Made by a program: the position numbers and the translations under genes. From Desulfatiglandales bacterium (GTDB lineage: Bacteria > Desulfobacterota > DSM-4660 > Desulfatiglandales > Desulfatiglandaceae): a DNA stretch of 64,000 bases. A model generated the notes under the pieces. That model was not told where the DNA came from, ran no database searches, and saw only the letters and a program-made list of their open reading frames with translations. Positions 1-64,000 of the stretch are shown here, piece after piece. The stretch covers positions 4,032,001 to 4,096,000 of the forward strand of contig OY762721.1 of NCBI GenBank assembly GCA_963666345.1, read 5' to 3'. Every line of letters begins with the position of its first letter. Positions within the stretch are counted from its first letter, which is position 1.

Positions 1-1229
1 GCAACGATCACTCGATTATCCGGAATGCCCATGTCCTTGGCCAGTTGGGCATGTTTGACAAGGTGTCTGTATTCTCCATGGATCGGAATGAAATAAGCCG
101 GTTTGACTAGGCTCAGCATCAACTTGAGTTCTTCCCTTTTGGCATGGCCTGAAGTATGGATATCTGATACCTTTTCATAGATCACATCTGCACCCATGCG
201 GTAGAGGTCGTTTATTACAGAGGTTATCGCTTTCTCGTTACCGGGAATGAATCTTGATGAAAGGATTATGGTATCCCCTTTCCTGATCTGAATGCTTTTA
301 TGCTTTTTCCGGGCCATTCTTGTGAGGGCGGACATGGGTTCTCCCTGACTGCCTGTGGTTATGATGGCGATCTGATCGTCAGGGAACTCTCCTATGCGGC
401 GTTCTTTGATCTCCAGGTCTTGAGGCATTTTTATGTAGCCGTGCTGCCGGGCGATATCTATATTGGTTATCATGCTTTTCCCGTTGAAAACGACCTTTCT
501 GCCCGATTTCATGGAAAGATTTATAACCTGCTGAATCCTGGAAATATTGGAGGCAAAGCTGGCAATAATTATGCGACCCCCGCATTTTTTGAATATCTCC
601 TCGATGGTTGCCATAACCTCTTTTTCGCTGAGAGTGAAGCCCTCTTTTTCCACGTTAGTGGAGTCTGAAAAAAGGGCCAGGACACCCTTTTCTCCATAAT
701 GAGCAAAACGTATGAGGTCCGTGGGATGGCCGTCGACAGGAGTCGGATCGATCTTGAAGTCTCCCGAGTGCACAAGGGTTCCCATAGGTGTCTTGATCGC
801 AAGACCAACGCCGTCGACTATACTGTGGTTTACACTTATGTATTCTATGTTAAAGGGCCCCAGCCGTGTCGACTCCCTCGGGTGTACCGTGTGAAGCTCG
901 GCTTTTTCCTCAAGGTGGTATTCTTTCAGTTTTTCATTTAAAAGAGCTAGGGTGAACGGGGTCCCATATACAGGTATGGAAAACTCTTTAAGGACAAAAG
1001 GTACGGCTCCTATGTGGTCTTCATGGCCGTGAGTCAGGATCAAGGCTTTTACATCCTTTTTTCGTTTCCTTAGATAGGAATAGTCAGGTATGACAATGTC
1101 TACCCCCGGCATAAAATCTTCAGGGAACATAAGCCCTGAATCTATAACGACGATGTGATTTCCATATTCCAGGGCCATCATGTTGAGGCCGATCTCTCCA
1201 AGCCCTCCCAAGGGTATAACCTTCAGCAT
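1..1229 (-). CDS. rnj: Ribonuclease J (3' end runs off the window)
   Basis: Absent from the ORF track because there is no stop in the window. Manual translation from ATG at 1229 gives MLKVIPLGGLGEIGLNMM...VIDSGLMFP...LTHGHEDHIGA, and HTSGHA near the window edge; these are beta-CASP metallo-beta-lactamase RNase J motifs. Confidence 0.93.
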   Translation of the reverse strand, partial: MLKVIPLGGLGEIGLNMMALEYGNHIVVIDSGLMFPEDFMPGVDIVIPDYSYLRKRKKDVKALILTHGHEDHIGAVPFVLKEFSIPVYGTPFTLALLNEKLKEYHLEEKAELHTVHPRESTRLGPFNIEYISVNHSIVDGVGLAIKTPMGTLVHSGDFKIDPTPVDGHPTDLIRFAHYGEKGVLALFSDSTNVEKEGFTLSEKEVMATIEEIFKKCGGRIIIASFASNISRIQQVINLSMKSGRKVVFNGKSMITNIDIARQHGYIKMPQDLEIKERRIGEFPDDQIAIITTGSQGEPMSALTRMARKKHKSIQIRKGDTIILSSRFIPGNEKAITSVINDLYRMGADVIYEKVSDIHTSGHAKREELKLMLSLVKPAYFIPIHGEYRHLVKHAQLAKDMGIPDNRVIV

Positions 1230-1665
1230 TTGTAATCCTTTGCAGTTCAAGTTTCCATGGCACCGCCTTGAAAGACAGTATAAACCATTAAAAACATTAA
1301 AAATACTTAATTTTAAATAAAAAAACCAGTCTAACCTTTTAACCCCTGGCAGTCAATAAGTAATAGCCGGGACTGTGAGCCGGCAAAGGGGTATCCGCAG
1401 ACCCGGGAGCAGGTGCCGTTCTTTGATCATTGTTGCCCCTGCTCCACTTACAGGTCCTCAGGGCCGGGATTCTTTACCGAGTGGTGGATTTCGGGTCACC
1501 TGTCTTGATTTTAAGGAATCTCCTGTGATAGGCTTGCAAAATCCGGAGCGGTTTCGGGTCATAAATATTCCGGTAATGGAATCCAAGAATGCGGCCGAGC
1601 GAAGATCTCATAAGGGTTAGGTCAAATATCATATCTTTTCGGCAAACAGATAAGGAGGAATTTCA

Positions 1666-2085
1666 ATGGCAGGGATAAACAAGGCTATATTAGTAGGAAA
1701 TCTGGGAAGGGATCCTGAAGTAAGATATACCCCAAGCGGAGTAGCCGTGGCGTCTTTTTCCATCGCCACAAGTGATGAGTGGAAGGACAAAGACACCGGG
1801 GAGAAAAAGGAACGAACCGAATGGCATCGTATAGTGGCATGGAGAAGACTTGGCGAGATCTGCGGAGAATATCTCAAGAAGGGCAGCCAGGTCTACATTG
1901 AGGGAAAGATCCAGACACGCTCATGGGAAGATCGTGACGGCAATCAACGTTACACAACCGAAATTATAGCCCAGACCATGCAGATGCTGGGGTCTGCGGG
2001 CAGGCAGGGAAGGGCGGAATCCCCGGGTGAACGGTTCCCTGTTGAAGAACCTATCACGGTGCCTGATGATGATATCCCATTTTGA
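1666..2085 (+). CDS. ssb: Single-stranded DNA-binding protein
   Basis: [17 protein letters not shown]-fold, C-terminal DDDIPF, AAGGAGG RBS. Confidence 0.97.
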
Positions 2086-2134
2086 TTAACAGAGTCGATT
2101 AATTATACCATTAAAAAAAGCGATGAAAAAGCAA

Positions 2135-2335
2135 CTACTCCAGATCTTTTTTTTCGGTAGTTTCTTTTGTTTCGGCTGGTTTGTCTATTTCATCGACAGG
2201 CTCGCTTGTCGCCTTTTTAAAGTTTTTTATCCCTTTACCTATTCCGCTTCCTATCTCGGGCAGTTTTCCGGCTCCGAAGATTATAAGGATAATTATCATT
2301 ATGATAATCAATTCCGGCATACCTATACCAAACAT
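2135..2335 (-). CDS. tatA: Twin-arginine translocase TatA/E subunit
   Basis: [29 protein letters not shown]...GIKNFKK; start moved to 2335, which has a GGAGG RBS. Confidence 0.93.
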
Positions 2336-2465
2336 TAAAATTCCTCCAAATCTTATCCCGTCACGCACAATATTTGACGGGAAGCCGATAGCTCGGCTTT
2401 ATGGTTGAATAAAGAAAGGAAACTGTCGTCCCATATCTAACTGGAGACTTATTTACAGAGCGTGG

Positions 2466-2852
2466 CTAAATGTCAAGTTCTTTGTTCAAATGCTTGTATT
2501 CTTTTGAATTTCTCAAATCATTCAAGGCCTTCTGGTATTCAAGCCAGCAGGACCAGAGCCTGCTCCAGGCATCCGTGTGCCAAAAAAGGGCCTTGTCCAT
2601 TTTACTGCTTTTTCTTTTAAGAAAGTCCTCAAATTCCATCCTGCAGGTTGAACAGAGGTAGAAACCCGGAAAGCTATTTCTTTGTTCCTTGTCCTGCGCC
2701 TCAATATGAAGGCCACACATGGCGCATTTGAACCGGCAGGATGAGCATTGAACCACCCTCCGGAGGGTTTCAATCCTGTTTTGAAAATCCTTTTTCTGTT
2801 GCTCCTTTTTTTTGCCTTCAAGTATGTTGGTTATGTTCAGGACCTTTTGCAT
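2466..2852 (-). CDS. Hypothetical Cys-rich, probably metal-binding protein
   Basis: 128 aa ORF with CxxCxxxCxxC and CxxC motifs; fills the gap between sucD and tatA. Confidence 0.7.
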   Translation of the reverse strand: MQKVLNITNILEGKKKEQQKKDFQNRIETLRRVVQCSSCRFKCAMCGLHIEAQDKEQRNSFPGFYLCSTCRMEFEDFLKRKSSKMDKALFWHTDAWSRLWSCWLEYQKALNDLRNSKEYKHLNKELDI

Positions 2853-3020
2853 GACGGGTTCCTTTTTCCGTTTTAAAAAACTTGCAAAAATAGCAACTTA
2901 TAGCACCATTACGATGATAGCACCAGGGACGAAATGAGTCAAGCAGGTGGGTCTAGGGCTCACATCCCTGATGAAACTCCAATGAGTCATTTTTCCCGTT
3001 TCACCGGGGCCTTTACCCGC

Positions 3021-3896
3021 TCAGAGCTTTTTCATTACCTCCTTTACGGTTTCGCCCAGTCTGGAAAGGTCAAGAGCTACCCGAATGCCCGCGGATTGCA
3101 GTGCCTCTATCTTGTCCGCAGCGTTTCCCTTGCCCCCTGATATTATGGCCCCGGCATGTCCCATTCTTCTGCCCGGAGGTGCTGTCTGGCCTGCTATGAA
3201 GGCGGTGACAGGTTTGGAAAGGTTGTCCTTTATATACTCGGCTGCTTCCTCTTCCGCGTTTCCTCCTATCTCCCCGATAAGAACGACGCCGTCCGTTTCG
3301 CGATCCTGTTCAAACCTTTTGAGATGATCTATGAAGGTCGTACCCACAATGGGGTCCCCTCCTATGCCGATACAGGTGGACTGGCCGAATCCGGCCCCTG
3401 TCAATTGATAGACAACCTCGTAGGTGAGGGTCCCGCTCCTTGAAATTACCCCGATGCCGCCCCTGCGGTGGATCTGGGCCGGCATTATCCCTATCTTGGT
3501 CTTGCCCGGTGAGATTATCCCGGGACAATTGGGGCCGATAAGTACAACCCCCTTTTCTTTAAGCAGGGCCGATACCTTTACCATGTCAAGTACGGGTATC
3601 CCTTCGGTGATGCATACAATTACCTTTATGCCTGCAGTTGCGGCCTCCAGTATGGCGTCCGCCGCAAAGGGAGGAGGCACAAATATGCAGGATACATTTA
3701 CGCCCTGCCTTTCCACCGCCTCTTTTACCGTGTTAAATACCGGGATGCCCTCAAAGTCCTGCCCCCCCCTGCCGGGGGTTACCCCCGCCGGTATCACCGT
3801 GCCGTAGGCAAGCATCTGTTTGGTGTGAAAGGCGCCTTCTCTTCCAGTTATGCCTTGTACAACCAGCCTGCTGTTTTCATCAACAAGTATGCTCAT
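3021..3896 (-). CDS. sucD: Succinyl-CoA synthetase alpha subunit
   Basis: [26 protein letters not shown] and the phospho-His motif RMGHAGA. Confidence 0.96.
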
Positions 3897-3907
3897 AATA
3901 ACCCGTG

Positions 3908-5074
3908 TCAGGACACCTGCCCTGCAACAAGCTCGGCTGCATGGCCCAGGTCCTTTGCAACTAGAAATTTCAGTTCAGAGGACTCAAGAATCCTTCTTCC
4001 CTCATCCACATTGGTTCCTTCAAGTCTGACAATAAGGGGTACGGCTATTTCAGTCTTTCTTGCTGCTTCAAGCACCCCTCTTGCAAGCACGTCACACCTG
4101 AGTATGCCCCCGAATATGTTTATCAGTATGGCCTTGACCCTTTTGTCCATAAGGATTATCTCAAGCGCCCTTGTAATCATCTCCTCGCTTGCACCGCCGC
4201 CCACATCAAGAAAATTGGCAGGCTCGGCCCCGGCCGACTTTATGACATCCATTGTGGCCATCGCAAGGCCCGCGCCGTTTACCATGGCCCCGATATTACC
4301 GTCCAGATGTATGTAATTCAGGTTATGATCCTCTGCAATTACCTCAAGCGGGTCCTTCTCACGCTTGTCGTAGAGGGCGGCAAGCCCCTTTTGCCTGAAA
4401 AGCGCGTTGTCGTCTATGGTGATTTTGGCATCAAGTGCCATTACCTGGCCGCTGCCTGTTATAACCAGAGGGTTTATCTCGGCAAGTGAGCAGTCATTTT
4501 CAATGAAAAGGTCATACAGCCTTTTTGTAACGGCAGTAAGGTTTTTGATCGCCTCTTTTGACGGCAACCTCTCCATCGAGTATATGAGATTCCTGGCCAT
4601 ATAGGGCATCCACCCCGATTCCGGGTGAATGTATTGCTTGGTGATGAGCTGCGGTGTCTTTTCCGCGACCTCCTCGATCTCCATGCCGCCTGCGGCACTG
4701 AATACCATCGCAGGCGCTCCTTGAGATCTGTCAACCAGCATTGCAAGATAGAGCTCATTTGCGATATCAATGCCTTGTTCAAGGAGCACCTGATTTACAA
4801 TACAGCCCTTTTCACCTGTCTGTTTCGTGACAAGCCTTTTTCCCAGAAGCCCCTCTACCGCCTCCTTTACCTCCCGCCTTGATGAGGCAAGTATTACTCC
4901 CCCACCCTTACCCCTTCCGCCGGAGTGAACCTGAGCCTTTATGACCCAGGGGGGCCCCTTGAGGAGTGAAGCCTTTTCCACAGCCTGATCCGGATCGGTA
5001 ATTACCACCCCTTCAGGGACGGGGATGTCATATTTTTTTAATAGGGCCTTGGCCTGGTATTCGTGAAGTTTCAT
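3908..5074 (-). CDS. sucC: Succinyl-CoA synthetase beta subunit
   Basis: [40 protein letters not shown]. Confidence 0.96.
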
Positions 5075-5150
5075 TCGACTGTCGCTCCGGTTCCCCCTTG
5101 TCTTGCCGGACCTGTTGCCCGGTTTAGAATCGGGGTGTAGGTTCTTCGTG

Positions 5151-5342
5151 TCAACGATTCCGTCCTGTCCTGTCTTTTACGGATTGCCTGATTTTTTTTC
5201 TGATCAAAAGATAGCCTGCTACGACAGATATTATCCCCGCAATAAAAACGGGGTTGTTCTGCCTGGCCATCCCGAATATGACCGCCGCCACGCCGCTTAT
5301 GCATAAAAGAAGAATAATGTGTCTTTCCTTTTTCATGTCCAC
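5151..5342 (-). CDS. Small hypothetical membrane protein with two hydrophobic segments
   Basis: 63 aa, two hydrophobic stretches and a basic tail, co-directional with orn and sucCD; start uncertain. Confidence 0.5.
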   Translation of the reverse strand: MDMKKERHIILLLCISGVAAVIFGMARQNNPVFIAGIISVVAGYLLIRKKIRQSVKDRTGRNR

Positions 5343-5431
5343 CTGAAGAAGGCTGTCTGTTTTGAGGGACCAGGAGAAAACTTGTCGGAATTATCTTTAT
5401 ATCGGGATCAGAAAGGAGGTTTGCTCCCTTA

Positions 5432-5980
5432 TTATGATGAATGGTTTTTGAAGACTTGATCCCTGTAATAGACGAGTTCTTCTATCGACTCTTTTATATC
5501 GTTTAAGGCCAAATGGGAGTTTTCCTTTTCAAAGATTTCCAGATCCGGATACCAGAGCCTGACCAGTTCTTTTAGAGTGCTTACATCGATATTTCTGTAA
5601 TGAAGGAATGCCTCAAGGGTAGGCATATATTTGATCAGAAATCTTCGATCCTGCCAAACCGAGTTGCCGCAGAGCGGACTTTCCCCCTGCCGACAGTGAC
5701 GGGAAAGGAATTCAAGGGTCTCGGCCTCGGCAGTCCTGCAATCATAAACAGAATTTTCCACCCTCTCCATGAGGCCGGATGACCGGTGGTGGTTAAGGCT
5801 CCATTCATCTATGGTGGCAAGTGCCTCAGCAGGATAATTTATGGGAATCACGGGACCTTGATCAATAATATTGATCTGGCCGTCTGTCACTATAGACGCT
5901 ATCTCAATGACTACATGAGTTTCAGGATCGAGTCCTGTCATCTCAAGATCGATCCATACCAAGCGTTTGTCGTCCGACAC
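5432..5980 (-). CDS. orn: Oligoribonuclease
   Basis: LVWIDLEMTGLD, CGNSVWQDRRF, HYRNIDVSTLKEL, HLALNDI (DEDDh exonuclease). Confidence 0.96.
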   Translation of the reverse strand: MSDDKRLVWIDLEMTGLDPETHVVIEIASIVTDGQINIIDQGPVIPINYPAEALATIDEWSLNHHRSSGLMERVENSVYDCRTAEAETLEFLSRHCRQGESPLCGNSVWQDRRFLIKYMPTLEAFLHYRNIDVSTLKELVRLWYPDLEIFEKENSHLALNDIKESIEELVYYRDQVFKNHSS

Positions 5981-6427
5981 TTTGCCCTCCTAAGTTTTTT
6001 CGGCAACAATAGCATAATTTTATTCTCTTATTCCACTAAAAACCGATCAGGCGGGTTTTAAACGGGGCCCTGTAGTGAGAACCTTAACCGGCAGACCTGA
6101 TGGGGGATACGACGATGTTGCTTTTTTTGCCCCTGATCGATATAGGGGAAGGCACGCCATGATTAGAAAAAGGGAATGCCGAGCTTTTATGCTTGCATTT
6201 CCTTATGTTATCATATATAGAATTACAGATTTCCGGAACCTACTGGAGGGCACCCAGGAAGCCGGTTGCCTTTTTATTTATGATCGGAGAATTCCCGCCC
6301 TCCCCGATTTGTGGCAGGCTCCCGGATAACATAGTCCGGACATTTTTCTTAATGTATATTTTTTTATGGAAATAGAACAGGTTGCCAGGGTATCGTAAGC
6401 ATATTGCGGTTTTTATCTAAATGATTC

Positions 6428-6478
6428 ATGAGGCATCTGAGTAAGTGGATTAATTTTCCTCGGATGCCTTATTTCTTT
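6428..6478 (+). promoter_or_regulatory. Stem-loop plus U-rich tract directly before thrS
   Basis: ATGAGGCATCTGAG (6428-6441) pairs with CTCGGATGCCTTAT (6459-6472) using G-U pairs, followed by TTCTTT. Confidence 0.45.
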
Positions 6479-6480
6479 AA

Positions 6481-8406
6481 ATGGAAAAGAATATGGAAAC
6501 TTATCGTATCGCTGTAAATGATAATCCGTATCAGGAAATGGAAGGAGAAACTCTTTCAGGTCTTGAGGCCCTGAAACATTTAAAGATCAAAAATATCGGC
6601 AATCTTGTCGCCGTAAAGGTAAACGGTGAGAAACGGGATCTTTCCGAGCCGATTGATCATGAGTCATCACTGGAGCCTGTTTATTTGGACTCCAAGGAAG
6701 GCCTTGAGATCTTGAGACACAGCACATCCCATGTCATGGCCATGGCCGTAAGGGAACTTTTCCCCGGGGTCAAGGTTACTATCGGACCGGCCATAGAGGA
6801 TGGCTTTTACTATGACTTCGACTATGAGCGTCCCTTCAAGGAAGAAGACCTTGCCGCAATTGAAGAAAGGATGCAGGAGATAGCAAAGGCGGACCTTCCA
6901 TTTTACAGGAAGGAGCTGTCGAGCAAAGAGGCGATTGATTTTTTTTCAAAGCAAGGTGAAGACTACAAGGTGGAACTGATAGAAGACCTCGGGGCTGAGC
7001 AGGTCTCCCTTTACACCCAGGGCAGCTTCACTGATCTCTGCAGGGGTCCCCATATCCCTTCAACCAGAATGATAAAGGCATTTCGGCTTACAAAGGTCGC
7101 GGGTGCCTACTGGCGGGGAGATGAAAAAAGGGCCATGCTGAGCCGAATATATGGCGTGGCCTTTGCGGACGGCAAAAAGCTCAGGGCGTATCTCAAGAGA
7201 CTTGAAGAGGCCGCTAAGAGGAACCACGCCAAACTGGGACCTCAGCTCGAGCTTTTCAGCACCCATGATGAGATAGGCGCCGGATTTATCGTCTGGCATC
7301 CTAAAGGAACCATGCTTCGTCATACGCTTGAGGAATTCGAGATTCAAGAACACCTGAAGAGGGGGTATGAACTGGTAAGAGGACCGGAGATATTAAAGAC
7401 GGAGCTGTGGAAAAAATCGGGCCATTTTGAAAATTATCGTGAGAATATGTATTTTACCACGATCGACGAGCAGTCTTACGGCATCAAACCCATGAACTGC
7501 CTCGCCCACATGCTCATTTATGCCTCAAAAAGGAGAAGTTACAGAGACCTGCCCAAACGCTATTTCGAACTGGGTACCGTTCACAGGCACGAGAGATCCG
7601 GCGTGCTTCATGGGCTTTTGAGGGTCAGGGAGTTTACCCAGGATGACGCTCACCTCATCTGTACGCCGGGGCAGCTGAACGAAGAGATAAAGGCACTGCT
7701 CAATTTTGTAAAAGACATGATGGAGATATTCGGATTCGATTATGATCTTGAGGTGAGCACAAGACCTTCCAAGAGCATAGGAAGCGACCGGGACTGGGAA
7801 CAGGCCACCCAGGCCCTGATAACCGCGGTCGAGGAAAACGGACTTCCTTACGAGATAAATGAAGGCGACGGGGCCTTTTACGGGCCTAAGATAGACGTAA
7901 AACTAAAGGATGCGCTTGGCAGAAATTGGCAGTGTGCCACGATTCAGTGTGATTTTGCACTTCCCGAACGTTTTGATTTGGTTTATATTGGCAAAGATGG
8001 TGAAAAACATCGGCCTGCCATGCTTCACAGGACCATCCTAGGGGCTATTGAAAGATTTATAGGAATACTTATCGAGCACCATGCGGGAGCCTTCCCGGTT
8101 TGGCTGGCACCTGTTCAGGCCAAGATACTCACCGTAACCGACAGGGGTATCCCCTTTGGCCAAAGGGTCCTGGGGGAGCTTAAGGCGGCTGAAGTAAGAG
8201 TCGAAGGAGATTTCAGGAATGAAAAGCTGGGTCTCAAGGTTAGAGAGGCGCAACTTGAAAAAATTCCTTATATGTTGATAATAGGTGATAAGGAATCAGA
8301 ACAGGAGTGTGTAACTGCAAGGCAGCGAAGCGGGCAAAATCTGCCCTTCATGAAGGTGCAGGAATTTGTTGACCTGATTGGTGATGACTGTAAAAAAAGG
8401 AGGTAA
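6481..8406 (+). CDS. thrS: Threonyl-tRNA synthetase
   Basis: TGS domain, [38 protein letters not shown]; start at 6481 or 6493. Confidence 0.98.
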
Positions 8407-8411
8407 GAGCC

Positions 8412-8930
8412 ATAGGAAAGAAGATCGACGAGGTCAGGGTAAATGAACATATCCTGTCAAGGACGGTAAGGCTTATATCGGCTGAAGGCGAGCAGATGGG
8501 GATAGTCTCTATTCAGGATGCCTTGAAGTCTGCCGGAGAATCAGGGTATGATCTGGTTGAAGTAGCGCCTAACTCCTCCCCCCCGGTGTGCCGAATAATG
8601 GACTACGGCAAGTTTAAATATGAGACCAGTAAGAAGGGGAAGGAGACTCGAAAAAAGGGCAGGACCTCTCAGCTCAAAGAGATAAAGTTCAGGCCCCATA
8701 CAGAGGATCATGACCTTGGGTTCAAGGTCAAAAATATTTTGAAATTCCTTGAGAAAAGGGATCGCGTGAAGGTGACCGTCTTTTTCAGGGGGCGCGAAAT
8801 GGCATACATGAACGCCGGAGTCGAACTCCTGAACAGGGTGGCGGAAGAAGTCAAGGAATTCGGATCGGTAGATCAGCCTCCTACCAGGGAGGCAAGAAAC
8901 AGGATGTCGATGGTCATTGTACCCAAGTAG
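8412..8930 (+). CDS. infC: Translation initiation factor IF-3 with non-canonical AUA start
   Basis: The frame is open upstream of the track ATG (8496) and encodes the conserved RVNEHI...VRLI segment; AGGAGGT SD lies 7 nt before ATA at 8412; DLVEVAP, CRIMDYGKFKY and KEIKFRP motifs follow. Confidence 0.92.
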   Translation: MGKKIDEVRVNEHILSRTVRLISAEGEQMGIVSIQDALKSAGESGYDLVEVAPNSSPPVCRIMDYGKFKYETSKKGKETRKKGRTSQLKEIKFRPHTEDHDLGFKVKNILKFLEKRDRVKVTVFFRGREMAYMNAGVELLNRVAEEVKEFGSVDQPPTREARNRMSMVIVPK

Positions 8931-9229
8931 CACGACGGAGACCGGCCAGGATCCGGAAAATTCCGATAATGCCGCCATGATATCTATTTTTGTTCCTATT
9001 CCTGTTTGACTTAAGACCGGAAGTCGCAATATCGCCGGGCGGGCATGAAACAGTGCCGATTTCCATTTCTGGCTAAGCCTGGTCCGGTTGCCTTCTGGAT
9101 AAGCGGTAAAAGAAGATCCGATCGTAATTTGGAAAACACGAAAGCCCCCTCATCCCCTATGTCTTAGGGATGCCTGGAAGGGGGCTTGTTAGATTTATCA
9201 AAGATAATGTGTGAGAATGGAGGAATTAA

Positions 9230-9427
9230 ATGCCAAAAATAAAGACAAACCGCGGGGCTGCGAAGAGATTTAAGACCACGGGCTCTGGAAAGATCGTGAG
9301 GAACAAGGCCTTTTCCAGCCATATCCTCACCAAAAAGACCACAAAAAGAAAAAGGAATCTGCGTAAATCAGCCATCGTTGATCCTACAAACGTAAAACAG
9401 TTGTCAAGGCTGATCCCATACCTTTAG
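9230..9427 (+). CDS. rpmI: 50S ribosomal protein L35
   Basis: [15 protein letters not shown]...HILTKK. Confidence 0.97.
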
Positions 9428-9586
9428 GATTGGGGGGTTGATTGTTTTTTTACCACAGTCTTCTGCAAGTGATTATTTACATGCTGCCTTTGGGTACGGA
9501 TATTTTGATTTTTCCGATGAACCGGATGTAAGCAGGGCGGTTTTGAATTTCGACTGCAGGACAAATCTAAAAAAAGAGGTTTAAGA

Positions 9587-9931
9587 ATGCCTAGAGTAAA
9601 AAGGGGCTTTAAGGCCCGCAGAAGAAGGAATAAGGTCCTAAAGGCTGCAAAGGGATACAGAGGGAGCCTTAGCAAACAGTTCAGGTCCGCCAAGGTTGCA
9701 GTGAGCAGGGCGGGAGTTTACGCATACAGGGACAGAAAGGTCAGGAAAAGAGATTTTCGCAGGCTTTGGATCGTTCGGATTAACGCTGCTGCCAGAGAAA
9801 ACGGACTCTCATACAGCCAGTTGATAGGTGGACTGAAGAACGCCGGGATCGAGCTGGACCGGAAGGTCCTTGCGGATATGGCGGTTAACGATCCGGCCGG
9901 TTTTTCAAGTTTGACCAACATGGTCCAATAA
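9587..9931 (+). CDS. rplT: 50S ribosomal protein L20
   Basis: MPRVKRG...[24 protein letters not shown]. Confidence 0.98.
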
Positions 9932-9961
9932 CCCGTTCTCGATTCCCCTCCAAAACGAGCC

Positions 9962-10969
9962 ATGAAAACAAAACTGCGTGAACTCGAACAGAGGGCCCTT
10001 TCCGAACTTGAATCAATCGCCTCTCCTGAGGCCCTTGAGGCTTTCAGGGTGGCCTATCTCGGAAAAAAGGGCCATATTACTGCACTAATGAAAAAGGTCG
10101 GCCTTCTGCCGCCGGAAGAACGTCCGGAGGCTGGAAAAGAGGCCAATCGGATCAAAAGGATTCTCGCCGGACTTATAGAAGAGTCGGGGAAAAAGGGTGT
10201 TGGAAAAGGGGAGAGGCGAGGCTTCGATCTTGACGTTACCCTGCCCGGAAGAAAAAGTCCTGCGGGGCATCTCCATCCGATCACTTCAGTGATCAGGGAG
10301 GTGTGTCAGATATTTTCAAAAATGGGATTCAGGGTTGTAAAGGGTCCGAACGTGGAACTGGACTATTATAACTTTGAGGCCCTCAATCTGCCGAAAGACC
10401 ATCCCGCCAGAGATATGCAGGACACCTTTTATATGTCCGAAAATGTGGTGCTTAGAACCCACACCTCTCCCATACAGGTCCGAGTGATGGAAAAGCAGCG
10501 GCCCCCTGTGAGCGTAATCGCCCCTGGAAAGGTATACAGGAGGGATTCGGATGTCTCGCATACACCCATGTTCCATCAGGTCGAAGGACTTCTGGTGGAC
10601 CGGGATGTGAGTTTTGCGGATCTCAAGGGTACATTGACCAGTTTTGTTCATCAGATGTTCGGAAGCGATGTGAAACTTCGGTTCAGACCCTCTTTTTTCC
10701 CTTTTACCGAGCCCAGTGCGGAGGTTGACATTCAATGCGTCCTGTGCGGGGGCGCCGGGTGCAGGACCTGTTCCAACACCGGCTGGCTGGAGATACTGGG
10801 GTCTGGCATGGTAGATCCAGCCGTGTACGGCTTTATCGACTATGACCCTGAGGTGTATACCGGTTACGCATTCGGAATGGGGATGGAGCGGATCGCCATG
10901 CTCAAGTACGGAATAGATGATATACAGCTGTTCTTTAAGAATGACATGCGATTTTTGAGGCAGTTTTAA
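9962..10969 (+). CDS. pheS: Phenylalanyl-tRNA synthetase alpha subunit
   Basis: HPARDMQDTF, LRTHTSP, FHQVEG, FPFTEPS, GYAFGMGMER. Confidence 0.98.
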   Translation: MKTKLRELEQRALSELESIASPEALEAFRVAYLGKKGHITALMKKVGLLPPEERPEAGKEANRIKRILAGLIEESGKKGVGKGERRGFDLDVTLPGRKSPAGHLHPITSVIREVCQIFSKMGFRVVKGPNVELDYYNFEALNLPKDHPARDMQDTFYMSENVVLRTHTSPIQVRVMEKQRPPVSVIAPGKVYRRDSDVSHTPMFHQVEGLLVDRDVSFADLKGTLTSFVHQMFGSDVKLRFRPSFFPFTEPSAEVDIQCVLCGGAGCRTCSNTGWLEILGSGMVDPAVYGFIDYDPEVYTGYAFGMGMERIAMLKYGIDDIQLFFKNDMRFLRQF

Positions 10970-11028
10970 GATTCGGCTGCTGAGTTTACATTAATCTTCT
11001 CATAATTTTTTCTCATCGAGTAACGGAT

Positions 11029-13440
11029 ATGTTAGTCAGTTTTAATTGGTTAAAGGATTTTGTAGATATAGACCTTTCACCCGGCGAACTGGGGAAAATA
11101 CTTACCATGGCCGGACTCGAACTGGAAGGGCTGGAGCCGGTCGGGGAGCCGATTTCAAATATTGTTGTCGGGAAGATCCTTGCTATCGAGCCTCATCCGG
11201 GGGCCGACAGGCTCAGCGTCTGCAAAGTTGATTCCGGAAGTGAAAAGCTCAGTGTCGTATGCGGGGCAACCAACATGAAGGAGGGAGACAAGGTCCCTCT
11301 GGCCCTTCCCGGGGCAATGCTTCCAGGTGGTTCCATCAAAAAGACCAAGATCAGGGGGGTGGAGTCAACAGGCATGCTTCTCGCCGAGGATGAACTGGGC
11401 CTTACCGACGACCATTCAGGAATCATGATCCTGAATCGGGATCTTCCGCAGGGCGCAGACCTTTACGATTGCCTTCCGCTTGAGGACTGGGTACTGGATC
11501 TTAGCATAACCCCTAACAGACCTGACTGGGCCTCCGTACTCGGTATCGCTCGTGAAGTGGCCGCCATTACCAAAAAGCAACTCAAGGTGCCTGAAATCGA
11601 GTTTCAGGAAAAGGGACCTCCCATCGAAGAACTCTGCAGCCTGGATATAAAGGATGATCAGGGATGCCCCCGTTATTCCGCGGGGATTATCCGTGGGGTG
11701 AAGATAGGCCCCTCTCCCTTCTGGATGCGATATCGGCTCCACCTTTGCGGGATAAGGAGCATAAACAACATAGTTGATGTGACAAACTACATCCTCCTTG
11801 AGCTGGGTCAGCCTTTACACTCCTTTGATCTTCAGAGGGTAAGGGACCATAAGATCATAGTCAGAAGGGCTGAGCAGGGAGAGCGTTTCACCACGCTTGA
11901 CGGGGAGACAAGGACTCTCGGCAGTGAAACTCTTATGATATGTGACGGTAAAAGGGCTGTTGCCTTGGCCGGGATCATGGGGGGGCTTAATTCCGAGATA
12001 TTTGAAGGAACCGAAGATGTGCTGCTTGAAAGCGCATTTTTTGATCCCGTTACCATCAGGAGGGGTTCAAAAAGACTGGGCCTGTCGACAGAGGCATCCT
12101 ACAGATTTGAAAGGGGAACCGATATAGACGGGGTCATCACTGCCCAGAAACGCGCGCTGTCTCTTATGGAGGCCCTGGCGGGAGGAGAAATCGCAAGGGG
12201 CATCCTGGATAATTATCCGTCCCCCTACAGGCCGGAGCCTATCCCTTTGAGGGTTGAAAGGACGAACCGTATCCTTGGAACGAAGATCTCATATCAGGAT
12301 ATCCAAGGGTATCTGCAGGATCTGGGGATGACGGTTGAAAAGGCCGATGAGGATGAACTCAAGGTCTTTCCCCCGTCGTTTCGAGTTGACGTTTCAAGAG
12401 AGGCCGATCTCATCGAAGAGGTGGCAAGGCTTGAGGGATATGAAAATATCCCGGTTACCTATCCCAGCATAAGGCCAAATGATGAAAAAGAGCTGCCTGA
12501 GCTTGTCCTGCGTGATCGAATCAGGGGCATTATGAAAGGAGCCGGTTTTTCCGAGATAATCACCTACAGCTTCATTTCACCTGAAAGCGCGGACATACTG
12601 GAGGCGGCCGAAGACAGTGAGCTCAGGTCCTTTGTCAAGATAATCAACCCTTTGACCGTGGACCAGTCGGTCATGAGAACCTCTCTTGTGCCGGGCATGC
12701 TTTCTACCGTAAGGACGAATGTCTTTCATGATGAAAAGTCTTTGAGACTTTTTGAATGGGGCAAGATATTCATAGGCCGTAAAGGCGAGCCCCAGCCCCT
12801 TGAAAAGACCATGCTTGCCGCTGTTATTTCCGGTGCGGTCAAGGAAAAGACATGGTATGATAATGAAAGACTTTCAGACTATTACGACATAAAAGGTGCG
12901 GCCGAGGCGCTCCTTGAAGACCTGGGAATTGAAGATGTATCATTTAGGAGACAAGCGCGATTCCCGGGATATGATGAAAATGATTCAGCTGCCATCTGTT
13001 CGGGCGATAAGGTTATTGGAAAAATCGGTAAGGTATCATATAATGCGCTTAAGGCATATGAGATAGAAAAGGAGCCGGTGCTGCTTTTTGAGATCGATAT
13101 ACCGGCACTTATGGAATACATGCCTGACAAGGTAACCTTTCGCCCCTTTGCCAGGTTTCCAGCCGTTTACAGGGATCTTTCCATTATAGTGGGCAGGGAA
13201 GTTGAAGGTGCTGCAATCCTTGATATAATCAGAAATGCGGGAAAGACTCTGGTGGAATCCGTTAAAATATTCGACGTATATCAGGGGAAGAATCTTGATC
13301 CTTCAAAAAAGGCCCTGGCATTCAGGGTCTGCTACCGCTCGGAACGGGGCACCCTTGACGGCTCAGAGGTAAACAGCCTGCATGAAAAGATAATCGAGGA
13401 GATTCGAAAGGAGACCGGGGGAACTCTGAAGGAGGGATGA
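11029..13440 (+). CDS. pheT: Phenylalanyl-tRNA synthetase beta subunit
   Basis: tRNA-binding OB fold, ITPNRPD, B3/4 domain, DLIEEVAR, C-terminal FDX-ACB domain. Confidence 0.98.
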   Translation: MLVSFNWLKDFVDIDLSPGELGKILTMAGLELEGLEPVGEPISNIVVGKILAIEPHPGADRLSVCKVDSGSEKLSVVCGATNMKEGDKVPLALPGAMLPGGSIKKTKIRGVESTGMLLAEDELGLTDDHSGIMILNRDLPQGADLYDCLPLEDWVLDLSITPNRPDWASVLGIAREVAAITKKQLKVPEIEFQEKGPPIEELCSLDIKDDQGCPRYSAGIIRGVKIGPSPFWMRYRLHLCGIRSINNIVDVTNYILLELGQPLHSFDLQRVRDHKIIVRRAEQGERFTTLDGETRTLGSETLMICDGKRAVALAGIMGGLNSEIFEGTEDVLLESAFFDPVTIRRGSKRLGLSTEASYRFERGTDIDGVITAQKRALSLMEALAGGEIARGILDNYPSPYRPEPIPLRVERTNRILGTKISYQDIQGYLQDLGMTVEKADEDELKVFPPSFRVDVSREADLIEEVARLEGYENIPVTYPSIRPNDEKELPELVLRDRIRGIMKGAGFSEIITYSFISPESADILEAAEDSELRSFVKIINPLTVDQSVMRTSLVPGMLSTVRTNVFHDEKSLRLFEWGKIFIGRKGEPQPLEKTMLAAVISGAVKEKTWYDNERLSDYYDIKGAAEALLEDLGIEDVSFRRQARFPGYDENDSAAICSGDKVIGKIGKVSYNALKAYEIEKEPVLLFEIDIPALMEYMPDKVTFRPFARFPAVYRDLSIIVGREVEGAAILDIIRNAGKTLVESVKIFDVYQGKNLDPSKKALAFRVCYRSERGTLDGSEVNSLHEKIIEEIRKETGGTLKEG

Positions 13441-13444
13441 GGCA

Positions 13445-13771
13445 ATGGTCGAGATACCTGATGACAGGCGTTATTTTCGTATCGGGGAAGCAAGCCGCAT
13501 CATCGGGGTTGAGCCTTACGTGCTGAGATACTGGGAAAGCGAATTTTCCCAGGTCAGACCGCGAAGGGCCGATTCCAGACAGAGGACCTACCAGAAAAAG
13601 GACCTGGAGGCGCTCCTTAGAATAAAAGAGCTCCTTTACGAAGAGAAGATGACTATCGAAGGGGCAAGAAAGAGGCTGAAGCAGGAAAGAAACATGGCCC
13701 CCGAAACCACAAAACCCCACCTTAAAGAGATAAGAGATGATCTCAAGGCGATCTTAAGAATCCTTGCCTAG
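13445..13771 (+). CDS. MerR-family transcriptional regulator
   Basis: YFRIGEAS...VLRYWESEF...IKELLYEEKMTIEGA, the type usually found after pheT/ihfA. Confidence 0.9.
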   Translation: MVEIPDDRRYFRIGEASRIIGVEPYVLRYWESEFSQVRPRRADSRQRTYQKKDLEALLRIKELLYEEKMTIEGARKRLKQERNMAPETTKPHLKEIRDDLKAILRILA

Positions 13772-14167
13772 TCAGCTGCTGTATAGTTCCGCCCCTAAAG
13801 CGGCAAATCTGCTTGAATGCCTGCCATTTCTTCCTCATTAATCATTTTTCCATGACCAGGATAAAAAGTCCTGTGGCACTGACTCTGGTTGTGCCTTCAA
13901 GGCAGTGATTATCCAATGACAGGATGAAGCGCGCTTGGATATGATATTGGTTTACTTGCCTATTCAGGAATTATGGAATATTTGAATCCCTGCTATCTGC
14001 TCCTGAATTTACCAATTCGGGTGCAGTCAATAAGCCTGTCCAAAAAGTTGGTTCTTATGTTAACTTAAATATTGAGAATTATTATATAAAATATTAGTGA
14101 TGAATGGATTGCCACAACCTTATGATTAAGGCTTCTGAAGGCAAAAGAGGGTGAATGCTAATCAAGA

Positions 14168-15364
14168 TCAGCAGGTGAAGATTTCAACCGGGGTGCTGCT
14201 TATCATCCTGTGACCATCTTTAGTTACAAGAAACACGCTTTCAACACCTGCGGCAAATTCATCCAGAAAGGTCATCTTGGGTTCAAGGGCAAAGACCATG
14301 CCTGACTGAAGAATATCAGTTCTGCCGGCTGCGATAATGGGCCTTTCTATCAGTTCCATGCCGATTCCGTGACCTATGAAGGTGACCCGGTAATCGGAAG
14401 GTCCCAGATAGTAGTCTTCATAACCGAGAGACCTTGCCTTTTTGACGGAAATCCGGAAAAGTTCATCAACCGTTATACCTGCCCTTACATTTTCCAGGAC
14501 CTCGTTGTGTATCTCTATTGCTGCAAGGCATGCGTCCATGGCCTTTTGGGGCATCTTCCCTATTGAAAGCATACGGGTCTCATCAAAGTGGTAGCCGTTG
14601 AGAACCGAGTTGAAATCTATCATAACGGGATCTCCCTTAGCAAAAGGCCTGTATCCGGCGCCGCAGGGAAAGGCGGGGGATGTGCCCTCGCCGCTTGAAG
14701 GGGAATCGAGAAGCCCTATCATGCCCCCGCTTTTTCCGCTCAAAATATGCCAGGCATAGCCCTCTGTGTGATAATCCCTGACCCTCATCATGCCCCCATG
14801 GCCCAGGTTTCGTGCATAGGCCTCAAGCATGCCGGCAAATTCCATTTCGGAAAGCCCTTCCCTCATATTATTTCTTGCATATTCAAAGCAACTGCAAGAA
14901 AGCTCTCCTGTCTTCTCTATCTGCTCTACCTCCCACGCGGATTTTATCATCCTTTGAGAAAGGATCAGGTCAGAGGCATCGAGGACCGTCTGCTCCTTGA
15001 AAATATTTTTTATGAACCGGTACTCCCTTACAGGAATTACATCAAGTTCAAGGCCGATTTTGGCAGGAAGCCGACCGTAGAAATCGCGAATCCTTTGAGG
15101 TGCCTCTTTTATGGATTCGATCCTGACTATCTGCCCTAGCGGGGATTCCTCCATTGCCCTTGGAAGGTACCTCTTTATAAGCAGAAGCGGTTTTCCCTCA
15201 GATGGTATGAAAAGATAGCCCCTCTGGGCCGTGCCGGAGTAGTAGAGGAGATCGACCCTCTGGATTATAAAGAGGGCGTCGATGTCACTATTCTGCAAAC
15301 GATACTGGATTTGTTCTATGCGCCGGGCTATTTCCGGGGCGGGAATTCTGAAATCACAGGTCAT
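14168..15364 (-). CDS. M24 family Xaa-Pro peptidase
   Basis: Creatinase-like N-domain; metal-binding D, D, GHGIG, EP and E motifs. Confidence 0.88.
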   Translation of the reverse strand: MTCDFRIPAPEIARRIEQIQYRLQNSDIDALFIIQRVDLLYYSGTAQRGYLFIPSEGKPLLLIKRYLPRAMEESPLGQIVRIESIKEAPQRIRDFYGRLPAKIGLELDVIPVREYRFIKNIFKEQTVLDASDLILSQRMIKSAWEVEQIEKTGELSCSCFEYARNNMREGLSEMEFAGMLEAYARNLGHGGMMRVRDYHTEGYAWHILSGKSGGMIGLLDSPSSGEGTSPAFPCGAGYRPFAKGDPVMIDFNSVLNGYHFDETRMLSIGKMPQKAMDACLAAIEIHNEVLENVRAGITVDELFRISVKKARSLGYEDYYLGPSDYRVTFIGHGIGMELIERPIIAAGRTDILQSGMVFALEPKMTFLDEFAAGVESVFLVTKDGHRMISSTPVEIFTC

Positions 15365-15570
15365 TTTGTTCCCCTTAGATGAATGGATAATTGTCCGGGT
15401 GGTTTAATAGGCCAATAGTATAATTAATGAAAAGGTTCAAGGGTACGGAGATTCAAGTGTTCTGGTTTTAGGGATTCTTTACTTCGATCGGGCGATGGTT
15501 ATAATATGTGTAAGTTTGAAAATAATCAATGCCCGTGAAGGGCTGGAAAAATAATAATCCGGGGAAAGGT

Positions 15571-16011
15571 ATGCCGACGGAAGAGGGTCTTGTAAAGGAA
15601 ACGGGAAACGGAAAGGCCAGGGTCAGGGTCCAGAGGAGTTCCGCGTGCAAGAGCTGCAGTTCACGTGATCATTGTGAGATAAATTCTTCAAGGGATGTGA
15701 CAGTCGATGTAATTAACGAGATAGGGGCAAAAGAGGGCGACTGGGTGGAACTGAGCGTGCCGGCCGGGTCTTTTCTGAGGCTTTCCCTGGTGGTTTATCT
15801 CCTTCCGGTTGTGGCGCTGATCGTGGGGGCGGTGGTTGGTAACGAGCTGGGAAGGGCCTTTGACATATCCTCAGGTTTTTCATCCGTTGCGGGAGGGGTG
15901 CTAGGTATTATCCTGACCTACTTCATACTGAGAGGGGTAAACAGGCGCTCTGAGAGCTCAAATAAGTACAGCCCCAGGCTGACAAGAATCATATATCGAA
16001 CCGGGGGCTGA
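15571..16011 (+). CDS. rseC: RseC/MucC family membrane protein
   Basis: VRVQRSSACKSCSSRDHC, GAKEGDWVEL, YLLP and two C-terminal TM helices; start at MPTEEG. Confidence 0.85.
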   Translation: MPTEEGLVKETGNGKARVRVQRSSACKSCSSRDHCEINSSRDVTVDVINEIGAKEGDWVELSVPAGSFLRLSLVVYLLPVVALIVGAVVGNELGRAFDISSGFSSVAGGVLGIILTYFILRGVNRRSESSNKYSPRLTRIIYRTGG

Positions 16012-16033
16012 TATCGTTCACATGCAATATCGG

Positions 16034-16075
16034 AAGGCCTCCGGAAAACGCGATTTTTCAGAGGTGCCTTTTTTT
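16034..16075. terminator. Intrinsic terminator-like hairpin between convergent rseC and rnfB
   Basis: Imperfect AAGGC/CTC...GAG/GCCTT stem followed by a T-run. Confidence 0.5.
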
Positions 16076-18135
16076 CAGTTTCTCCTGTAACAGTAGATCC
16101 CGCACTGAAGGCACCGTTTTGCCTCATCCCTTGCCTGTTCCTCTGAAAAACCGAGTTCAACCTCGGTGAAACTTCCCGCCCTTTCAGGCACATGTATGTC
16201 AGGCATCTTGTTCCTGGGAGAGACGGGGACGCTTTTGAGCTCTTCCTCTGTCGCCTCATCCCAGATCTTTTTCCTCAGCTTTTGAGGCGCCTTAACGCGG
16301 GTTTCGCCGTTAAGATAACTGTGGATGGACATGGCCGCCTTTCTTGCTGCACCGAAGGCCTCGACAACTGTGGCGGGCCCGGTTACGCCGTCACCGCCTG
16401 CAAATACCCAGTCAATATTGGACTGGCCCGTGTCTTCATCCGTGTCTATGGTGTTCCACCTGTTAAGCGCCACCTCACCCTCATCACATTCAAGGGCCTC
16501 TTTGTCATACATGGCAAACTGACCTATGGCGGCAATTACATTGTCGAGCTCGATTATGGTTTCGGTTCCTTCCACAGGCACCGGTCTTCTTCTACCGCTT
16601 GCATCAGGCTCTCCCAGTTCCATCTTGAGGAACTCGAGTGCGGTGAGCCTGTTGTTTTCCCCTATCAGACGGGTAGGGGCGGCCAGGAAGTGAAACTTGA
16701 TACCCTCAGCCTCAGCCTCCGCGACCTCGTAATCGGCGGCAGGCATCTCTTTTCTGCTCCTGCGGTAGATAACCGTGACCTCCTCCGCCCCGAGCCTCCA
16801 GGAGGTCCGGGCAGCGTCTATAGCGGTGTTTCCGCCGCCGATTATGGCGACCCTTTTTCCTATCTTTACATCCTTTTCAAGACCCATCTGTATCAGGTAT
16901 TGAGTGCCGGAAAGCACTCCTTCAAGGTCTTCTCCCTCCACCCGCATGTTTCTGCTTCCCCAGGCGCCGATTCCGATAAACACGGCATCAAAGCCCTCAT
17001 CCTTTAGGCTCTGGAGGTTGAAGTCCTTTCCGAATCGTTTGTTCATCCGGACATCAATGTCTCCCAGGCCGGTAATGCCTTCTATCTCCCAGTCAAGGGT
17101 ATTCTTGGGAAGCCTGTATTCAGGGATACCGTAGCGGAGCATCCCTCCCAGCTTGGGCATGGCCTCAAATATGGTTGAGGCGTGTCCCATCCTCCTGAGA
17201 TAATAGGCGGCGGCAAGGCCTGCCGGCCCTCCTCCCACTATAGCCACCTTCTTTTCCGAAAGCGGGGCCTTGGGGGTCTCGTACCTGCTGCCGCTCTTGA
17301 GTTCCTTGTCCGCGCAGAATCGTTTCAGGTGGTTTATGTTGACCGGCTCATCAACGCTGTTTCTCCTGCATTCCGATTCGCAGAAATGGGGGCACACGCG
17401 GCCGATGGAAAGGGGCATGGGCACGCTTTCCTTTATGACCTGAAGCGCCTCTTTGTCACGGCCCTGGTCTATGAGTCTTATGTAAAGCGGTATATCGACC
17501 TGGGCCGGACATCGCTGCTGACATGGGGCAAGGCATTCGTCCAGCACGTTCAGGTGCATGATCCGCAGGGTATTTGATGTGAGATGGATGATGTTTTTGG
17601 GGCAGACCCTTTCGCACGTGCCGCAGCCGGTGCATTTTTCCATGTCCACTACAGGAAGGTTGTCTGGTCCGATCCGAAGTGCGTCAAACGGGCATGCCTT
17701 GACGCATGTTCCGAGTCCCAGACATCCGATCGGGCAGAGCTTTGAGCCTCCGTTTAGAAGCACCGCCGCCCTGCAGTCCTGGACCCCGTCATATCGGAAT
17801 TTCAAATCGGCGTCCTGAACCCCATAGGTGCAGCCCGGTTTTGCTATCTCAGGCTCCCTCAGCTCGAACTTCACACCCATTATCTCGGCGATTTCGGCGG
17901 CCAGTTCAGGTCCGCCCGCAACACAGGATGACGGGGATGCCTTTCCCTTGACAATGGCTTCAGCATTCGCGCTGCAACCGGGCAGACCGCAGCCGCCGCA
18001 ATTGGCCCCAGGCAGGGCATCTTCAATGGCCTCAATCTTCGGGTCCACGTAGACGTAGAATATCTTTGACGCTATTGCGAGTCCGGCACCGACTACTATG
18101 CCGAGTCCGCCCATTACCAAAAGGCCGCCTAACAT
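16075..18135 (-). CDS. rnfB: RnfB fused to a GltD/NfnB-like FAD-dependent NAD(P)H oxidoreductase
   Basis: N-terminal TM anchor, LPGANCGGCGLPGC and ferredoxin motifs, then APCQQRCP/GRVCPHFCESEC, GGGPAG, YGIPEYRLP and GGGNTAID...YRRS; AGGAGG RBS before 18135. Confidence 0.9.
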   Translation of the reverse strand: MLGGLLVMGGLGIVVGAGLAIASKIFYVYVDPKIEAIEDALPGANCGGCGLPGCSANAEAIVKGKASPSSCVAGGPELAAEIAEIMGVKFELREPEIAKPGCTYGVQDADLKFRYDGVQDCRAAVLLNGGSKLCPIGCLGLGTCVKACPFDALRIGPDNLPVVDMEKCTGCGTCERVCPKNIIHLTSNTLRIMHLNVLDECLAPCQQRCPAQVDIPLYIRLIDQGRDKEALQVIKESVPMPLSIGRVCPHFCESECRRNSVDEPVNINHLKRFCADKELKSGSRYETPKAPLSEKKVAIVGGGPAGLAAAYYLRRMGHASTIFEAMPKLGGMLRYGIPEYRLPKNTLDWEIEGITGLGDIDVRMNKRFGKDFNLQSLKDEGFDAVFIGIGAWGSRNMRVEGEDLEGVLSGTQYLIQMGLEKDVKIGKRVAIIGGGNTAIDAARTSWRLGAEEVTVIYRRSRKEMPAADYEVAEAEAEGIKFHFLAAPTRLIGENNRLTALEFLKMELGEPDASGRRRPVPVEGTETIIELDNVIAAIGQFAMYDKEALECDEGEVALNRWNTIDTDEDTGQSNIDWVFAGGDGVTGPATVVEAFGAARKAAMSIHSYLNGETRVKAPQKLRKKIWDEATEEELKSVPVSPRNKMPDIHVPERAGSFTEVELGFSEEQARDEAKRCLQCGIYCYRRN

Positions 18136-18202
18136 GTTGTTCCTCCTGTTTTCATGTGTCCGGGTGTGAGGTCCCGGTACAATATCCTTTATGCAATATT
18201 GT

Positions 18203-18778
18203 TTAGACCATCCCCTTAAAGGCGAAAAAGGCAAGGGAAAGCATGCCGGCGGACACCAGTCCTATTGAAGTGTCCCGAAGTGGCCTGGGCACCCTTGCGA
18301 GTATTATCCTTTCCCTTATGGCAGCAAAAAGTATAAGGGCAAGGCCGAAACCCACGGCATAGCTGAAAGATGATATTAGTGCCTGGATGAAGGTGTACTC
18401 CTCGTTGATATTTATCAGGCACACGCCCATTACCGCGCAGTTTGTGGTTATAAGGGGAAGGAAAATTCCGAGGCCCGCGTAGAGGGCGGGCACCGATTTT
18501 CTGAGAAACATCTCAACAAACTGAACGAGTGATGCTATCACAAGTATGAAGGCCAGGGTCCTCAGATATTCGTAGCCGAATGGTTTGAGTATGAAGTTGT
18601 CCGTTACCCAGGTCATGGCGCCTGCCATGACAAGTACGAATACAACCGCCATGGCCATTCCGATGGCGGTCTCCATCCTTTTTGAAACGCCCAGGAAGGG
18701 ACAATTGCCCAGATACTGCATCAAAAGGATGTTGTTAACGAAGATGCAGCTAACTGCCAGTATTATGTAATCACCCAT
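18203..18778 (-). CDS. rnfA: Rnf subunit A
   Basis: NNILLMQYLGNCPFLG, LGIFLPLITTNCAVMG. Confidence 0.94.
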   Translation of the reverse strand: MGDYIILAVSCIFVNNILLMQYLGNCPFLGVSKRMETAIGMAMAVVFVLVMAGAMTWVTDNFILKPFGYEYLRTLAFILVIASLVQFVEMFLRKSVPALYAGLGIFLPLITTNCAVMGVCLININEEYTFIQALISSFSYAVGFGLALILFAAIRERIILARVPRPLRDTSIGLVSAGMLSLAFFAFKGMV

Positions 18779-18813
18779 GTAACTTCTCCTCGCCCAAGGA
18801 ATAAGGGGCTTGA

Positions 18814-19407
18814 CTATTTTTTACCAAGCATATTCATCAGGCACAGCATTAGACCCAGACATACAAAGGCCCCGGGGGCCTCAACCATGAAGGTAAAGGG
18901 CTTGAAAGAGGGGCCGAAAAGTTCCATATTGAGCAGCGTTCCATATCCAAGGGCCTCCCTGAACATGGCAAGTACGGTAAGGGAAAGGGTAAAACCTATT
19001 CCTATACCCAGACCGTCGGCAAAAGATGGAATAACACTGTTTTTTGCCGCAAATGCCTCGGCGCGACCCAGGACTATGCAGTTTACGACTATAAGGGGGA
19101 TAAATATGCCCAGTTTGAGAAACAGGGGGTATGTGTAGGCCTGCATCACCAGTTCCACAACCGTGACAAAAGTCGCTATTACAACTATATAGCAGGCTAT
19201 CCTCACTTTTTTGGGAATTACATTTCTCAGAAGTGAGATTATTATATTGGAGCAGACCAGAACAAAGGTTGTGGCTACGCCCATACCGATGCCGTTTTCC
19301 ACGGTCTTTGTCACCGCCAGGGTAGGGCAGAGCCCCAGAACAAGGCGGAAAGGAGGAATCTCAGCCCAAAGCCCCTTTGCAAATTCCTGAACAACACTCT
19401 TTGCCAT
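18814..19407 (-). CDS. rnfE: Rnf subunit E
   Basis: LGLCPTLAVT, FIPLIVVNCIVLGRAEAFA. Confidence 0.94.
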   Translation of the reverse strand: MAKSVVQEFAKGLWAEIPPFRLVLGLCPTLAVTKTVENGIGMGVATTFVLVCSNIIISLLRNVIPKKVRIACYIVVIATFVTVVELVMQAYTYPLFLKLGIFIPLIVVNCIVLGRAEAFAAKNSVIPSFADGLGIGIGFTLSLTVLAMFREALGYGTLLNMELFGPSFKPFTFMVEAPGAFVCLGLMLCLMNMLGKK

Positions 19408-19487
19408 GACCCGTTTTCTCCCGTTTTAGCATGACGAGCCCCTGTGTGAGCGCCCCTGGTATCAGGGGCCTCCGGGGTTCGGCTATT

Positions 19488-20069
19488 TTAACCCATCTGT
19501 TCAATTATCTTGTCTTTGAGCCTGGAATAGATCTGCGATAAATCGGTAACCGCCGCACAAACTCCACGTGAGGTAAATGTCGCCCCGCTTATCGCGTCTA
19601 TATCTCCTCCGTCGGTCCTCACCTTGAAGGGCGCCTTCATTGAAAGGCCCTTGAACTGGGACACGAACGAGGGATCGGTCTTCGCCCTGGAGCCCACACC
19701 CGGGGTTTCGCTGTGGGTGGTGACGCCTACTCCCACTATCTCGTCCGTCTCTATGTTCACGGCCGCTATGACTCCCACATCTCCGCCATAGCCCTTTCCG
19801 TAAGACTCAAAGGCAACCGTATTCTTCTTGCCGTTGAATTGGCCGATGAAGAAATTGCGTTCCATTTTGCCGTCCATTATCTTGAAACGGTCCACAAGGG
19901 GATCATTGGTGCAGCCCTCCATTATCTGTTTGATTGTAGGACCCTTTACGAATTTGAGCTGCTGATACTCTATTTTTTCCTGTGTCCCGTTTCGAACGGT
20001 CGCAAGCAGCCCCCCGGACACCGCGCTGAAGATGGTGATAACGATAAAAAGTCTAAACATCTCACGCAT
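19488..20069 (-). CDS. rnfG: Rnf subunit G
   Basis: N-terminal TM helix, GYGG, HSETPGVG and the flavinylation motif DAISGATFTS; start at MREMF. Confidence 0.93.
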   Translation of the reverse strand: MREMFRLFIVITIFSAVSGGLLATVRNGTQEKIEYQQLKFVKGPTIKQIMEGCTNDPLVDRFKIMDGKMERNFFIGQFNGKKNTVAFESYGKGYGGDVGVIAAVNIETDEIVGVGVTTHSETPGVGSRAKTDPSFVSQFKGLSMKAPFKVRTDGGDIDAISGATFTSRGVCAAVTDLSQIYSRLKDKIIEQMG

Positions 20070-21030
20070 GTTCAACCCCCCTACCCAGGGCCTTCGGCCT
20101 GATTTTGTCAATAAGCGGATTAGCCACGTTCATAAGCAGGATGGTGAAAACCACACCATCAGTGAAAGCGCCCAGGTTGCGTACCAGGATCGTGAGAATT
20201 CCCGCCCCTGCCCCGTAGATAAGCATGGGAATGAAATTGACCGGAGAAGAGGAATCCTCCGGTGCAAGGAAAAAGGCGCCGATCAGCGTATAACCTGTAA
20301 AGATGTGAAACAGAGGCTGGGCGTATTTTGCCGAATCAATCATATTGAATACCAGAGCGGTGACAAATATACCCGCAAGAAAGGATACAGGGATCTCCCA
20401 GCGCACATGACCTCTCAGAATGAGATATATTCCTCCGACAATAAGACCCAGACCGAAGGTCGATCCGATCCCGCCCACCTGTCTGCCCATGATAAGTCCC
20501 GCCAGACTGTAATCGGCCGCTGCTTCCGCGCCGAAGTGCTTGACCGCTCCCAGAGGAAATAGCATGTAAAAGTCAAAATCGTAGTTTACCAGGGCTTCGT
20601 CAAAGCGCAGTATACCCTTCCATGAAAGCAGGAGGATCGCTACCGCCACAAGTGTGGGGTTAAATGGGTTGCATCCTACCCCTCCGTATATGAGCTTGCC
20701 TATTATTATCGCCGCAAATGTCCCTATAAGGACTACCCACCAAGGCAGGGTGGCGGGCATAAGCATAGAGAAAAGGAGTCCTATCAAAGCGGCATTACCG
20801 TCACCTATGGTAACCGGCCTTTTCATCACCAGGTTCATAAGCAATTCCCATAGCATGGCGCACGACACTGAAAAGGCCACAACAGCAAGGGCCGGAATCC
20901 CGTACTGAAAAATGCCGAAGATAACCGCCGGAAGTGCGGCAAGCATGATATCGTAACTCTTTTTAGTAATAGAGCTTCCATTGTGCCAGAAAGGTGCATA
21001 GGAGCTTACTAACAGCTTGTTGCTACGCAT
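20062..21030 (-). CDS. rnfD: Rnf subunit D (divergent)
   Basis: Polytopic membrane protein with GGVGCNPFNP, GAFF and ILLMN...PLID; lies between rnfC and rnfG. Confidence 0.9.
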   Translation of the reverse strand: MRSNKLLVSSYAPFWHNGSSITKKSYDIMLAALPAVIFGIFQYGIPALAVVAFSVSCAMLWELLMNLVMKRPVTIGDGNAALIGLLFSMLMPATLPWWVVLIGTFAAIIIGKLIYGGVGCNPFNPTLVAVAILLLSWKGILRFDEALVNYDFDFYMLFPLGAVKHFGAEAAADYSLAGLIMGRQVGGIGSTFGLGLIVGGIYLILRGHVRWEIPVSFLAGIFVTALVFNMIDSAKYAQPLFHIFTGYTLIGAFFLAPEDSSSPVNFIPMLIYGAGAGILTILVRNLGAFTDGVVFTILLMNVANPLIDKIRPKALGRGVEHA

Positions 21031-22300
21031 TTGATAATTCCTCCGCGTTATTTATCCTGGCGTATTCATGCTTTCCCAGCATGATATAGTGAAATATCGG
21101 AATCTTCGCCACACAGACATAGGTGCAAAGGCCGCATTCAATGCATGAAAGAAGGTCGTAATCGTTTGCCGCCTCTTCATAAAGGCCGTTTTCAAGGAGC
21201 CTTACAAGCATGTTGACCGGCACTTTTGCAGGACAGGCCCTTACGCATTCGCCGCAGTTTATGCAGTGGCTGTCGGAGTTCCAGGCTATCCTGCCGCCGT
21301 CCTGAACCATGAGGGCGTCAGTGTCATGCCTTATTGCGATATCCTCCGAATAGACCGCATTTCCCATCATAGGGCCTCCCATTACTATCCTGTCCCCGTA
21401 GCGGACTTCGATGCCGAGGGCCTGAAATATATGGCTTATAGGCGTGCCTATTCTTGCCTTCACTGTGGTGGCGCGGTTATCCCTGTCTATCACGGTTATA
21501 ATCTTGTCAACGGGAATCCTCCCGGAATCAAGGGCTGATGCAAGGGCGACAACCCCTTCGGCGTTTATGACGCCTATTCCTGATGACCTGATATCCCTTG
21601 CGTTGGATATCTTTATGCCCAGTACATCTTTGAGGATCATTACGGGAAGGGTATCAGGGTAAGCGCCTTTTACCTCTTCAATCCGTATACCCGTTTCCGC
21701 TGCTGAATCTGCAAGTTCAGGAGGAACGAGAAATAACGTTTTTTTGAGGGGAAAGATCCCTTTTAGATATTCAATACCTTTAGAGATCAGCTCTATTTGG
21801 GTTCCCGCCGCCACCTGATTGGTCGTGACAAGCAGGTCTCTGTCTATACCGAAGACCAGCAGTGTATCAACCGCGATGTCATCTCTTATGAAAAGAGAGG
21901 GGTCCACTCCCGGCAGAATGGATAAGAATTCAAGGGCCTTTTCGCTTAACCCGCCTGTGAAATCAAGCCCTTCATCGAACTGATCTTTACCTGAGACTTC
22001 GATGTTGACAGCCTTGTATTCTGATCCGTTTGTGCCTGTAAAATCAGATATCTCCTTTATGGAGCCTGTGACGGTTGAGATCAAGTATTCACCGCCCCCT
22101 TCATGAATCATTATCTTCTGTCCGGTTTTTACATGCTCTCCTAAAGCAGGCAACAGCCTGCCCGGGCTCTTACCGGTTTCCAGATACAGGGTAACCTTGG
22201 ACGGCAGAGGTAGATCCACGATTTTATGAACGGCAAAATCATCAATTACCGGATATTTCAGCTTAGGTCTTGCCAAACTGAAAAACGGTTTTTTTACCAT
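21023..22300 (-). CDS. rnfC: Rnf subunit C (divergent)
   Basis: GEHVKTGQ N-domain, SLBB-like RIGTPI, GGPMMG, CINCGECVRACP and CIECGLCTYVC. Confidence 0.87.
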   Translation of the reverse strand: MVKKPFFSLARPKLKYPVIDDFAVHKIVDLPLPSKVTLYLETGKSPGRLLPALGEHVKTGQKIMIHEGGGEYLISTVTGSIKEISDFTGTNGSEYKAVNIEVSGKDQFDEGLDFTGGLSEKALEFLSILPGVDPSLFIRDDIAVDTLLVFGIDRDLLVTTNQVAAGTQIELISKGIEYLKGIFPLKKTLFLVPPELADSAAETGIRIEEVKGAYPDTLPVMILKDVLGIKISNARDIRSSGIGVINAEGVVALASALDSGRIPVDKIITVIDRDNRATTVKARIGTPISHIFQALGIEVRYGDRIVMGGPMMGNAVYSEDIAIRHDTDALMVQDGGRIAWNSDSHCINCGECVRACPAKVPVNMLVRLLENGLYEEAANDYDLLSCIECGLCTYVCVAKIPIFHYIMLGKHEYARINNAEELSNA

Positions 22301-22361
22301 TTGAACCTCCTATCAAAAAAAGATAGTCGCACTGAAGCATCCATGAATTTATTGCCGCATG

Positions 22362-22736
22362 CTACAGCACATGGCATTCCGAACAATTAACCGCCCCGGC
22401 CCCGTATTCCTCATGACACCCCTTGCACTGGAGGTGAAAGGCGTCTGATCTTTTTACAGGGTCTTCACTGTCCGGTTCGTGGCAGTTCCCGCATGCCTCA
22501 GGTTTTGAATCCCCGCCTTCCCACATGTGATGACAGTCCTCACATGAGAGCCCGTATCCGTCCTCGCCGGCGTGCTCTTTGTGGCTGAAAAGGACATCCC
22601 CGGCGCTGTTTTTGAGCATTATCCTGACCGGTTCTTCAGGAGAGGTTACCGGAAAGACGGCATAGCATACTACTCCCACGACAAGGAGCAGGGCGGCAAG
22701 AAGAAAGGCGAAAATCTTTTCACGCTTGACATTCAT
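22362..22736 (-). CDS. Tetraheme class III (c3-type) cytochrome c, exported or membrane-anchored
   Basis: N-terminal hydrophobic segment, FSHKEH, and four CxxCH motifs (CEDCH, CGNCH, CKGCH, CSECH). Confidence 0.9.
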   Translation of the reverse strand: MNVKREKIFAFLLAALLLVVGVVCYAVFPVTSPEEPVRIMLKNSAGDVLFSHKEHAGEDGYGLSCEDCHHMWEGGDSKPEACGNCHEPDSEDPVKRSDAFHLQCKGCHEEYGAGAVNCSECHVL

Positions 22737-22947
22737 TTTATATTTTCCTTGGTTTCTGTCTTTTTATGAAGATATCACCGCATAAGATAAAAAAGGCTTT
22801 CAGGCTTGTCAGGGCGGGGGCATCTGTAACGGTATGTTTTAGGAAGGTCAAATAATGTTGGTTTTTCGCCATCTGATTATCCAGCAGATCACGGGTTCCC
22901 CGGAACCTGGAGATCAGGGATCCTGCGGGAAGTTAAATAATAGGTTA

Positions 22948-22999
22948 GTGCCCGGTATAACTTTCGCCTGATTAGCTCAACCTTTCGGTTCAGCGGACA
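22948..22999 (-). ncRNA. Candidate structured leader RNA of the cytochrome-rnf operon
   Basis: On the minus strand, UGUCCG/CGGGCA closes two GAAA-tetraloop hairpins; no family recognised. Confidence 0.3.
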
Positions 23000-23466
23000 G
23001 ATTGTTCTTCACTCCCGCATCTAAATCAAGTATTTTCACAGGAAGTTCCAAACTTGAAAACTTTTATCTCTAAGAAAGGCCTCTTGTCAAGGGGCTTTTG
23101 GGTGATGATAATTTGATTCGATTCCTGCTTGGGGGAGGGCCGTTACAAGGCTAAGCGGCTTAAAAGAATACGTTTTTAATGTGGCAGGGGTATCAATTGA
23201 CCTTGATTGACATTTTGCCTGAAAAGTAGAGAATGTCTATCTTGTTTTCATCACCAAATCGAGGGTTTCCTTAAAGAGGTCTCGGCGGTCGGTTTTGACA
23301 TTCACCTTAACAGCCTGTTTATTCGTAACTTTGCCGGCTGGCTGTGTCACATTCCCGCCGGTGGCTCTGATTCGGTTAAGGGGCTGTTCCAGGATGGAAC
23401 CCTATAACATAGACAAGATTGTTAGAGGGTATTTTTTTCACGGTAAAATGGGAGGAAGGGCGGCAG

Positions 23467-24345
23467 ATGTTTAATTACGAAGGACCCATATACAGACCTC
23501 CGAGTGAAGCCGACAGTCTGCTGATACAGGCCACGGTAGGCTGCCCTCACAATAAATGCACATTCTGCATGGTCTATAAAAAAGGCCCTCCATACAGGGT
23601 AAGACCTGTTGAGGAGATAAAGGATGATTTGGAAAAGGCGCGGAAGCTTTACGGCGCCAATGTGAGGAGCCTTTTCTTCCCCGCCGGCAACACCATTGCC
23701 ATGCCTACCGATCAACTGGCGGTTATCTGTGCGCACGCACGGGGTATTTTTCCTGCCCTTGAAAGGATAACCGTGTATGGCTCATCAAGATATATCTTCA
23801 ATAAAGGGCCTGTGGAATTAAGGAGACTGAGGGGCAGCGGGTTGTCCAGGATCCATGTGGGTCTTGAAAGCGGTGATGACGAGGTGCTGAGACGCATAAA
23901 AAAAGGTTCTGATTCGGAAGAACAGATTCAGGCGGGAGTCTGGGTGATGGAGGCGGGAATAGAACTGAGTGAATATGTCATGCTCGGGATAGGAGGCAGG
24001 GAGCGAAGCCTGGAGCACGCTGAACTGACGGCTAAATGCCTGAACGCAATTAATCCCGACTTCATCAGGATACGCACCTTTCTGCCGAAGGTGGATACAC
24101 TGCTTTTGCATCAGATAAGAAAGGGGCGTTTTAAGGTTCTTTCCCCCCATGAGGTGCTGCGTGAAACCCGAACGATTATAGAGGGTCTGGAGGTCGGTTC
24201 AATGATATTAAGTGATCACTACACAAATTATGTGGATCTGCACGGCAGGATGCCTTCGGAAAAAGGCAGGATTCTTGCCGCGATCGAAGAGGCCCTGGGA
24301 AGGGATGAGGGACTGTTCAGATCTGTCTACGTGGGTACGCAATAA
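23467..24345 (+). CDS. Radical SAM protein of unknown function
   Basis: YEGPIYRPPSE...GCPHNKCTFC (CxxxCxxC), GLESG. Confidence 0.9.
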   Translation: MFNYEGPIYRPPSEADSLLIQATVGCPHNKCTFCMVYKKGPPYRVRPVEEIKDDLEKARKLYGANVRSLFFPAGNTIAMPTDQLAVICAHARGIFPALERITVYGSSRYIFNKGPVELRRLRGSGLSRIHVGLESGDDEVLRRIKKGSDSEEQIQAGVWVMEAGIELSEYVMLGIGGRERSLEHAELTAKCLNAINPDFIRIRTFLPKVDTLLLHQIRKGRFKVLSPHEVLRETRTIIEGLEVGSMILSDHYTNYVDLHGRMPSEKGRILAAIEEALGRDEGLFRSVYVGTQ

Positions 24346-24428
24346 CGGATCGGTGCGTGGTTCGGGCCTGTTCGGCGCGGTTTTTAATCCTTGAAAAACA
24401 ATGTTTGCTCTGATATTTTGTTCTTTAA

Positions 24429-26841
<2,413 letters not shown>

Positions 26842-26884
26842 GACGCGGCTCCCCCCGGTGCAACCAGGGCAAGGGATAAAAAAA

Positions 26885-28441
26885 ATGACAAAAGATTCTT
26901 ATTCACAAAAGATATTGATCCTTGATTTCGGATCACAATACACTCAGCTGATCGCCAGAAGAATAAGGGAATCCCAGGTATACTGCGAGATCCATCCCTT
27001 TAACATCGATATGGAAGAGATAAAGGCCTTCTCCCCGAAAGGGATTATCCTGTCCGGTGGGCCTTCGAGCATATATGAGCCGGGAGCCCCATTCGCCGAC
27101 AGGGAAATCGCTCAATTGAACGTCCCGATTCTTGGAATATGCTATGGCATGCAGTACCTGACCCACATCTTTGGCGGGGTTGTGGCCAACGCAGCAGACA
27201 GGGAATACGGCAATGCCTTTATAACCATTGAAGACCGGTCGGACTTTTTTCACGGACTGGAGAAAAACGACGGACAGCCTGTCTGGATGAGTCATGGCGA
27301 CAGGATAGAGAAGATGCCTGAAGGCTTCAAGGTGCTGGCGAGCAGTAAAAACAGCCCTGCAGCGGCCATCGTGGACAGCTCAAGGCGCTATTTCGGCGTG
27401 CAGTTTCATCCCGAGGTGGTCCATACTCCTGAAGGCCGCAGGATGCTGAAAAATTTTGTCTTCAGGATATGCAAATGCAGCCCTTCCTGGACCATGACCT
27501 CATTTGTGCGTCGAACCGTAAAGAGAATAAGGGCGCAGGTGGGTGAGGAAAGGGTAATCTGCGGACTCTCGGGAGGGGTGGATTCTTCGGTAACTGCGGT
27601 ACTCCTTCACAAGGCCATAGGAAAACAGCTTTCCTGCATCTTTGTGGATAACGGACTTCTCAGAAAAGGTGAAGCCCAGGAGGTCTCAAAGACATTCAAG
27701 GAATACTACGGCATGGACTTTCACCTGGTGGACGCGGCAGACCTTTTCCTTGATCGCCTCAAAGGTGTCGATGATCCGGAGAAAAAGAGAAAGATAATAG
27801 GGGCGGAATTTATCAATGTGTTTGAAGAAAAGGCGATTGAGCTGGGGCAGGCAAAATACCTCGCTCAGGGGACTCTCTATCCCGATGTGATAGAAAGTGT
27901 ATCGTTTAAGGGTCCTTCCGCCACCATAAAGAGCCATCATAATGTGGGAGGTCTTCCGCATGTCATGAATCTGAGGCTTATCGAGCCCTTGCGGGAGTTG
28001 TTCAAGGACGAGGTTCGCGAGGTCGGGGTCGAACTCGACATGCCCAGAGAGATGGTGATGCGCCAGCCGTTTCCAGGGCCCGGTCTGGCCATAAGGGTGC
28101 TGGGGGAGGTCACGCGGGAAAGGCTTGAGATCCTGAGACTAGCGGATCTGATCGTGATCGAGGAGATCAGGAAGGCGGATCTGTATGAAAAGGTGTGGCA
28201 GTCTTTTGCGGTCCTCCTACCCGTAAAAACGGTCGGGGTCATGGGGGACGAGAGGACCTACGAAAATGTGATAGCGGTCAGGGTCGTCGACAGCATGGAC
28301 GCAATGACCGCCGACTGGTCGCGGATTCCCTACTATGTTATGGAGACTATCTCCACTAGGATCATAAACAGCGTTAAGGGAGTAAACAGGGTGGTCTATG
28401 ACATCTCTTCAAAACCGCCTGGGACCATCGAGTGGGAGTAG
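26885..28441 (+). CDS. guaA: GMP synthase (glutamine-hydrolysing)
   Basis: [35 protein letters not shown]. Confidence 0.98.
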
Positions 28442-28500
28442 CTGAAAACGGATCCGGATCAATGGAAACCGGCTGAGGCGGATTACAAAAACGGCTATTA

Positions 28501-29232
28501 TTAAAAGGGGAGCGATTTCCAGACAAGGACCAGCCCCATTATGATTAATATCGAATATATGTATTTTTTGAACTGTTCCTGGGGAAGGGACCTGTTGACC
28601 TTTCCTCCCAGATAGACGGCAAGGAGAACCACCGGCAGGGCCAGGACATAGAGTATGAGGACCTTCTGCGTCCACAGACCGCTTACGCCGTGTCCCAGAA
28701 GTATCAGAAATCCGGTAGGGAGGAAATAGCCCTGCATGGTGGCCCTGAAATGCCTGGGAGGCCAGTGCCTTATGGTCCCGTAAATGGCCACCATCGGTCC
28801 GTTTGTGTTGTAGGCGCCACCCAGGACACCGGCGATAAATCCGAAGATATACGAAAGTCCGAATCGGTCCTGTCTTAATATTATATTGGGCCTGATCAGG
28901 TTGTAAAATCCGTAGAGCGCGATTATGGTCCCGAGCATGCCTTTCATGAGGTCTTCGGACACACCCTTTAACATCAGCAGCCCCAGAGGTATTCCGGCCA
29001 GTGACGACAACACAAGTTTCCAGGTCGCTTTAATGTCCGCAACGTGCCAGTTTTTACAGAGTATTGAAATGGAAATCGTAATCGCTACAAAGGCCACCAG
29101 AGGGGTTGCGGTCTGAATGCCTATTGTCATGGCCAGCAGCGGCATGGCGATAACCGCGTCTCCGAATCCCAGGGCGGAGCGTGTGAAAGTTGATACGAAC
29201 AGGATTATTAGAACTACAATATATAATGTCAT
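28501..29232 (-). CDS. TauE/SafE family membrane protein
   Basis: About 8 hydrophobic segments, LGFG and GVLGGAYNTNGP. Confidence 0.82.
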   Translation of the reverse strand: MTLYIVVLIILFVSTFTRSALGFGDAVIAMPLLAMTIGIQTATPLVAFVAITISISILCKNWHVADIKATWKLVLSSLAGIPLGLLMLKGVSEDLMKGMLGTIIALYGFYNLIRPNIILRQDRFGLSYIFGFIAGVLGGAYNTNGPMVAIYGTIRHWPPRHFRATMQGYFLPTGFLILLGHGVSGLWTQKVLILYVLALPVVLLAVYLGGKVNRSLPQEQFKKYIYSILIIMGLVLVWKSLPF

Positions 29233-29349
29233 GGAAAGAAATTCCCTTTGCCTACGTCAATCAAGTCATAAAAAAAGAACCGCCAATTAATCATTGTCCA
29301 AAGGGCCTTGTCAAGGAATTAATACCGTAATCAAGAACAGGAGATCATT

Positions 29350-30003
29350 ATGGAAAAACCGATAGATCAGTACTGGCTTAAAAGGCTGGATAATCTCAAA
29401 GATGCCCTTGATGCCAATAACTTCGATGCATTTGTCGCGGGAAGTGCCGATGAGGCAAAGGATCTGGTTTTAAGCCGGATAATTCCTGAAAGCGGGGCAA
29501 AGAGTGTGTCATGGGGCGGTTCACTCACCTTCACCGCTACCGGTCTCTACCATGAACTGAAGCAAATCGAGGGCCTGGAAGTAATAGACACCTTTGAAAA
29601 GGGCAAATCCTTTGAAGATGTTTTTGAACTTCGCAGGCGCTCGCAGTTGGTGGATCTTTTCATCACCGGGACGAATGCGATTACTGAGTCAGGTCAACTC
29701 GTCAATCTGGACATGATAGGAAATCGTGTCTCGGCGATCACCTTCGGTCCCAGGGCCGTGTTAATCCTGGCAGGAAGAAACAAGATCGTATCCGATCTTG
29801 ATGATGCCTTTTTCAGGATAAAAAATTATGCGGCACCGGTTAACGCGATGAGACTTGATAAAAAGACCCCCTGCATCAAGACCTCCTACTGTCAAGACTG
29901 CAGCAGTGTCGATCGCATCTGTAATTCCTGGTCCATAAACGAGAAGTCATTTCCCAAAAAGAGGATCAAGGTGGTCCTGATAAATGAGGACCTTGGTTTT
30001 TAA
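29350..30003 (+). CDS. LUD-domain (LutC-like) protein
   Basis: GGSLT, TNAITESGQLVNLD.GNRV, GRNKIV and a Cys-rich C-terminus. Confidence 0.82.
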   Translation: MEKPIDQYWLKRLDNLKDALDANNFDAFVAGSADEAKDLVLSRIIPESGAKSVSWGGSLTFTATGLYHELKQIEGLEVIDTFEKGKSFEDVFELRRRSQLVDLFITGTNAITESGQLVNLDMIGNRVSAITFGPRAVLILAGRNKIVSDLDDAFFRIKNYAAPVNAMRLDKKTPCIKTSYCQDCSSVDRICNSWSINEKSFPKKRIKVVLINEDLGF

Positions 30004-30011
30004 AGGCCGGA

Positions 30012-30536
30012 TCACCTCTTAAAATTGATGTCAAGATTCATCTCGGCTGCAAGGGCCATCAGGTCCTCCTTGATCCTGCTGATCGGAATTTCCGACGGGA
30101 CCTGTGCCTCCAGGTATAAATTGAAAAGAGGAGCACCTGACAGAGGTGCCTTTTCAATATCGGTGTCAAGGTTTCTTATGTTCACATTATTGGCTCTGAG
30201 CATGTGGACTATGCTTTGAACGATCCCGACGTTATCCATGGCAATTACCTCGATCTTAAGGGGCAGAGAGGGGCTTTGCCGGTTGTTGTCAGGCAGGTCC
30301 GCCTCATTGAGCACCGCCTTGAAACCGTAACCTTCGAGTTCTTTGAGCCCCGATGTTATCCGTTCAAGATTTTCGGTAGAGCTTGAAAAAAGGACCATCA
30401 CGGAAAAAGAGCCTGCCATGGTGGCCATGCGGCTTTCTTCTATGTTCGCACCCCTGTTGAAAAGATATTCGGACACATCGTCTGCGATCCCAGGCCTGTC
30501 CTTTCCCAGCACGAACAGAATCATCTGCTTTTTCAT
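30012..30536 (-). CDS. GcvR-like tandem ACT domain protein
   Basis: GKDRPGI...NIEESRM and DNVGIV...NIRNL; last gene of the gcv run. Confidence 0.85.
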   Translation of the reverse strand: MKKQMILFVLGKDRPGIADDVSEYLFNRGANIEESRMATMAGSFSVMVLFSSSTENLERITSGLKELEGYGFKAVLNEADLPDNNRQSPSLPLKIEVIAMDNVGIVQSIVHMLRANNVNIRNLDTDIEKAPLSGAPLFNLYLEAQVPSEIPISRIKEDLMALAAEMNLDINFKR

Positions 30537-31433
30537 CTAATCCTCCTTGATAACATTTGCCATGTTGCAGTAAAGATTCCCGGCGTTAAAAGAGCTTCTC
30601 ACAAAGGGACCGCTTTCAACCTGCTTGAACCCCATGTGGAGGGCTGTCTTTTTGTACTCATCAAATTCCTCCGGAGGCAAAAACCTCGAAACCGGATAAT
30701 GCCCGCTTGAGGGCTGAAGATACTGGCCTAGGGTCAAAATGGAACATCCCGCATCGACCAGCCTCCTGAAAACTTCAATTACCTCATCTTTTTTTTCACC
30801 CAGGCCGAGCATCAGCCCCGATTTGGTATACATTGCGGGGGATATCTTGCGGGTATTTTTCAAAACTCCTATGGACCGCTTAAAATCCGCCCCCCGCCTT
30901 ATCCCGGCATAGAGCCTCGGTACGGTCTCGATGTTATGATTCAGGACATCAGGTCCTGCCTCGACAACCTGTTTAAGGGCTTCTGTGTCGCCCTGAAAAT
31001 CGGGTATCAGGACCTCGACATGCCCTGAAGGGATGAATTTCCGTATCTTTTCTATTGTGCGGGAAAAAACAGATGCCCCGCCGTCCGGCAGATCGTCTCT
31101 TGTGACCGATGTTACAACAATATAGTCCAGTTTCATAACCGAGGCGGAGTAAGCCAGCCTCTGAGGTTCATCAGGATCAGGAGGTCCTTTCGGGCCGTGG
31201 GCAATCGCACAAAAAAGGCAGTTCCTTGTGCAGCGGTTTCCCATAATAAGAAAGGTGGCCGTTCCCTTTGAAAAGCATTCGAATATATTGGGACATTTCG
31301 CCTCCTGGCATACCGTATTGAGGCTGCTCTTTGCCAAAAGGGCGCGAACCCGTTCATATTCAGGCCCCTTGGGAAGCCTTTTCCTGAGCCAGTGAGGCTT
31401 TTTGACTGATATTTTAGAGATGTCTTTTTTCAT
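30537..31433 (-). CDS. lipA: Lipoyl synthase
   Basis: KPHWL, CQEAKCPNIFEC, CTRNCLFC, GQYL, VRSS. Confidence 0.96.
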   Translation of the reverse strand: MKKDISKISVKKPHWLRKRLPKGPEYERVRALLAKSSLNTVCQEAKCPNIFECFSKGTATFLIMGNRCTRNCLFCAIAHGPKGPPDPDEPQRLAYSASVMKLDYIVVTSVTRDDLPDGGASVFSRTIEKIRKFIPSGHVEVLIPDFQGDTEALKQVVEAGPDVLNHNIETVPRLYAGIRRGADFKRSIGVLKNTRKISPAMYTKSGLMLGLGEKKDEVIEVFRRLVDAGCSILTLGQYLQPSSGHYPVSRFLPPEEFDEYKKTALHMGFKQVESGPFVRSSFNAGNLYCNMANVIKED

Positions 31434-32134
31434 GATTTGATCCTGGATTTAAATAAGTTCCCCAGGTCCGTTCTTTCTACTGTGATTCCAAAAATGTCTT
31501 TCATATATTTCAAAAGGGATGCCTTTACATCCTCAAAGGGCAATCCCGAGCTGAGTTGCCTTTTCAGGGAGGTCATTTTGACCCCTTTGAGCCCGCAGGG
31601 ATTAATCCAGTCAAAAGGGTCAAGTGAGTTGTTTACATTTAAGGCTATGCCGTGTGAGGTAACCCCGTTTTTAACGGCTATGCCCACGCTTCCCAATTTT
31701 AAAGAACCGGCAAATACGCCTCTGTTAATATCACTTCTTCCGGCGGCTACACCCCAGTGCCGGGATGTCCTTATCATCACTTCCTCAAGCCTTGAAACGA
31801 AATCGACCACTGAAATACCTTGCTTTTTGATGTTTACCAGAGGATAGGCTATTAGTTGCCCGGGACCATGATAGGTTATATCTCCCCCTCTATCGGTCTG
31901 TATGACAGGGATAGAGGAGTTTTCGATGTCTTTTCCGGAAACAAGCGAATTTGCCATCTCACCCCTCCTGCCGAGGGTAAATACCGGTCTATGCTCTGTC
32001 AGAACAATCAGGTTCCTGTTGATAAGGCCTTGTTTGATTTTGTTCACCATGAAGTTCATTATATCCTGTGCCTTTGTGTAATCGGTCAAGGCCAGATCAA
32101 GAAGATACCATGGTGAAGCTTGATCGAGATTCAT
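31430..32134 (-). CDS. lipB: Lipoyl(octanoyl) transferase
   Basis: EHRPVFTLG, RGGDITYHGPGQL, HGIALN, INPCG. Confidence 0.95.
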   Translation of the reverse strand: MNLDQASPWYLLDLALTDYTKAQDIMNFMVNKIKQGLINRNLIVLTEHRPVFTLGRRGEMANSLVSGKDIENSSIPVIQTDRGGDITYHGPGQLIAYPLVNIKKQGISVVDFVSRLEEVMIRTSRHWGVAAGRSDINRGVFAGSLKLGSVGIAVKNGVTSHGIALNVNNSLDPFDWINPCGLKGVKMTSLKRQLSSGLPFEDVKASLLKYMKDIFGITVERTDLGNLFKSRIKS

Positions 32135-32140
32135 ATGATA

Positions 32141-33595
32141 TCAACCGGCAAGGCAGGGTTTACGTGCCGCCAGCACCTCGTCCATCCTCTGAGATCTTGT
32201 CTTTTGAGGCGCATTCAGCAGGACCTCGGGGCAGGTCTTGGCCTCATCGGCTACGGCCCTGCAGGCATCTATGAAGAGGTCCAAATCCTCCTTGGATTCG
32301 GTCTCAGTGGGCTCGATCATTAGTGCCCCGTGTACGACAAGGGGAAAATAGATTGTGGGTGGATGAAAACCGTAGTCGATAAGCCTTTTGGCAATATCGA
32401 GCGTGGTTACCTTTTCTTCGGCCTGAATGGAATCGGTGAAAACACATTCATGCATGCAGGGCCTGTCATATGCAAGATGAAAGACGCCCCTGAGTTTTTC
32501 CTTCAGATAATTTGCGTTCAAAACCGCCAGCTTGCTTGCCTTTTCAAGCAGCGGGCCCATGGTGAGGATATATGAATAGGCCTTGATCATTACCCCCATG
32601 TTTCCGTAAAAGGCCTGGACCTTTCCAATAGAGTGCGGATTGTCAAGGCTCAGGGAGAATTTGTCTCCATCCTTTATTATCCTGGGTAAAGGCAGAAACG
32701 GTTCAATCTCTTTTTTTACGCAGACCGGGCCCGAGCCTGGTCCTCCTCCCCCATGAGGGGCAGACAGAGTCTTATGCAGGTTCAGGTGCATTATGTCTAC
32801 ACCTATATTACCCATCTTGACTATCCCCATAATGGCGTTCATGTTTGCCCCGTCTCCGTAGACCAGGCCCCCTCCGGCATGAACTATGGCGGAAATCTCA
32901 GAGATATTTTCCTCGAAAAGGCCGAGGGTGTTTGGGTTGGTGATCATTATGCCCGCTACCTCATCGTCCATAAGGTCTTCGACCGCCTTTGTAGAGATAA
33001 TACCCTGCTCGCTTGACTTAACCGGCAGAGGTTTGTACCCGCAAAGGGCAGCGCTTGCGGGATTGGTTCCATGAGCAGTATCGGGAACGATTATCTTCGT
33101 CCTCTGCCTTCCCCTGCTTTTGTGAAAGGCGTGGATGAGCAGCATGCCCGTCAATTCCCCGTGGGCGCCGGCGGCAGGCTGAAGTGTAACCGCATCCATG
33201 CCGGTGATTTCACAGAGGGCCTTTTCCAGCTCATGCATCAATTCGAGCGCGCCCTGGCTGAATGAGGCGGGAAGAAGGGGGTGAGCGGATGCGAACCCCT
33301 CAAGAGTCGCAAGCCTTTCATTGAGCTTGGGGTTGTATTTCATGGTACAGGAGCCCAAAGGGTACATGCCTGTGTCAACCCCGAAATTCCATGTGGATAG
33401 GCGTGTATAGTGGCGAACCACGTCGATTTCGCTTAACTGCGGTATATCCGGCATCTCTCCGACCAGTGAATCGTCCATTTCCGCCTGTTCAACATCATGC
33501 CGTGGAATTGAAAAGCCTGATCTGCCTTTCTTCCCCTTTTCCCAAAGGAGAGGTTCATCTAAAACAAGTCCGGTTGTGCCTATCTGTTCATGCAT
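32141..33595 (-). CDS. gcvPB: Glycine dehydrogenase subunit 2
   Basis: YPLGSCTMKYNP, QPAAGAHGE, HLNLHKT...PHGGGGPG. Confidence 0.96.
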   Translation of the reverse strand: MHEQIGTTGLVLDEPLLWEKGKKGRSGFSIPRHDVEQAEMDDSLVGEMPDIPQLSEIDVVRHYTRLSTWNFGVDTGMYPLGSCTMKYNPKLNERLATLEGFASAHPLLPASFSQGALELMHELEKALCEITGMDAVTLQPAAGAHGELTGMLLIHAFHKSRGRQRTKIIVPDTAHGTNPASAALCGYKPLPVKSSEQGIISTKAVEDLMDDEVAGIMITNPNTLGLFEENISEISAIVHAGGGLVYGDGANMNAIMGIVKMGNIGVDIMHLNLHKTLSAPHGGGGPGSGPVCVKKEIEPFLPLPRIIKDGDKFSLSLDNPHSIGKVQAFYGNMGVMIKAYSYILTMGPLLEKASKLAVLNANYLKEKLRGVFHLAYDRPCMHECVFTDSIQAEEKVTTLDIAKRLIDYGFHPPTIYFPLVVHGALMIEPTETESKEDLDLFIDACRAVADEAKTCPEVLLNAPQKTRSQRMDEVLAARKPCLAG

Positions 33596-34923
33596 GCCTT
33601 TACCCCCTCTACAAGAGCATCAATATCCTCTTTGGTTTTTGTTTCCGTAACGCACAACAGGCGATGGTTTTTCATCTCAGGATAAAAGGACTCCATCGGG
33701 AGACCTGCTATGATCTTTCGATCTGCAAGCCTTTGACTCATGGCGCTGAACTGCTCGGGAAATCTTACGACAAATTCATTGAAGGTGGGGCCTGAAAAGG
33801 GAATTTCAAGGCCCTCATCCTTTAACAGGGCTTTCAGATATTCCGCCTTGTCATGGTTTATCCGGGCCAGTTCGCGCAGGCCTTCCCCTCCGAGGGATGC
33901 CATGTATATGGCGGCCGCAAGGGCGCAAAGGCTGTTGTTGGTGCAGATGTTGGATGTCGCCTTTTCCCTCCTGATGTGCTGCTCTCTGGTGGCAAGGGTG
34001 AGGACGAAACCTCTTTTGCCCTGCCTGTCAAGTGTCTTGCCCACAAGGCGACCAGGCATGTTTCGAACATATTTTTTTCTGGAAGCGAATATCCCAAGGG
34101 CAGGACCTCCGAAACAAGAGGGCACTCCAAGACTCTGACCTTCTCCGCACGCTATGTCAGCTCCGGCTTTTCCTGGGCTTTTGAGCAGGCCGTATGCGAG
34201 TGCCTCGGTAAAGGATGTCACGAAAAGCGCCCCGTTTTCATGCGTTTTTTCACCCAGTCGGTCAAGGTCTTCGATTATTCCGAAAAAATTGGGGGACTGG
34301 ACCGAGATTGCAGCCAGATCATCGATGGCTTTGATTCCTGACAGGTCTGTCCTGCCTGCGGTGTCAGAAGGCAGTTCTATAACCTGATAATCTGAGGGCT
34401 CGAAATAGGTCTTCACCACCTGCCGATAGTAGGGATGAATAAGCCGGGATACGGCCACCTTTTTTTTCCGGGTGATCCTTACCGCCATAAGCAGTGCCTC
34501 GGCAAGGGCGGATGCCCCGTCATATACCGAGGCGTTTGTAACTTCCATGCCGAGCAGATTTCCTGCCAGGGTCTGATATTCATATATGGCCTGAAGGGTC
34601 CCCTGGCTGACTTCAGGCTGATAGGGAGTATAGGCTGTTACGAATTCAGATCTACCCAAGAGATAGGTCAGCGATTCCGGTATGAAATGTTCATAACTGC
34701 CTGCTCCAAGATAGATCTTATATTCAGGGGCAACTGCGTTTTTGTCTGCAAGGAGCGAAAGCTTCCGTCTGGTTTCCCATTCCGTGAACGGTCCCGGAAG
34801 GCGGAGTTCGCAATCGGTTTTGCACCTTTCAGGGACGGAGCAGAAAAGCTCATTCAGGTCCTTTGACCCTATTTGTTCGAGCATTGATCTTATGTCTTCC
34901 TCAGTATGAGGCAGGTAGCGCAT
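33580..34923 (-). CDS. gcvPA: Glycine dehydrogenase subunit 1
   Basis: MRYLPHT, TAYTPYQPEVSQG, REQHIRREKATSNICTN. Confidence 0.96.
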   Translation of the reverse strand: MRYLPHTEEDIRSMLEQIGSKDLNELFCSVPERCKTDCELRLPGPFTEWETRRKLSLLADKNAVAPEYKIYLGAGSYEHFIPESLTYLLGRSEFVTAYTPYQPEVSQGTLQAIYEYQTLAGNLLGMEVTNASVYDGASALAEALLMAVRITRKKKVAVSRLIHPYYRQVVKTYFEPSDYQVIELPSDTAGRTDLSGIKAIDDLAAISVQSPNFFGIIEDLDRLGEKTHENGALFVTSFTEALAYGLLKSPGKAGADIACGEGQSLGVPSCFGGPALGIFASRKKYVRNMPGRLVGKTLDRQGKRGFVLTLATREQHIRREKATSNICTNNSLCALAAAIYMASLGGEGLRELARINHDKAEYLKALLKDEGLEIPFSGPTFNEFVVRFPEQFSAMSQRLADRKIIAGLPMESFYPEMKNHRLLCVTETKTKEDIDALVEGVKACMNR

Positions 34924-35328
34924 TTATTCGGTCCCCCGTAATTTTTTGAGATATACTTCGGCATTCATAAGGGTATCCAGATCAGAGGCATCAGAAGGCC
35001 TTATGGAAACCATCCAGCCCTTGCCGTATGGGTCCTGATTTACGAATTCAGGATTATCTTCAAGGGTTTCATTTATCTTGCAAATCTCACCTGTTACCGG
35101 CATGTATACTTCGCTGACGGCCTTAACCGATTCCACCGTGCCGAAAACGGCTCCCTTTTCAAAGGAATCTCCCGGTTGGGGAAGTTCGACATATACTATC
35201 TCACCCAGCTGGTCCTGCGCATAATCGCTGATCCCTATCCTAAGGTTGTCTTCCTGTCTGCTCACCCATTCATGGTCTTCCGTATAAAAAAGATCGACAG
35301 GTATTTTAATCTCACTTATCTCTTTCAT
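34924..35328 (-). CDS. gcvH: Glycine cleavage H protein
   Basis: HEW, GISDYAQDQLG and the lipoyl-Lys motif VESVKAVS. Confidence 0.96.
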   Translation of the reverse strand: MKEISEIKIPVDLFYTEDHEWVSRQEDNLRIGISDYAQDQLGEIVYVELPQPGDSFEKGAVFGTVESVKAVSEVYMPVTGEICKINETLEDNPEFVNQDPYGKGWMVSIRPSDASDLDTLMNAEVYLKKLRGTE

Positions 35329-35393
35329 GAATCTCCTCCTTGAAAATTATTTTCCAAAATCGGTAAAAAAAACGCTGTAAATGCTTGGCGATC

Positions 35394-36662
35394 TTACCTG
35401 AACCCCTTTAACGGGACCCTTGCCGTCCTGTCAGGCCTTATGTCTTCGACTATCGTGACTTCAATGGATCTCCGGGGGTCCTTCAGTATGATTCTGTCGC
35501 CGTAGTTAAGCCTTTTTCCTACCTTTACAAAACCGCAGCTCAATCCCCTTGCCTTGAACCCGTCGGGCCTGCCGGGGCTGGCAATGCCGAATACTTTTCC
35601 CTCATGGCGGCCGATGGACATATCGGTTACGCATGTCAGCACTTTGCCTATCTCGGTTCCGTCAAGCTCTGATACAACCGCATTGTGAGTGTCGATTTTT
35701 TTTAAATTGTCCCCCAGAAAGGCCATGGTATGTTCCGCTTCAGTTTCCACCCTGAGTGCCGAAGCGCCTATGAAGTCCTTAGTAAAAGCGTCTCTTTTTT
35801 CATTATAGGGAAGGGCGAAGACCCAGGGATGGTTAAGGTATAACCAACCCCCTATGTCCTGATGCGACAGCGGCAGAAGGGCACCCGCCCTGAGTGAGTC
35901 TCTTGATGCAAGGCCGCATGGGCACAGGCCGAAGCCATTTCCCGCCTCAATTATCTGTTTCCATAAATCCGTGAGATATCGGGCCCGGACAAAGATCTCA
36001 AATCCGAATTCCCCGGTGTATCCTGAACGGGAAAGCAGAAAAGGAATCCCGTCCTTTGATATTATCTCGTTTGATGAGGAAGAGACCTTGTCAAAATGTC
36101 CTTTGAAAGAAAAATAGGGCATCCGGGAAAATATTTTCCCGGGGTCCTTGACTATCCTTGAAATGATTTTGAGAGACTCGGGGCCCTGGATATCAACCTT
36201 TCCCAGTTTGCCCGTAAGATCAACTATTTCAGGGTTAAGGTTCCCCCTGTTAGCGGTCAGGTGGCTGAATATTTCTCCTGCCATTCCGGAGTTGACCACT
36301 GTCAGGTATTCATTCGCGCTTACCTGGTATACGATGGCATCGTCAATACATTCCCCCCGGCTGTTTAAAAATGCCCCGTATACGATTCTGCCGTTTTCAA
36401 GGGGATCTGAGTTCCCTCTAAGACAGAAGGAGAGGTCTCTTGTAAAACATCTCTGGAGCAGGTCGCGGGAGTCAGGTCCGGTCAGGCTTATTACCGCCAT
36501 ATGGCTTGTATCGAACAGGCCCGCATTTCTGATAACTGCCATGTGTTCATCTTTTACACCGCTGTACCAGAGGGGCATTTCATATCGGCCGAATTCAACC
36601 AGCCTTGCCCCTGCTGATTTATGCCATTCATACAAAGGCGTTTTTTGCAATTGTTCAGACAT
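35394..36662 (-). CDS. gcvT: Glycine cleavage T protein (aminomethyltransferase)
   Basis: KTPLY, GLFDTSHM, QGP, SRSGYTGEFGFE, GLASRDSLR. Confidence 0.92.
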   Translation of the reverse strand: MSEQLQKTPLYEWHKSAGARLVEFGRYEMPLWYSGVKDEHMAVIRNAGLFDTSHMAVISLTGPDSRDLLQRCFTRDLSFCLRGNSDPLENGRIVYGAFLNSRGECIDDAIVYQVSANEYLTVVNSGMAGEIFSHLTANRGNLNPEIVDLTGKLGKVDIQGPESLKIISRIVKDPGKIFSRMPYFSFKGHFDKVSSSSNEIISKDGIPFLLSRSGYTGEFGFEIFVRARYLTDLWKQIIEAGNGFGLCPCGLASRDSLRAGALLPLSHQDIGGWLYLNHPWVFALPYNEKRDAFTKDFIGASALRVETEAEHTMAFLGDNLKKIDTHNAVVSELDGTEIGKVLTCVTDMSIGRHEGKVFGIASPGRPDGFKARGLSCGFVKVGKRLNYGDRIILKDPRRSIEVTIVEDIRPDRTARVPLKGFR

Positions 36663-36766
36663 TTAGATCTCCGGTAAAATAATTGATCAAAAAGGTTATG
36701 AGAGTCTTTATTCCAATAAGGGGTTTTTATCGTTAAAATAATAAGTTGCTTATAAAACGTGCCTGT

Positions 36767-37210
36767 TTAAAAGATATAGGGAATCTTAAGATTGTAGTTT
36801 TTGTAAACGACAAAGCTTTCAACGGATTGAATTCCTTTAACCTTGGATACCTCATCCGTATAAAATTCCAGTAGCCCGAAGTTTTCTTTAAGCATTATAA
36901 TGGCAATCAGGTCGTAACGGCCGGTAACCACGCTGACCGATGCCACCCCTTTAAGCCTGCTGAATTCTTTGCCTTTTTTTACCAGATCCATGGATTGGAG
37001 CTTGATGCCGATTATGACCATGCTGTGGCCGGGTAGTTTTTCAGGGTCTGAGAGCCCGCAGATTTCCAGCACCTCATTTTCCGTAAGTTTGGTCACCCTT
37101 GAGCGAACGGTGTTTTCGGACAGATTGAGGCTGTCGGCTATCTCCTTGAAAGATTTGCGGCCGTCGCGAAGGTGCTTGATGATTTCCATGTTCGTCTTGT
37201 CTATTTTCAT
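36767..37210 (-). CDS. Lrp/AsnC family regulator
   Basis: N-terminal HTH (LRDGRKSFKEIA...TVRSRV) and VTGRYD RAM domain. Confidence 0.92.
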   Translation of the reverse strand: MKIDKTNMEIIKHLRDGRKSFKEIADSLNLSENTVRSRVTKLTENEVLEICGLSDPEKLPGHSMVIIGIKLQSMDLVKKGKEFSRLKGVASVSVVTGRYDLIAIIMLKENFGLLEFYTDEVSKVKGIQSVESFVVYKNYNLKIPYIF

Positions 37211-37306
37211 CGGTCCACCGTTTTTGTGTGCTATGGAAATTGGAATCTGGACAAACTTGAATTCAAATTATGGTGAACTGAAGAATATGTCAAGTAATTA
37301 ATCTAA

Positions 37307-37326
37307 TATTTAGCATATGCTAAATA
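37307..37326. promoter_or_regulatory. Perfect 20-bp palindrome in the divergent lrp/lpd promoter region
   Basis: TATTTAGCATATGCTAAATA. Confidence 0.5.
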
Positions 37327-37500
37327 ATATGATAAATAACTGTTGAATATGTAAATCGATCATGCTATCTAAAGTGAAAGAAACGCCAGGATATGGCATC
37401 AATCGGATGAAGAGGCTTTTTGGGCCGGAATACAGGCCGTAGCTCTAATTTTACTGACAAGGGCCTGAAGAGTAAGGTCCTGGGAAAGGGGATGATTTCC

Positions 37501-38925
37501 ATGGGGAAAAGGATCGCTGTTATAGGCGCCGGTCCCGGGGGGTATGTGGCGGCAATTAATGCGGCTCGACTCGGAGGTGATATAACCTTAATCGAAAGAG
37601 AAAATGCGGGAGGAACCTGTTTGAACTGGGGATGTATCCCTTCCAAGATATTGAAGACGACTTCAGATCTTGTTGATCGGCTTCACAGGGCGTCGGAATT
37701 TGGAATAGAGACATCCGGGGATTTCAGCGTTGACATGGATTCCCTTATGGCAAGGAAAGACAATGTAATAAAAAGTCAAGTCAGGTCCCTTGAAAATCTT
37801 TTCAAGACAAAAAATATCCGCTATCTGAAGGGGAAAAGCAGGATCAAGGCAGAGGGGCTGCTGGAGGTCGAATATGATGACGGTACCCTCAAAGAACTCG
37901 GCTGGGACTCATTGATTCTGGCACCAGGTTCGGCTCCTCTGCCGATGCCTGAAATCCCTTTTGACGGAACCCGTATCCTGTCAAGCGATCATGCGCTTGA
38001 ACTGAGGAGTGTGCCTTCCTCTCTGCTCGTGGTAGGCGGAGGCGTTATAGGGTGCGAATTCGCCAGTATCTATTCATCGCTCGGCGCAAGGGTGACAATA
38101 GTTGAAGCAATGGACAGGATTCTGCCTTTGCCCTCGGTTGATGAGGCATGCTCAAAGGTTATCCAGAGGGAGATGAAGAAGAAAAAAATATCATACTATC
38201 TTGAACATATTGTTCAAGTTGCAGGACCATCGGCCGAAACCGTGGAAGTCGAGGTTCTCCCTTTTAAAAGGCAAAAGGCAAAAGGCCGGGAACCTGTTAG
38301 TCTCAGGTTTGAAAAAATCCTTGTATGTATCGGCAGGGGACCTGCGACAGATGGGCTCGGACTGGAAAGACTCGGCATTGAGGTCGATGAAAAGGGATGG
38401 GTCAAATCAGATGCCTTTATGGAGACAAGCTTTCCGGGTGTTTTCGCCATCGGCGACGTATTGGGGCCGGAGAAGATTATGCTGGCCCACTGCGCGTCCG
38501 CCGAGGCACTGGTGGCCTCTGAAAACGCTATGGGGGGCAGAAAGAAAATGGACTACTCCGGAATCCCCGGCGCCATATTCACGACACCCGAGATCGCAAA
38601 CGTGGGGCTCACGGATCGGCAGGCATCAGAGAAAGGTTATGACGCCTCTTCTGAAACCGTGCTGTTCAGAGTGCTTGGAAAGGCTCAGGCAATGGGAGAT
38701 ATCGCAGGGCAGGCCAAAGTGATCTGGGACAGGGGGACAGGAAAGATACTTGGCGTTCATCTGATCGGCCCCCATGCGACGGATCTTATCGGAGAGGCGT
38801 GTCTTGCCGTCAAAAGCGGCTGCACCATGGAGGATCTTGCCGCTACCGTGCACGCCCATCCGACTCTGTGTGAAATCATGACCGAGGTTGCACAAAAGGC
38901 CCTTGGAAGGGCCGTACATGGATAA
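37501..38925 (+). CDS. lpdA: Dihydrolipoyl dehydrogenase (glycine cleavage L protein)
   Basis: GAGPGG, GGTCLNWGCIPSK, GGGVIG, HAHPTLCE. Confidence 0.95.
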   Translation: MGKRIAVIGAGPGGYVAAINAARLGGDITLIERENAGGTCLNWGCIPSKILKTTSDLVDRLHRASEFGIETSGDFSVDMDSLMARKDNVIKSQVRSLENLFKTKNIRYLKGKSRIKAEGLLEVEYDDGTLKELGWDSLILAPGSAPLPMPEIPFDGTRILSSDHALELRSVPSSLLVVGGGVIGCEFASIYSSLGARVTIVEAMDRILPLPSVDEACSKVIQREMKKKKISYYLEHIVQVAGPSAETVEVEVLPFKRQKAKGREPVSLRFEKILVCIGRGPATDGLGLERLGIEVDEKGWVKSDAFMETSFPGVFAIGDVLGPEKIMLAHCASAEALVASENAMGGRKKMDYSGIPGAIFTTPEIANVGLTDRQASEKGYDASSETVLFRVLGKAQAMGDIAGQAKVIWDRGTGKILGVHLIGPHATDLIGEACLAVKSGCTMEDLAATVHAHPTLCEIMTEVAQKALGRAVHG

Positions 38926-38933
38926 AATTGGTA

Positions 38934-39887
38934 TCAGAAATCCTGCTCGACCTTTAGCTCATCAAACAGGCCGTCCGTCGATAGATACCTTTCGCCTGTA
39001 TCATAAAAGATGCAGACTATGGTCCTGCCCTTGAATTCATCTCTCCCGGCCAGCTGCCCTGCGACCCATGCGGCTGCGCCGGATGAAGGGCCGAGCAAAA
39101 GGCCTTCTTTTGCGGCTATCTTCCGTGTCCACTCAAAGGCGATATCGTCTTCCACCGTAAGAAGTTCGTCGATCAGATGACTTGATCTCTTGAAATTATC
39201 GGTCACAAACCCCGGGCCTATGCCGATTATCTTATGTTTGCCTTGAGGCCCGCCTGAATAAACAGGGCTTGAAGCCGGTTCAAAACCTATGATGTTTATC
39301 TTACTGTTTTTCCCCTTAAAATACCTTGCAAGCCCGTCAAAGGTGCCTGATGTGCCAAGGCCGATTACAACCGCGTCAATGTTTCCGCCGGTCTGATCCC
39401 ATATCTCCGGGCCTGTGGTTTCCTCATGGGCCATGCCGTTTGCCGGATTGGCATGCTGGTTCAGGAAATAGGTCGTTTCCCGGTTTTTATCGCAATAGGC
39501 CATGGCCCTTTTTCTTGCACCTTTTGTGTGTTCAATGCCGGGAGTTACTACTACCTTTGCCCCGTATGCGCAGAGAATCTTCTGCCTTTCAACGCTGCAC
39601 AGTTCGCTCATGAAAAGCCGGACCCTGAACCCCATGACCGCACCAAGGCTTGCAATGGCAATGCCGGTATTTCCGCTTGTTGCCTCCACCACCTCTGTGT
39701 GGGTGCTTATTTTTCCATCTTCAAGCGCCCTGTTGATCATGCTGAGTACGGCACGATCCTTTATGGACATGGGGTTTAGGTTTTCCATTTTTGCAAGAAT
39801 CCTGGATTCCGGTTTTTCATATAGTCGGCCAAGTTCAAGAAGCGGGGTCTTTCCCACAAGATCGGTCAGGTCTTTTGCAATAGTCAT
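38934..39887 (-). CDS. Cysteine synthase family PLP enzyme
   Basis: NPMSIKDR (PLP lysine), EATSGNTG, GLGTSGT, GPSSG, DTGERYLS. Confidence 0.88.
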   Translation of the reverse strand: MTIAKDLTDLVGKTPLLELGRLYEKPESRILAKMENLNPMSIKDRAVLSMINRALEDGKISTHTEVVEATSGNTGIAIASLGAVMGFRVRLFMSELCSVERQKILCAYGAKVVVTPGIEHTKGARKRAMAYCDKNRETTYFLNQHANPANGMAHEETTGPEIWDQTGGNIDAVVIGLGTSGTFDGLARYFKGKNSKINIIGFEPASSPVYSGGPQGKHKIIGIGPGFVTDNFKRSSHLIDELLTVEDDIAFEWTRKIAAKEGLLLGPSSGAAAWVAGQLAGRDEFKGRTIVCIFYDTGERYLSTDGLFDELKVEQDF

Positions 39888-39892
39888 GGAGG

Positions 39893-41128
39893 TTATCCTT
39901 CCTGTTTTAATCCTTCTGAAATCATGTTAAGCACATAGTCGACATCTGCCTCTGTGTGGGCCGCGTTGAGCTGAAATCTCAAGGTCTCATCACCCTTCGG
40001 CACAACGGGAAAAGTGAGGCCGACAACGAGAATTCCCCTGCCAAAGAGAAACCTGACCATGCTGTGCGCCTTATCCGTATCCCTGACAAGCACCGGGACA
40101 ACCGGATGAGGCCCCGGGATGGATTCAAGGCCCAGCCCTTCGATTCCACTGCGAAATTGTGCGATCCGTTCCCTGAGATGTCGCAAAAGCCCTGCTCCTT
40201 CGGCACTGTCGCATATGTCTATAGCCTTTACGGCAGCGGCGCAATCAGCGACACCAAGGGGGTTGGTATAGATATATGTGTCCGCCTTCTGTCTGACCGC
40301 TTCCGTCACGCTCTCGCTTGCCGCTATAAAACCGCCGTTTACCCCGAAAGCCTTTCCGAAGGTTCCTATTATCACGTCGGGGCTGGCACCGGAATATTCA
40401 GCCGTGCCCCTTCCGGTTTTTCCGTATGCGCCTATGCCGTGTGAGTCGTCGACTACCGTTATTACGCCGTCTTTGAATTTATCGTCAAAGCGACCGGCTA
40501 TCTCCCGTATCTGATCTATCGGCGCATAGTCCCCGCGCATGCTGAATATGCCGTCAAAGATGACTATCACCCTTTCTGTCTCCTTTGGTATCTGAGACAG
40601 GCATTGCTCAAGGGACTGCATGTTGTTGTGCTCATAGATCTTTTTGTTTGCGCTAGGGATGTTTGCGATCCTCATCGCCCTTATAATACTGTTGTGATTG
40701 AGCTGGTCGCCTACCCAGAAGGTTTTTTTGTTGGAAATAGCCAGGGCCAGTCCGCAGTTTGAGGTGTAAGCGGAATTAAAGATCTTTGCGAAGGGTTTTT
40801 TGACAAACCGGGCTATCCTTTTTTCCAGGGCGATATGGGTTTCGAACGTCCCGTCGATGAACCTGACCGCTCCGGGACCCACCCCGAATTTCTTTGTCGC
40901 GAGATCGGCGGCTTGCTCAAGGTCCTCATGGTTTGAAAGAGAAAGGTAGCTGTTCGAATTCATTCTTATAAAATGACCGTCAACCCCCTCTAGTCTGTAC
41001 CTGGGGCCTTTTTCACCGCTTGGAGGGATGTAGTCCGTAATGATCCTTTCAGGGGGCTTGGCACGGCCTTCCTGTTTAAGGGCTTCAACTTCTCTATTTA
41101 ATGCTGTATCCAGCTTTTCAAGACTCAT
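39893..41128 (-). CDS. kbl: 2-amino-3-ketobutyrate CoA ligase (glycine C-acetyltransferase)
   Basis: SNSYL, AVRFIDGT, NHNSII, FSMRGD, DDSHG, GTFGKAFG; adjacent to tdh. Confidence 0.88.
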   Translation of the reverse strand: MSLEKLDTALNREVEALKQEGRAKPPERIITDYIPPSGEKGPRYRLEGVDGHFIRMNSNSYLSLSNHEDLEQAADLATKKFGVGPGAVRFIDGTFETHIALEKRIARFVKKPFAKIFNSAYTSNCGLALAISNKKTFWVGDQLNHNSIIRAMRIANIPSANKKIYEHNNMQSLEQCLSQIPKETERVIVIFDGIFSMRGDYAPIDQIREIAGRFDDKFKDGVITVVDDSHGIGAYGKTGRGTAEYSGASPDVIIGTFGKAFGVNGGFIAASESVTEAVRQKADTYIYTNPLGVADCAAAVKAIDICDSAEGAGLLRHLRERIAQFRSGIEGLGLESIPGPHPVVPVLVRDTDKAHSMVRFLFGRGILVVGLTFPVVPKGDETLRFQLNAAHTEADVDYVLNMISEGLKQEG

Positions 41129-41152
41129 GTGAATCTTCTCCTTTCTCAATCT

Positions 41153-42187
41153 CTAAGCCCAGTTGAGTATGACTTTGCCTGAATTACCCGATCTCATGAC
41201 TTCAAACCCGTCTCTGAATTCAGTGTATGGGAAATGATGCGTAATAACAGGTGATATATCCAGCCCGGTCTGGATCATGGAGGTCATCTTGTACCAGGTT
41301 TCATACATCTCCCTGCCGTAGATACCCTTTATGGTGATTCCGTTGAAAACTACCAGGTCCCAGTTGATGGGGGTGTTATCGGGCATAAGCCCCAGCATGG
41401 CGATCTTTCCCCCGTGACACATGTTTTCAAGCATGGAGGTGAGGGCCGCGGGGTTACCCGACATCTCGAGGCCTACATCGAACCCCTCTTTCATGCAGAG
41501 CCGTTTCTGTGCATCTTCTATCTTGTCCTGAATCACGTTTATGGCGAGGGTCGCTCCCATTTTTTTTGCCAGATCAAGACGGTAATCATTTATGTCGGTA
41601 ACCACCACATATCTGGCTCCTGCATGCCTTGCAATGGCTGTAGCCATACATCCGATGGGGCCTGCACCGGTAATCAGTACGTCTTCTCCCAGAAGATCGA
41701 ATGAAAGGGCCGTGTGAGTGGCATTTCCCAGTGGGTCGAAACATGAGATGATATCAGTGGGTATCTTAGGGTCGCAGTACCACACATTGGTAACCGGAAT
41801 CGAGAGATATTCGGCAAAGGCACCGGGCCTGTTGACTCCCACACCGCTTGTGTTCATGCACAGGTGCCTGCGGCCTGCAAGGCAGTTTCTGCAGCGGCCG
41901 CAGACAACATGTCCCTCGCCCGATACAAGATCGCCGGGTTTGAAATCGTGAACATTTGCTCCGATCTCAGCGATGTGTCCCACGAATTCGTGCCCTGTCT
42001 GCATTGGAACCGGGATTGTCCTTTTTGCCCAGTCATCCCAGTTGTATATATGGACATCGGTTCCGCATATAGCGGTCTTTTCTATTTTTATTAGTACATC
42101 GTTTATGCCGACATCCGGAACCGGTACCTCTTCAAGCCAGAGGCCGGGCTCAGGTTTTGCTTTTACAAGCGCTTTCATCTTGTTCAT
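41153..42187 (-). CDS. tdh: L-threonine 3-dehydrogenase
   Basis: [19 protein letters not shown]...[21 protein letters not shown]. Confidence 0.96.
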
Positions 42188-42263
42188 ATTTTTTCTTAAT
42201 CCTTTTAAAATTTATTTGAACCTAGCCTCTTCCTTTTGGTGGGGTCAGACTCAAGCTGTTTTT

Positions 42264-42758
42264 TTACTCTTCCAGAACCAGCCTGACCGGAAGAGGGGTC
42301 TCAGGCAGCTTCATCCATTTGTCCATGGCGTCCAGAATAATGAATGTTTCGGTCCGGTTGATGCCCTCTATCCGTGAAAGGTCTTCGATCAGGAACTTGT
42401 TCAGATCGTTTCTTGATTCCAGAAATACCTCCACAAGGAGATCGTACTTGCCGCTTACATTGCAGACGGAAACCACTCCATCAAGATTTGAAATGGATTT
42501 CATGGTCCTGGCATGTGTTCGTTTCTCAAGCTCCATGCCCACGACTGCTGCAATACCGTTTTTAAAGCAAAAGGGATTGATGGATGCGGTTATCTTGAGC
42601 AACCCCCTGTTCATAAGCTTGTTCATGCGGAACCGCACCGTGCCGTCTGAGACCTTAAGCTCATCGGCAATATCTTTGCTTGACGCCTTGCCGTCTTCCT
42701 GAAGTTTGAAAATGATTTTTCTATCGATATCATCCAGTTCGTCGATCTTGTTTTTCAT
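42264..42758 (-). CDS. Lrp/AsnC family regulator
   Basis: LDDIDRKII..LQEDG HTH and VSGKYD. Confidence 0.92.
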   Translation of the reverse strand: MKNKIDELDDIDRKIIFKLQEDGKASSKDIADELKVSDGTVRFRMNKLMNRGLLKITASINPFCFKNGIAAVVGMELEKRTHARTMKSISNLDGVVSVCNVSGKYDLLVEVFLESRNDLNKFLIEDLSRIEGINRTETFIILDAMDKWMKLPETPLPVRLVLEE

Positions 42759-43170
42759 CTTTTTCCCCCTTTTGGACCTACGAGTTGGAGATTAAGTCTT
42801 TCCCCAGAGACAAAATAATAAAGCAGCGGTTCAGAATCCGTACTGCAAGAAAGAGCTGAAACACCCCCCCCTTATGCCGTCAAAGGCAATCGAGGTTTTA
42901 AGGCAATATCGCAGATATTTAAATGATTAAAATTTGCTATGTCAACAAAAAATGTGAATTTAATTTGGATTATCATAATATATGTTTAAAATATTGCTTG
43001 ACGAGAAAAAAGACAACATGTAGATAATGAATGCGCTATTAAGAAAGTGTCAATTTCTTGTCCCATAAAATCATGGACTTTTTGGTTCCAAAAGAGATAG
43101 CTTTGGGCGCAACGTTAAAAAAGAGAGCCTTTTTGGTTCCTCTTTCGATTTTTGATTTTGGAGGTAAATT

Positions 43171-44688
43171 ATGAAAATAGTATTAATTCTTTCTGATTCT
43201 TTCAGATATGACCACATCGGATCGCTGGGGCTTCAACAGATTGATACCCCTGAAGTGGATGAACTTATAAGGGATTCCGTATTTTTTAAAAAATGTTACG
43301 CAGGCAGTTTTCCGACGGTGCCGCAGCGATACGACATGCTGACAGGAAAACTCGGGTTTCCTTTCAGGGGTTGGGAAAAGCTCACGGAGAAAGACATAAC
43401 GATTTCGGAAATCCTTCTTGATAACGGTTATGTCACCCAGTTGATTACCGACAGCAATGAAATACTGAGGCATGAACAGAACTACAACAGGGGCTATTTA
43501 GGGCACCACCTGGAGCGAGGGCAGGAGAGGGATATCTATTTTACCAAGATGAACGAAGCGCTTCCCTACACCATACCTGAGGAGAAGGCGCGTCACAGCT
43601 TCTATTTCGGGGACCACACCCAGGCGGATCTTACCAGATGGGTAAACAGCCACTGGCTGTGGGAGGAGGACAGATTCCCGCCAAGGCTCGCCAAGATGGC
43701 CAGCAAATGGATTGAAATGAACTATAAGGCGGAAAATTTGCTTCTTCATCTTGATTTTTTCGATCCTCACGAACCATGGGACCCGCCGGATTATTATGTG
43801 GAAAAATATGACCCCGACTACAAGGGAATCCCGATGACAATGCCCAATTACGGCCTTGCAGATGTGTTCACGGATGAGGAGTTGCACAACATGCATGCCA
43901 GGTACAAGGGCGAAGTCGAGATGGTCTCCAAGTGGATCGGCTTTGTGATCAGAAAAATGAAGGATGTGGGTATCTATGACGAGAGCATGATAATCTTTAC
44001 CAGTGACCACGGTATTCTTCTGGGAGAACATAACAGGACCGGAAAGCTAAATATAACAAAGACCGATACGAGAGGACAGTGGCCTCTTTTTGAAGATGTG
44101 ATCCATGTGCCGCTTGTCATAAAGATGCCGGGTCAGCAGTACAAGGGCAAAGAGATAGATGAGCTGGTTCAGCCGGTGGACTTCGTTCCCACCATTCTGG
44201 ATCTGGCAGGGATTGATACCGAGAAGCCCTTGCCGGGCAAGGCACCTGTCCCTCTAAGAGAGATAGCGGCGGAACTTAAGGGAATAATGCTTGGAAGGGA
44301 ACAGGGGCTCAATCCCCTGGATGGGAAATCCCTGGTTCCACTGATGAAGGGGGAGGGTGAATGGGAAAGGGAATATGTCTTTTCTTCCCAGAGGTTCGGA
44401 TATGTGAATGATAATTTTTCCTTCTCCCTGACTCCTGAAAAAGATTCCACAATGTTCTGGATAACGGTTACGGGAAAGGATCATGTCCTTCTTGTTGGAG
44501 GTCGGGAGGAAGATTCCCCCGAGCTTTATGACATGGAAAAGGATCCGGCACAGGAGAATAATATATTTTTGAACAACAGGGAAAAGGCCCTTGAAATGAA
44601 TGAAGCTCTCTGCAACTATCTTGAATCGCTTTCTGCCGACAAGGATAAAATCAGCGCACTGAGAGAAAAAATGAAATCCTATCTTTAA
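43171..44688 (+). CDS. Sulfatase-fold (alkaline phosphatase superfamily) hydrolase with a TxPxR motif
   Basis: SDSFRYDH, TVPQRYDMLTG, FDPHEPWDPP, FTSDHG, ELYD..DP; no signal peptide. Confidence 0.88.
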   Translation: MKIVLILSDSFRYDHIGSLGLQQIDTPEVDELIRDSVFFKKCYAGSFPTVPQRYDMLTGKLGFPFRGWEKLTEKDITISEILLDNGYVTQLITDSNEILRHEQNYNRGYLGHHLERGQERDIYFTKMNEALPYTIPEEKARHSFYFGDHTQADLTRWVNSHWLWEEDRFPPRLAKMASKWIEMNYKAENLLLHLDFFDPHEPWDPPDYYVEKYDPDYKGIPMTMPNYGLADVFTDEELHNMHARYKGEVEMVSKWIGFVIRKMKDVGIYDESMIIFTSDHGILLGEHNRTGKLNITKTDTRGQWPLFEDVIHVPLVIKMPGQQYKGKEIDELVQPVDFVPTILDLAGIDTEKPLPGKAPVPLREIAAELKGIMLGREQGLNPLDGKSLVPLMKGEGEWEREYVFSSQRFGYVNDNFSFSLTPEKDSTMFWITVTGKDHVLLVGGREEDSPELYDMEKDPAQENNIFLNNREKALEMNEALCNYLESLSADKDKISALREKMKSYL

Positions 44689-44854
44689 ACCACGTATTCC
44701 GCCTCAATCGGCCGAGACCTGAAAAGGCGGGGACATTTCTTGGAATGCAGGCGGAAAATTATAGGCGCTTTTTGCTGTTACCTATACCGGATAAAGGGGG
44801 ATCGCCCGTGCGATTCTATTTGGAAACATACAAACCTGTAAGGAGGAAATCAGA

Positions 44855-45874
44855 ATGAGATTTGGAAGATTACTCGTTGTGGCATTGGCATTTGTGCTTG
44901 TCGTTTCAGGCCTTGCAATGGCCGGTTCGACGCTTGATGCAGTCAAAGAAAAAGGTTTTGTTCAGGTAGGGGTAAGCGAGGGGCTCGCAGGTTTCGCAAT
45001 GCCCGATGAGAAAGGCGTGTGGCGCGGACTTGATGTGGAAACCGGCAGGGCTATCGCCTGTGCGGTTTTCGGCTCTCCTGACAAGATAAAGTTCGTACCG
45101 CTTACCTCCACTGCGCGTTTTACCGCTCTTCAGGCGGGCGAGGTTGATGTCCTGTGCAGAAATGTGACAACGACTCTCAGCAGGGATACTGCCGTGGGCA
45201 TGGATTTTGCGCATGTAAATTTTTATGACGGCCAGGGTTTCATGGTACCTAAAAAACTCGGTCTCAAAAGCGCAAAGGAACTTGACGGGGCATCTATCTG
45301 TGTACTGCCCGGATCTACGACAGAGCTTAACCTGGCCGATTATTTCAGACAGAACGGCATCAAGTACAATCCTGTGGTAATCCGAAACCAGTCCGCTCTT
45401 CAGGAGGCTTTTTACGGCGGCAGGTGCGACTGCATAACATCTGATTCGTCGCAGCTTGCAGGGATGAGGGTGGTTGCCCCCGATCCAAGTAAATATGAGG
45501 TCCTTCCCGAGATTATCTCAAAGGAACCCCTGGCCCCCTGTGTTCGACACGGAGACAATCAGTGGAAAGACGTTGTAAACTGGTCGGTGCAGGCACTCAT
45601 ACAGGCCGAGGAATTGGGGATTACCTCCAAAAACGTGGATGAAATGCTCAAGAGCAAGGATCCCAGGGTGAAACGTTTTCTCGGCAGCAGCGAAGGTATT
45701 GCAAAGGCACTTGGGCTTGAAAAGAACTGGGCATATAACATAGTAAAGAATGTGGGCAACTACGGCGAGATTTTTGAGAGAAACGTAGGTAAAAATACAC
45801 CTCTGGGTCTGGAAAGAGGATTGAACGACCTTTGGACAAAGGGCGGTTTGATGTATACTCCACCCTTCAGGTAG
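44855..45874 (+). CDS. aapJ: General L-amino acid ABC transporter substrate-binding protein
   Basis: Signal peptide, STLDAVK, RFTALQ.GEVD, ISKEPL, GNYGEIFERN. Confidence 0.9.
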   Translation: MRFGRLLVVALAFVLVVSGLAMAGSTLDAVKEKGFVQVGVSEGLAGFAMPDEKGVWRGLDVETGRAIACAVFGSPDKIKFVPLTSTARFTALQAGEVDVLCRNVTTTLSRDTAVGMDFAHVNFYDGQGFMVPKKLGLKSAKELDGASICVLPGSTTELNLADYFRQNGIKYNPVVIRNQSALQEAFYGGRCDCITSDSSQLAGMRVVAPDPSKYEVLPEIISKEPLAPCVRHGDNQWKDVVNWSVQALIQAEELGITSKNVDEMLKSKDPRVKRFLGSSEGIAKALGLEKNWAYNIVKNVGNYGEIFERNVGKNTPLGLERGLNDLWTKGGLMYTPPFR

Positions 45875-45879
45875 AAACA

Positions 45880-45910
45880 AATGAGGGTGCTCGGTTCCGG
45901 CACCCTCATT
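45880..45910 (+). terminator. Hairpin after the SBP gene (terminator or mRNA stabiliser)
   Basis: AATGAGGGTGC / GCACCCTCATT perfect 11-bp stem. Confidence 0.65.
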
Positions 45911-46022
45911 AAATGATTTGCTAAGAAAATAGTGCTTTATACTATTTTGATCCCCCTTTTATTTTCTTGAATCGAAGTCAAATGTAATAAGACAGATTAA
46001 AGGGTCTCTTTAATGCGAGGTT

Positions 46023-47210
46023 GTGGTGAATTCTTCTCTTACAGCATCCCAATCCACAGATGTGAGCTTCTGGAATGACCCCAGAAAAAGGTCTTTGATA
46101 TATCAGGTCGTAACCCTTGCGCTGGTAGGGCTTGCCGGGTATATAATCTTCAGCAATACCAGGGCCAATCTTGAAAGGCAGTCCATAGCTACGGGGTTTG
46201 CATTTCTTAAGGAGTCGTGTAGCTTTGAGATAGGCGAGTCCCTTATATCCTATTCTGCAGCAAGCAGTTATTTAAGTGCCCTGCTTGTGGGTGTATTAAA
46301 CACCCTGAAGGTTTCTTTCGTAGGTATATTTCTGGCTTTGATCCTGGGCACCGTGGTCGGAATCGCAAGGCTGTCTAGCAACTGGCTTGTTGCAAAAATT
46401 GCAGGCGCATATATCGAAGTAATGCAGAACATACCGGCACTGCTGCAGCTTTTTTTCTGGTATGCCATCTTTTATCAAAACCTTCCCTCGCCCCGCAAGG
46501 CACTCAGCCCCATTGACGGGGTTTACCTGTGCAACAGGGGTGTGTATTTTGCCGTGCCTACGTCTCACCCTGCTTATCTCTATATGGGCATTGCCTTTGG
46601 ATTGGCTCTAATACTTTGCATGCTGCTATACAGGTGGTCGAAGCAGAGGAAGGATAAAACGGGAAAGGATTTTCCTTTGCTGAAGGTCTCTTTTGCTGTG
46701 ATTATAGGCCTTCCCTTCCTTGTATGGGTTGCCTTCGGGGCCCCGCATGAAATGGATATGCCAGCACTGAGGGGTTTCAATTTCAAGGGAGGCATCAATA
46801 TAAGTCCTGAATTCACGGCCCTTCTGCTTGGCCTTGTCATGTACACGGGGGCTTTCATAGCGGAGGTTGTCAGGTCAGGCATAGAATCCGTAAGCAAGGG
46901 ACAGAAGGAGGCCGCTAAGTCCCTGGGACTTAAGAAAAGCAAGGTATTGAATCTCGTTGTCCTGCCTCAGGCCCTGAGGGTGATAATCCCGCCTGTAACG
47001 AGCCAGATGCTTAATCTCACGAAAAACAGCTCCCTTGCGGTGGGAATCGGTTACCCCGATTTTTTTTCCATAGCCAATACAACGATAAACCAGACAGGGC
47101 AGGCAATCGAGGGGGTTATCCTCATAATGCTGGTTTATCTGATATTCAGCCTTTCCACCTCGGTATTTATGAACTGGTATAATAAAAAGTCTCAACTCGT
47201 TGAACGGTAA
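46023..47210 (+). CDS. aapQ: Amino acid ABC transporter permease
   Basis: NTLKVS, ARLSSNWL, AEVVRSGI...GQKEAA, NLTKNSSLA. Confidence 0.88.
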   Translation: MVNSSLTASQSTDVSFWNDPRKRSLIYQVVTLALVGLAGYIIFSNTRANLERQSIATGFAFLKESCSFEIGESLISYSAASSYLSALLVGVLNTLKVSFVGIFLALILGTVVGIARLSSNWLVAKIAGAYIEVMQNIPALLQLFFWYAIFYQNLPSPRKALSPIDGVYLCNRGVYFAVPTSHPAYLYMGIAFGLALILCMLLYRWSKQRKDKTGKDFPLLKVSFAVIIGLPFLVWVAFGAPHEMDMPALRGFNFKGGINISPEFTALLLGLVMYTGAFIAEVVRSGIESVSKGQKEAAKSLGLKKSKVLNLVVLPQALRVIIPPVTSQMLNLTKNSSLAVGIGYPDFFSIANTTINQTGQAIEGVILIMLVYLIFSLSTSVFMNWYNKKSQLVER

Positions 47211-47212
47211 TA

Positions 47213-48313
47213 ATGATTATGAATGAAGAGTCGGCAGCCAGGATTTCAGCACAGATAAGGCCACCGGTTACGAGAGTGGGTGTAATCGGCTGGGTCAGGA
47301 AAAATCTTTTTAACAGCTGGTTCAATTCAATACTGTCCCTGATTGCCTTGTATGTCCTATGGAAAACGGTCCCGCCATTTTTCAGGTGGGCGTTTATCGA
47401 CAGCCTATGGTTTTCCACATCCGACGCATGCAAGGCATGTGACGGCGCGTGCTGGTCCGTTGTTACAAAGAATATCCGCTTCATAATGTTCGGGTTTTAT
47501 CCGCATGAACTTCAGTGGAGGCCCCTTTCCGCGATAGTGGTGCTGTTCGGGCTTCTTGCCTTTACCTGGAACAGGAACAACTGGAAGAAGCCGCTTGCTG
47601 TTTCCTGGATAGTGGGCGTTATCGTAATGGCGGTATTAATGAGAGGCGGAGTACTAGGGCTCGAAGTCGTTGAGAGTTCGGAGTGGGGAGGATTTCCCCT
47701 GACTGTCATGCTGTCGATAGTCGCCATGGTGGCCGCCTATCCGCTGGGTGTTCTGCTCGCCCTTGGAAGAAGATCCGATATGTCTTTTATAAGGGCCGTA
47801 TGCGTTGTTTACATAGAGGCGATAAGAGGTGTGCCTCTTATAACGCTCCTTTTTATGTCCGCCATGATGTTCCCCTTGTTCATGCCGGAGGGTTTTACGG
47901 TAAACAAGCTGATACGCGCTCAGGCAGCCCTTATAATGTTTACCTCCGCCTATATTGCCGAGGTTGTAAGGGGCGGACTTCAGGGGATGTCCCGCGGTCA
48001 GTATGAAGCGGCACAATCCCTCGGGCTCAATTATTACCAGATGATGCGTCTTGTTATCCTGCCGCAGGCGCTGAAGATTGTTATCCCTCCGACTGTCAGT
48101 ATCCTCATAGTGGCTTTCAAGGATACGTCGTTGCTGGTAATTATCGCCGTTTATGACATACTCAAGTCAACCGAGGCGGTTCTTTCGATTCCCGAATGGA
48201 TGGGTTTCAGTTCCGAGGCATACCTGTTTCTGGCTATAATATATTTCCTATGCTGTTTTGCAATGTCGGAGTACAGCAGGAAATTGGAACGCGAATTGGG
48301 CGAAGGTCGCTGA
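47213..48313 (+). CDS. aapM: Amino acid ABC transporter permease
   Basis: [28 protein letters not shown]...GQYEAA. Confidence 0.88.
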
Positions 48314-48365
48314 AAAACAGCCATTGAGCCTTTATTATAACAATCAAAAGCACCGAGAGAAAGTC

Positions 48366-49145
48366 ATGGATCAGAAAATCGATAAAAAGGTGGTTGAACA
48401 GGAAAATCTTCAAGAGGAAATCATAGAGATCAGTGAGGTCCATAAGTGGTATGGTGATTTCCATGTCCTGAAGGATATAACCCTTACTGTTCGAAAGGGT
48501 GAAAGAATTATCATTTGCGGACCGTCCGGTTCGGGAAAATCAACCCTTATCAGATGCATAAACAGGCTGGAAGAGCATCAGAAGGGAACAATAAAGGTAG
48601 ACGGTATCGAGCTTACAAACAATATCAAAAATATTGAAAGGGTTCGCGCCGAGGTAGGAATGGTTTTTCAGCACTTCAATCTTTTCCCTCACCTTACGAT
48701 CCTTGACAATCTCACTCTCGGACCTGTGTGGGTAAGAAAGGTCCCGAGAAAAGAGGCTGAGGAAACCGCCATGTTTTATCTGGAAAAGGTCAAGATCGCA
48801 GATCAGGCAAAGAAGTACCCGGGCCAGCTTTCAGGAGGACAGCAGCAGAGAGTAGCCATAGCAAGGAGCCTGTGCATGAAACCGAAGGTGATGCTGTTTG
48901 ATGAGCCCACATCAGCGCTTGATCCTGAAATGATAAAGGAGGTGCTTGAAGTGATGATCGATCTTGCAGAAGAAGGCATGACCATGCTGGTGGTTTCCCA
49001 TGAAATGGGTTTTGCCAGAAAGGCCGCTCACAGAGTCCTTTTTATGGACTGGGGGCAGATACTTGAGCAGAATACCCCTGAGCAGTTTTTTTCAAATCCC
49101 CGCCACGAAAGGTCTCAGCTTTTTCTGGACCAGATCCTTCATTAG
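48366..49145 (+). CDS. aapP: Amino acid ABC transporter ATP-binding protein
   Basis: [27 protein letters not shown]. Confidence 0.92.
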
Positions 49146-50053
49146 CGGGCTTGTCGTGGAATTTTTCCGGGGCTGTTTGCAAGGTAAACCCCTGTGGTAA
49201 CAAAGAGGCCGCCTATGATAAGAGAAGGCGTGACCGGTTCCGCCAGGATGAGAAATGCGAGCAGTATCGCGGAGACAGGTACGAAATTGATGAACTGGCT
49301 CGCCTTCATCGCGCCTATCTTTTTTATCCCTTCATAATACCAGACAAACGCAACCACAGTGCCGAAAATGCCCAGATAAAATATGCTTACCCAGGATGCA
49401 AGGGAAAAATGCGTCAGGTCCCTAAGAAGCCCTTCTGAGCAGGCAGGTAAGAAAAGAGCCACACCCCCTATGACGGCTGCATATGACACGGTCAAAAGAG
49501 GTGATAACTCTCTCATCGCACTTTTCCCCAGCAGGGTATATGCAACCCAGCTGGCAACACAACCGATGATGAATCCCTCTCCAAGTCCCAGACCTGTATC
49601 GAAAATTTCAAGTATTCTCCCCCTGGAGATAACAGTAACAGCCCCGGTCAGGGAGAGTATTACCCCTGTTAGTTTTCTGGGTGTAAATTTTTCCTTGAAA
49701 AGAAGGGCTGAAAACAGGGCTATGAAGACGGGATTAATCGCAACAATTAAGGCAGCCCTGCCTGCATCGATAATCTTCAACCCCTTGAAGAAAAACGTAT
49801 TGTAAAGAAAGACCCCTGTCATTCCCAGTAAGAAAACAATGAAGAACTGTTTCGCTGAAAGAAGAGGCAGCCGACCTTCCACTTTCCATGTAATAAGAAG
49901 GAGAAATGCGGCGGCAACTGTAAATCGCAGGAAAGCGGCGGAAAAGGGACCCATGTCCCTTGTTACGATCCTTCCCGCTATGAAGGTGCCTCCCCAGAAA
50001 AGGGCCGTCAAGAACAGTTTGAAGTAGATAAGTATGTCGGATTTGTTTTTCAA
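49142..50053 (-). CDS. EamA/DMT family transporter
   Basis: FWGGTF, duplicated 5-TM EamA repeat. Confidence 0.88.
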
Positions 50054-50175
50054 TTATTTTAACCGGTGGCCAAAAGGCGGGTTCAGTCCCATAAAAGAGG
50101 GAGGATTTCAGTTGGTTGTTGCGATTTCCAACCGCTGACTTATGAGATCGGTACGAACATGCGGGTAGTATCGAA

Positions 50176-51705
50176 TCAGAGCATGACGCCCATCTGCCAG
50201 GGTACAAATTCATCGTCTCCGTAGCCGTAGATCTCGCTCCTGGTCTTTTTGCCTGAAGCGGTTGCCAGTATCTCTTCAAAGATCTTCCGGCCCATTTCTT
50301 TGAGAGAAGAAACTCCGTCTGCGATGACTCCACAGTTTACGTCCATGTCATCGGACATCTTTTCGTACATTTCGGTGTTGGAGGCCAGTTTGATTACGGG
50401 TGATGGTTTGCATCCCACAGTTGAACCCCTGCCGGTAGTAAAGCATATGATATTAGCCCCTCCGGCCACCATCGCCGTTATCGAGGGAAGATCGTATGCC
50501 GGGGTATCCATAAAAACGAAACCGCTTTCCCTGACCTGTTCCGCGTAATCGTATACCGCGTTAAGGGTCGTGGTTCCGCCCTTGGCAACGGCACCGAGTG
50601 ATTTTTCGGCAATGGTAGTAAGGCCTCCCGCCTTGTTGCCGGGGGTGGGGTTGTTGTCTATCTCATAACCGTTTCTGGATGTATAGTCCTCCCACCACTC
50701 AATTTTTTTAATAAGCCTTGCAGCTGTGTTTTCATCCCCGGTCCGGGCCAGGAGTATCTGCTCCGCACCGTATATTTCGGTGGTTTCGCTCAGGATGGCT
50801 GTGCCGCCCTGGTTTACCAGCATATCCATGGCATACCCCAGGGCGGGATTGGCAGTAATGCCCGAATATGCATCGGAGCCCCCGCACTCCAGACCTGCAA
50901 CCAGACGTGATGCGGGCACGGGCGTGCGTTCCACCTTGTCGGCAAGCGGCAGCATGCCCTTGACTATGCTGATGCCTTTTTCTACAGCCGCTTTGGTCCC
51001 TCCAATTTCCTGGATTCCCAGGGTCCTGAACATGGGGCCATCTGATAGTCCCCATTTGTTGAGAAAACGGTCTATCTGGTTTGTCTCGCATCCCAGCCCT
51101 ACGAGGAGCGCCCCTGCAAAGTTGGGATGGGTTATAAAACCACCCAGGCAGCGCAGAAAGGCCTCCATCGATTCACCTTCCGAAGCCATGGCGCATCCGC
51201 CGCTGTGTACAAGCGGTACGATTCCGTCCACGTTTGGAAAGGCTTTTAGAGCGTCACCCCCAAAGGCTTCAGCGATATATCTTGCCACTGTTGATGAACA
51301 TCCCACCATAGGGAGGATGCCGATGTAATTTCGTGTGGCAATGTCACCATTGCTTCTAACTATTCCCTGAAAGTATCTGCGTTTATCCTCAGGAAGGGCA
51401 GGGGGGGCGGCTGAACTGCCGGTGGCCGGGCTTTTGCTCTTATAATGTACCATCTTGAGATTTTGGCTGTGCACATGTTCGCCTTCCTCAATGGGTCTTG
51501 AGGCGATGCCGATTGTATGTCCATATTTGAGGATAGGCTCTCCTGCGGGAATTTTGCAGACAGACACCTTGTGCCCCGACGGCACAGGGGTCTTTGTAAT
51601 TATCGAATTTTGGGATATCAGACTCCCCTCGGTTAAATCCCTGAGAGCGATTATGACGTTGTCCTTCGGGTCGAGAAGAAGCGTATTTCTTTTATTTTCT
51701 ACCAT
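50176..51705 (-). CDS. UxaA/GarD family dehydratase with fused SAF domain
   Basis: DNV...GHK...KYG SAF domain, TRNY, GLGCE, CGGSD, NPTPGNKAGG, FTTGRG. Confidence 0.9.
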   Translation of the reverse strand: MVENKRNTLLLDPKDNVIIALRDLTEGSLISQNSIITKTPVPSGHKVSVCKIPAGEPILKYGHTIGIASRPIEEGEHVHSQNLKMVHYKSKSPATGSSAAPPALPEDKRRYFQGIVRSNGDIATRNYIGILPMVGCSSTVARYIAEAFGGDALKAFPNVDGIVPLVHSGGCAMASEGESMEAFLRCLGGFITHPNFAGALLVGLGCETNQIDRFLNKWGLSDGPMFRTLGIQEIGGTKAAVEKGISIVKGMLPLADKVERTPVPASRLVAGLECGGSDAYSGITANPALGYAMDMLVNQGGTAILSETTEIYGAEQILLARTGDENTAARLIKKIEWWEDYTSRNGYEIDNNPTPGNKAGGLTTIAEKSLGAVAKGGTTTLNAVYDYAEQVRESGFVFMDTPAYDLPSITAMVAGGANIICFTTGRGSTVGCKPSPVIKLASNTEMYEKMSDDMDVNCGVIADGVSSLKEMGRKIFEEILATASGKKTRSEIYGYGDDEFVPWQMGVML

Positions 51706-51848
51706 TTTTCAGTAATCCCTTTTTGGATGTGGAGACCGGATAGTCGATTCGTATAGTGGCCGTACTTTTTCGATCAGCAAAGATTATGAGGCATAGGGCA
51801 CCAGGTTTTATTAGAATGCGATATCAGTTATGTCTTCCGGATGTCGCC

Positions 51849-52661
51849 TTATATTTGTTGAAGTTCAACCGGATTGGTGAGAGTGCCGATTCCTTCAACC
51901 GTTACCTCAACCGTGTCTCCAGGCATGAGAAAGACAGGAGGTTTTCGCGTGAATCCGACCCCGCTGGGAGTACCTGTAAGGATAACAGTGCCTGGGAGCA
52001 GGGTCATGCCTGTTGAAAGGAAAGAGACCAGTCGGGCGACCGAAAAGATCATGTCCGATGTGTTGGCATCCTGCATCATTTCACCGTTTAGCTTGCAGAA
52101 AAGACGGAGTGCCTGCGGGTCCTTGATCTCATCGGAAGTAACCAGTTCCGGGCCGAGCGGACAGAATGTGTCAAAGCTTTTTCCCCTGACCCACTGGTTG
52201 GCGTTTCGTTTTCCCTGCCAGCGTCTCGCGGATATATCATTTGCAGCCGTATAGCCGAGAACGTAGTCCAATGCCTCAGTTTCGTCTACGTCCTTTGCGG
52301 CTTTACCGATAACAACCGCCAGTTCGACCTCGTAGTCTACTTCCGGGGGACTCATGCACGAAGGATGGAGAACTATAGGATCCCCGGGGTTGGTTGCAGC
52401 GGAAGGGTTTTTCATGAAAAGCACGGGATATTTAGGGGGTTCCATTCCTGTCTCTTCGGCATGTCGGTGATAATTTAGACCAATTCCGATAATTGCAGTG
52501 GGTACGACAGGTGAAAGCAGCTTGTTGCACTTTGCTGCTTTACCTGTTTCCCTGAAACCTGAAAAAAGATCTCCCTTCAGGATGAAAGCCTCATCGGCCC
52601 TGTATTTAGTCCCGTATTGCTCCTGGCCATTTTCAGATATAAATCTTATTATTTTCATCAA
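51849..52661 (-). CDS. Fumarylacetoacetate hydrolase family protein
   Basis: IGLNY..H, DYEVEL, NDISAR, GKSFDTFCP, TGTPSGVG. Confidence 0.93.
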   Translation of the reverse strand: MMKIIRFISENGQEQYGTKYRADEAFILKGDLFSGFRETGKAAKCNKLLSPVVPTAIIGIGLNYHRHAEETGMEPPKYPVLFMKNPSAATNPGDPIVLHPSCMSPPEVDYEVELAVVIGKAAKDVDETEALDYVLGYTAANDISARRWQGKRNANQWVRGKSFDTFCPLGPELVTSDEIKDPQALRLFCKLNGEMMQDANTSDMIFSVARLVSFLSTGMTLLPGTVILTGTPSGVGFTRKPPVFLMPGDTVEVTVEGIGTLTNPVELQQI

Positions 52662-52782
52662 TCATCCTTTCGCCTTAAATGTGCGGAATTTTTATCTGTA
52701 ACAATTTGATAAAACGATATTCAGTTTTAATGCCCATGACTTATGAAGTTCATAAGCGACAGGCGATCTTTTATCTACTGGC

Positions 52783-53547
52783 TTATAAAGCCCGGGAGAT
52801 CCTCATCCTCCTTTTTCTCATAACCAGGAATTCAAAACGCTCCGAGACGAAATATTCCTCCGAGTAGAGGATGGGGTTTCTGTTACTGTCCATATCGGTC
52901 TGCTGAAGGCACATCAACAGATCACCCTGCTTTATCCCGAGAGACTCGGCAAGTGTCTTATCAGCCTTTACAGGTTTGAGCCTGAGCATGCTTGTACCCA
53001 GCTCAAATCCGAGTCTTTGTTCAAGCATACCGTAGAGGGATTCTTCCTCCAAGTAGGCTTTTTCCTGGCGCTCGGGTATTAACCCTTTGCGCAGGAAGTC
53101 TTCGGTATAGGCTACGGGGGCGCCGTTAGCCGTTCGGATCCGCTTGATAACAAACAGGGTTTCGCCGGGTTCGGCGCTGAGCCTTTTGGCGATCTTTTTG
53201 TCGGCTGGTATCTCCTCAATCCTTGTATCAAGGGAACCGGGCACCATACCCTTGCCCTTTATCATCTCTGATACGCCCTCGTTAAGATCCAGGGTGCTGT
53301 GAATCGGATAATTGCCTTGTGTTACAAAGGTCCCGATTCCCTGTTTCCTGATTACCACATCTTCTTCCTCAAGCGCCCTCATCGCCTCCCGGAGAGTGCC
53401 TCTGCTTACACCGAGCTTGGTGCAGAGATCACTTTCAGAAGGGAGCATATCGCCTTTCTCGAGTTTTTTATCGGTGATAAAACGGTAAATCTCCTCTTTT
53501 ACCAAAAGGTATAGCAACGGCTGTTTGACCCTCTTTATCATTTCCAT
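52783..53547 (-). CDS. GntR family regulator, HutC/UTRA subfamily
   Basis: LPSE..L...LGVSRGTLREA...QGIGTFV plus a C-terminal UTRA-like domain. Confidence 0.92.
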   Translation of the reverse strand: MEMIKRVKQPLLYLLVKEEIYRFITDKKLEKGDMLPSESDLCTKLGVSRGTLREAMRALEEEDVVIRKQGIGTFVTQGNYPIHSTLDLNEGVSEMIKGKGMVPGSLDTRIEEIPADKKIAKRLSAEPGETLFVIKRIRTANGAPVAYTEDFLRKGLIPERQEKAYLEEESLYGMLEQRLGFELGTSMLRLKPVKADKTLAESLGIKQGDLLMCLQQTDMDSNRNPILYSEEYFVSERFEFLVMRKRRMRISRAL

Positions 53548-53632
53548 TTTTTCACCATATTAAGAAACCTGATGCAATCGATTAATAAGGTTTTGTCTCT
53601 TTGTTAAACTGGAATAGCAGTTTGTGCGGTTT

Positions 53633-53965
53633 TTATGGTTTTGGAGCGCAACTCCAGCTGAGGAGCGCTATTTGTTCGCCGATGTTTATAATTTTATGCG
53701 GTACGGTTTCGCTGACCAGAAGTGCGTCTCCTTCTTCAAGTTCAACAAACAGTCCGTTTTCATTTGTCATCACAACCCTGCCTCTGACAACGAAAAAGAC
53801 CTCATGAGCTTCTGAATGGCCTGGATCCACCGCCCCTTCTTCTCCGGGAAAGAGTCGGGATGTGCCAAAGGTGATCTTTTCCGTGGCAAAGTACTCTCTG
53901 CACATCTCTTTACCTTCAAAAAAAATCCTGGCGTCCTTTTTCTTGATGACCTTGAATCCGCTCAT
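53633..53965 (-). CDS. Cupin domain protein
   Basis: GHSEAHEVFFV..G and VPH cupin motifs. Confidence 0.85.
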   Translation of the reverse strand: MSGFKVIKKKDARIFFEGKEMCREYFATEKITFGTSRLFPGEEGAVDPGHSEAHEVFFVVRGRVVMTNENGLFVELEEGDALLVSETVPHKIINIGEQIALLSWSCAPKP

Positions 53966-54068
53966 CCTGTTTATACCTCCTTGTTTTATGGTACATAATA
54001 TTCGGTTTCTGAATGGGCATTATGAGATTTAATGATGTCGGCACCTTTTCAATAAAAGGAAATCAGGC

Positions 54069-54087
54069 AAACATCATATGTTTAAAT
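54069..54087. promoter_or_regulatory. Candidate GntR(HutC) operator, copy 1
   Basis: AAACATCATATGTTTAAAT; palindromic core, 15 of 19 positions identical to 54285-54303. Confidence 0.55.
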
Positions 54088-54277
54088 GTATGATTAACAT
54101 AGGAAGTTGGTCAAGAAATTTTTGAATATGCAATGGAATTGATTGGAAAAACAAATAAACTGCAGAATAAAGCCTCCGGTTTGCATGTCAAATTCAAACG
54201 GTATGCATAGCAGTATGAATTGTTGCAGGTCACTTGGGGGTAACTTTTTTTCTTGACATGGCCCCTGAATATAAACG

Positions 54278-54306
54278 AATATCTAAACATTAGACGTTTA
54301 GATATT
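54278..54306. promoter_or_regulatory. Candidate GntR(HutC) operator, copy 2
   Basis: AATATCTAAAC-N7-GTTTAGATATT perfect inverted repeat, downstream of TTGACA at 54253. Confidence 0.6.
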
Positions 54307-54561
54307 AGCCTTGCTCAGAGGTTGCGAATGTCCTTTTTCCAGGTTACCGCTTAATCTGACTTTGTGAGATTCTCCGCATGATTTCCGTTTTTCAAAAGCT
54401 CCTATTTAATAGACTGGTTTTCACAAACAAAAGGCACCTGCTCAACCCTTTTATGAGGACTGGTGTAGTATTGGCGGAGAGGGTCAAGTATCTTGACAAA
54501 TCAAAGACGGAATAAAACTTTTGACTAATATATTTAACCTTTTGTTTAAGGAGGTAATTGG

Positions 54562-55221
54562 ATGATAAAGCATGAGCTGAAAGAAGAGGTCGCCAGGGCC
54601 ACCTGGTTATTCTGGGAAAAGGATCTTTCCCCTGGACAGGATTCCGGTGATACGAGTTTGAGAGATCCCCAGACCGGCCTTATATATATCTGCCCGAGAC
54701 CGAAGCCCGGCATACTGCATATCCCCAACTGGGGAGTGATAAAAGATGAACATATCGTGGCAATCAACCAGCAGGGGGAGGTTGTGGATGATTCAGGACT
54801 TGAGCCGACGGTTGAAGCCCCCATGCATCTTGCAATATACGAAGCAAGGCCTGAGGTAAACGCCATCGTTCATTCACACGCTGTATGGTCTTCCGCATAT
54901 GCGGTAACAGGGAAAAATATACCCCTTATCCTTGCCGAGCAATCACTGCGGCTGGGCGGAGAAGTCAGGTGTGCGGAATATGGGAAGGTGGGATCCGACG
55001 ATATCGCAAGAAACATCGTGAGAGCCCTTGAGGGGAACAAGAATGCAGCCCTGATGATGAACCATGGGGCCGTATGTCTGGGCAGAAACTTTGAAGAGGC
55101 CTTTATCGTTTCGGATTTTCTGGAAAAAGGGGCCAAAACCGCACTTTTGGGCACTGTTCTGGGAGAACTTATAACCCGAAGACCTGATGAAATTCTTGAT
55201 GATAGGCTGTTAAAAAAATAA
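54562..55221 (+). CDS. Class II aldolase/adducin family protein
   Basis: GDTS, PTVEAPMH, AIVHSH, MNHG (zinc-binding His residues). Confidence 0.9.
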   Translation: MIKHELKEEVARATWLFWEKDLSPGQDSGDTSLRDPQTGLIYICPRPKPGILHIPNWGVIKDEHIVAINQQGEVVDDSGLEPTVEAPMHLAIYEARPEVNAIVHSHAVWSSAYAVTGKNIPLILAEQSLRLGGEVRCAEYGKVGSDDIARNIVRALEGNKNAALMMNHGAVCLGRNFEEAFIVSDFLEKGAKTALLGTVLGELITRRPDEILDDRLLKK

Positions 55222-55338
55222 AAATCAGGATACAGCGGCATGTGAAAGGAGGTGAAGGGGCGTTTTTTTGAAGACTGGTCATTAAGCATGAAGGTGAGAG
55301 GGTCTCTCGCCACACAACTAACCTGAAGGAGGAACACC

Positions 55339-56787
55339 ATGAAAGGCAGATCTATTTCTTTTGCAGTTGTTTCCGTTATGGTTATGGCGCTGGTTTCAAT
55401 CGGCTTTGGCTCCAGTGCTGATGCGGCAAAAAAACCTTGGGAAAAGATAAATTGGGACAAACCCGCTCCGGCCGCTGAAAGGCTTTCAGCCGATGAGTAT
55501 GTCCTGCCTGAAGGATGGCAGGAGGCTACCAAGGGGGTAAAGAAGATTCTCCATTTTAATGCCGGCGGTATGAAGCATGATCCCGGTACACTGGCCAATT
55601 TTGAGCTTTTCGAAAAACTGACAGGCATAAAGGTCGAATATGTAGAGGTATCAGACCAGGTGCTGCTTCAGAAGACCATCAGTGCGCTGGTAAGCCGTGA
55701 CCCGAATGTCACAAGCATGTGTGTGTCAGAACCTGCCTTTACGCTTCAGCATCTTATTGCCGCAGGCTGGCTGGAAAAATGGGACAGCGTCTGGAGTAAA
55801 GGGGTGAGGGCTTCCTATCCTGCGGGTCTGGTCGATCTCATGAAAGGTCCCGACGGACATTACTACGGCACCGTGGACACCTATAAGTCGGGCGTGTCCT
55901 ACCTGAGACCTTCCTGGTTAAAGGCTGCAGGCGTGGAAGGAATTCCTGAGACCTGGGATGGATATATCGCTGCGGCAAAGAAATGCAGAGAGTGGGCCAA
56001 AAAAAACCTGGACCAGACTTATTACGGATTCGGTTTCGGCGCGGATCATTATTTCCTTCAGAAGCTCCAGGGGATGACCTATTCACAGGGCGGCAGATTG
56101 ATAAAGGACGGCAAGATCAAGCTTCTGACCCCCGAGTTCAAGAATACATGGAGGACCTATGTAAACTTTGTACTGGAGGAGACATCGCCCAAGGCGGTAC
56201 TTGGATGGACATGGAACGACTATCAGCAGGCCTTTGCCATGGGTAAGATGGCCATAATCACCGAGGCCTTGAATACTAACATGGTGCGTTTTTCAAATCC
56301 TGAAAAATCCCCCGGTCTGACAAAGTTGGCGACCGGCGGCAAGGCTGCGGCCCCGGGTGACTGGACCGCTATGCCGTCACCCAAATGGAACAAGGATATG
56401 CCCGATAAGTATACCGGAGCGGCTCCTGCCAATTTCTCAACCTTTATCATAAACAGATTCGCTCCTGACAATGCCAAGGCGGCTGCCATGCTCCTGGGTG
56501 AAGTAAGGATGAGCAAGCAGGGCGGAAAAAACGAGCTCCTTATCGAAGGTAATTCACCTTTCAATCCCGCCGTATGGAATGATAAGACCGTTATGGCAAA
56601 GGTCGCACATATAGATGTGAGAAAGACCGCAAACAAGAATGCCGTGATGGAGGTCTTTCCTCCAGGTGGTGAAAAGGCGATGGATATTCTGCTTGAGTAC
56701 TACGGCAAGGCCGCAACAGGCAAGATGGATGCCATGAAAGCACTGGAAGCCGCTCAGAAAGAGATTGACGCCTTTCAGTCATATTAA
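55339..56787 (+). CDS. Carbohydrate-type ABC transporter substrate-binding protein
   Basis: Sec signal peptide, FEKLTGIKVE, PETWD, FAMGKMA; precedes CUT1-type permeases. Confidence 0.85.
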   Translation: MKGRSISFAVVSVMVMALVSIGFGSSADAAKKPWEKINWDKPAPAAERLSADEYVLPEGWQEATKGVKKILHFNAGGMKHDPGTLANFELFEKLTGIKVEYVEVSDQVLLQKTISALVSRDPNVTSMCVSEPAFTLQHLIAAGWLEKWDSVWSKGVRASYPAGLVDLMKGPDGHYYGTVDTYKSGVSYLRPSWLKAAGVEGIPETWDGYIAAAKKCREWAKKNLDQTYYGFGFGADHYFLQKLQGMTYSQGGRLIKDGKIKLLTPEFKNTWRTYVNFVLEETSPKAVLGWTWNDYQQAFAMGKMAIITEALNTNMVRFSNPEKSPGLTKLATGGKAAAPGDWTAMPSPKWNKDMPDKYTGAAPANFSTFIINRFAPDNAKAAAMLLGEVRMSKQGGKNELLIEGNSPFNPAVWNDKTVMAKVAHIDVRKTANKNAVMEVFPPGGEKAMDILLEYYGKAATGKMDAMKALEAAQKEIDAFQSY

Positions 56788-56797
56788 CAGATTATAA

Positions 56798-56827
56798 ATC
56801 GGCCGGGGCCTTCAGTCTCCGGCCGGT
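56798..56827 (+). terminator. GC-rich hairpin after the SBP gene
   Basis: CGGCCGG.../...CCGGCCG stem. Confidence 0.55.
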
Positions 56828-57045
56828 CTTAAAACAGAAACCTATCTGGCGCTTATTCGGAAATGCCAAGTTCCGGATTCCTGTCATCGGTAAATCGGGC
56901 CTCGGCTGTCAGCAAAAACGAAGATAAAAAAAGCATTAAACTGGATGTTGACGGCTGAGTGCTCCATCCGGAAATCTCCGAATACCGGATGGAAATAATT
57001 AATGGTTTCCGGTTCAAACATTCCTACCCGGTAAGAGGCTTATTC

Positions 57046-57918
57046 ATGAGGGTATCAAACAGCAAGTTCGGTATGATGTTATCTTTGCCCGGAGCATTTG
57101 TGCTTTTTTTGTGGGTCGTAGTTCCGCTGGGCATACTTGTGGTAACAAGCTTTCTGCGCTATGATAATATACATCCTGTTGTTTTTGGGGGGCTTAAGAA
57201 TTATGAATATGTGTTCAATCATAGGATATTCTGGCTCAGTTTTAAAAACACGGTCATCTTCTGCGCCGGCGTCACCTCATTATCTTTGGTGGTGAGCCTT
57301 GTGCTTGCCCACTCGCTTTCCCGTATAAACAGATTCGCCAGCATTTTCAGGTCTCTGTCAATGTTTCCCTGGGCCGTGCCGATGGTGGTTTCCGGCTTCA
57401 TGTGGGCCCAGATGTTCAATCCTTCCTTCGGCGTGATAAATGATTTCCTTCTTCGAACAGGAATTATTTCCAAACCGATGGATATATTCGGAAATCCAGC
57501 CCTTGCGATGATCGGGGTCATTTTCGCTGACGCCTGGACCCGAATTCCATTTATGACCATAATAATACTTGCAGGGCTTGAAAGCATCGACCCGAGCCTT
57601 TATGAGGCGGCACGTGTAGACGGAGCCGACTCCATACAGATTTTCAGGCGCATATCCCTTCCTCTCAATAAAAAGGCGATCATGACAGGGGTCATAATAA
57701 CGACAATATTTTCGTTTAGAACCATTGATACGATATTTTCAATGACATTCGGCGGTCCTGCAAAGGGGACCTATACGTTCGGATTCTATATCCTTGACAA
57801 CATATATCGTTTCTTTAATTTCGGCGTGGCAGGAGCGATGAGTATTATTCTTCTTATACTGCTGCTTATAATCGGCAGTGTGTTCATATATCAAACACTT
57901 CGCATAGAAGAACGATAA
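57046..57918 (+). CDS. Carbohydrate ABC permease (MalF-like)
   Basis: GLKNY, PWAVP, LYEAARVDGA (EAA loop). Confidence 0.9.
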   Translation: MRVSNSKFGMMLSLPGAFVLFLWVVVPLGILVVTSFLRYDNIHPVVFGGLKNYEYVFNHRIFWLSFKNTVIFCAGVTSLSLVVSLVLAHSLSRINRFASIFRSLSMFPWAVPMVVSGFMWAQMFNPSFGVINDFLLRTGIISKPMDIFGNPALAMIGVIFADAWTRIPFMTIIILAGLESIDPSLYEAARVDGADSIQIFRRISLPLNKKAIMTGVIITTIFSFRTIDTIFSMTFGGPAKGTYTFGFYILDNIYRFFNFGVAGAMSIILLILLLIIGSVFIYQTLRIEER

Positions 57919-57931
57919 CGGGGTTTTAAAA

Positions 57932-58774
57932 GTGAGACAGTTTATATGCAGAATAATTGATCATAAGGCTACGCCATATGTGGTGCTGAGCGTACTTCTT
58001 TTCATCATCCTGATTCCGATAGGCTGGACTCTGTTGACATCCCTTAAGAGCCTGAAGGAGGCCTTTCAGACCCCGCCCACATATTTCCCCGACAAATTGA
58101 CCCTTGAGGCTTACAGAAAGGTGCTGACGGAGACTCCGGTTCCCAGGTATGTGCTTAATTCACTCATATATGCACTGGCAACCGCGGCTTTTGTTCTGTC
58201 GGCAGGGACATTTGCGGCCTACGGACTCAGTAAATACCCTTACAGGGGAAGCAATACCATCCTGATATCCTTTCTCGTAACCAGGATACTTCCTCCTCTG
58301 AGTCTTCTGCTGCCCTTCTACATGATCTTCAGATATTTTGGGATGATCGACACAAAGATAAGCGTCATTGTTTTCACAATATATCTGTCATACCCTCTTG
58401 CGGTATGGATATTGAAATCATTCTTCGATACTTATCCAACCGATCTTATGGAAGCCGGCTTGATTGACGGGTGCAGCAGGATAGGCGTGCTGTTCAGGAT
58501 TGTGCTTCCGGGGGTGGCAAGTGGTATTGCGGCCGTTGCGATTATCACCTTCCTGTGGACATGGCAGGAGTTCCTGGCACCCTATCTCTTCCTGAACAGT
58601 GATCTGCATAAGCCTATAACGGTCGGTGTTTATTATTTTGTGGGGGATGAATTGACTTACTGGAACACAATATCCGCCGCGGCGATGCTTGCAAGTGTTC
58701 CCGGCATACTGTTTTTCCTGATCGCGCAGAAATACATCGTAAAAGGCCTTACCTCCGGAGGGGTGAAAGAATAG
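57932..58774 (+). CDS. Carbohydrate ABC permease (MalG-like)
   Basis: TSLK, NS, EAGLIDGCS, QKYIVKGLTSGGVK. Confidence 0.9.
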   Translation: MRQFICRIIDHKATPYVVLSVLLFIILIPIGWTLLTSLKSLKEAFQTPPTYFPDKLTLEAYRKVLTETPVPRYVLNSLIYALATAAFVLSAGTFAAYGLSKYPYRGSNTILISFLVTRILPPLSLLLPFYMIFRYFGMIDTKISVIVFTIYLSYPLAVWILKSFFDTYPTDLMEAGLIDGCSRIGVLFRIVLPGVASGIAAVAIITFLWTWQEFLAPYLFLNSDLHKPITVGVYYFVGDELTYWNTISAAAMLASVPGILFFLIAQKYIVKGLTSGGVKE

Positions 58775-58778
58775 AAAA

Positions 58779-58833
58779 AGGGTTCGGGGAGTCTCTCCGA
58801 ATGAAATAAAATTACACAGGCCCCCTGAACCCT
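58779..58833. terminator. Inverted repeat between convergent operons
   Basis: AGGGTTCGGGG pairs with CCCTGAACCCT (one G-U pair). Confidence 0.55.
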
Positions 58834-58854
58834 CAACTTTATTAAACCTCGCTC

Positions 58855-60105
58855 TTATGTCTTTCCACACCAGTCAAGAATAAATGCCGCATATTCCGCG
58901 GCCGTGACAAGGATATCCGATATCTCCGCATGCTCATTTTTCGAATGAGACTGGTGACTGTTTTTGCCTCCATATATGATACTAGGCATTCCCCCCTGAT
59001 TGAAGTAATACCTCGCATCGCAGGTGGCCATCATTCCGAGCACCTCCGGTTTCCTTCCGAAATTATCCAGGGTTTTCAGAAGGGCGGCGGTGAAGGGATG
59101 TCCCTGAGGCATTTCAAAGGGGTCGTTTTTTATTCCCTCAAATCTGATTTTCACATGGTCCTTTATCCATGGATCATTAATTGAATAAATCACCTCTTTA
59201 AGCTCATTTTCGACCTGGCCCATGGTTCGGTTCGGAAGGAATCCAACTCCTCCTTCCATTGTGACGAGATCCGGGACGATTGAAAAGAAGTCTCCCCCCT
59301 TTATTATCCCCACATTTACCTGGCCCGGATATTCGAAGCCGTCAAAAAGAGGGTATCCTTTTCCTTCTTCAATAAGACGATCTTCATAATTGACAAGGGC
59401 CTCGACTATCTTGGATGCCTTCTCAACGGCATTCACGCCGTAGCGCTTGTTTCCCAGGTGGGCCTGCTTGCCTTCGACTTCAATGATGAATTGAAGTGCC
59501 CCTCTGTTGGCTATATATACATTATGATCAGTGGGTTCGAGGACCAAAACGGCATCAGCACGAAAGCCTTCCCTCACAAAGGCCAGGGCTCCCGCCATAC
59601 CGACTTCCTCTTCGTTAGTCAGATGAACTTCGATATCGCCTTTAAGTGATATACCCATATCCTCAAGTGCTTTTAAGGCCAGGAACATGGATGTTATTGC
59701 CGCCTTGTCGTCAACGGATCCGCGCCCATAGAGCCGATCTCCTTCTATCCTCGGGGTAAAGGCATCCTGCCAGTCGCCCGGACCGACCACATCTGCGTGA
59801 GCACAGGTTATAAGGCTTTTCCCCCCCCCCTGACCCCTGAGGAAATATCTGGTTTGAGGACGACCTTCAAACGGGACCGAGATGCCGGATGCAAATTCGG
59901 GATCGGTTCTGAGCTCATCCCGCATCGGGATGAGGGATGCCTCGCCTTTAAGAGATGAAAAGATTTCATGAAGCTTTTTCTGAATTTCTCCCTCCTGGCC
60001 GGATACGCTCGGGATCGATACAAGGGTCGAAAGCAGTTGAGCCGCCTCACCGCTCTTATTTTCAATGAGAGTCCTGATGTGTTTTATAGTTGTTTCATTC
60101 GGCAT
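58855..60105 (-). CDS. M20 family ArgE/DapE-like deacylase
   Basis: HADVV, GRGSVDDK, EEE, EP and C-terminal H; AGGAGG RBS before MPNETT. Confidence 0.9.
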   Translation of the reverse strand: MPNETTIKHIRTLIENKSGEAAQLLSTLVSIPSVSGQEGEIQKKLHEIFSSLKGEASLIPMRDELRTDPEFASGISVPFEGRPQTRYFLRGQGGGKSLITCAHADVVGPGDWQDAFTPRIEGDRLYGRGSVDDKAAITSMFLALKALEDMGISLKGDIEVHLTNEEEVGMAGALAFVREGFRADAVLVLEPTDHNVYIANRGALQFIIEVEGKQAHLGNKRYGVNAVEKASKIVEALVNYEDRLIEEGKGYPLFDGFEYPGQVNVGIIKGGDFFSIVPDLVTMEGGVGFLPNRTMGQVENELKEVIYSINDPWIKDHVKIRFEGIKNDPFEMPQGHPFTAALLKTLDNFGRKPEVLGMMATCDARYYFNQGGMPSIIYGGKNSHQSHSKNEHAEISDILVTAAEYAAFILDWCGKT

Positions 60106-60288
60106 TGGTTGATTCCTCCTGGTGGTTGGATACCACAAAAATTGGATCAATAAAAGATTCGAGTCGAAAAGATGAAGTTAAGCCTAGGTGTCATGCCCAG
60201 CATGACCGCTTGCCGGGCTCCGGAACATGATCACTCTGCAAAAGGCCGGAGTCAATCAACCGGATACCTGGTAAATTTTAAATGGATA

Positions 60289-61107
60289 TCAGAGAAGGGG
60301 ACGCAGCGCCTTTGAGGTCATTTCGATGGCACTGTACTGGTCGGGCTCCTGAAAAACCTCGGCAGAAACATACCCGTCATAGCCGGTATCTTTGATGAGA
60401 TCCATTATCATGGGGAAATCGAATACTCCCATGCCGGGCGGGCATCTGTTGGAATCACAGAGATGTATGTGTTCCAGATAGGGTGAGGCCTTTGAAAAGC
60501 CCTCTTCCATGGATTCGTCCTCAAGATTCATATGGAACAGGTCGGTCATCAATCTGAAGTTTTCACTGCCCACCCTTTTGACGACGTCGACTCCTTCTTG
60601 AGTTGAAGTTATGCAGTTGGTGTAGACATGGGTGGCCGGTTCAAGCACAAGGATAACATCCTTTTCCTCGGCAAATTCGGATATCCTTGCAAAGGCGCTG
60701 TACATCCATTCTTCCGAAATTTCTTTAGGAATATGGCTGTAATATTTCCCTCTCAGCCTGCCTATATTAACCTTCGCTCCAAAAACAGCTGCAAGTCGGA
60801 TGACTGCTCTTGTCCTGCTAAGTGCCTCTAAGCGTATATCCTCGACCGGGTCCATGAAGGAGATACGATCGCGACCATATATTTCCCCGGTACATATAAC
60901 GGGAATCTCTATGCCGAAGGAGCGGGACAGTCTTTCTATTTCATCGAGATTCAGTTCTGAAGGATCCCTAACCATCATCTCCATGCCGTCGAAATCATGT
61001 TTTTTCAACAGTGAAAATGACTCCGAGAAATTACCCTGAAATACCATCCCACCTTCAGGAACCTTCAGATCGGGAGTAGCGACCACATAAGCTAATTTAA
61101 GCGGCAT
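60289..61107 (-). CDS. Sugar phosphate isomerase/epimerase (TIM barrel, ketose 3-epimerase-like)
   Basis: LEP, DLFHMNLE, HIHLCDSNR..PG.G and SAE metal motifs. Confidence 0.88.
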   Translation of the reverse strand: MPLKLAYVVATPDLKVPEGGMVFQGNFSESFSLLKKHDFDGMEMMVRDPSELNLDEIERLSRSFGIEIPVICTGEIYGRDRISFMDPVEDIRLEALSRTRAVIRLAAVFGAKVNIGRLRGKYYSHIPKEISEEWMYSAFARISEFAEEKDVILVLEPATHVYTNCITSTQEGVDVVKRVGSENFRLMTDLFHMNLEDESMEEGFSKASPYLEHIHLCDSNRCPPGMGVFDFPMIMDLIKDTGYDGYVSAEVFQEPDQYSAIEMTSKALRPLL

Positions 61108-61132
61108 TAATATGTCTCCTAGGGCACAGTAC

Positions 61133-62230
61133 TCAGTAGATTTTTTCCGTTTCTTTGTCGAACAGGTGAATCTTGTTAGTATTTACAAGGAATGTAATAT
61201 CGTGGTGTACCCTTGCCTTTGTTAGGGGATCGACCGAGGCAACGACAGAGCTTTTCCCGCATATCGAACGGAGAACGACCTGAGAACCCATCGGTTCGTA
61301 TACCTCTATTTTTGCACGCATTTCTTCTGCTCCTGGAAAAGGCTCTTTCAACTCCCCGTCAAAGATATGCTCGGGCCGGATGCCGAGGATGACTTCCCTT
61401 CCCAGTGCCTTCATATACCTGGCCCGAAGCTCTTGAGGCACGGTAAACCTGAATCCGACACCGGTAACGTAAAGGATATCGTTTTCCTTCTCGACCCCGG
61501 CATCAAGAAAATTCATTGCAGGACTTCCGATGAATCCTGCAACAAAAAGGTTGTCAGGATTGTTGTAGACTTCAAGCGGAGGGCCTTCCTGCATGATTTC
61601 ACCCTGATCCATTATCACGATTCTATCGGCAAGGGTCATTGCCTCAACCTGGTCATGGGTCACATAAACGCTTGTAGTCTGCAGTCGTTCATGCAGTTTT
61701 GCGAGTTCACCTCGCATCTGAACCCTCAATTTTGCGTCCAGGTTGCTCAAAGGTTCGTCAAAGAGGAAGACCTTCGGTTTTCTCACTATGGCCCTTCCGA
61801 TTGCGACTCGCTGGCGCTGGCCTCCGGAAAGCTCCTTGGGTTTTCTTTTCAAAAGTCCGTCAAGTTCCAGTATCCCCGCAGTGTCATCGATGCGGGATTC
61901 TATGTCATCCTTCGGCAACTTCTGCAGGCTCAGCCCGAAACTCATGTTCTTATATACGTTCATATGAGGGTAGAGGGCATAATTTTGAAAAACCATGGCG
62001 ATATCACGATCTCTCGGGCTCATCTGGGTGACGTTTTTGTCTCCGATATAAATATCACCACCCGTGAGCTGTTCAAGTCCCGCGATCATTCTGAGCGTGG
62101 TGGATTTACCGCAGCCTGAAGGCCCTACGAGGGCGATAAATTCCTTGTCTGCTGCGGTAAGCGTGACATTTTTTACGGCCGTTACATCACCGAATTTTTT
62201 TGTTATATTTACAAGCCTTATCTCTGCCAT
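61133..62230 (-). CDS. Carbohydrate ABC ATP-binding protein (MalK/UgpC-like)
   Basis: GPSGCGKST, VFQNYALYPHM, LSGGQRQR, C-terminal TOBE domain. Confidence 0.94.
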   Translation of the reverse strand: MAEIRLVNITKKFGDVTAVKNVTLTAADKEFIALVGPSGCGKSTTLRMIAGLEQLTGGDIYIGDKNVTQMSPRDRDIAMVFQNYALYPHMNVYKNMSFGLSLQKLPKDDIESRIDDTAGILELDGLLKRKPKELSGGQRQRVAIGRAIVRKPKVFLFDEPLSNLDAKLRVQMRGELAKLHERLQTTSVYVTHDQVEAMTLADRIVIMDQGEIMQEGPPLEVYNNPDNLFVAGFIGSPAMNFLDAGVEKENDILYVTGVGFRFTVPQELRARYMKALGREVILGIRPEHIFDGELKEPFPGAEEMRAKIEVYEPMGSQVVLRSICGKSSVVASVDPLTKARVHHDITFLVNTNKIHLFDKETEKIY

Positions 62231-62282
62231 TCCCTAAATCCCCCGTACAAACCTGATAAGTGAAAAGATTTTAGTGGTATTT

Positions 62283-63467
62283 TTAATACCAGCCGAATTC
62301 GTCAACGGCCTCGAAAAAGGCGACTACATTTTCCCATGGCACATCCGGCTGAAGCGCATGGGTAGGTGCTATGAACAGGCCTCCACCTTCACCGAGGACC
62401 TCTATGACTTCTCTTACCTTGTCTCTTACCTCGGAAGTTGTGCCGAACGGCATGGTGGTCTGAATCCCTATGCCGCCCCAAAAAGAAAGATCAGCACCAT
62501 GACGTTTTTTAACGCCCGCGAGATCAACACATTCGGGTTGAACAGGATTCAAGACATCAATGCCCATATCGATAAAATCATCGATAAGGGGTGTTATGCT
62601 GCCGTCGGAATGAAAGAATATGATGACTTCTGGATTGATCTGTTTCGCGGAATCGATGATCCTTGCAAGACGTGGCTTGACCAGATCTCGAAAAGTCGAT
62701 GGAGACATCATGAGAGACTGCTGAGTCCCGAAGTCGTCTCCCAGACGGATAATATCCACCCCTGCTTCAGCATAACGGGCAGCCATACGGCATCTTATCT
62801 CAGTAATCCTTTCAAGTAAATATTCGGCAAATGGTGTGTTGATCAAAAAATCCATAAGAAGGGTATCCATCCCCCTCATCTCCCATGCCAGTTCAAAAAG
62901 GGTTTGCTGGAGAAAGCCTGCCGCGGCAAGGCCGTCCTCATGAATGAGATCGACCATCAGATCCAGATCTTTATGGGCTTCAGGTTCCATCGGGTCGGGA
63001 AATGGAAAGGCCTTTAATTCCTGGACGCTGTTCATGCCTTTGAGTGGGGCCACTCTTTTGGTATAATGATGGGTGGAGCCGGGGACAAAGGCCACTCCCC
63101 ATTCATTTATTTGCGTGCCCTCGGGAAGGGCCCCATGAAATCTTGAAAAATCGGGAGGAGAAGAGGGCGATCGGAAAGAAACGTGGCGGAGCTCCCAACC
63201 GAAATATTCATCGGGCGTAAGAAAGGGGGGCCTGACCTCATGAATGAAACCGGATGGTACTCCAAATGGCCCCAGATGCTCCTCCGGTATTCCCGCCCCC
63301 ACATTGTCGTTAAAGGTCTTCATCATCGGGGGAGTGAAACGGGAACAAGCTGGTACCCTGTCGGGGCCGGTTCGCCTGATGGCCCTTATTACCCTCTCCC
63401 TCGGGGACATCCTCGGTCTTTTCCCCGATTTGTATTCATGGTTCTTTTGTGTTGCTTTTTCCGTCAT
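62283..63467 (-). CDS. Uroporphyrinogen decarboxylase / cobamide methyltransferase (MtaA/CmuA-like) family protein
   Basis: MSPRERV, EWG, MRG, DDFGTQ..LMMSP, FHSDG, NPVQ, GG.F.APTH...PWEN; start uncertain (63467 or 63410). Confidence 0.82.
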   Translation of the reverse strand: MTEKATQKNHEYKSGKRPRMSPRERVIRAIRRTGPDRVPACSRFTPPMMKTFNDNVGAGIPEEHLGPFGVPSGFIHEVRPPFLTPDEYFGWELRHVSFRSPSSPPDFSRFHGALPEGTQINEWGVAFVPGSTHHYTKRVAPLKGMNSVQELKAFPFPDPMEPEAHKDLDLMVDLIHEDGLAAAGFLQQTLFELAWEMRGMDTLLMDFLINTPFAEYLLERITEIRCRMAARYAEAGVDIIRLGDDFGTQQSLMMSPSTFRDLVKPRLARIIDSAKQINPEVIIFFHSDGSITPLIDDFIDMGIDVLNPVQPECVDLAGVKKRHGADLSFWGGIGIQTTMPFGTTSEVRDKVREVIEVLGEGGGLFIAPTHALQPDVPWENVVAFFEAVDEFGWY

Positions 63468-63546
63468 CGTCGGCAATTGTTCCTTATATGTGTCGTCCCT
63501 GTCAGACAAATCATCCATTGTTTTGAAGGCACCTGTTTCATGAGAT

Positions 63547-64000
63547 TTAATCGGGAAGCCCGTTTTTTTGAATCCAGTCCCAGGCATCCATCATGTTTTC
63601 CTTGAATCCCGCCTTCGGTATAAACTTTTTGTCGAAAAAGGCCGTTCCGATCGTAAAACCCCAGGCCCCGGCATCCCTTACCTGAGCGATCCTTTCGTAG
63701 GAATCTATACTTCCCGCCGATACCACGGGGACATTAGTGGTGGCTTTTACAACCTCTTTTAGAAGTGCTACCGCATCACCGGTGTACCGGTAGGTGAGAA
63801 GATCAAACCCGTCAACTCCTTTTGCCTCCAGCCTCTTTGTTTGCTCAACCGTTTCTTCGATCGTTCCGTCAAGTATGCTGGGGTGACCATGGACATTGCC
63901 GATAAATGGGAAATATTTTACAGGGGTGTCTTTTAGAAAATCGTTGATGGAATCAAAAAAAACAGTGCCCATAAGGATATCAAACCCGCATTCAACTGCA
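63547..64000 (-). CDS. Uncharacterised TIM-barrel protein (5' end outside the window)
   Basis: The frame stays open to the window edge (AVECGFDILMGT...); G.PSIL.G, GFDLL.YRY, AGSI and FTIG.A resemble a phosphate-binding barrel end. Confidence 0.7.
   Translation of the reverse strand, partial: AVECGFDILMGTVFFDSINDFLKDTPVKYFPFIGNVHGHPSILDGTIEETVEQTKRLEAKGVDGFDLLTYRYTGDAVALLKEVVKATTNVPVVSAGSIDSYERIAQVRDAGAWGFTIGTAFFDKKFIPKAGFKENMMDAWDWIQKNGLPD

What the first reader, a model, noticed from the sequence alone, without database searches (positions are those of the whole stretch)
15571..22736. Re-wired Rnf complex: possible periplasmic cytochrome c3 to cytoplasmic NAD(P)(H) conduit rather than a ferredoxin:NAD+ loop
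Established: canonical Rnf passes electrons ferredoxin -> RnfB Fe-S -> RnfA/E [2Fe-2S] -> RnfG FMN -> RnfD FMN/riboflavin -> RnfC Fe-S/FMN -> NAD+. Seen here: the first half is intact (RnfB clusters, both Cys motifs in RnfA and in RnfE, RnfG SGAT). The second half is eroded: RnfD has LFPL where ATPL is expected, and RnfC lacks the GxGGAGFP and NxAECEP motifs. RnfB has gained an FAD/NAD(P)H module, and a tetraheme c3 gene heads the operon. Inference: these correlated changes suggest electrons cross the membrane once, between NAD(P)(H) at RnfB and a periplasmic cytochrome via RnfG, with RnfC/D as scaffold or serving another partner. Cytochrome-associated Rnf clusters are known in sulfate reducers and Methanosarcina; I do not know whether this coordinated cofactor loss has been described.
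Basis: partly seen in the sequence, partly recalled or inferred. Interest (0 to 1): 0.88.

Follow-up and report, generated by a model that had tools for sequence, protein, structure and literature searches.

The report
Cytochrome-linked Rnf2-type complex of sulfate reducer
This operon encodes the already described "Rnf2" variant of the Rnf membrane redox pump of sulfate-reducing bacteria, which takes NAD(P)H at a different subunit and carries its own small haem protein; how it works is still untested.

Summary
On the minus strand lie a tetrahaem cytochrome gene, rnfCDGEA and an RnfB fused to an NfnB/GltD-like FAD/NAD(P)H module. RnfC lacks both NADH/FMN motifs. RnfD has Phe where FMN is normally attached to Thr.

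This is not a one-off erosion. All 120 listed RnfC homologues lack the motifs, and so do 56 of 81 Rnf clusters I compared (a non-random sample). It is also not new: the large RnfB, the domain-poor RnfC and the cluster cytochrome were published for Desulfobacula toluolica and Desulfococcus multivorans ("Tol2-type", "Rnf2"; PMC5109826, PMC11887813), with function untested.

Details I did not see in print:
- The whole FMN pocket of RnfD is rebuilt.
- The riboflavin ligands of RnfD and all eight Fe-S cysteines of RnfC are kept, so RnfC/D are not dead scaffold.
- The cytochrome has a conserved membrane anchor and is predicted to sit on RnfD over the lost flavin site (score 0.76, best control 0.00).
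- The genetically studied D. alaskensis G20-type cluster shares the RnfC and RnfD losses.

Best reading: an ion-translocating NAD(P)H:cytochrome c oxidoreductase with a second, unknown redox port at RnfC. It is a new member of a known kind, of moderate interest.

The parts
22362..22736 (-). Tetrahaem class III cytochrome c with an N-terminal hydrophobic anchor. It is the first gene of the operon.
   Evidence: It has 4 CxxCH and matches PF02085 at 47.7 bits. The TmcA model scores only 63.8 against a cut-off of 114. In 21 homologues P36, R38, G46, V48, F50, H52, H55 and all haem motifs are invariant, and G21 and Y25 inside the hydrophobic stretch are at least 90% conserved. It is predicted to pack on RnfD.
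21023..22300 (-). RnfC variant. It keeps the RnfC fold and two [4Fe-4S] motifs but has no NADH/FMN motifs.
   Evidence: AF2 model has pLDDT 88.9. Foldseek gives TM 0.81 to 8ahx_C and 9eri_C and 0.64-0.69 to NqrA. The 8 Cys are conserved in 81/81 clusters.
20062..21030 (-). RnfD variant. The FMN pocket is rebuilt (Phe158 for Thr, Val130 for Arg, Ser190 for Glu) and the riboflavin-ligand positions are kept (Asn124, Glu258).
   Evidence: PF03116 scores 291.8 bits. Alignments.
19488..20069 (-). RnfG with an intact FMN-attachment motif (SGAT, Thr178 of the ORF). The likely start is the ATG at 20069; the ORF reaches 20111.
   Evidence: NF045876 RnfG_DVU2794 scores 248 bits (cut-off 205), aligned from ORF residue 15. 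Motif.
18814..19407 (-). RnfE, with the two conserved Cys (27, 110).
   Evidence: TIGR01948 scores 248.3 against 213.4. Cys conservation.
18203..18778 (-). RnfA, with the two conserved Cys (26, 114).
   Evidence: TIGR01943 scores 248.3 against 229.3. Cys conservation.
17548..18135 (-). RnfB part of the fusion: membrane helix, PF04060 Fe-S domain and a 2x[4Fe-4S] domain. The likely start is the ATG at 18135; the ORF reaches 18234.
   Evidence: 9eri_B gives 3.1e-56 over query 37-221. The consensus of 33 long RnfB starts at ORF residue 34.
16075..17547 (-). NfnB/GltD-like module fused to RnfB: 2x[4Fe-4S] (Fer4_20), an FAD site, an NAD(P)H site with YRRS, and a C-terminal tail.
   Evidence: Pyr_redox_2 gives 4.9e-33 and Fer4_20 7e-23. 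PRK12771 scores 515.3 bits. PDB matches are 9n5u_A 9.1e-139, 9bov_A 2.5e-137, 8oh5_C 7.4e-128 and 4ylf_B 4e-100. Both dinucleotide motifs are conserved in 33 long RnfB.
15529..16011 (+). RseC/MucC-like membrane protein, convergent with rnfB. It may be an accessory gene; this is not shown.
   Evidence: PF04246 gives 2.1e-33. An RseC-like gene lies within 3 kb in 9/34 cytochrome-clade clusters, 15/22 other non-canonical clusters and 0/25 canonical clusters.
22737..23418 (.). 682-base region upstream of the cytochrome gene, presumably promoter and leader.
   Evidence: No Rfam match. The consensus promoter scan is not clearly above chance. RNA-library contigs of 3 of 4 runs of one study lie on 22726-23036.

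Best explanation
Identity (well supported): this is a member of the published Rnf2 (Tol2-type) class of Rnf complexes of Desulfobacterales sulfate reducers, with a seventh subunit, a membrane-anchored tetrahaem cytochrome c.

Mechanism (inferred, untested):
1. NAD(P)H is oxidised at the FAD of the NfnB-like module fused to RnfB.
2. Electrons pass through its two [4Fe-4S] clusters and the RnfB clusters to the [2Fe-2S] centre held by RnfA/RnfE. There, as in canonical Rnf, the electron and a Na+ (or H+) move outward together.
3. The electron then goes to the FMN of RnfG.
4. Instead of FMN on RnfD, it goes to the haems of the cytochrome that sits on RnfD over the filled-in flavin pocket.
5. From the haems, electrons leave to periplasm-facing acceptors: the genome's second c3, encoded next to dsrMKJOP, and so to sulfite reduction.

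The return leg of the canonical U-shaped path would thus be handed to another complex. The kept riboflavin ligands of RnfD and the two Fe-S clusters of RnfC form a second, still redox-active port to an unknown cytoplasmic partner. The logic parallels Na+-NQR: a flavin NADH module at the RnfB position and an RnfC relative without an NADH site. The complex may also run in reverse, from cytochrome to NAD(P)+.
For: Shown here:
- Domain content and motif losses.
- 0/120 homologues carry the RnfC motifs.
- The window's genome has only this one RnfD/NqrB homologue, so this is its only Rnf/Nqr.
- In 25/25 canonical clusters RnfD has R130, D152, A157, T158 and E190. All are replaced in the cytochrome-linked clade.
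- The RnfA/E cysteines and the RnfG Thr are kept.
- The fused module is most like the NADPH-binding NfnB-type modules of solved NfnABC/StnABC and NfnAB. Both nucleotide motifs are conserved in 33 long RnfB.
- 33/34 clusters of the clade have a cytochrome gene beside rnfC, with an invariant anchor-proximal motif.
- Complex prediction for RnfD + RnfG + cytochrome + 4 haem: score 0.76 against a best of 3 controls of 0.00. That mark was reached by 116 of 157 solved complexes and 2 of 215 mismatched pairs. These counts hold only roughly here, because I used my own alignments and haems rode along. The runs agree in at least 65% of contacts and the partner pLDDT is at least 81.
- In that model, cytochrome residues 3-33 contact RnfD 45-63, 73-81 and 94-97. 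Residues 36-40, 47, 49 and 53 contact RnfD 142-151, 156-157 and 165, the loop of the lost Thr158.
- The genome has dsrAB, one ApbE and a second c3 next to dsrMKJOP.

From papers:
- Na+ and the electron travel together through RnfA/E, and RnfD only carries electrons (PMC11889175, passages).
- M. acetivorans Rnf does not use NAD(P) and is modelled as passing electrons from RnfG to a cytochrome (PMC4023990, passages).
Against: - There are no biochemical data for any member.
- All 8 Fe-S cysteines of RnfC (55/55 non-canonical clusters) and the riboflavin-ligand positions are conserved. A pure one-crossing path does not explain this.
- In D. alaskensis G20, whose cluster shares the RnfC/RnfD losses, mutants of the cytochrome gene dhcA had no fitness defect where rnf mutants did (PMC4215793, passages). 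The cytochrome may therefore be dispensable, or replaceable by soluble c3.
- Two non-canonical clades (21 clusters) have a cytochrome gene nearby in only 3 cases. The RnfC change therefore does not require one.
- The authors who named Rnf2 draw it as linking the NADH and ferredoxin pools (PMC11887813, passage).
- From my own knowledge, not from a call: c3-type haems lie close to NAD(P)H in potential, so the driving force would be small.
- The anchor helix could raise the complex score for unspecific reasons.
Confidence: 0.5

Rival explanations
1. Full U-shaped path with a haem relay. Electrons from NAD(P)H go out through RnfA/E and RnfG. They cross the cytochrome haems, which stand in for the lost FMN of RnfD. 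They return through RnfD riboflavin to the two [4Fe-4S] clusters of RnfC and on to a cytoplasmic acceptor of higher potential than NAD(P)H, such as DsrC, a flavodoxin or rubredoxin, or a docking enzyme. The periplasmic exit is only a side branch.
For: The RnfC cysteines are kept in 55/55 non-canonical clusters. The RnfC fold is kept (TM 0.81). The riboflavin-ligand positions keep Asn in 33/34 and an acidic residue in 34/34. Their mutation kills A. woodii Rnf (PMC11889175, passage). The cytochrome is predicted to lie on RnfD exactly over the lost FMN site. PMC5109826 calls for an unknown RnfC partner.
Against: No candidate partner is encoded in the cluster. Clades without a cytochrome also lack R130 and E190, so a haem relay cannot be general. 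Haem-to-riboflavin distances could not be measured here.
Confidence: 0.28
2. Ferredoxin:NAD(P)+ oxidoreductase with swapped ends. NAD(P)(H) binds at the RnfB fusion and ferredoxin at the exposed clusters of RnfC. The overall reaction is as in canonical Rnf, and the cytochrome is accessory.
For: This is how Rnf2 is drawn by the group that named it, linking the NADH and ferredoxin pools (PMC11887813, passage). Clades Y and Z have the long RnfB and the degenerate RnfC mostly without a cytochrome. The window's genome has no other Rnf.
Against: This is an inference from the coupling described in PMC11889175. Flow from RnfB to RnfC is the direction that exports Na+. With NAD(P)H at RnfB and ferredoxin at RnfC, the downhill redox direction would import Na+ and the uphill one would export it. 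That conserves no energy unless the coupling is also inverted. This reading also does not explain the cytochrome that is conserved in 33/34 clusters.
Confidence: 0.12
3. A decaying or non-functional Rnf remnant.
For: It has lost three canonical cofactor sites.
Against: All frames are intact. The replacement motifs are conserved across 120 homologues and 34 clusters. It is the genome's only Rnf. Relatives form the proteins constitutively and the complex is in the Desulfobacteraceae core genome (PMC5109826; PMC11887813).
Confidence: 0.02

Closest known systems
Rnf2 / 'Tol2-type' Rnf of Desulfobacula toluolica Tol2, Desulfococcus multivorans and Desulfobacterium autotrophicum (PMC5109826; PMC11887813; original report Wohlbrand et al. 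2016, Proteomics, not read)
   Same: RnfB of about 700 aa with NAD-binding sites. RnfC without the NADH-ubiquinone-oxidoreductase and SLBB domains. A small acidic cytochrome encoded in the cluster. Gene order cyt-rnfCDGEAB. The host is a sulfate reducer whose named relatives are Desulfobacterales.
   Different: Nothing essential; this is a further member. Its RnfD is at most 73% and its RnfC at most 53% identical to the others found. The RnfD flavin-pocket loss, the cytochrome anchor and its predicted seat on RnfD are not in the text I could read. The supplement of PMC11887813 (fig. S18) could not be opened.
dhcA-rnfCDGEABF of Desulfovibrio alaskensis G20 (PMC4215793, PMC4841214)
   Same: L172 carries exact matches to all 12 primers published for that operon. 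Its RnfC lacks both motifs and its RnfD has Asn at the Thr site. Its cytochrome has the same anchor and the same P-x-R...F-x-H-x-x-H motif. These clusters lie in the same RnfD clade as the window.
   Different: RnfB is short (289 aa) with no NAD(P)H module, so ferredoxin is the likely cytoplasmic partner. The cytochrome has ten haems. apbE (rnfF) is in the operon. It is treated in the literature as a ferredoxin:NADH oxidoreductase. Attempts to show that activity in vesicles were 'unsuccessful' (PMC4841214, passage).
Rnf-MmcA of Methanosarcina acetivorans (PMC4023990; PMC12174285)
   Same: A multihaem cytochrome c gene is co-transcribed with rnfCDGEAB. The complex does not use NAD(P) at RnfC. 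RnfG is modelled as donor to the cytochrome.
   Different: It is archaeal. Ferredoxin is the donor at a normal RnfB, and the acceptor is methanophenazine or extracellular. I did not compare sequences: the window's RnfC matches the Methanosarcina RnfC model only over its C-terminal half.
Na+-translocating NADH:quinone oxidoreductase (Nqr)
   Same: It works alike in logic. A flavin-dependent NADH module sits at the RnfB position (NqrF). The RnfC relative (NqrA) has no NADH site. The membrane core is homologous (PMC12174285 and PMC9588780, passages).
   Different: NqrF is unrelated to the NfnB-like module. NqrA has lost the Fe-S clusters, whereas this RnfC keeps both. NqrB keeps its FMN. The acceptor is a quinone and there is no cytochrome. 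The window's subunits score far better on Rnf than on Nqr models.
NfnB-type NADPH modules of NfnAB, NfnABC and StnABC (PDB 5jca, 4ylf, 9n5u, 9bov, 8oh5)
   Same: The C-terminal 490 residues of the RnfB fusion align end to end (E 1e-98 to 1e-139). They include both [4Fe-4S] motifs and the FAD and NAD(P)H motifs.
   Different: Here the module is fused to a membrane-anchored RnfB. Whether its FAD bifurcates electrons as in Nfn is unknown.

Membership tests
Rnf complex (RnfABCDGE, ferredoxin:NAD+ oxidoreductase) | Six homologous subunits encoded together | tested here: met
   RnfD, G, E and A pass their NCBIfam cut-offs. RnfB-N matches PRK07118-type and TIGR01944 models. RnfC is recognised but below the cut-off.
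Rnf complex (RnfABCDGE, ferredoxin:NAD+ oxidoreductase) | Cys ligands of the RnfA/RnfE [2Fe-2S] centre | tested here: met
   RnfA C26 and C114 and RnfE C27 and C110 are present.
Rnf complex (RnfABCDGE, ferredoxin:NAD+ oxidoreductase) | Covalent FMN site on RnfG (S-G-A-T) | tested here: met
   DAISGATFTS is present, and G176, A177 and T178 are invariant in 21 sequences. Flavinylation itself is not testable. One ApbE gene is in the genome.
Rnf complex (RnfABCDGE, ferredoxin:NAD+ oxidoreductase) | Covalent FMN site on RnfD (Thr in ..A-T-P-L) | tested here: not met
   Phe158 stands at that position. It is Thr in 25/25 canonical clusters and in 0/34 of the cytochrome-linked clade (6 have Ser).
Rnf complex (RnfABCDGE, ferredoxin:NAD+ oxidoreductase) | NADH/FMN site in RnfC (GxGGAGFP, ECEP; Complex1_51K domain) | tested here: not met
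   There is no Pfam hit. Both motifs are replaced. TIGR01945 scores 166.7, below 245.95.
Rnf complex (RnfABCDGE, ferredoxin:NAD+ oxidoreductase) | Two [4Fe-4S] clusters in RnfC | tested here: met
   All 8 Cys are present and conserved in 81/81 clusters.
Rnf complex (RnfABCDGE, ferredoxin:NAD+ oxidoreductase) | Ferredoxin:NAD+ activity coupled to Na+/H+ transport | not testable with these tools
   This needs biochemistry.
Rnf2 / Tol2-type Rnf (as described in PMC5109826) | RnfB of about 700 aa with a nucleotide-binding domain | tested here: met
   The ORF is 719 aa, or 686 aa from the likely start. Pyr_redox_2 and Fer4_20 are present. Homologues are 658-719 aa.
Rnf2 / Tol2-type Rnf (as described in PMC5109826) | [quoted passage not shown] | tested here: met
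   There are no PF01512 or SLBB hits. By fold the SLBB-like part is still present.
Rnf2 / Tol2-type Rnf (as described in PMC5109826) | Small cytochrome c gene in the cluster | tested here: met
   A 124-aa tetrahaem gene lies 61 bases upstream of rnfC.
Class III cytochrome c3 (PF02085) | Four CxxCH with bis-His ligation in about 100 residues | tested here: met
   PF02085 scores 47.7 bits. There are 4 CxxCH and 4 further conserved His: H52, H55, H70 and H101.
Class III cytochrome c3 (PF02085) | Soluble periplasmic protein with a cleaved signal peptide | tested here: inconclusive
   No signal-peptide tool was available. The hydrophobic stretch has conserved residues and is modelled as a helix packed on RnfD, which suggests an uncleaved anchor.
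TmcA (acidic tetrahaem cytochrome c3 of the Tmc complex) | NCBIfam equivalog score | tested here: not met
   NF045722 scores 63.8 bits against a cut-off of 114.
Na+-NQR | NqrA-F subunits, NqrF FAD/2Fe-2S module, cofactor-free NqrA | tested here: not met
   All Nqr models score far below their cut-offs and below the Rnf models. RnfC keeps its Fe-S clusters.

The most novel reading that the evidence does not exclude
The whole cytochrome-linked Rnf clade may not be a ferredoxin:NAD+ oxidoreductase at all. It comprises 34 of the 81 clusters compared, including the 10-haem clusters like that of the genetically studied D. alaskensis G20 type (L172, analysed separately). A membrane-anchored multihaem cytochrome would replace the FMN of RnfD as the outer relay. 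The result would be an ion-translocating, three-port hub. It would join a cytoplasmic low-potential donor (NAD(P)H through the fused module, or ferredoxin where RnfB is short), the periplasmic cytochrome c pool and a still unknown partner at the Fe-S clusters of RnfC. This would be the missing membrane link between cytoplasmic carriers and periplasmic electron flow in sulfate reducers. It would also change how the rnf phenotypes of Desulfovibrio are read.
Probability: 0.3. Interest if true: 0.75.

Novelty: new member of a known kind. Interest (0 to 1): 0.42.

Why it matters
Rnf2 is reported to be in the core genome of Desulfobacteraceae and to be made abundantly and constitutively (PMC11887813, passages). 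That family carries out much of the carbon oxidation in marine sediments. Its reaction has never been measured.

If it moves electrons from NAD(P)H to periplasm-facing cytochromes while exporting Na+, energy budgets of complete-oxidising sulfate reducers would need to be redrawn. The same would hold, with ferredoxin, for the Desulfovibrio type.

The sequence data give concrete, cheap tests. Flavin fluorescence should appear on RnfG only. Haem should co-purify. NAD(P)H:cytochrome activity should be measurable.

Tried and rejected
1. Test of correlated evolution of the four traits on the RnfD tree. The fewest changes are 2 (RnfC motif), 4 (RnfD Thr), 3 (long RnfB) and 5 (cytochrome). Only 1-4 independent pairs exist, so no test is possible.
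2. Cytochrome against RnfG. The complex job listed no RnfG residue among contacts with low expected error.
3. RNA evidence. Four metatranscriptome runs of one marine-sediment study hold short contigs (115-290 bases, 95-100% alike) on parts of rnfB, rnfA, rnfE, rnfC and the region upstream of the cytochrome gene. The shares are small (0.05-0.07) and contigs show neither strand nor level. DNA can be present in such libraries, and a close relative cannot be excluded. Uncovered parts mean nothing.
4. Rfam scan of 15000-23600 at E up to 0.1 gave no match.
5. The promoter and terminator consensus scan found 14 and 13 sites, against 7.6 +/- 2.6 and 9.6 +/- 3.4 in shuffles. It gave no clear operon boundaries.
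6. Papers that could not be read. Pereira et al. 2011 could not be fetched. Wohlbrand et al. 2016 (Proteomics) was not fetched or read. The supplement of PMC11887813 with the Rnf2 text and fig. S18 could not be read. Any of these may already describe the RnfD change or the role of the cytochrome.
7. Earlier findings of this scan: none on these words.
8. Searches for a printed statement that RnfC of sulfate reducers lacks the NADH site, or that RnfB is fused to an NfnB-like module. Only PMC5109826 and PMC11887813 state it. None mentions RnfD in the text I saw.
9. Decay or pseudogene reading: rejected (see rivals).
10. The 80 loci were chosen by me, not at random. They were the 22 closest to the window, then a spread of intermediates, second copies and high-scoring canonical ones, out of 216 PF03116 matches in 161 of 401 genomes. 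The proportions are therefore not frequencies.


Full report
WHAT IS THERE. Searches show a seven-gene cluster on the minus strand. It holds a 124-residue protein with four CxxCH motifs (PF02085, 47.7 bits), then RnfC, RnfD, RnfG, RnfE and RnfA, and last a 719-residue ORF. The first third of that ORF is RnfB: a membrane helix, the PF04060 Fe-S domain and a two-cluster ferredoxin domain. The rest is a GltD/NfnB-type module (Fer4_20, Pyr_redox_2; PRK12771, 515 bits). The likely starts of RnfB (ATG at 18135) and RnfG (ATG at 20069) lie inside the listed ORFs. The family models and the consensus of homologues begin there. An RseC-like gene lies convergent to rnfB.

HMMER alignments to the solved complexes were made.
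- In RnfC, 'lpgvdpslf' stands where C. tetanomorphum RnfC has GMGGATFPT, and 'vfgid..rdll' stands where it has NAAECEPY.
- In RnfD, 'mlFpl' stands where RnfD has 'taTpl'. That Thr (Thr153 in C. tetanomorphum, Thr156 in A. woodii) carries the covalent FMN (PMC9588780 and PMC11889175, passages).
- Pfam finds no Complex1_51K or SLBB domain in RnfC, and TIGR01945 scores 166.7 against a cut-off of 245.95.
- RnfG keeps SGAT.
- RnfA and RnfE keep the two cysteines each that hold the [2Fe-2S] centre.

IT IS A CONSERVED TYPE, NOT EROSION. None of the 120 listed homologues of RnfC (47-53% identical, all from Thermodesulfobacteriota or Desulfobacterales where named) has either motif. They share 'LPGxPDF' and 'NGxDxDLLxTTNQ' instead. 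The window's genome (4.16 Mb, one contig) has only one RnfD/NqrB homologue, so this is its only Rnf or Nqr.

THE COMPARISON SET. In 401 genomes of the phylum, 161 have such a homologue. Of the other 400, 22 have an RnfD at least 52% identical to the window's. Twelve of those 22 have at least one further PF03116 match and ten do not. I fetched 80 loci. They were chosen, not random: the 22 closest, then intermediates, second copies and high-scoring canonical ones. I tabulated them together with the window, 81 clusters in all.
- 25 clusters are canonical. They have both RnfC motifs, Thr in RnfD, a short RnfB (24; none found in 1) and no cytochrome.
- 56 lack the RnfC motifs.

THE RnfD TREE (quick method, SH-aLRT support only).
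- The canonical clusters form one clade (support 100), together with one odd cluster, L085.
- The window sits in a clade of 34 (support 98) in which 33 have a cytochrome gene beside rnfC, with 4, 5, 6, 8 or 10 haems, and none has Thr at the FMN site.
- A second clade (11 clusters) has the long RnfB, keeps Thr in 9 and has a cytochrome in 1.
- A third group (10 clusters, weakly supported) has Pro or Glu at the site and mixed RnfB lengths.
- Inside the window's own subclade (23 clusters) the fused RnfB was found in 13. Of the rest, four contigs end too early. Two show no RnfB in 18 kb. Two have a short RnfB-like gene on the other strand; a third such gene lies on one of the truncated contigs. 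Two carry NfnA-like and NfnB-like genes directly after rnfA.

So the traits go together at the level of clades but not strictly. The few changes on the tree (2 to 5 per trait) allow no test.

ALREADY IN PRINT. [quoted passage not shown]
- Its RnfB is about 700 residues with NAD+-binding sites.
- D. multivorans and D. autotrophicum have this type (Rnf2) beside an A. woodii-type Rnf1.
- A 15-kDa acidic cytochrome is encoded in the rnf2 cluster.
- Both complexes are formed under all conditions tested.

PMC11887813 (passages) places Rnf2 in the core genome of Desulfobacteraceae. [quoted passage not shown] The idea that the cytochrome next to rnf in Desulfovibrio passes periplasmic electrons to Rnf is also old. 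It is cited in PMC4841214 to Matias 2005 and Pereira 2011, which I did not read. The core of the finding is therefore a rediscovery. The function 'awaits experimental verification' in the authors' words.

DETAILS THAT I DID NOT FIND IN THE TEXT I COULD READ.
(a) The whole FMN pocket of RnfD is rebuilt, not only the Thr. Arg130, Asp152, Ala157, Thr158 and Glu190 (window numbering; Arg130 and Glu185 of C. tetanomorphum surround the flavin ring) are invariant in 25/25 canonical clusters. They are replaced in the cytochrome-linked clade, mostly by Trp/Ile/Tyr, Phe/Leu, Leu/Val, Tyr/Ser/Phe and Ser/Ala. Arg130 and Glu190 are also replaced in the clade that keeps Thr.
(b) The positions that bind riboflavin in A. 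woodii RnfD are N123 and D249, which are essential there. They keep Asn in 33/34 and Glu or Asp in 34/34 of the clade.
(c) All eight Fe-S cysteines of RnfC are kept in 25/25 canonical and 55/55 non-canonical clusters. The AlphaFold model (pLDDT 88.9) superposes on solved RnfC at TM 0.81, better than on NqrA at 0.64-0.69. The RnfD-RnfC arm therefore still looks redox-active.
(d) The cytochrome is not an ordinary soluble c3. Its hydrophobic N-terminus has conserved residues. It is followed by an invariant P-x-R...G-x-V-x-F-x-H-x-x-H stretch, found from the four-haem to the ten-haem forms.
(e) The complex prediction for RnfD, RnfG, the cytochrome and four haems supports binding.
- The score is 0.76 (three runs 0.78, 0.76, 0.76), against a best of three controls of 0.00.
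- That mark was reached by 116 of 157 solved complexes and 2 of 215 mismatches.
- The runs agree in at least 65% of contacts and the partner pLDDT is at least 81.
- The counts hold only roughly, because my own alignments and riding haems were used.
- The anchor packs on RnfD residues 45-63, 73-81 and 94-97.
- The invariant stretch lies on RnfD 142-151, 156-157 and 165, the periplasmic loop that held the FMN Thr.
- No solved Rnf-cytochrome complex appeared among the PDB matches, so recall of a known structure is unlikely. A hydrophobic helix may still score for unspecific reasons.
(f) The Desulfovibrio alaskensis G20-type cluster shares the losses.
- One of 401 genomes of a sister family matched a published G20 primer. 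All 12 published primers then matched that locus in order (L172).
- Its RnfC has neither motif but keeps both Fe-S motifs.
- Its RnfD has Asn at the Thr site, Trp for Arg130 and Ser for Glu190.
- Its RnfB is short (289 residues).
- Its ten-haem DhcA has the same anchor motif.
- This does not fit the description of the Desulfovibrionaceae enzyme as classical Rnf1.
- It may bear on the report that ferredoxin:NAD+ coupling could not be shown in G20 vesicles (PMC4841214).

THE FUSED MODULE. Residues 213-716 of the RnfB ORF align with the NfnB-type part of the large subunits of solved NfnABC and StnABC transhydrogenases (E 9e-139 to 7e-128) and with NfnB of NfnAB (1e-100, 9e-98). Both [4Fe-4S] motifs, the FAD motif and the second dinucleotide motif followed by YRRS are conserved in 33 long RnfB. 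From my own knowledge, the Arg pair suggests NADPH. No call tested this.

HOW IT MOST LIKELY WORKS (inference). In A. woodii, the electron and Na+ move outward together through RnfA/E, and RnfD only brings the electron back (PMC11889175). The window keeps the outward leg completely and puts an NAD(P)H dehydrogenase at its entrance. It removes the first station of the return leg (FMN on RnfD) and the exit (FMN and NADH site on RnfC). It places a haem protein where the first station was.

Flow from RnfB outward is the Na+-exporting direction. With NAD(P)H at the RnfB end, the acceptor must therefore be more positive than NAD(P)H. This is the logic of Nqr rather than of Rnf. It argues against a simple ferredoxin:NAD(P)+ enzyme with swapped ends.

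The genome is that of a sulfite/sulfate reducer (dsrAB). It has only one other class III cytochrome, encoded next to dsrMKJOP. I therefore favour NAD(P)H to RnfG-FMN to the anchored cytochrome, and on to periplasm-facing acceptors. The electron's way back into the cell would be taken over by another complex.

The conserved riboflavin site and RnfC clusters say that a second port exists. Whether it is the main route (the haem relay model) or a branch cannot be decided here. Against an obligatory role for the cytochrome, dhcA mutants of G20 grew normally where rnf mutants did not (PMC4215793).

VERDICT. The object is a new member of the published Rnf2/Tol2-type class. The remaining interest lies in the unmeasured reaction, the predicted seat of the cytochrome on RnfD and the link to the Desulfovibrio enzyme.

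Noticed in passing
G000:C1:2819221-2823441 (L173:8221-12441, - strand): A 1406-residue protein joins the same NfnB/GltD-like NAD(P)H module (PRK12771, 583 bits, residues 75-572) to HdrA-like parts. It lies between the genome's second c3 gene with dsrMKJOP and hdrC/hdrB-like genes. This organism therefore uses the module a second time as an electron entry.
   Followed up: partly
window 15529-16011 (+) and loci: An RseC/MucC-like gene lies within 3 kb of 24 of 56 non-canonical Rnf clusters and of 0 of 25 canonical ones in my non-random sample. In the window and in L010, L012 and L014 it is convergent with the fused rnfB.
   Followed up: partly
L029 and L030 (L030:11472-13936): In two clusters of the window's subclade, rnfA is followed by separate NfnA-like (331 aa) and NfnB-like (467 aa) genes instead of a fused RnfB. 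This may be a stage before or after the fusion.
   Followed up: partly
window 22737-23418: A 682-base gap lies before the cytochrome gene. RNA-library contigs of three runs lie on 22726-23036, which would fit a long leader. There is no Rfam match.
   Followed up: partly
rows G305:C22 and G309:C50: Two close RnfD homologues are read through one in-frame stop each (TAG and TGA). This could be a sequencing error, a broken gene or recoding. I did not look further.
   Followed up: no
L100: A contig labelled as a Chloroflexota MAG encodes an RnfC of this type (42% identical). This could be mis-binning or gene transfer.
   Followed up: no
L055, L056 and others of the clade with long RnfB and no cytochrome: This clade keeps Thr in RnfD (as E-T-P-L) but has lost Arg130 and Glu190 and the Ala before the Thr. 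Whether RnfD is still flavinylated there is open.
   Followed up: no
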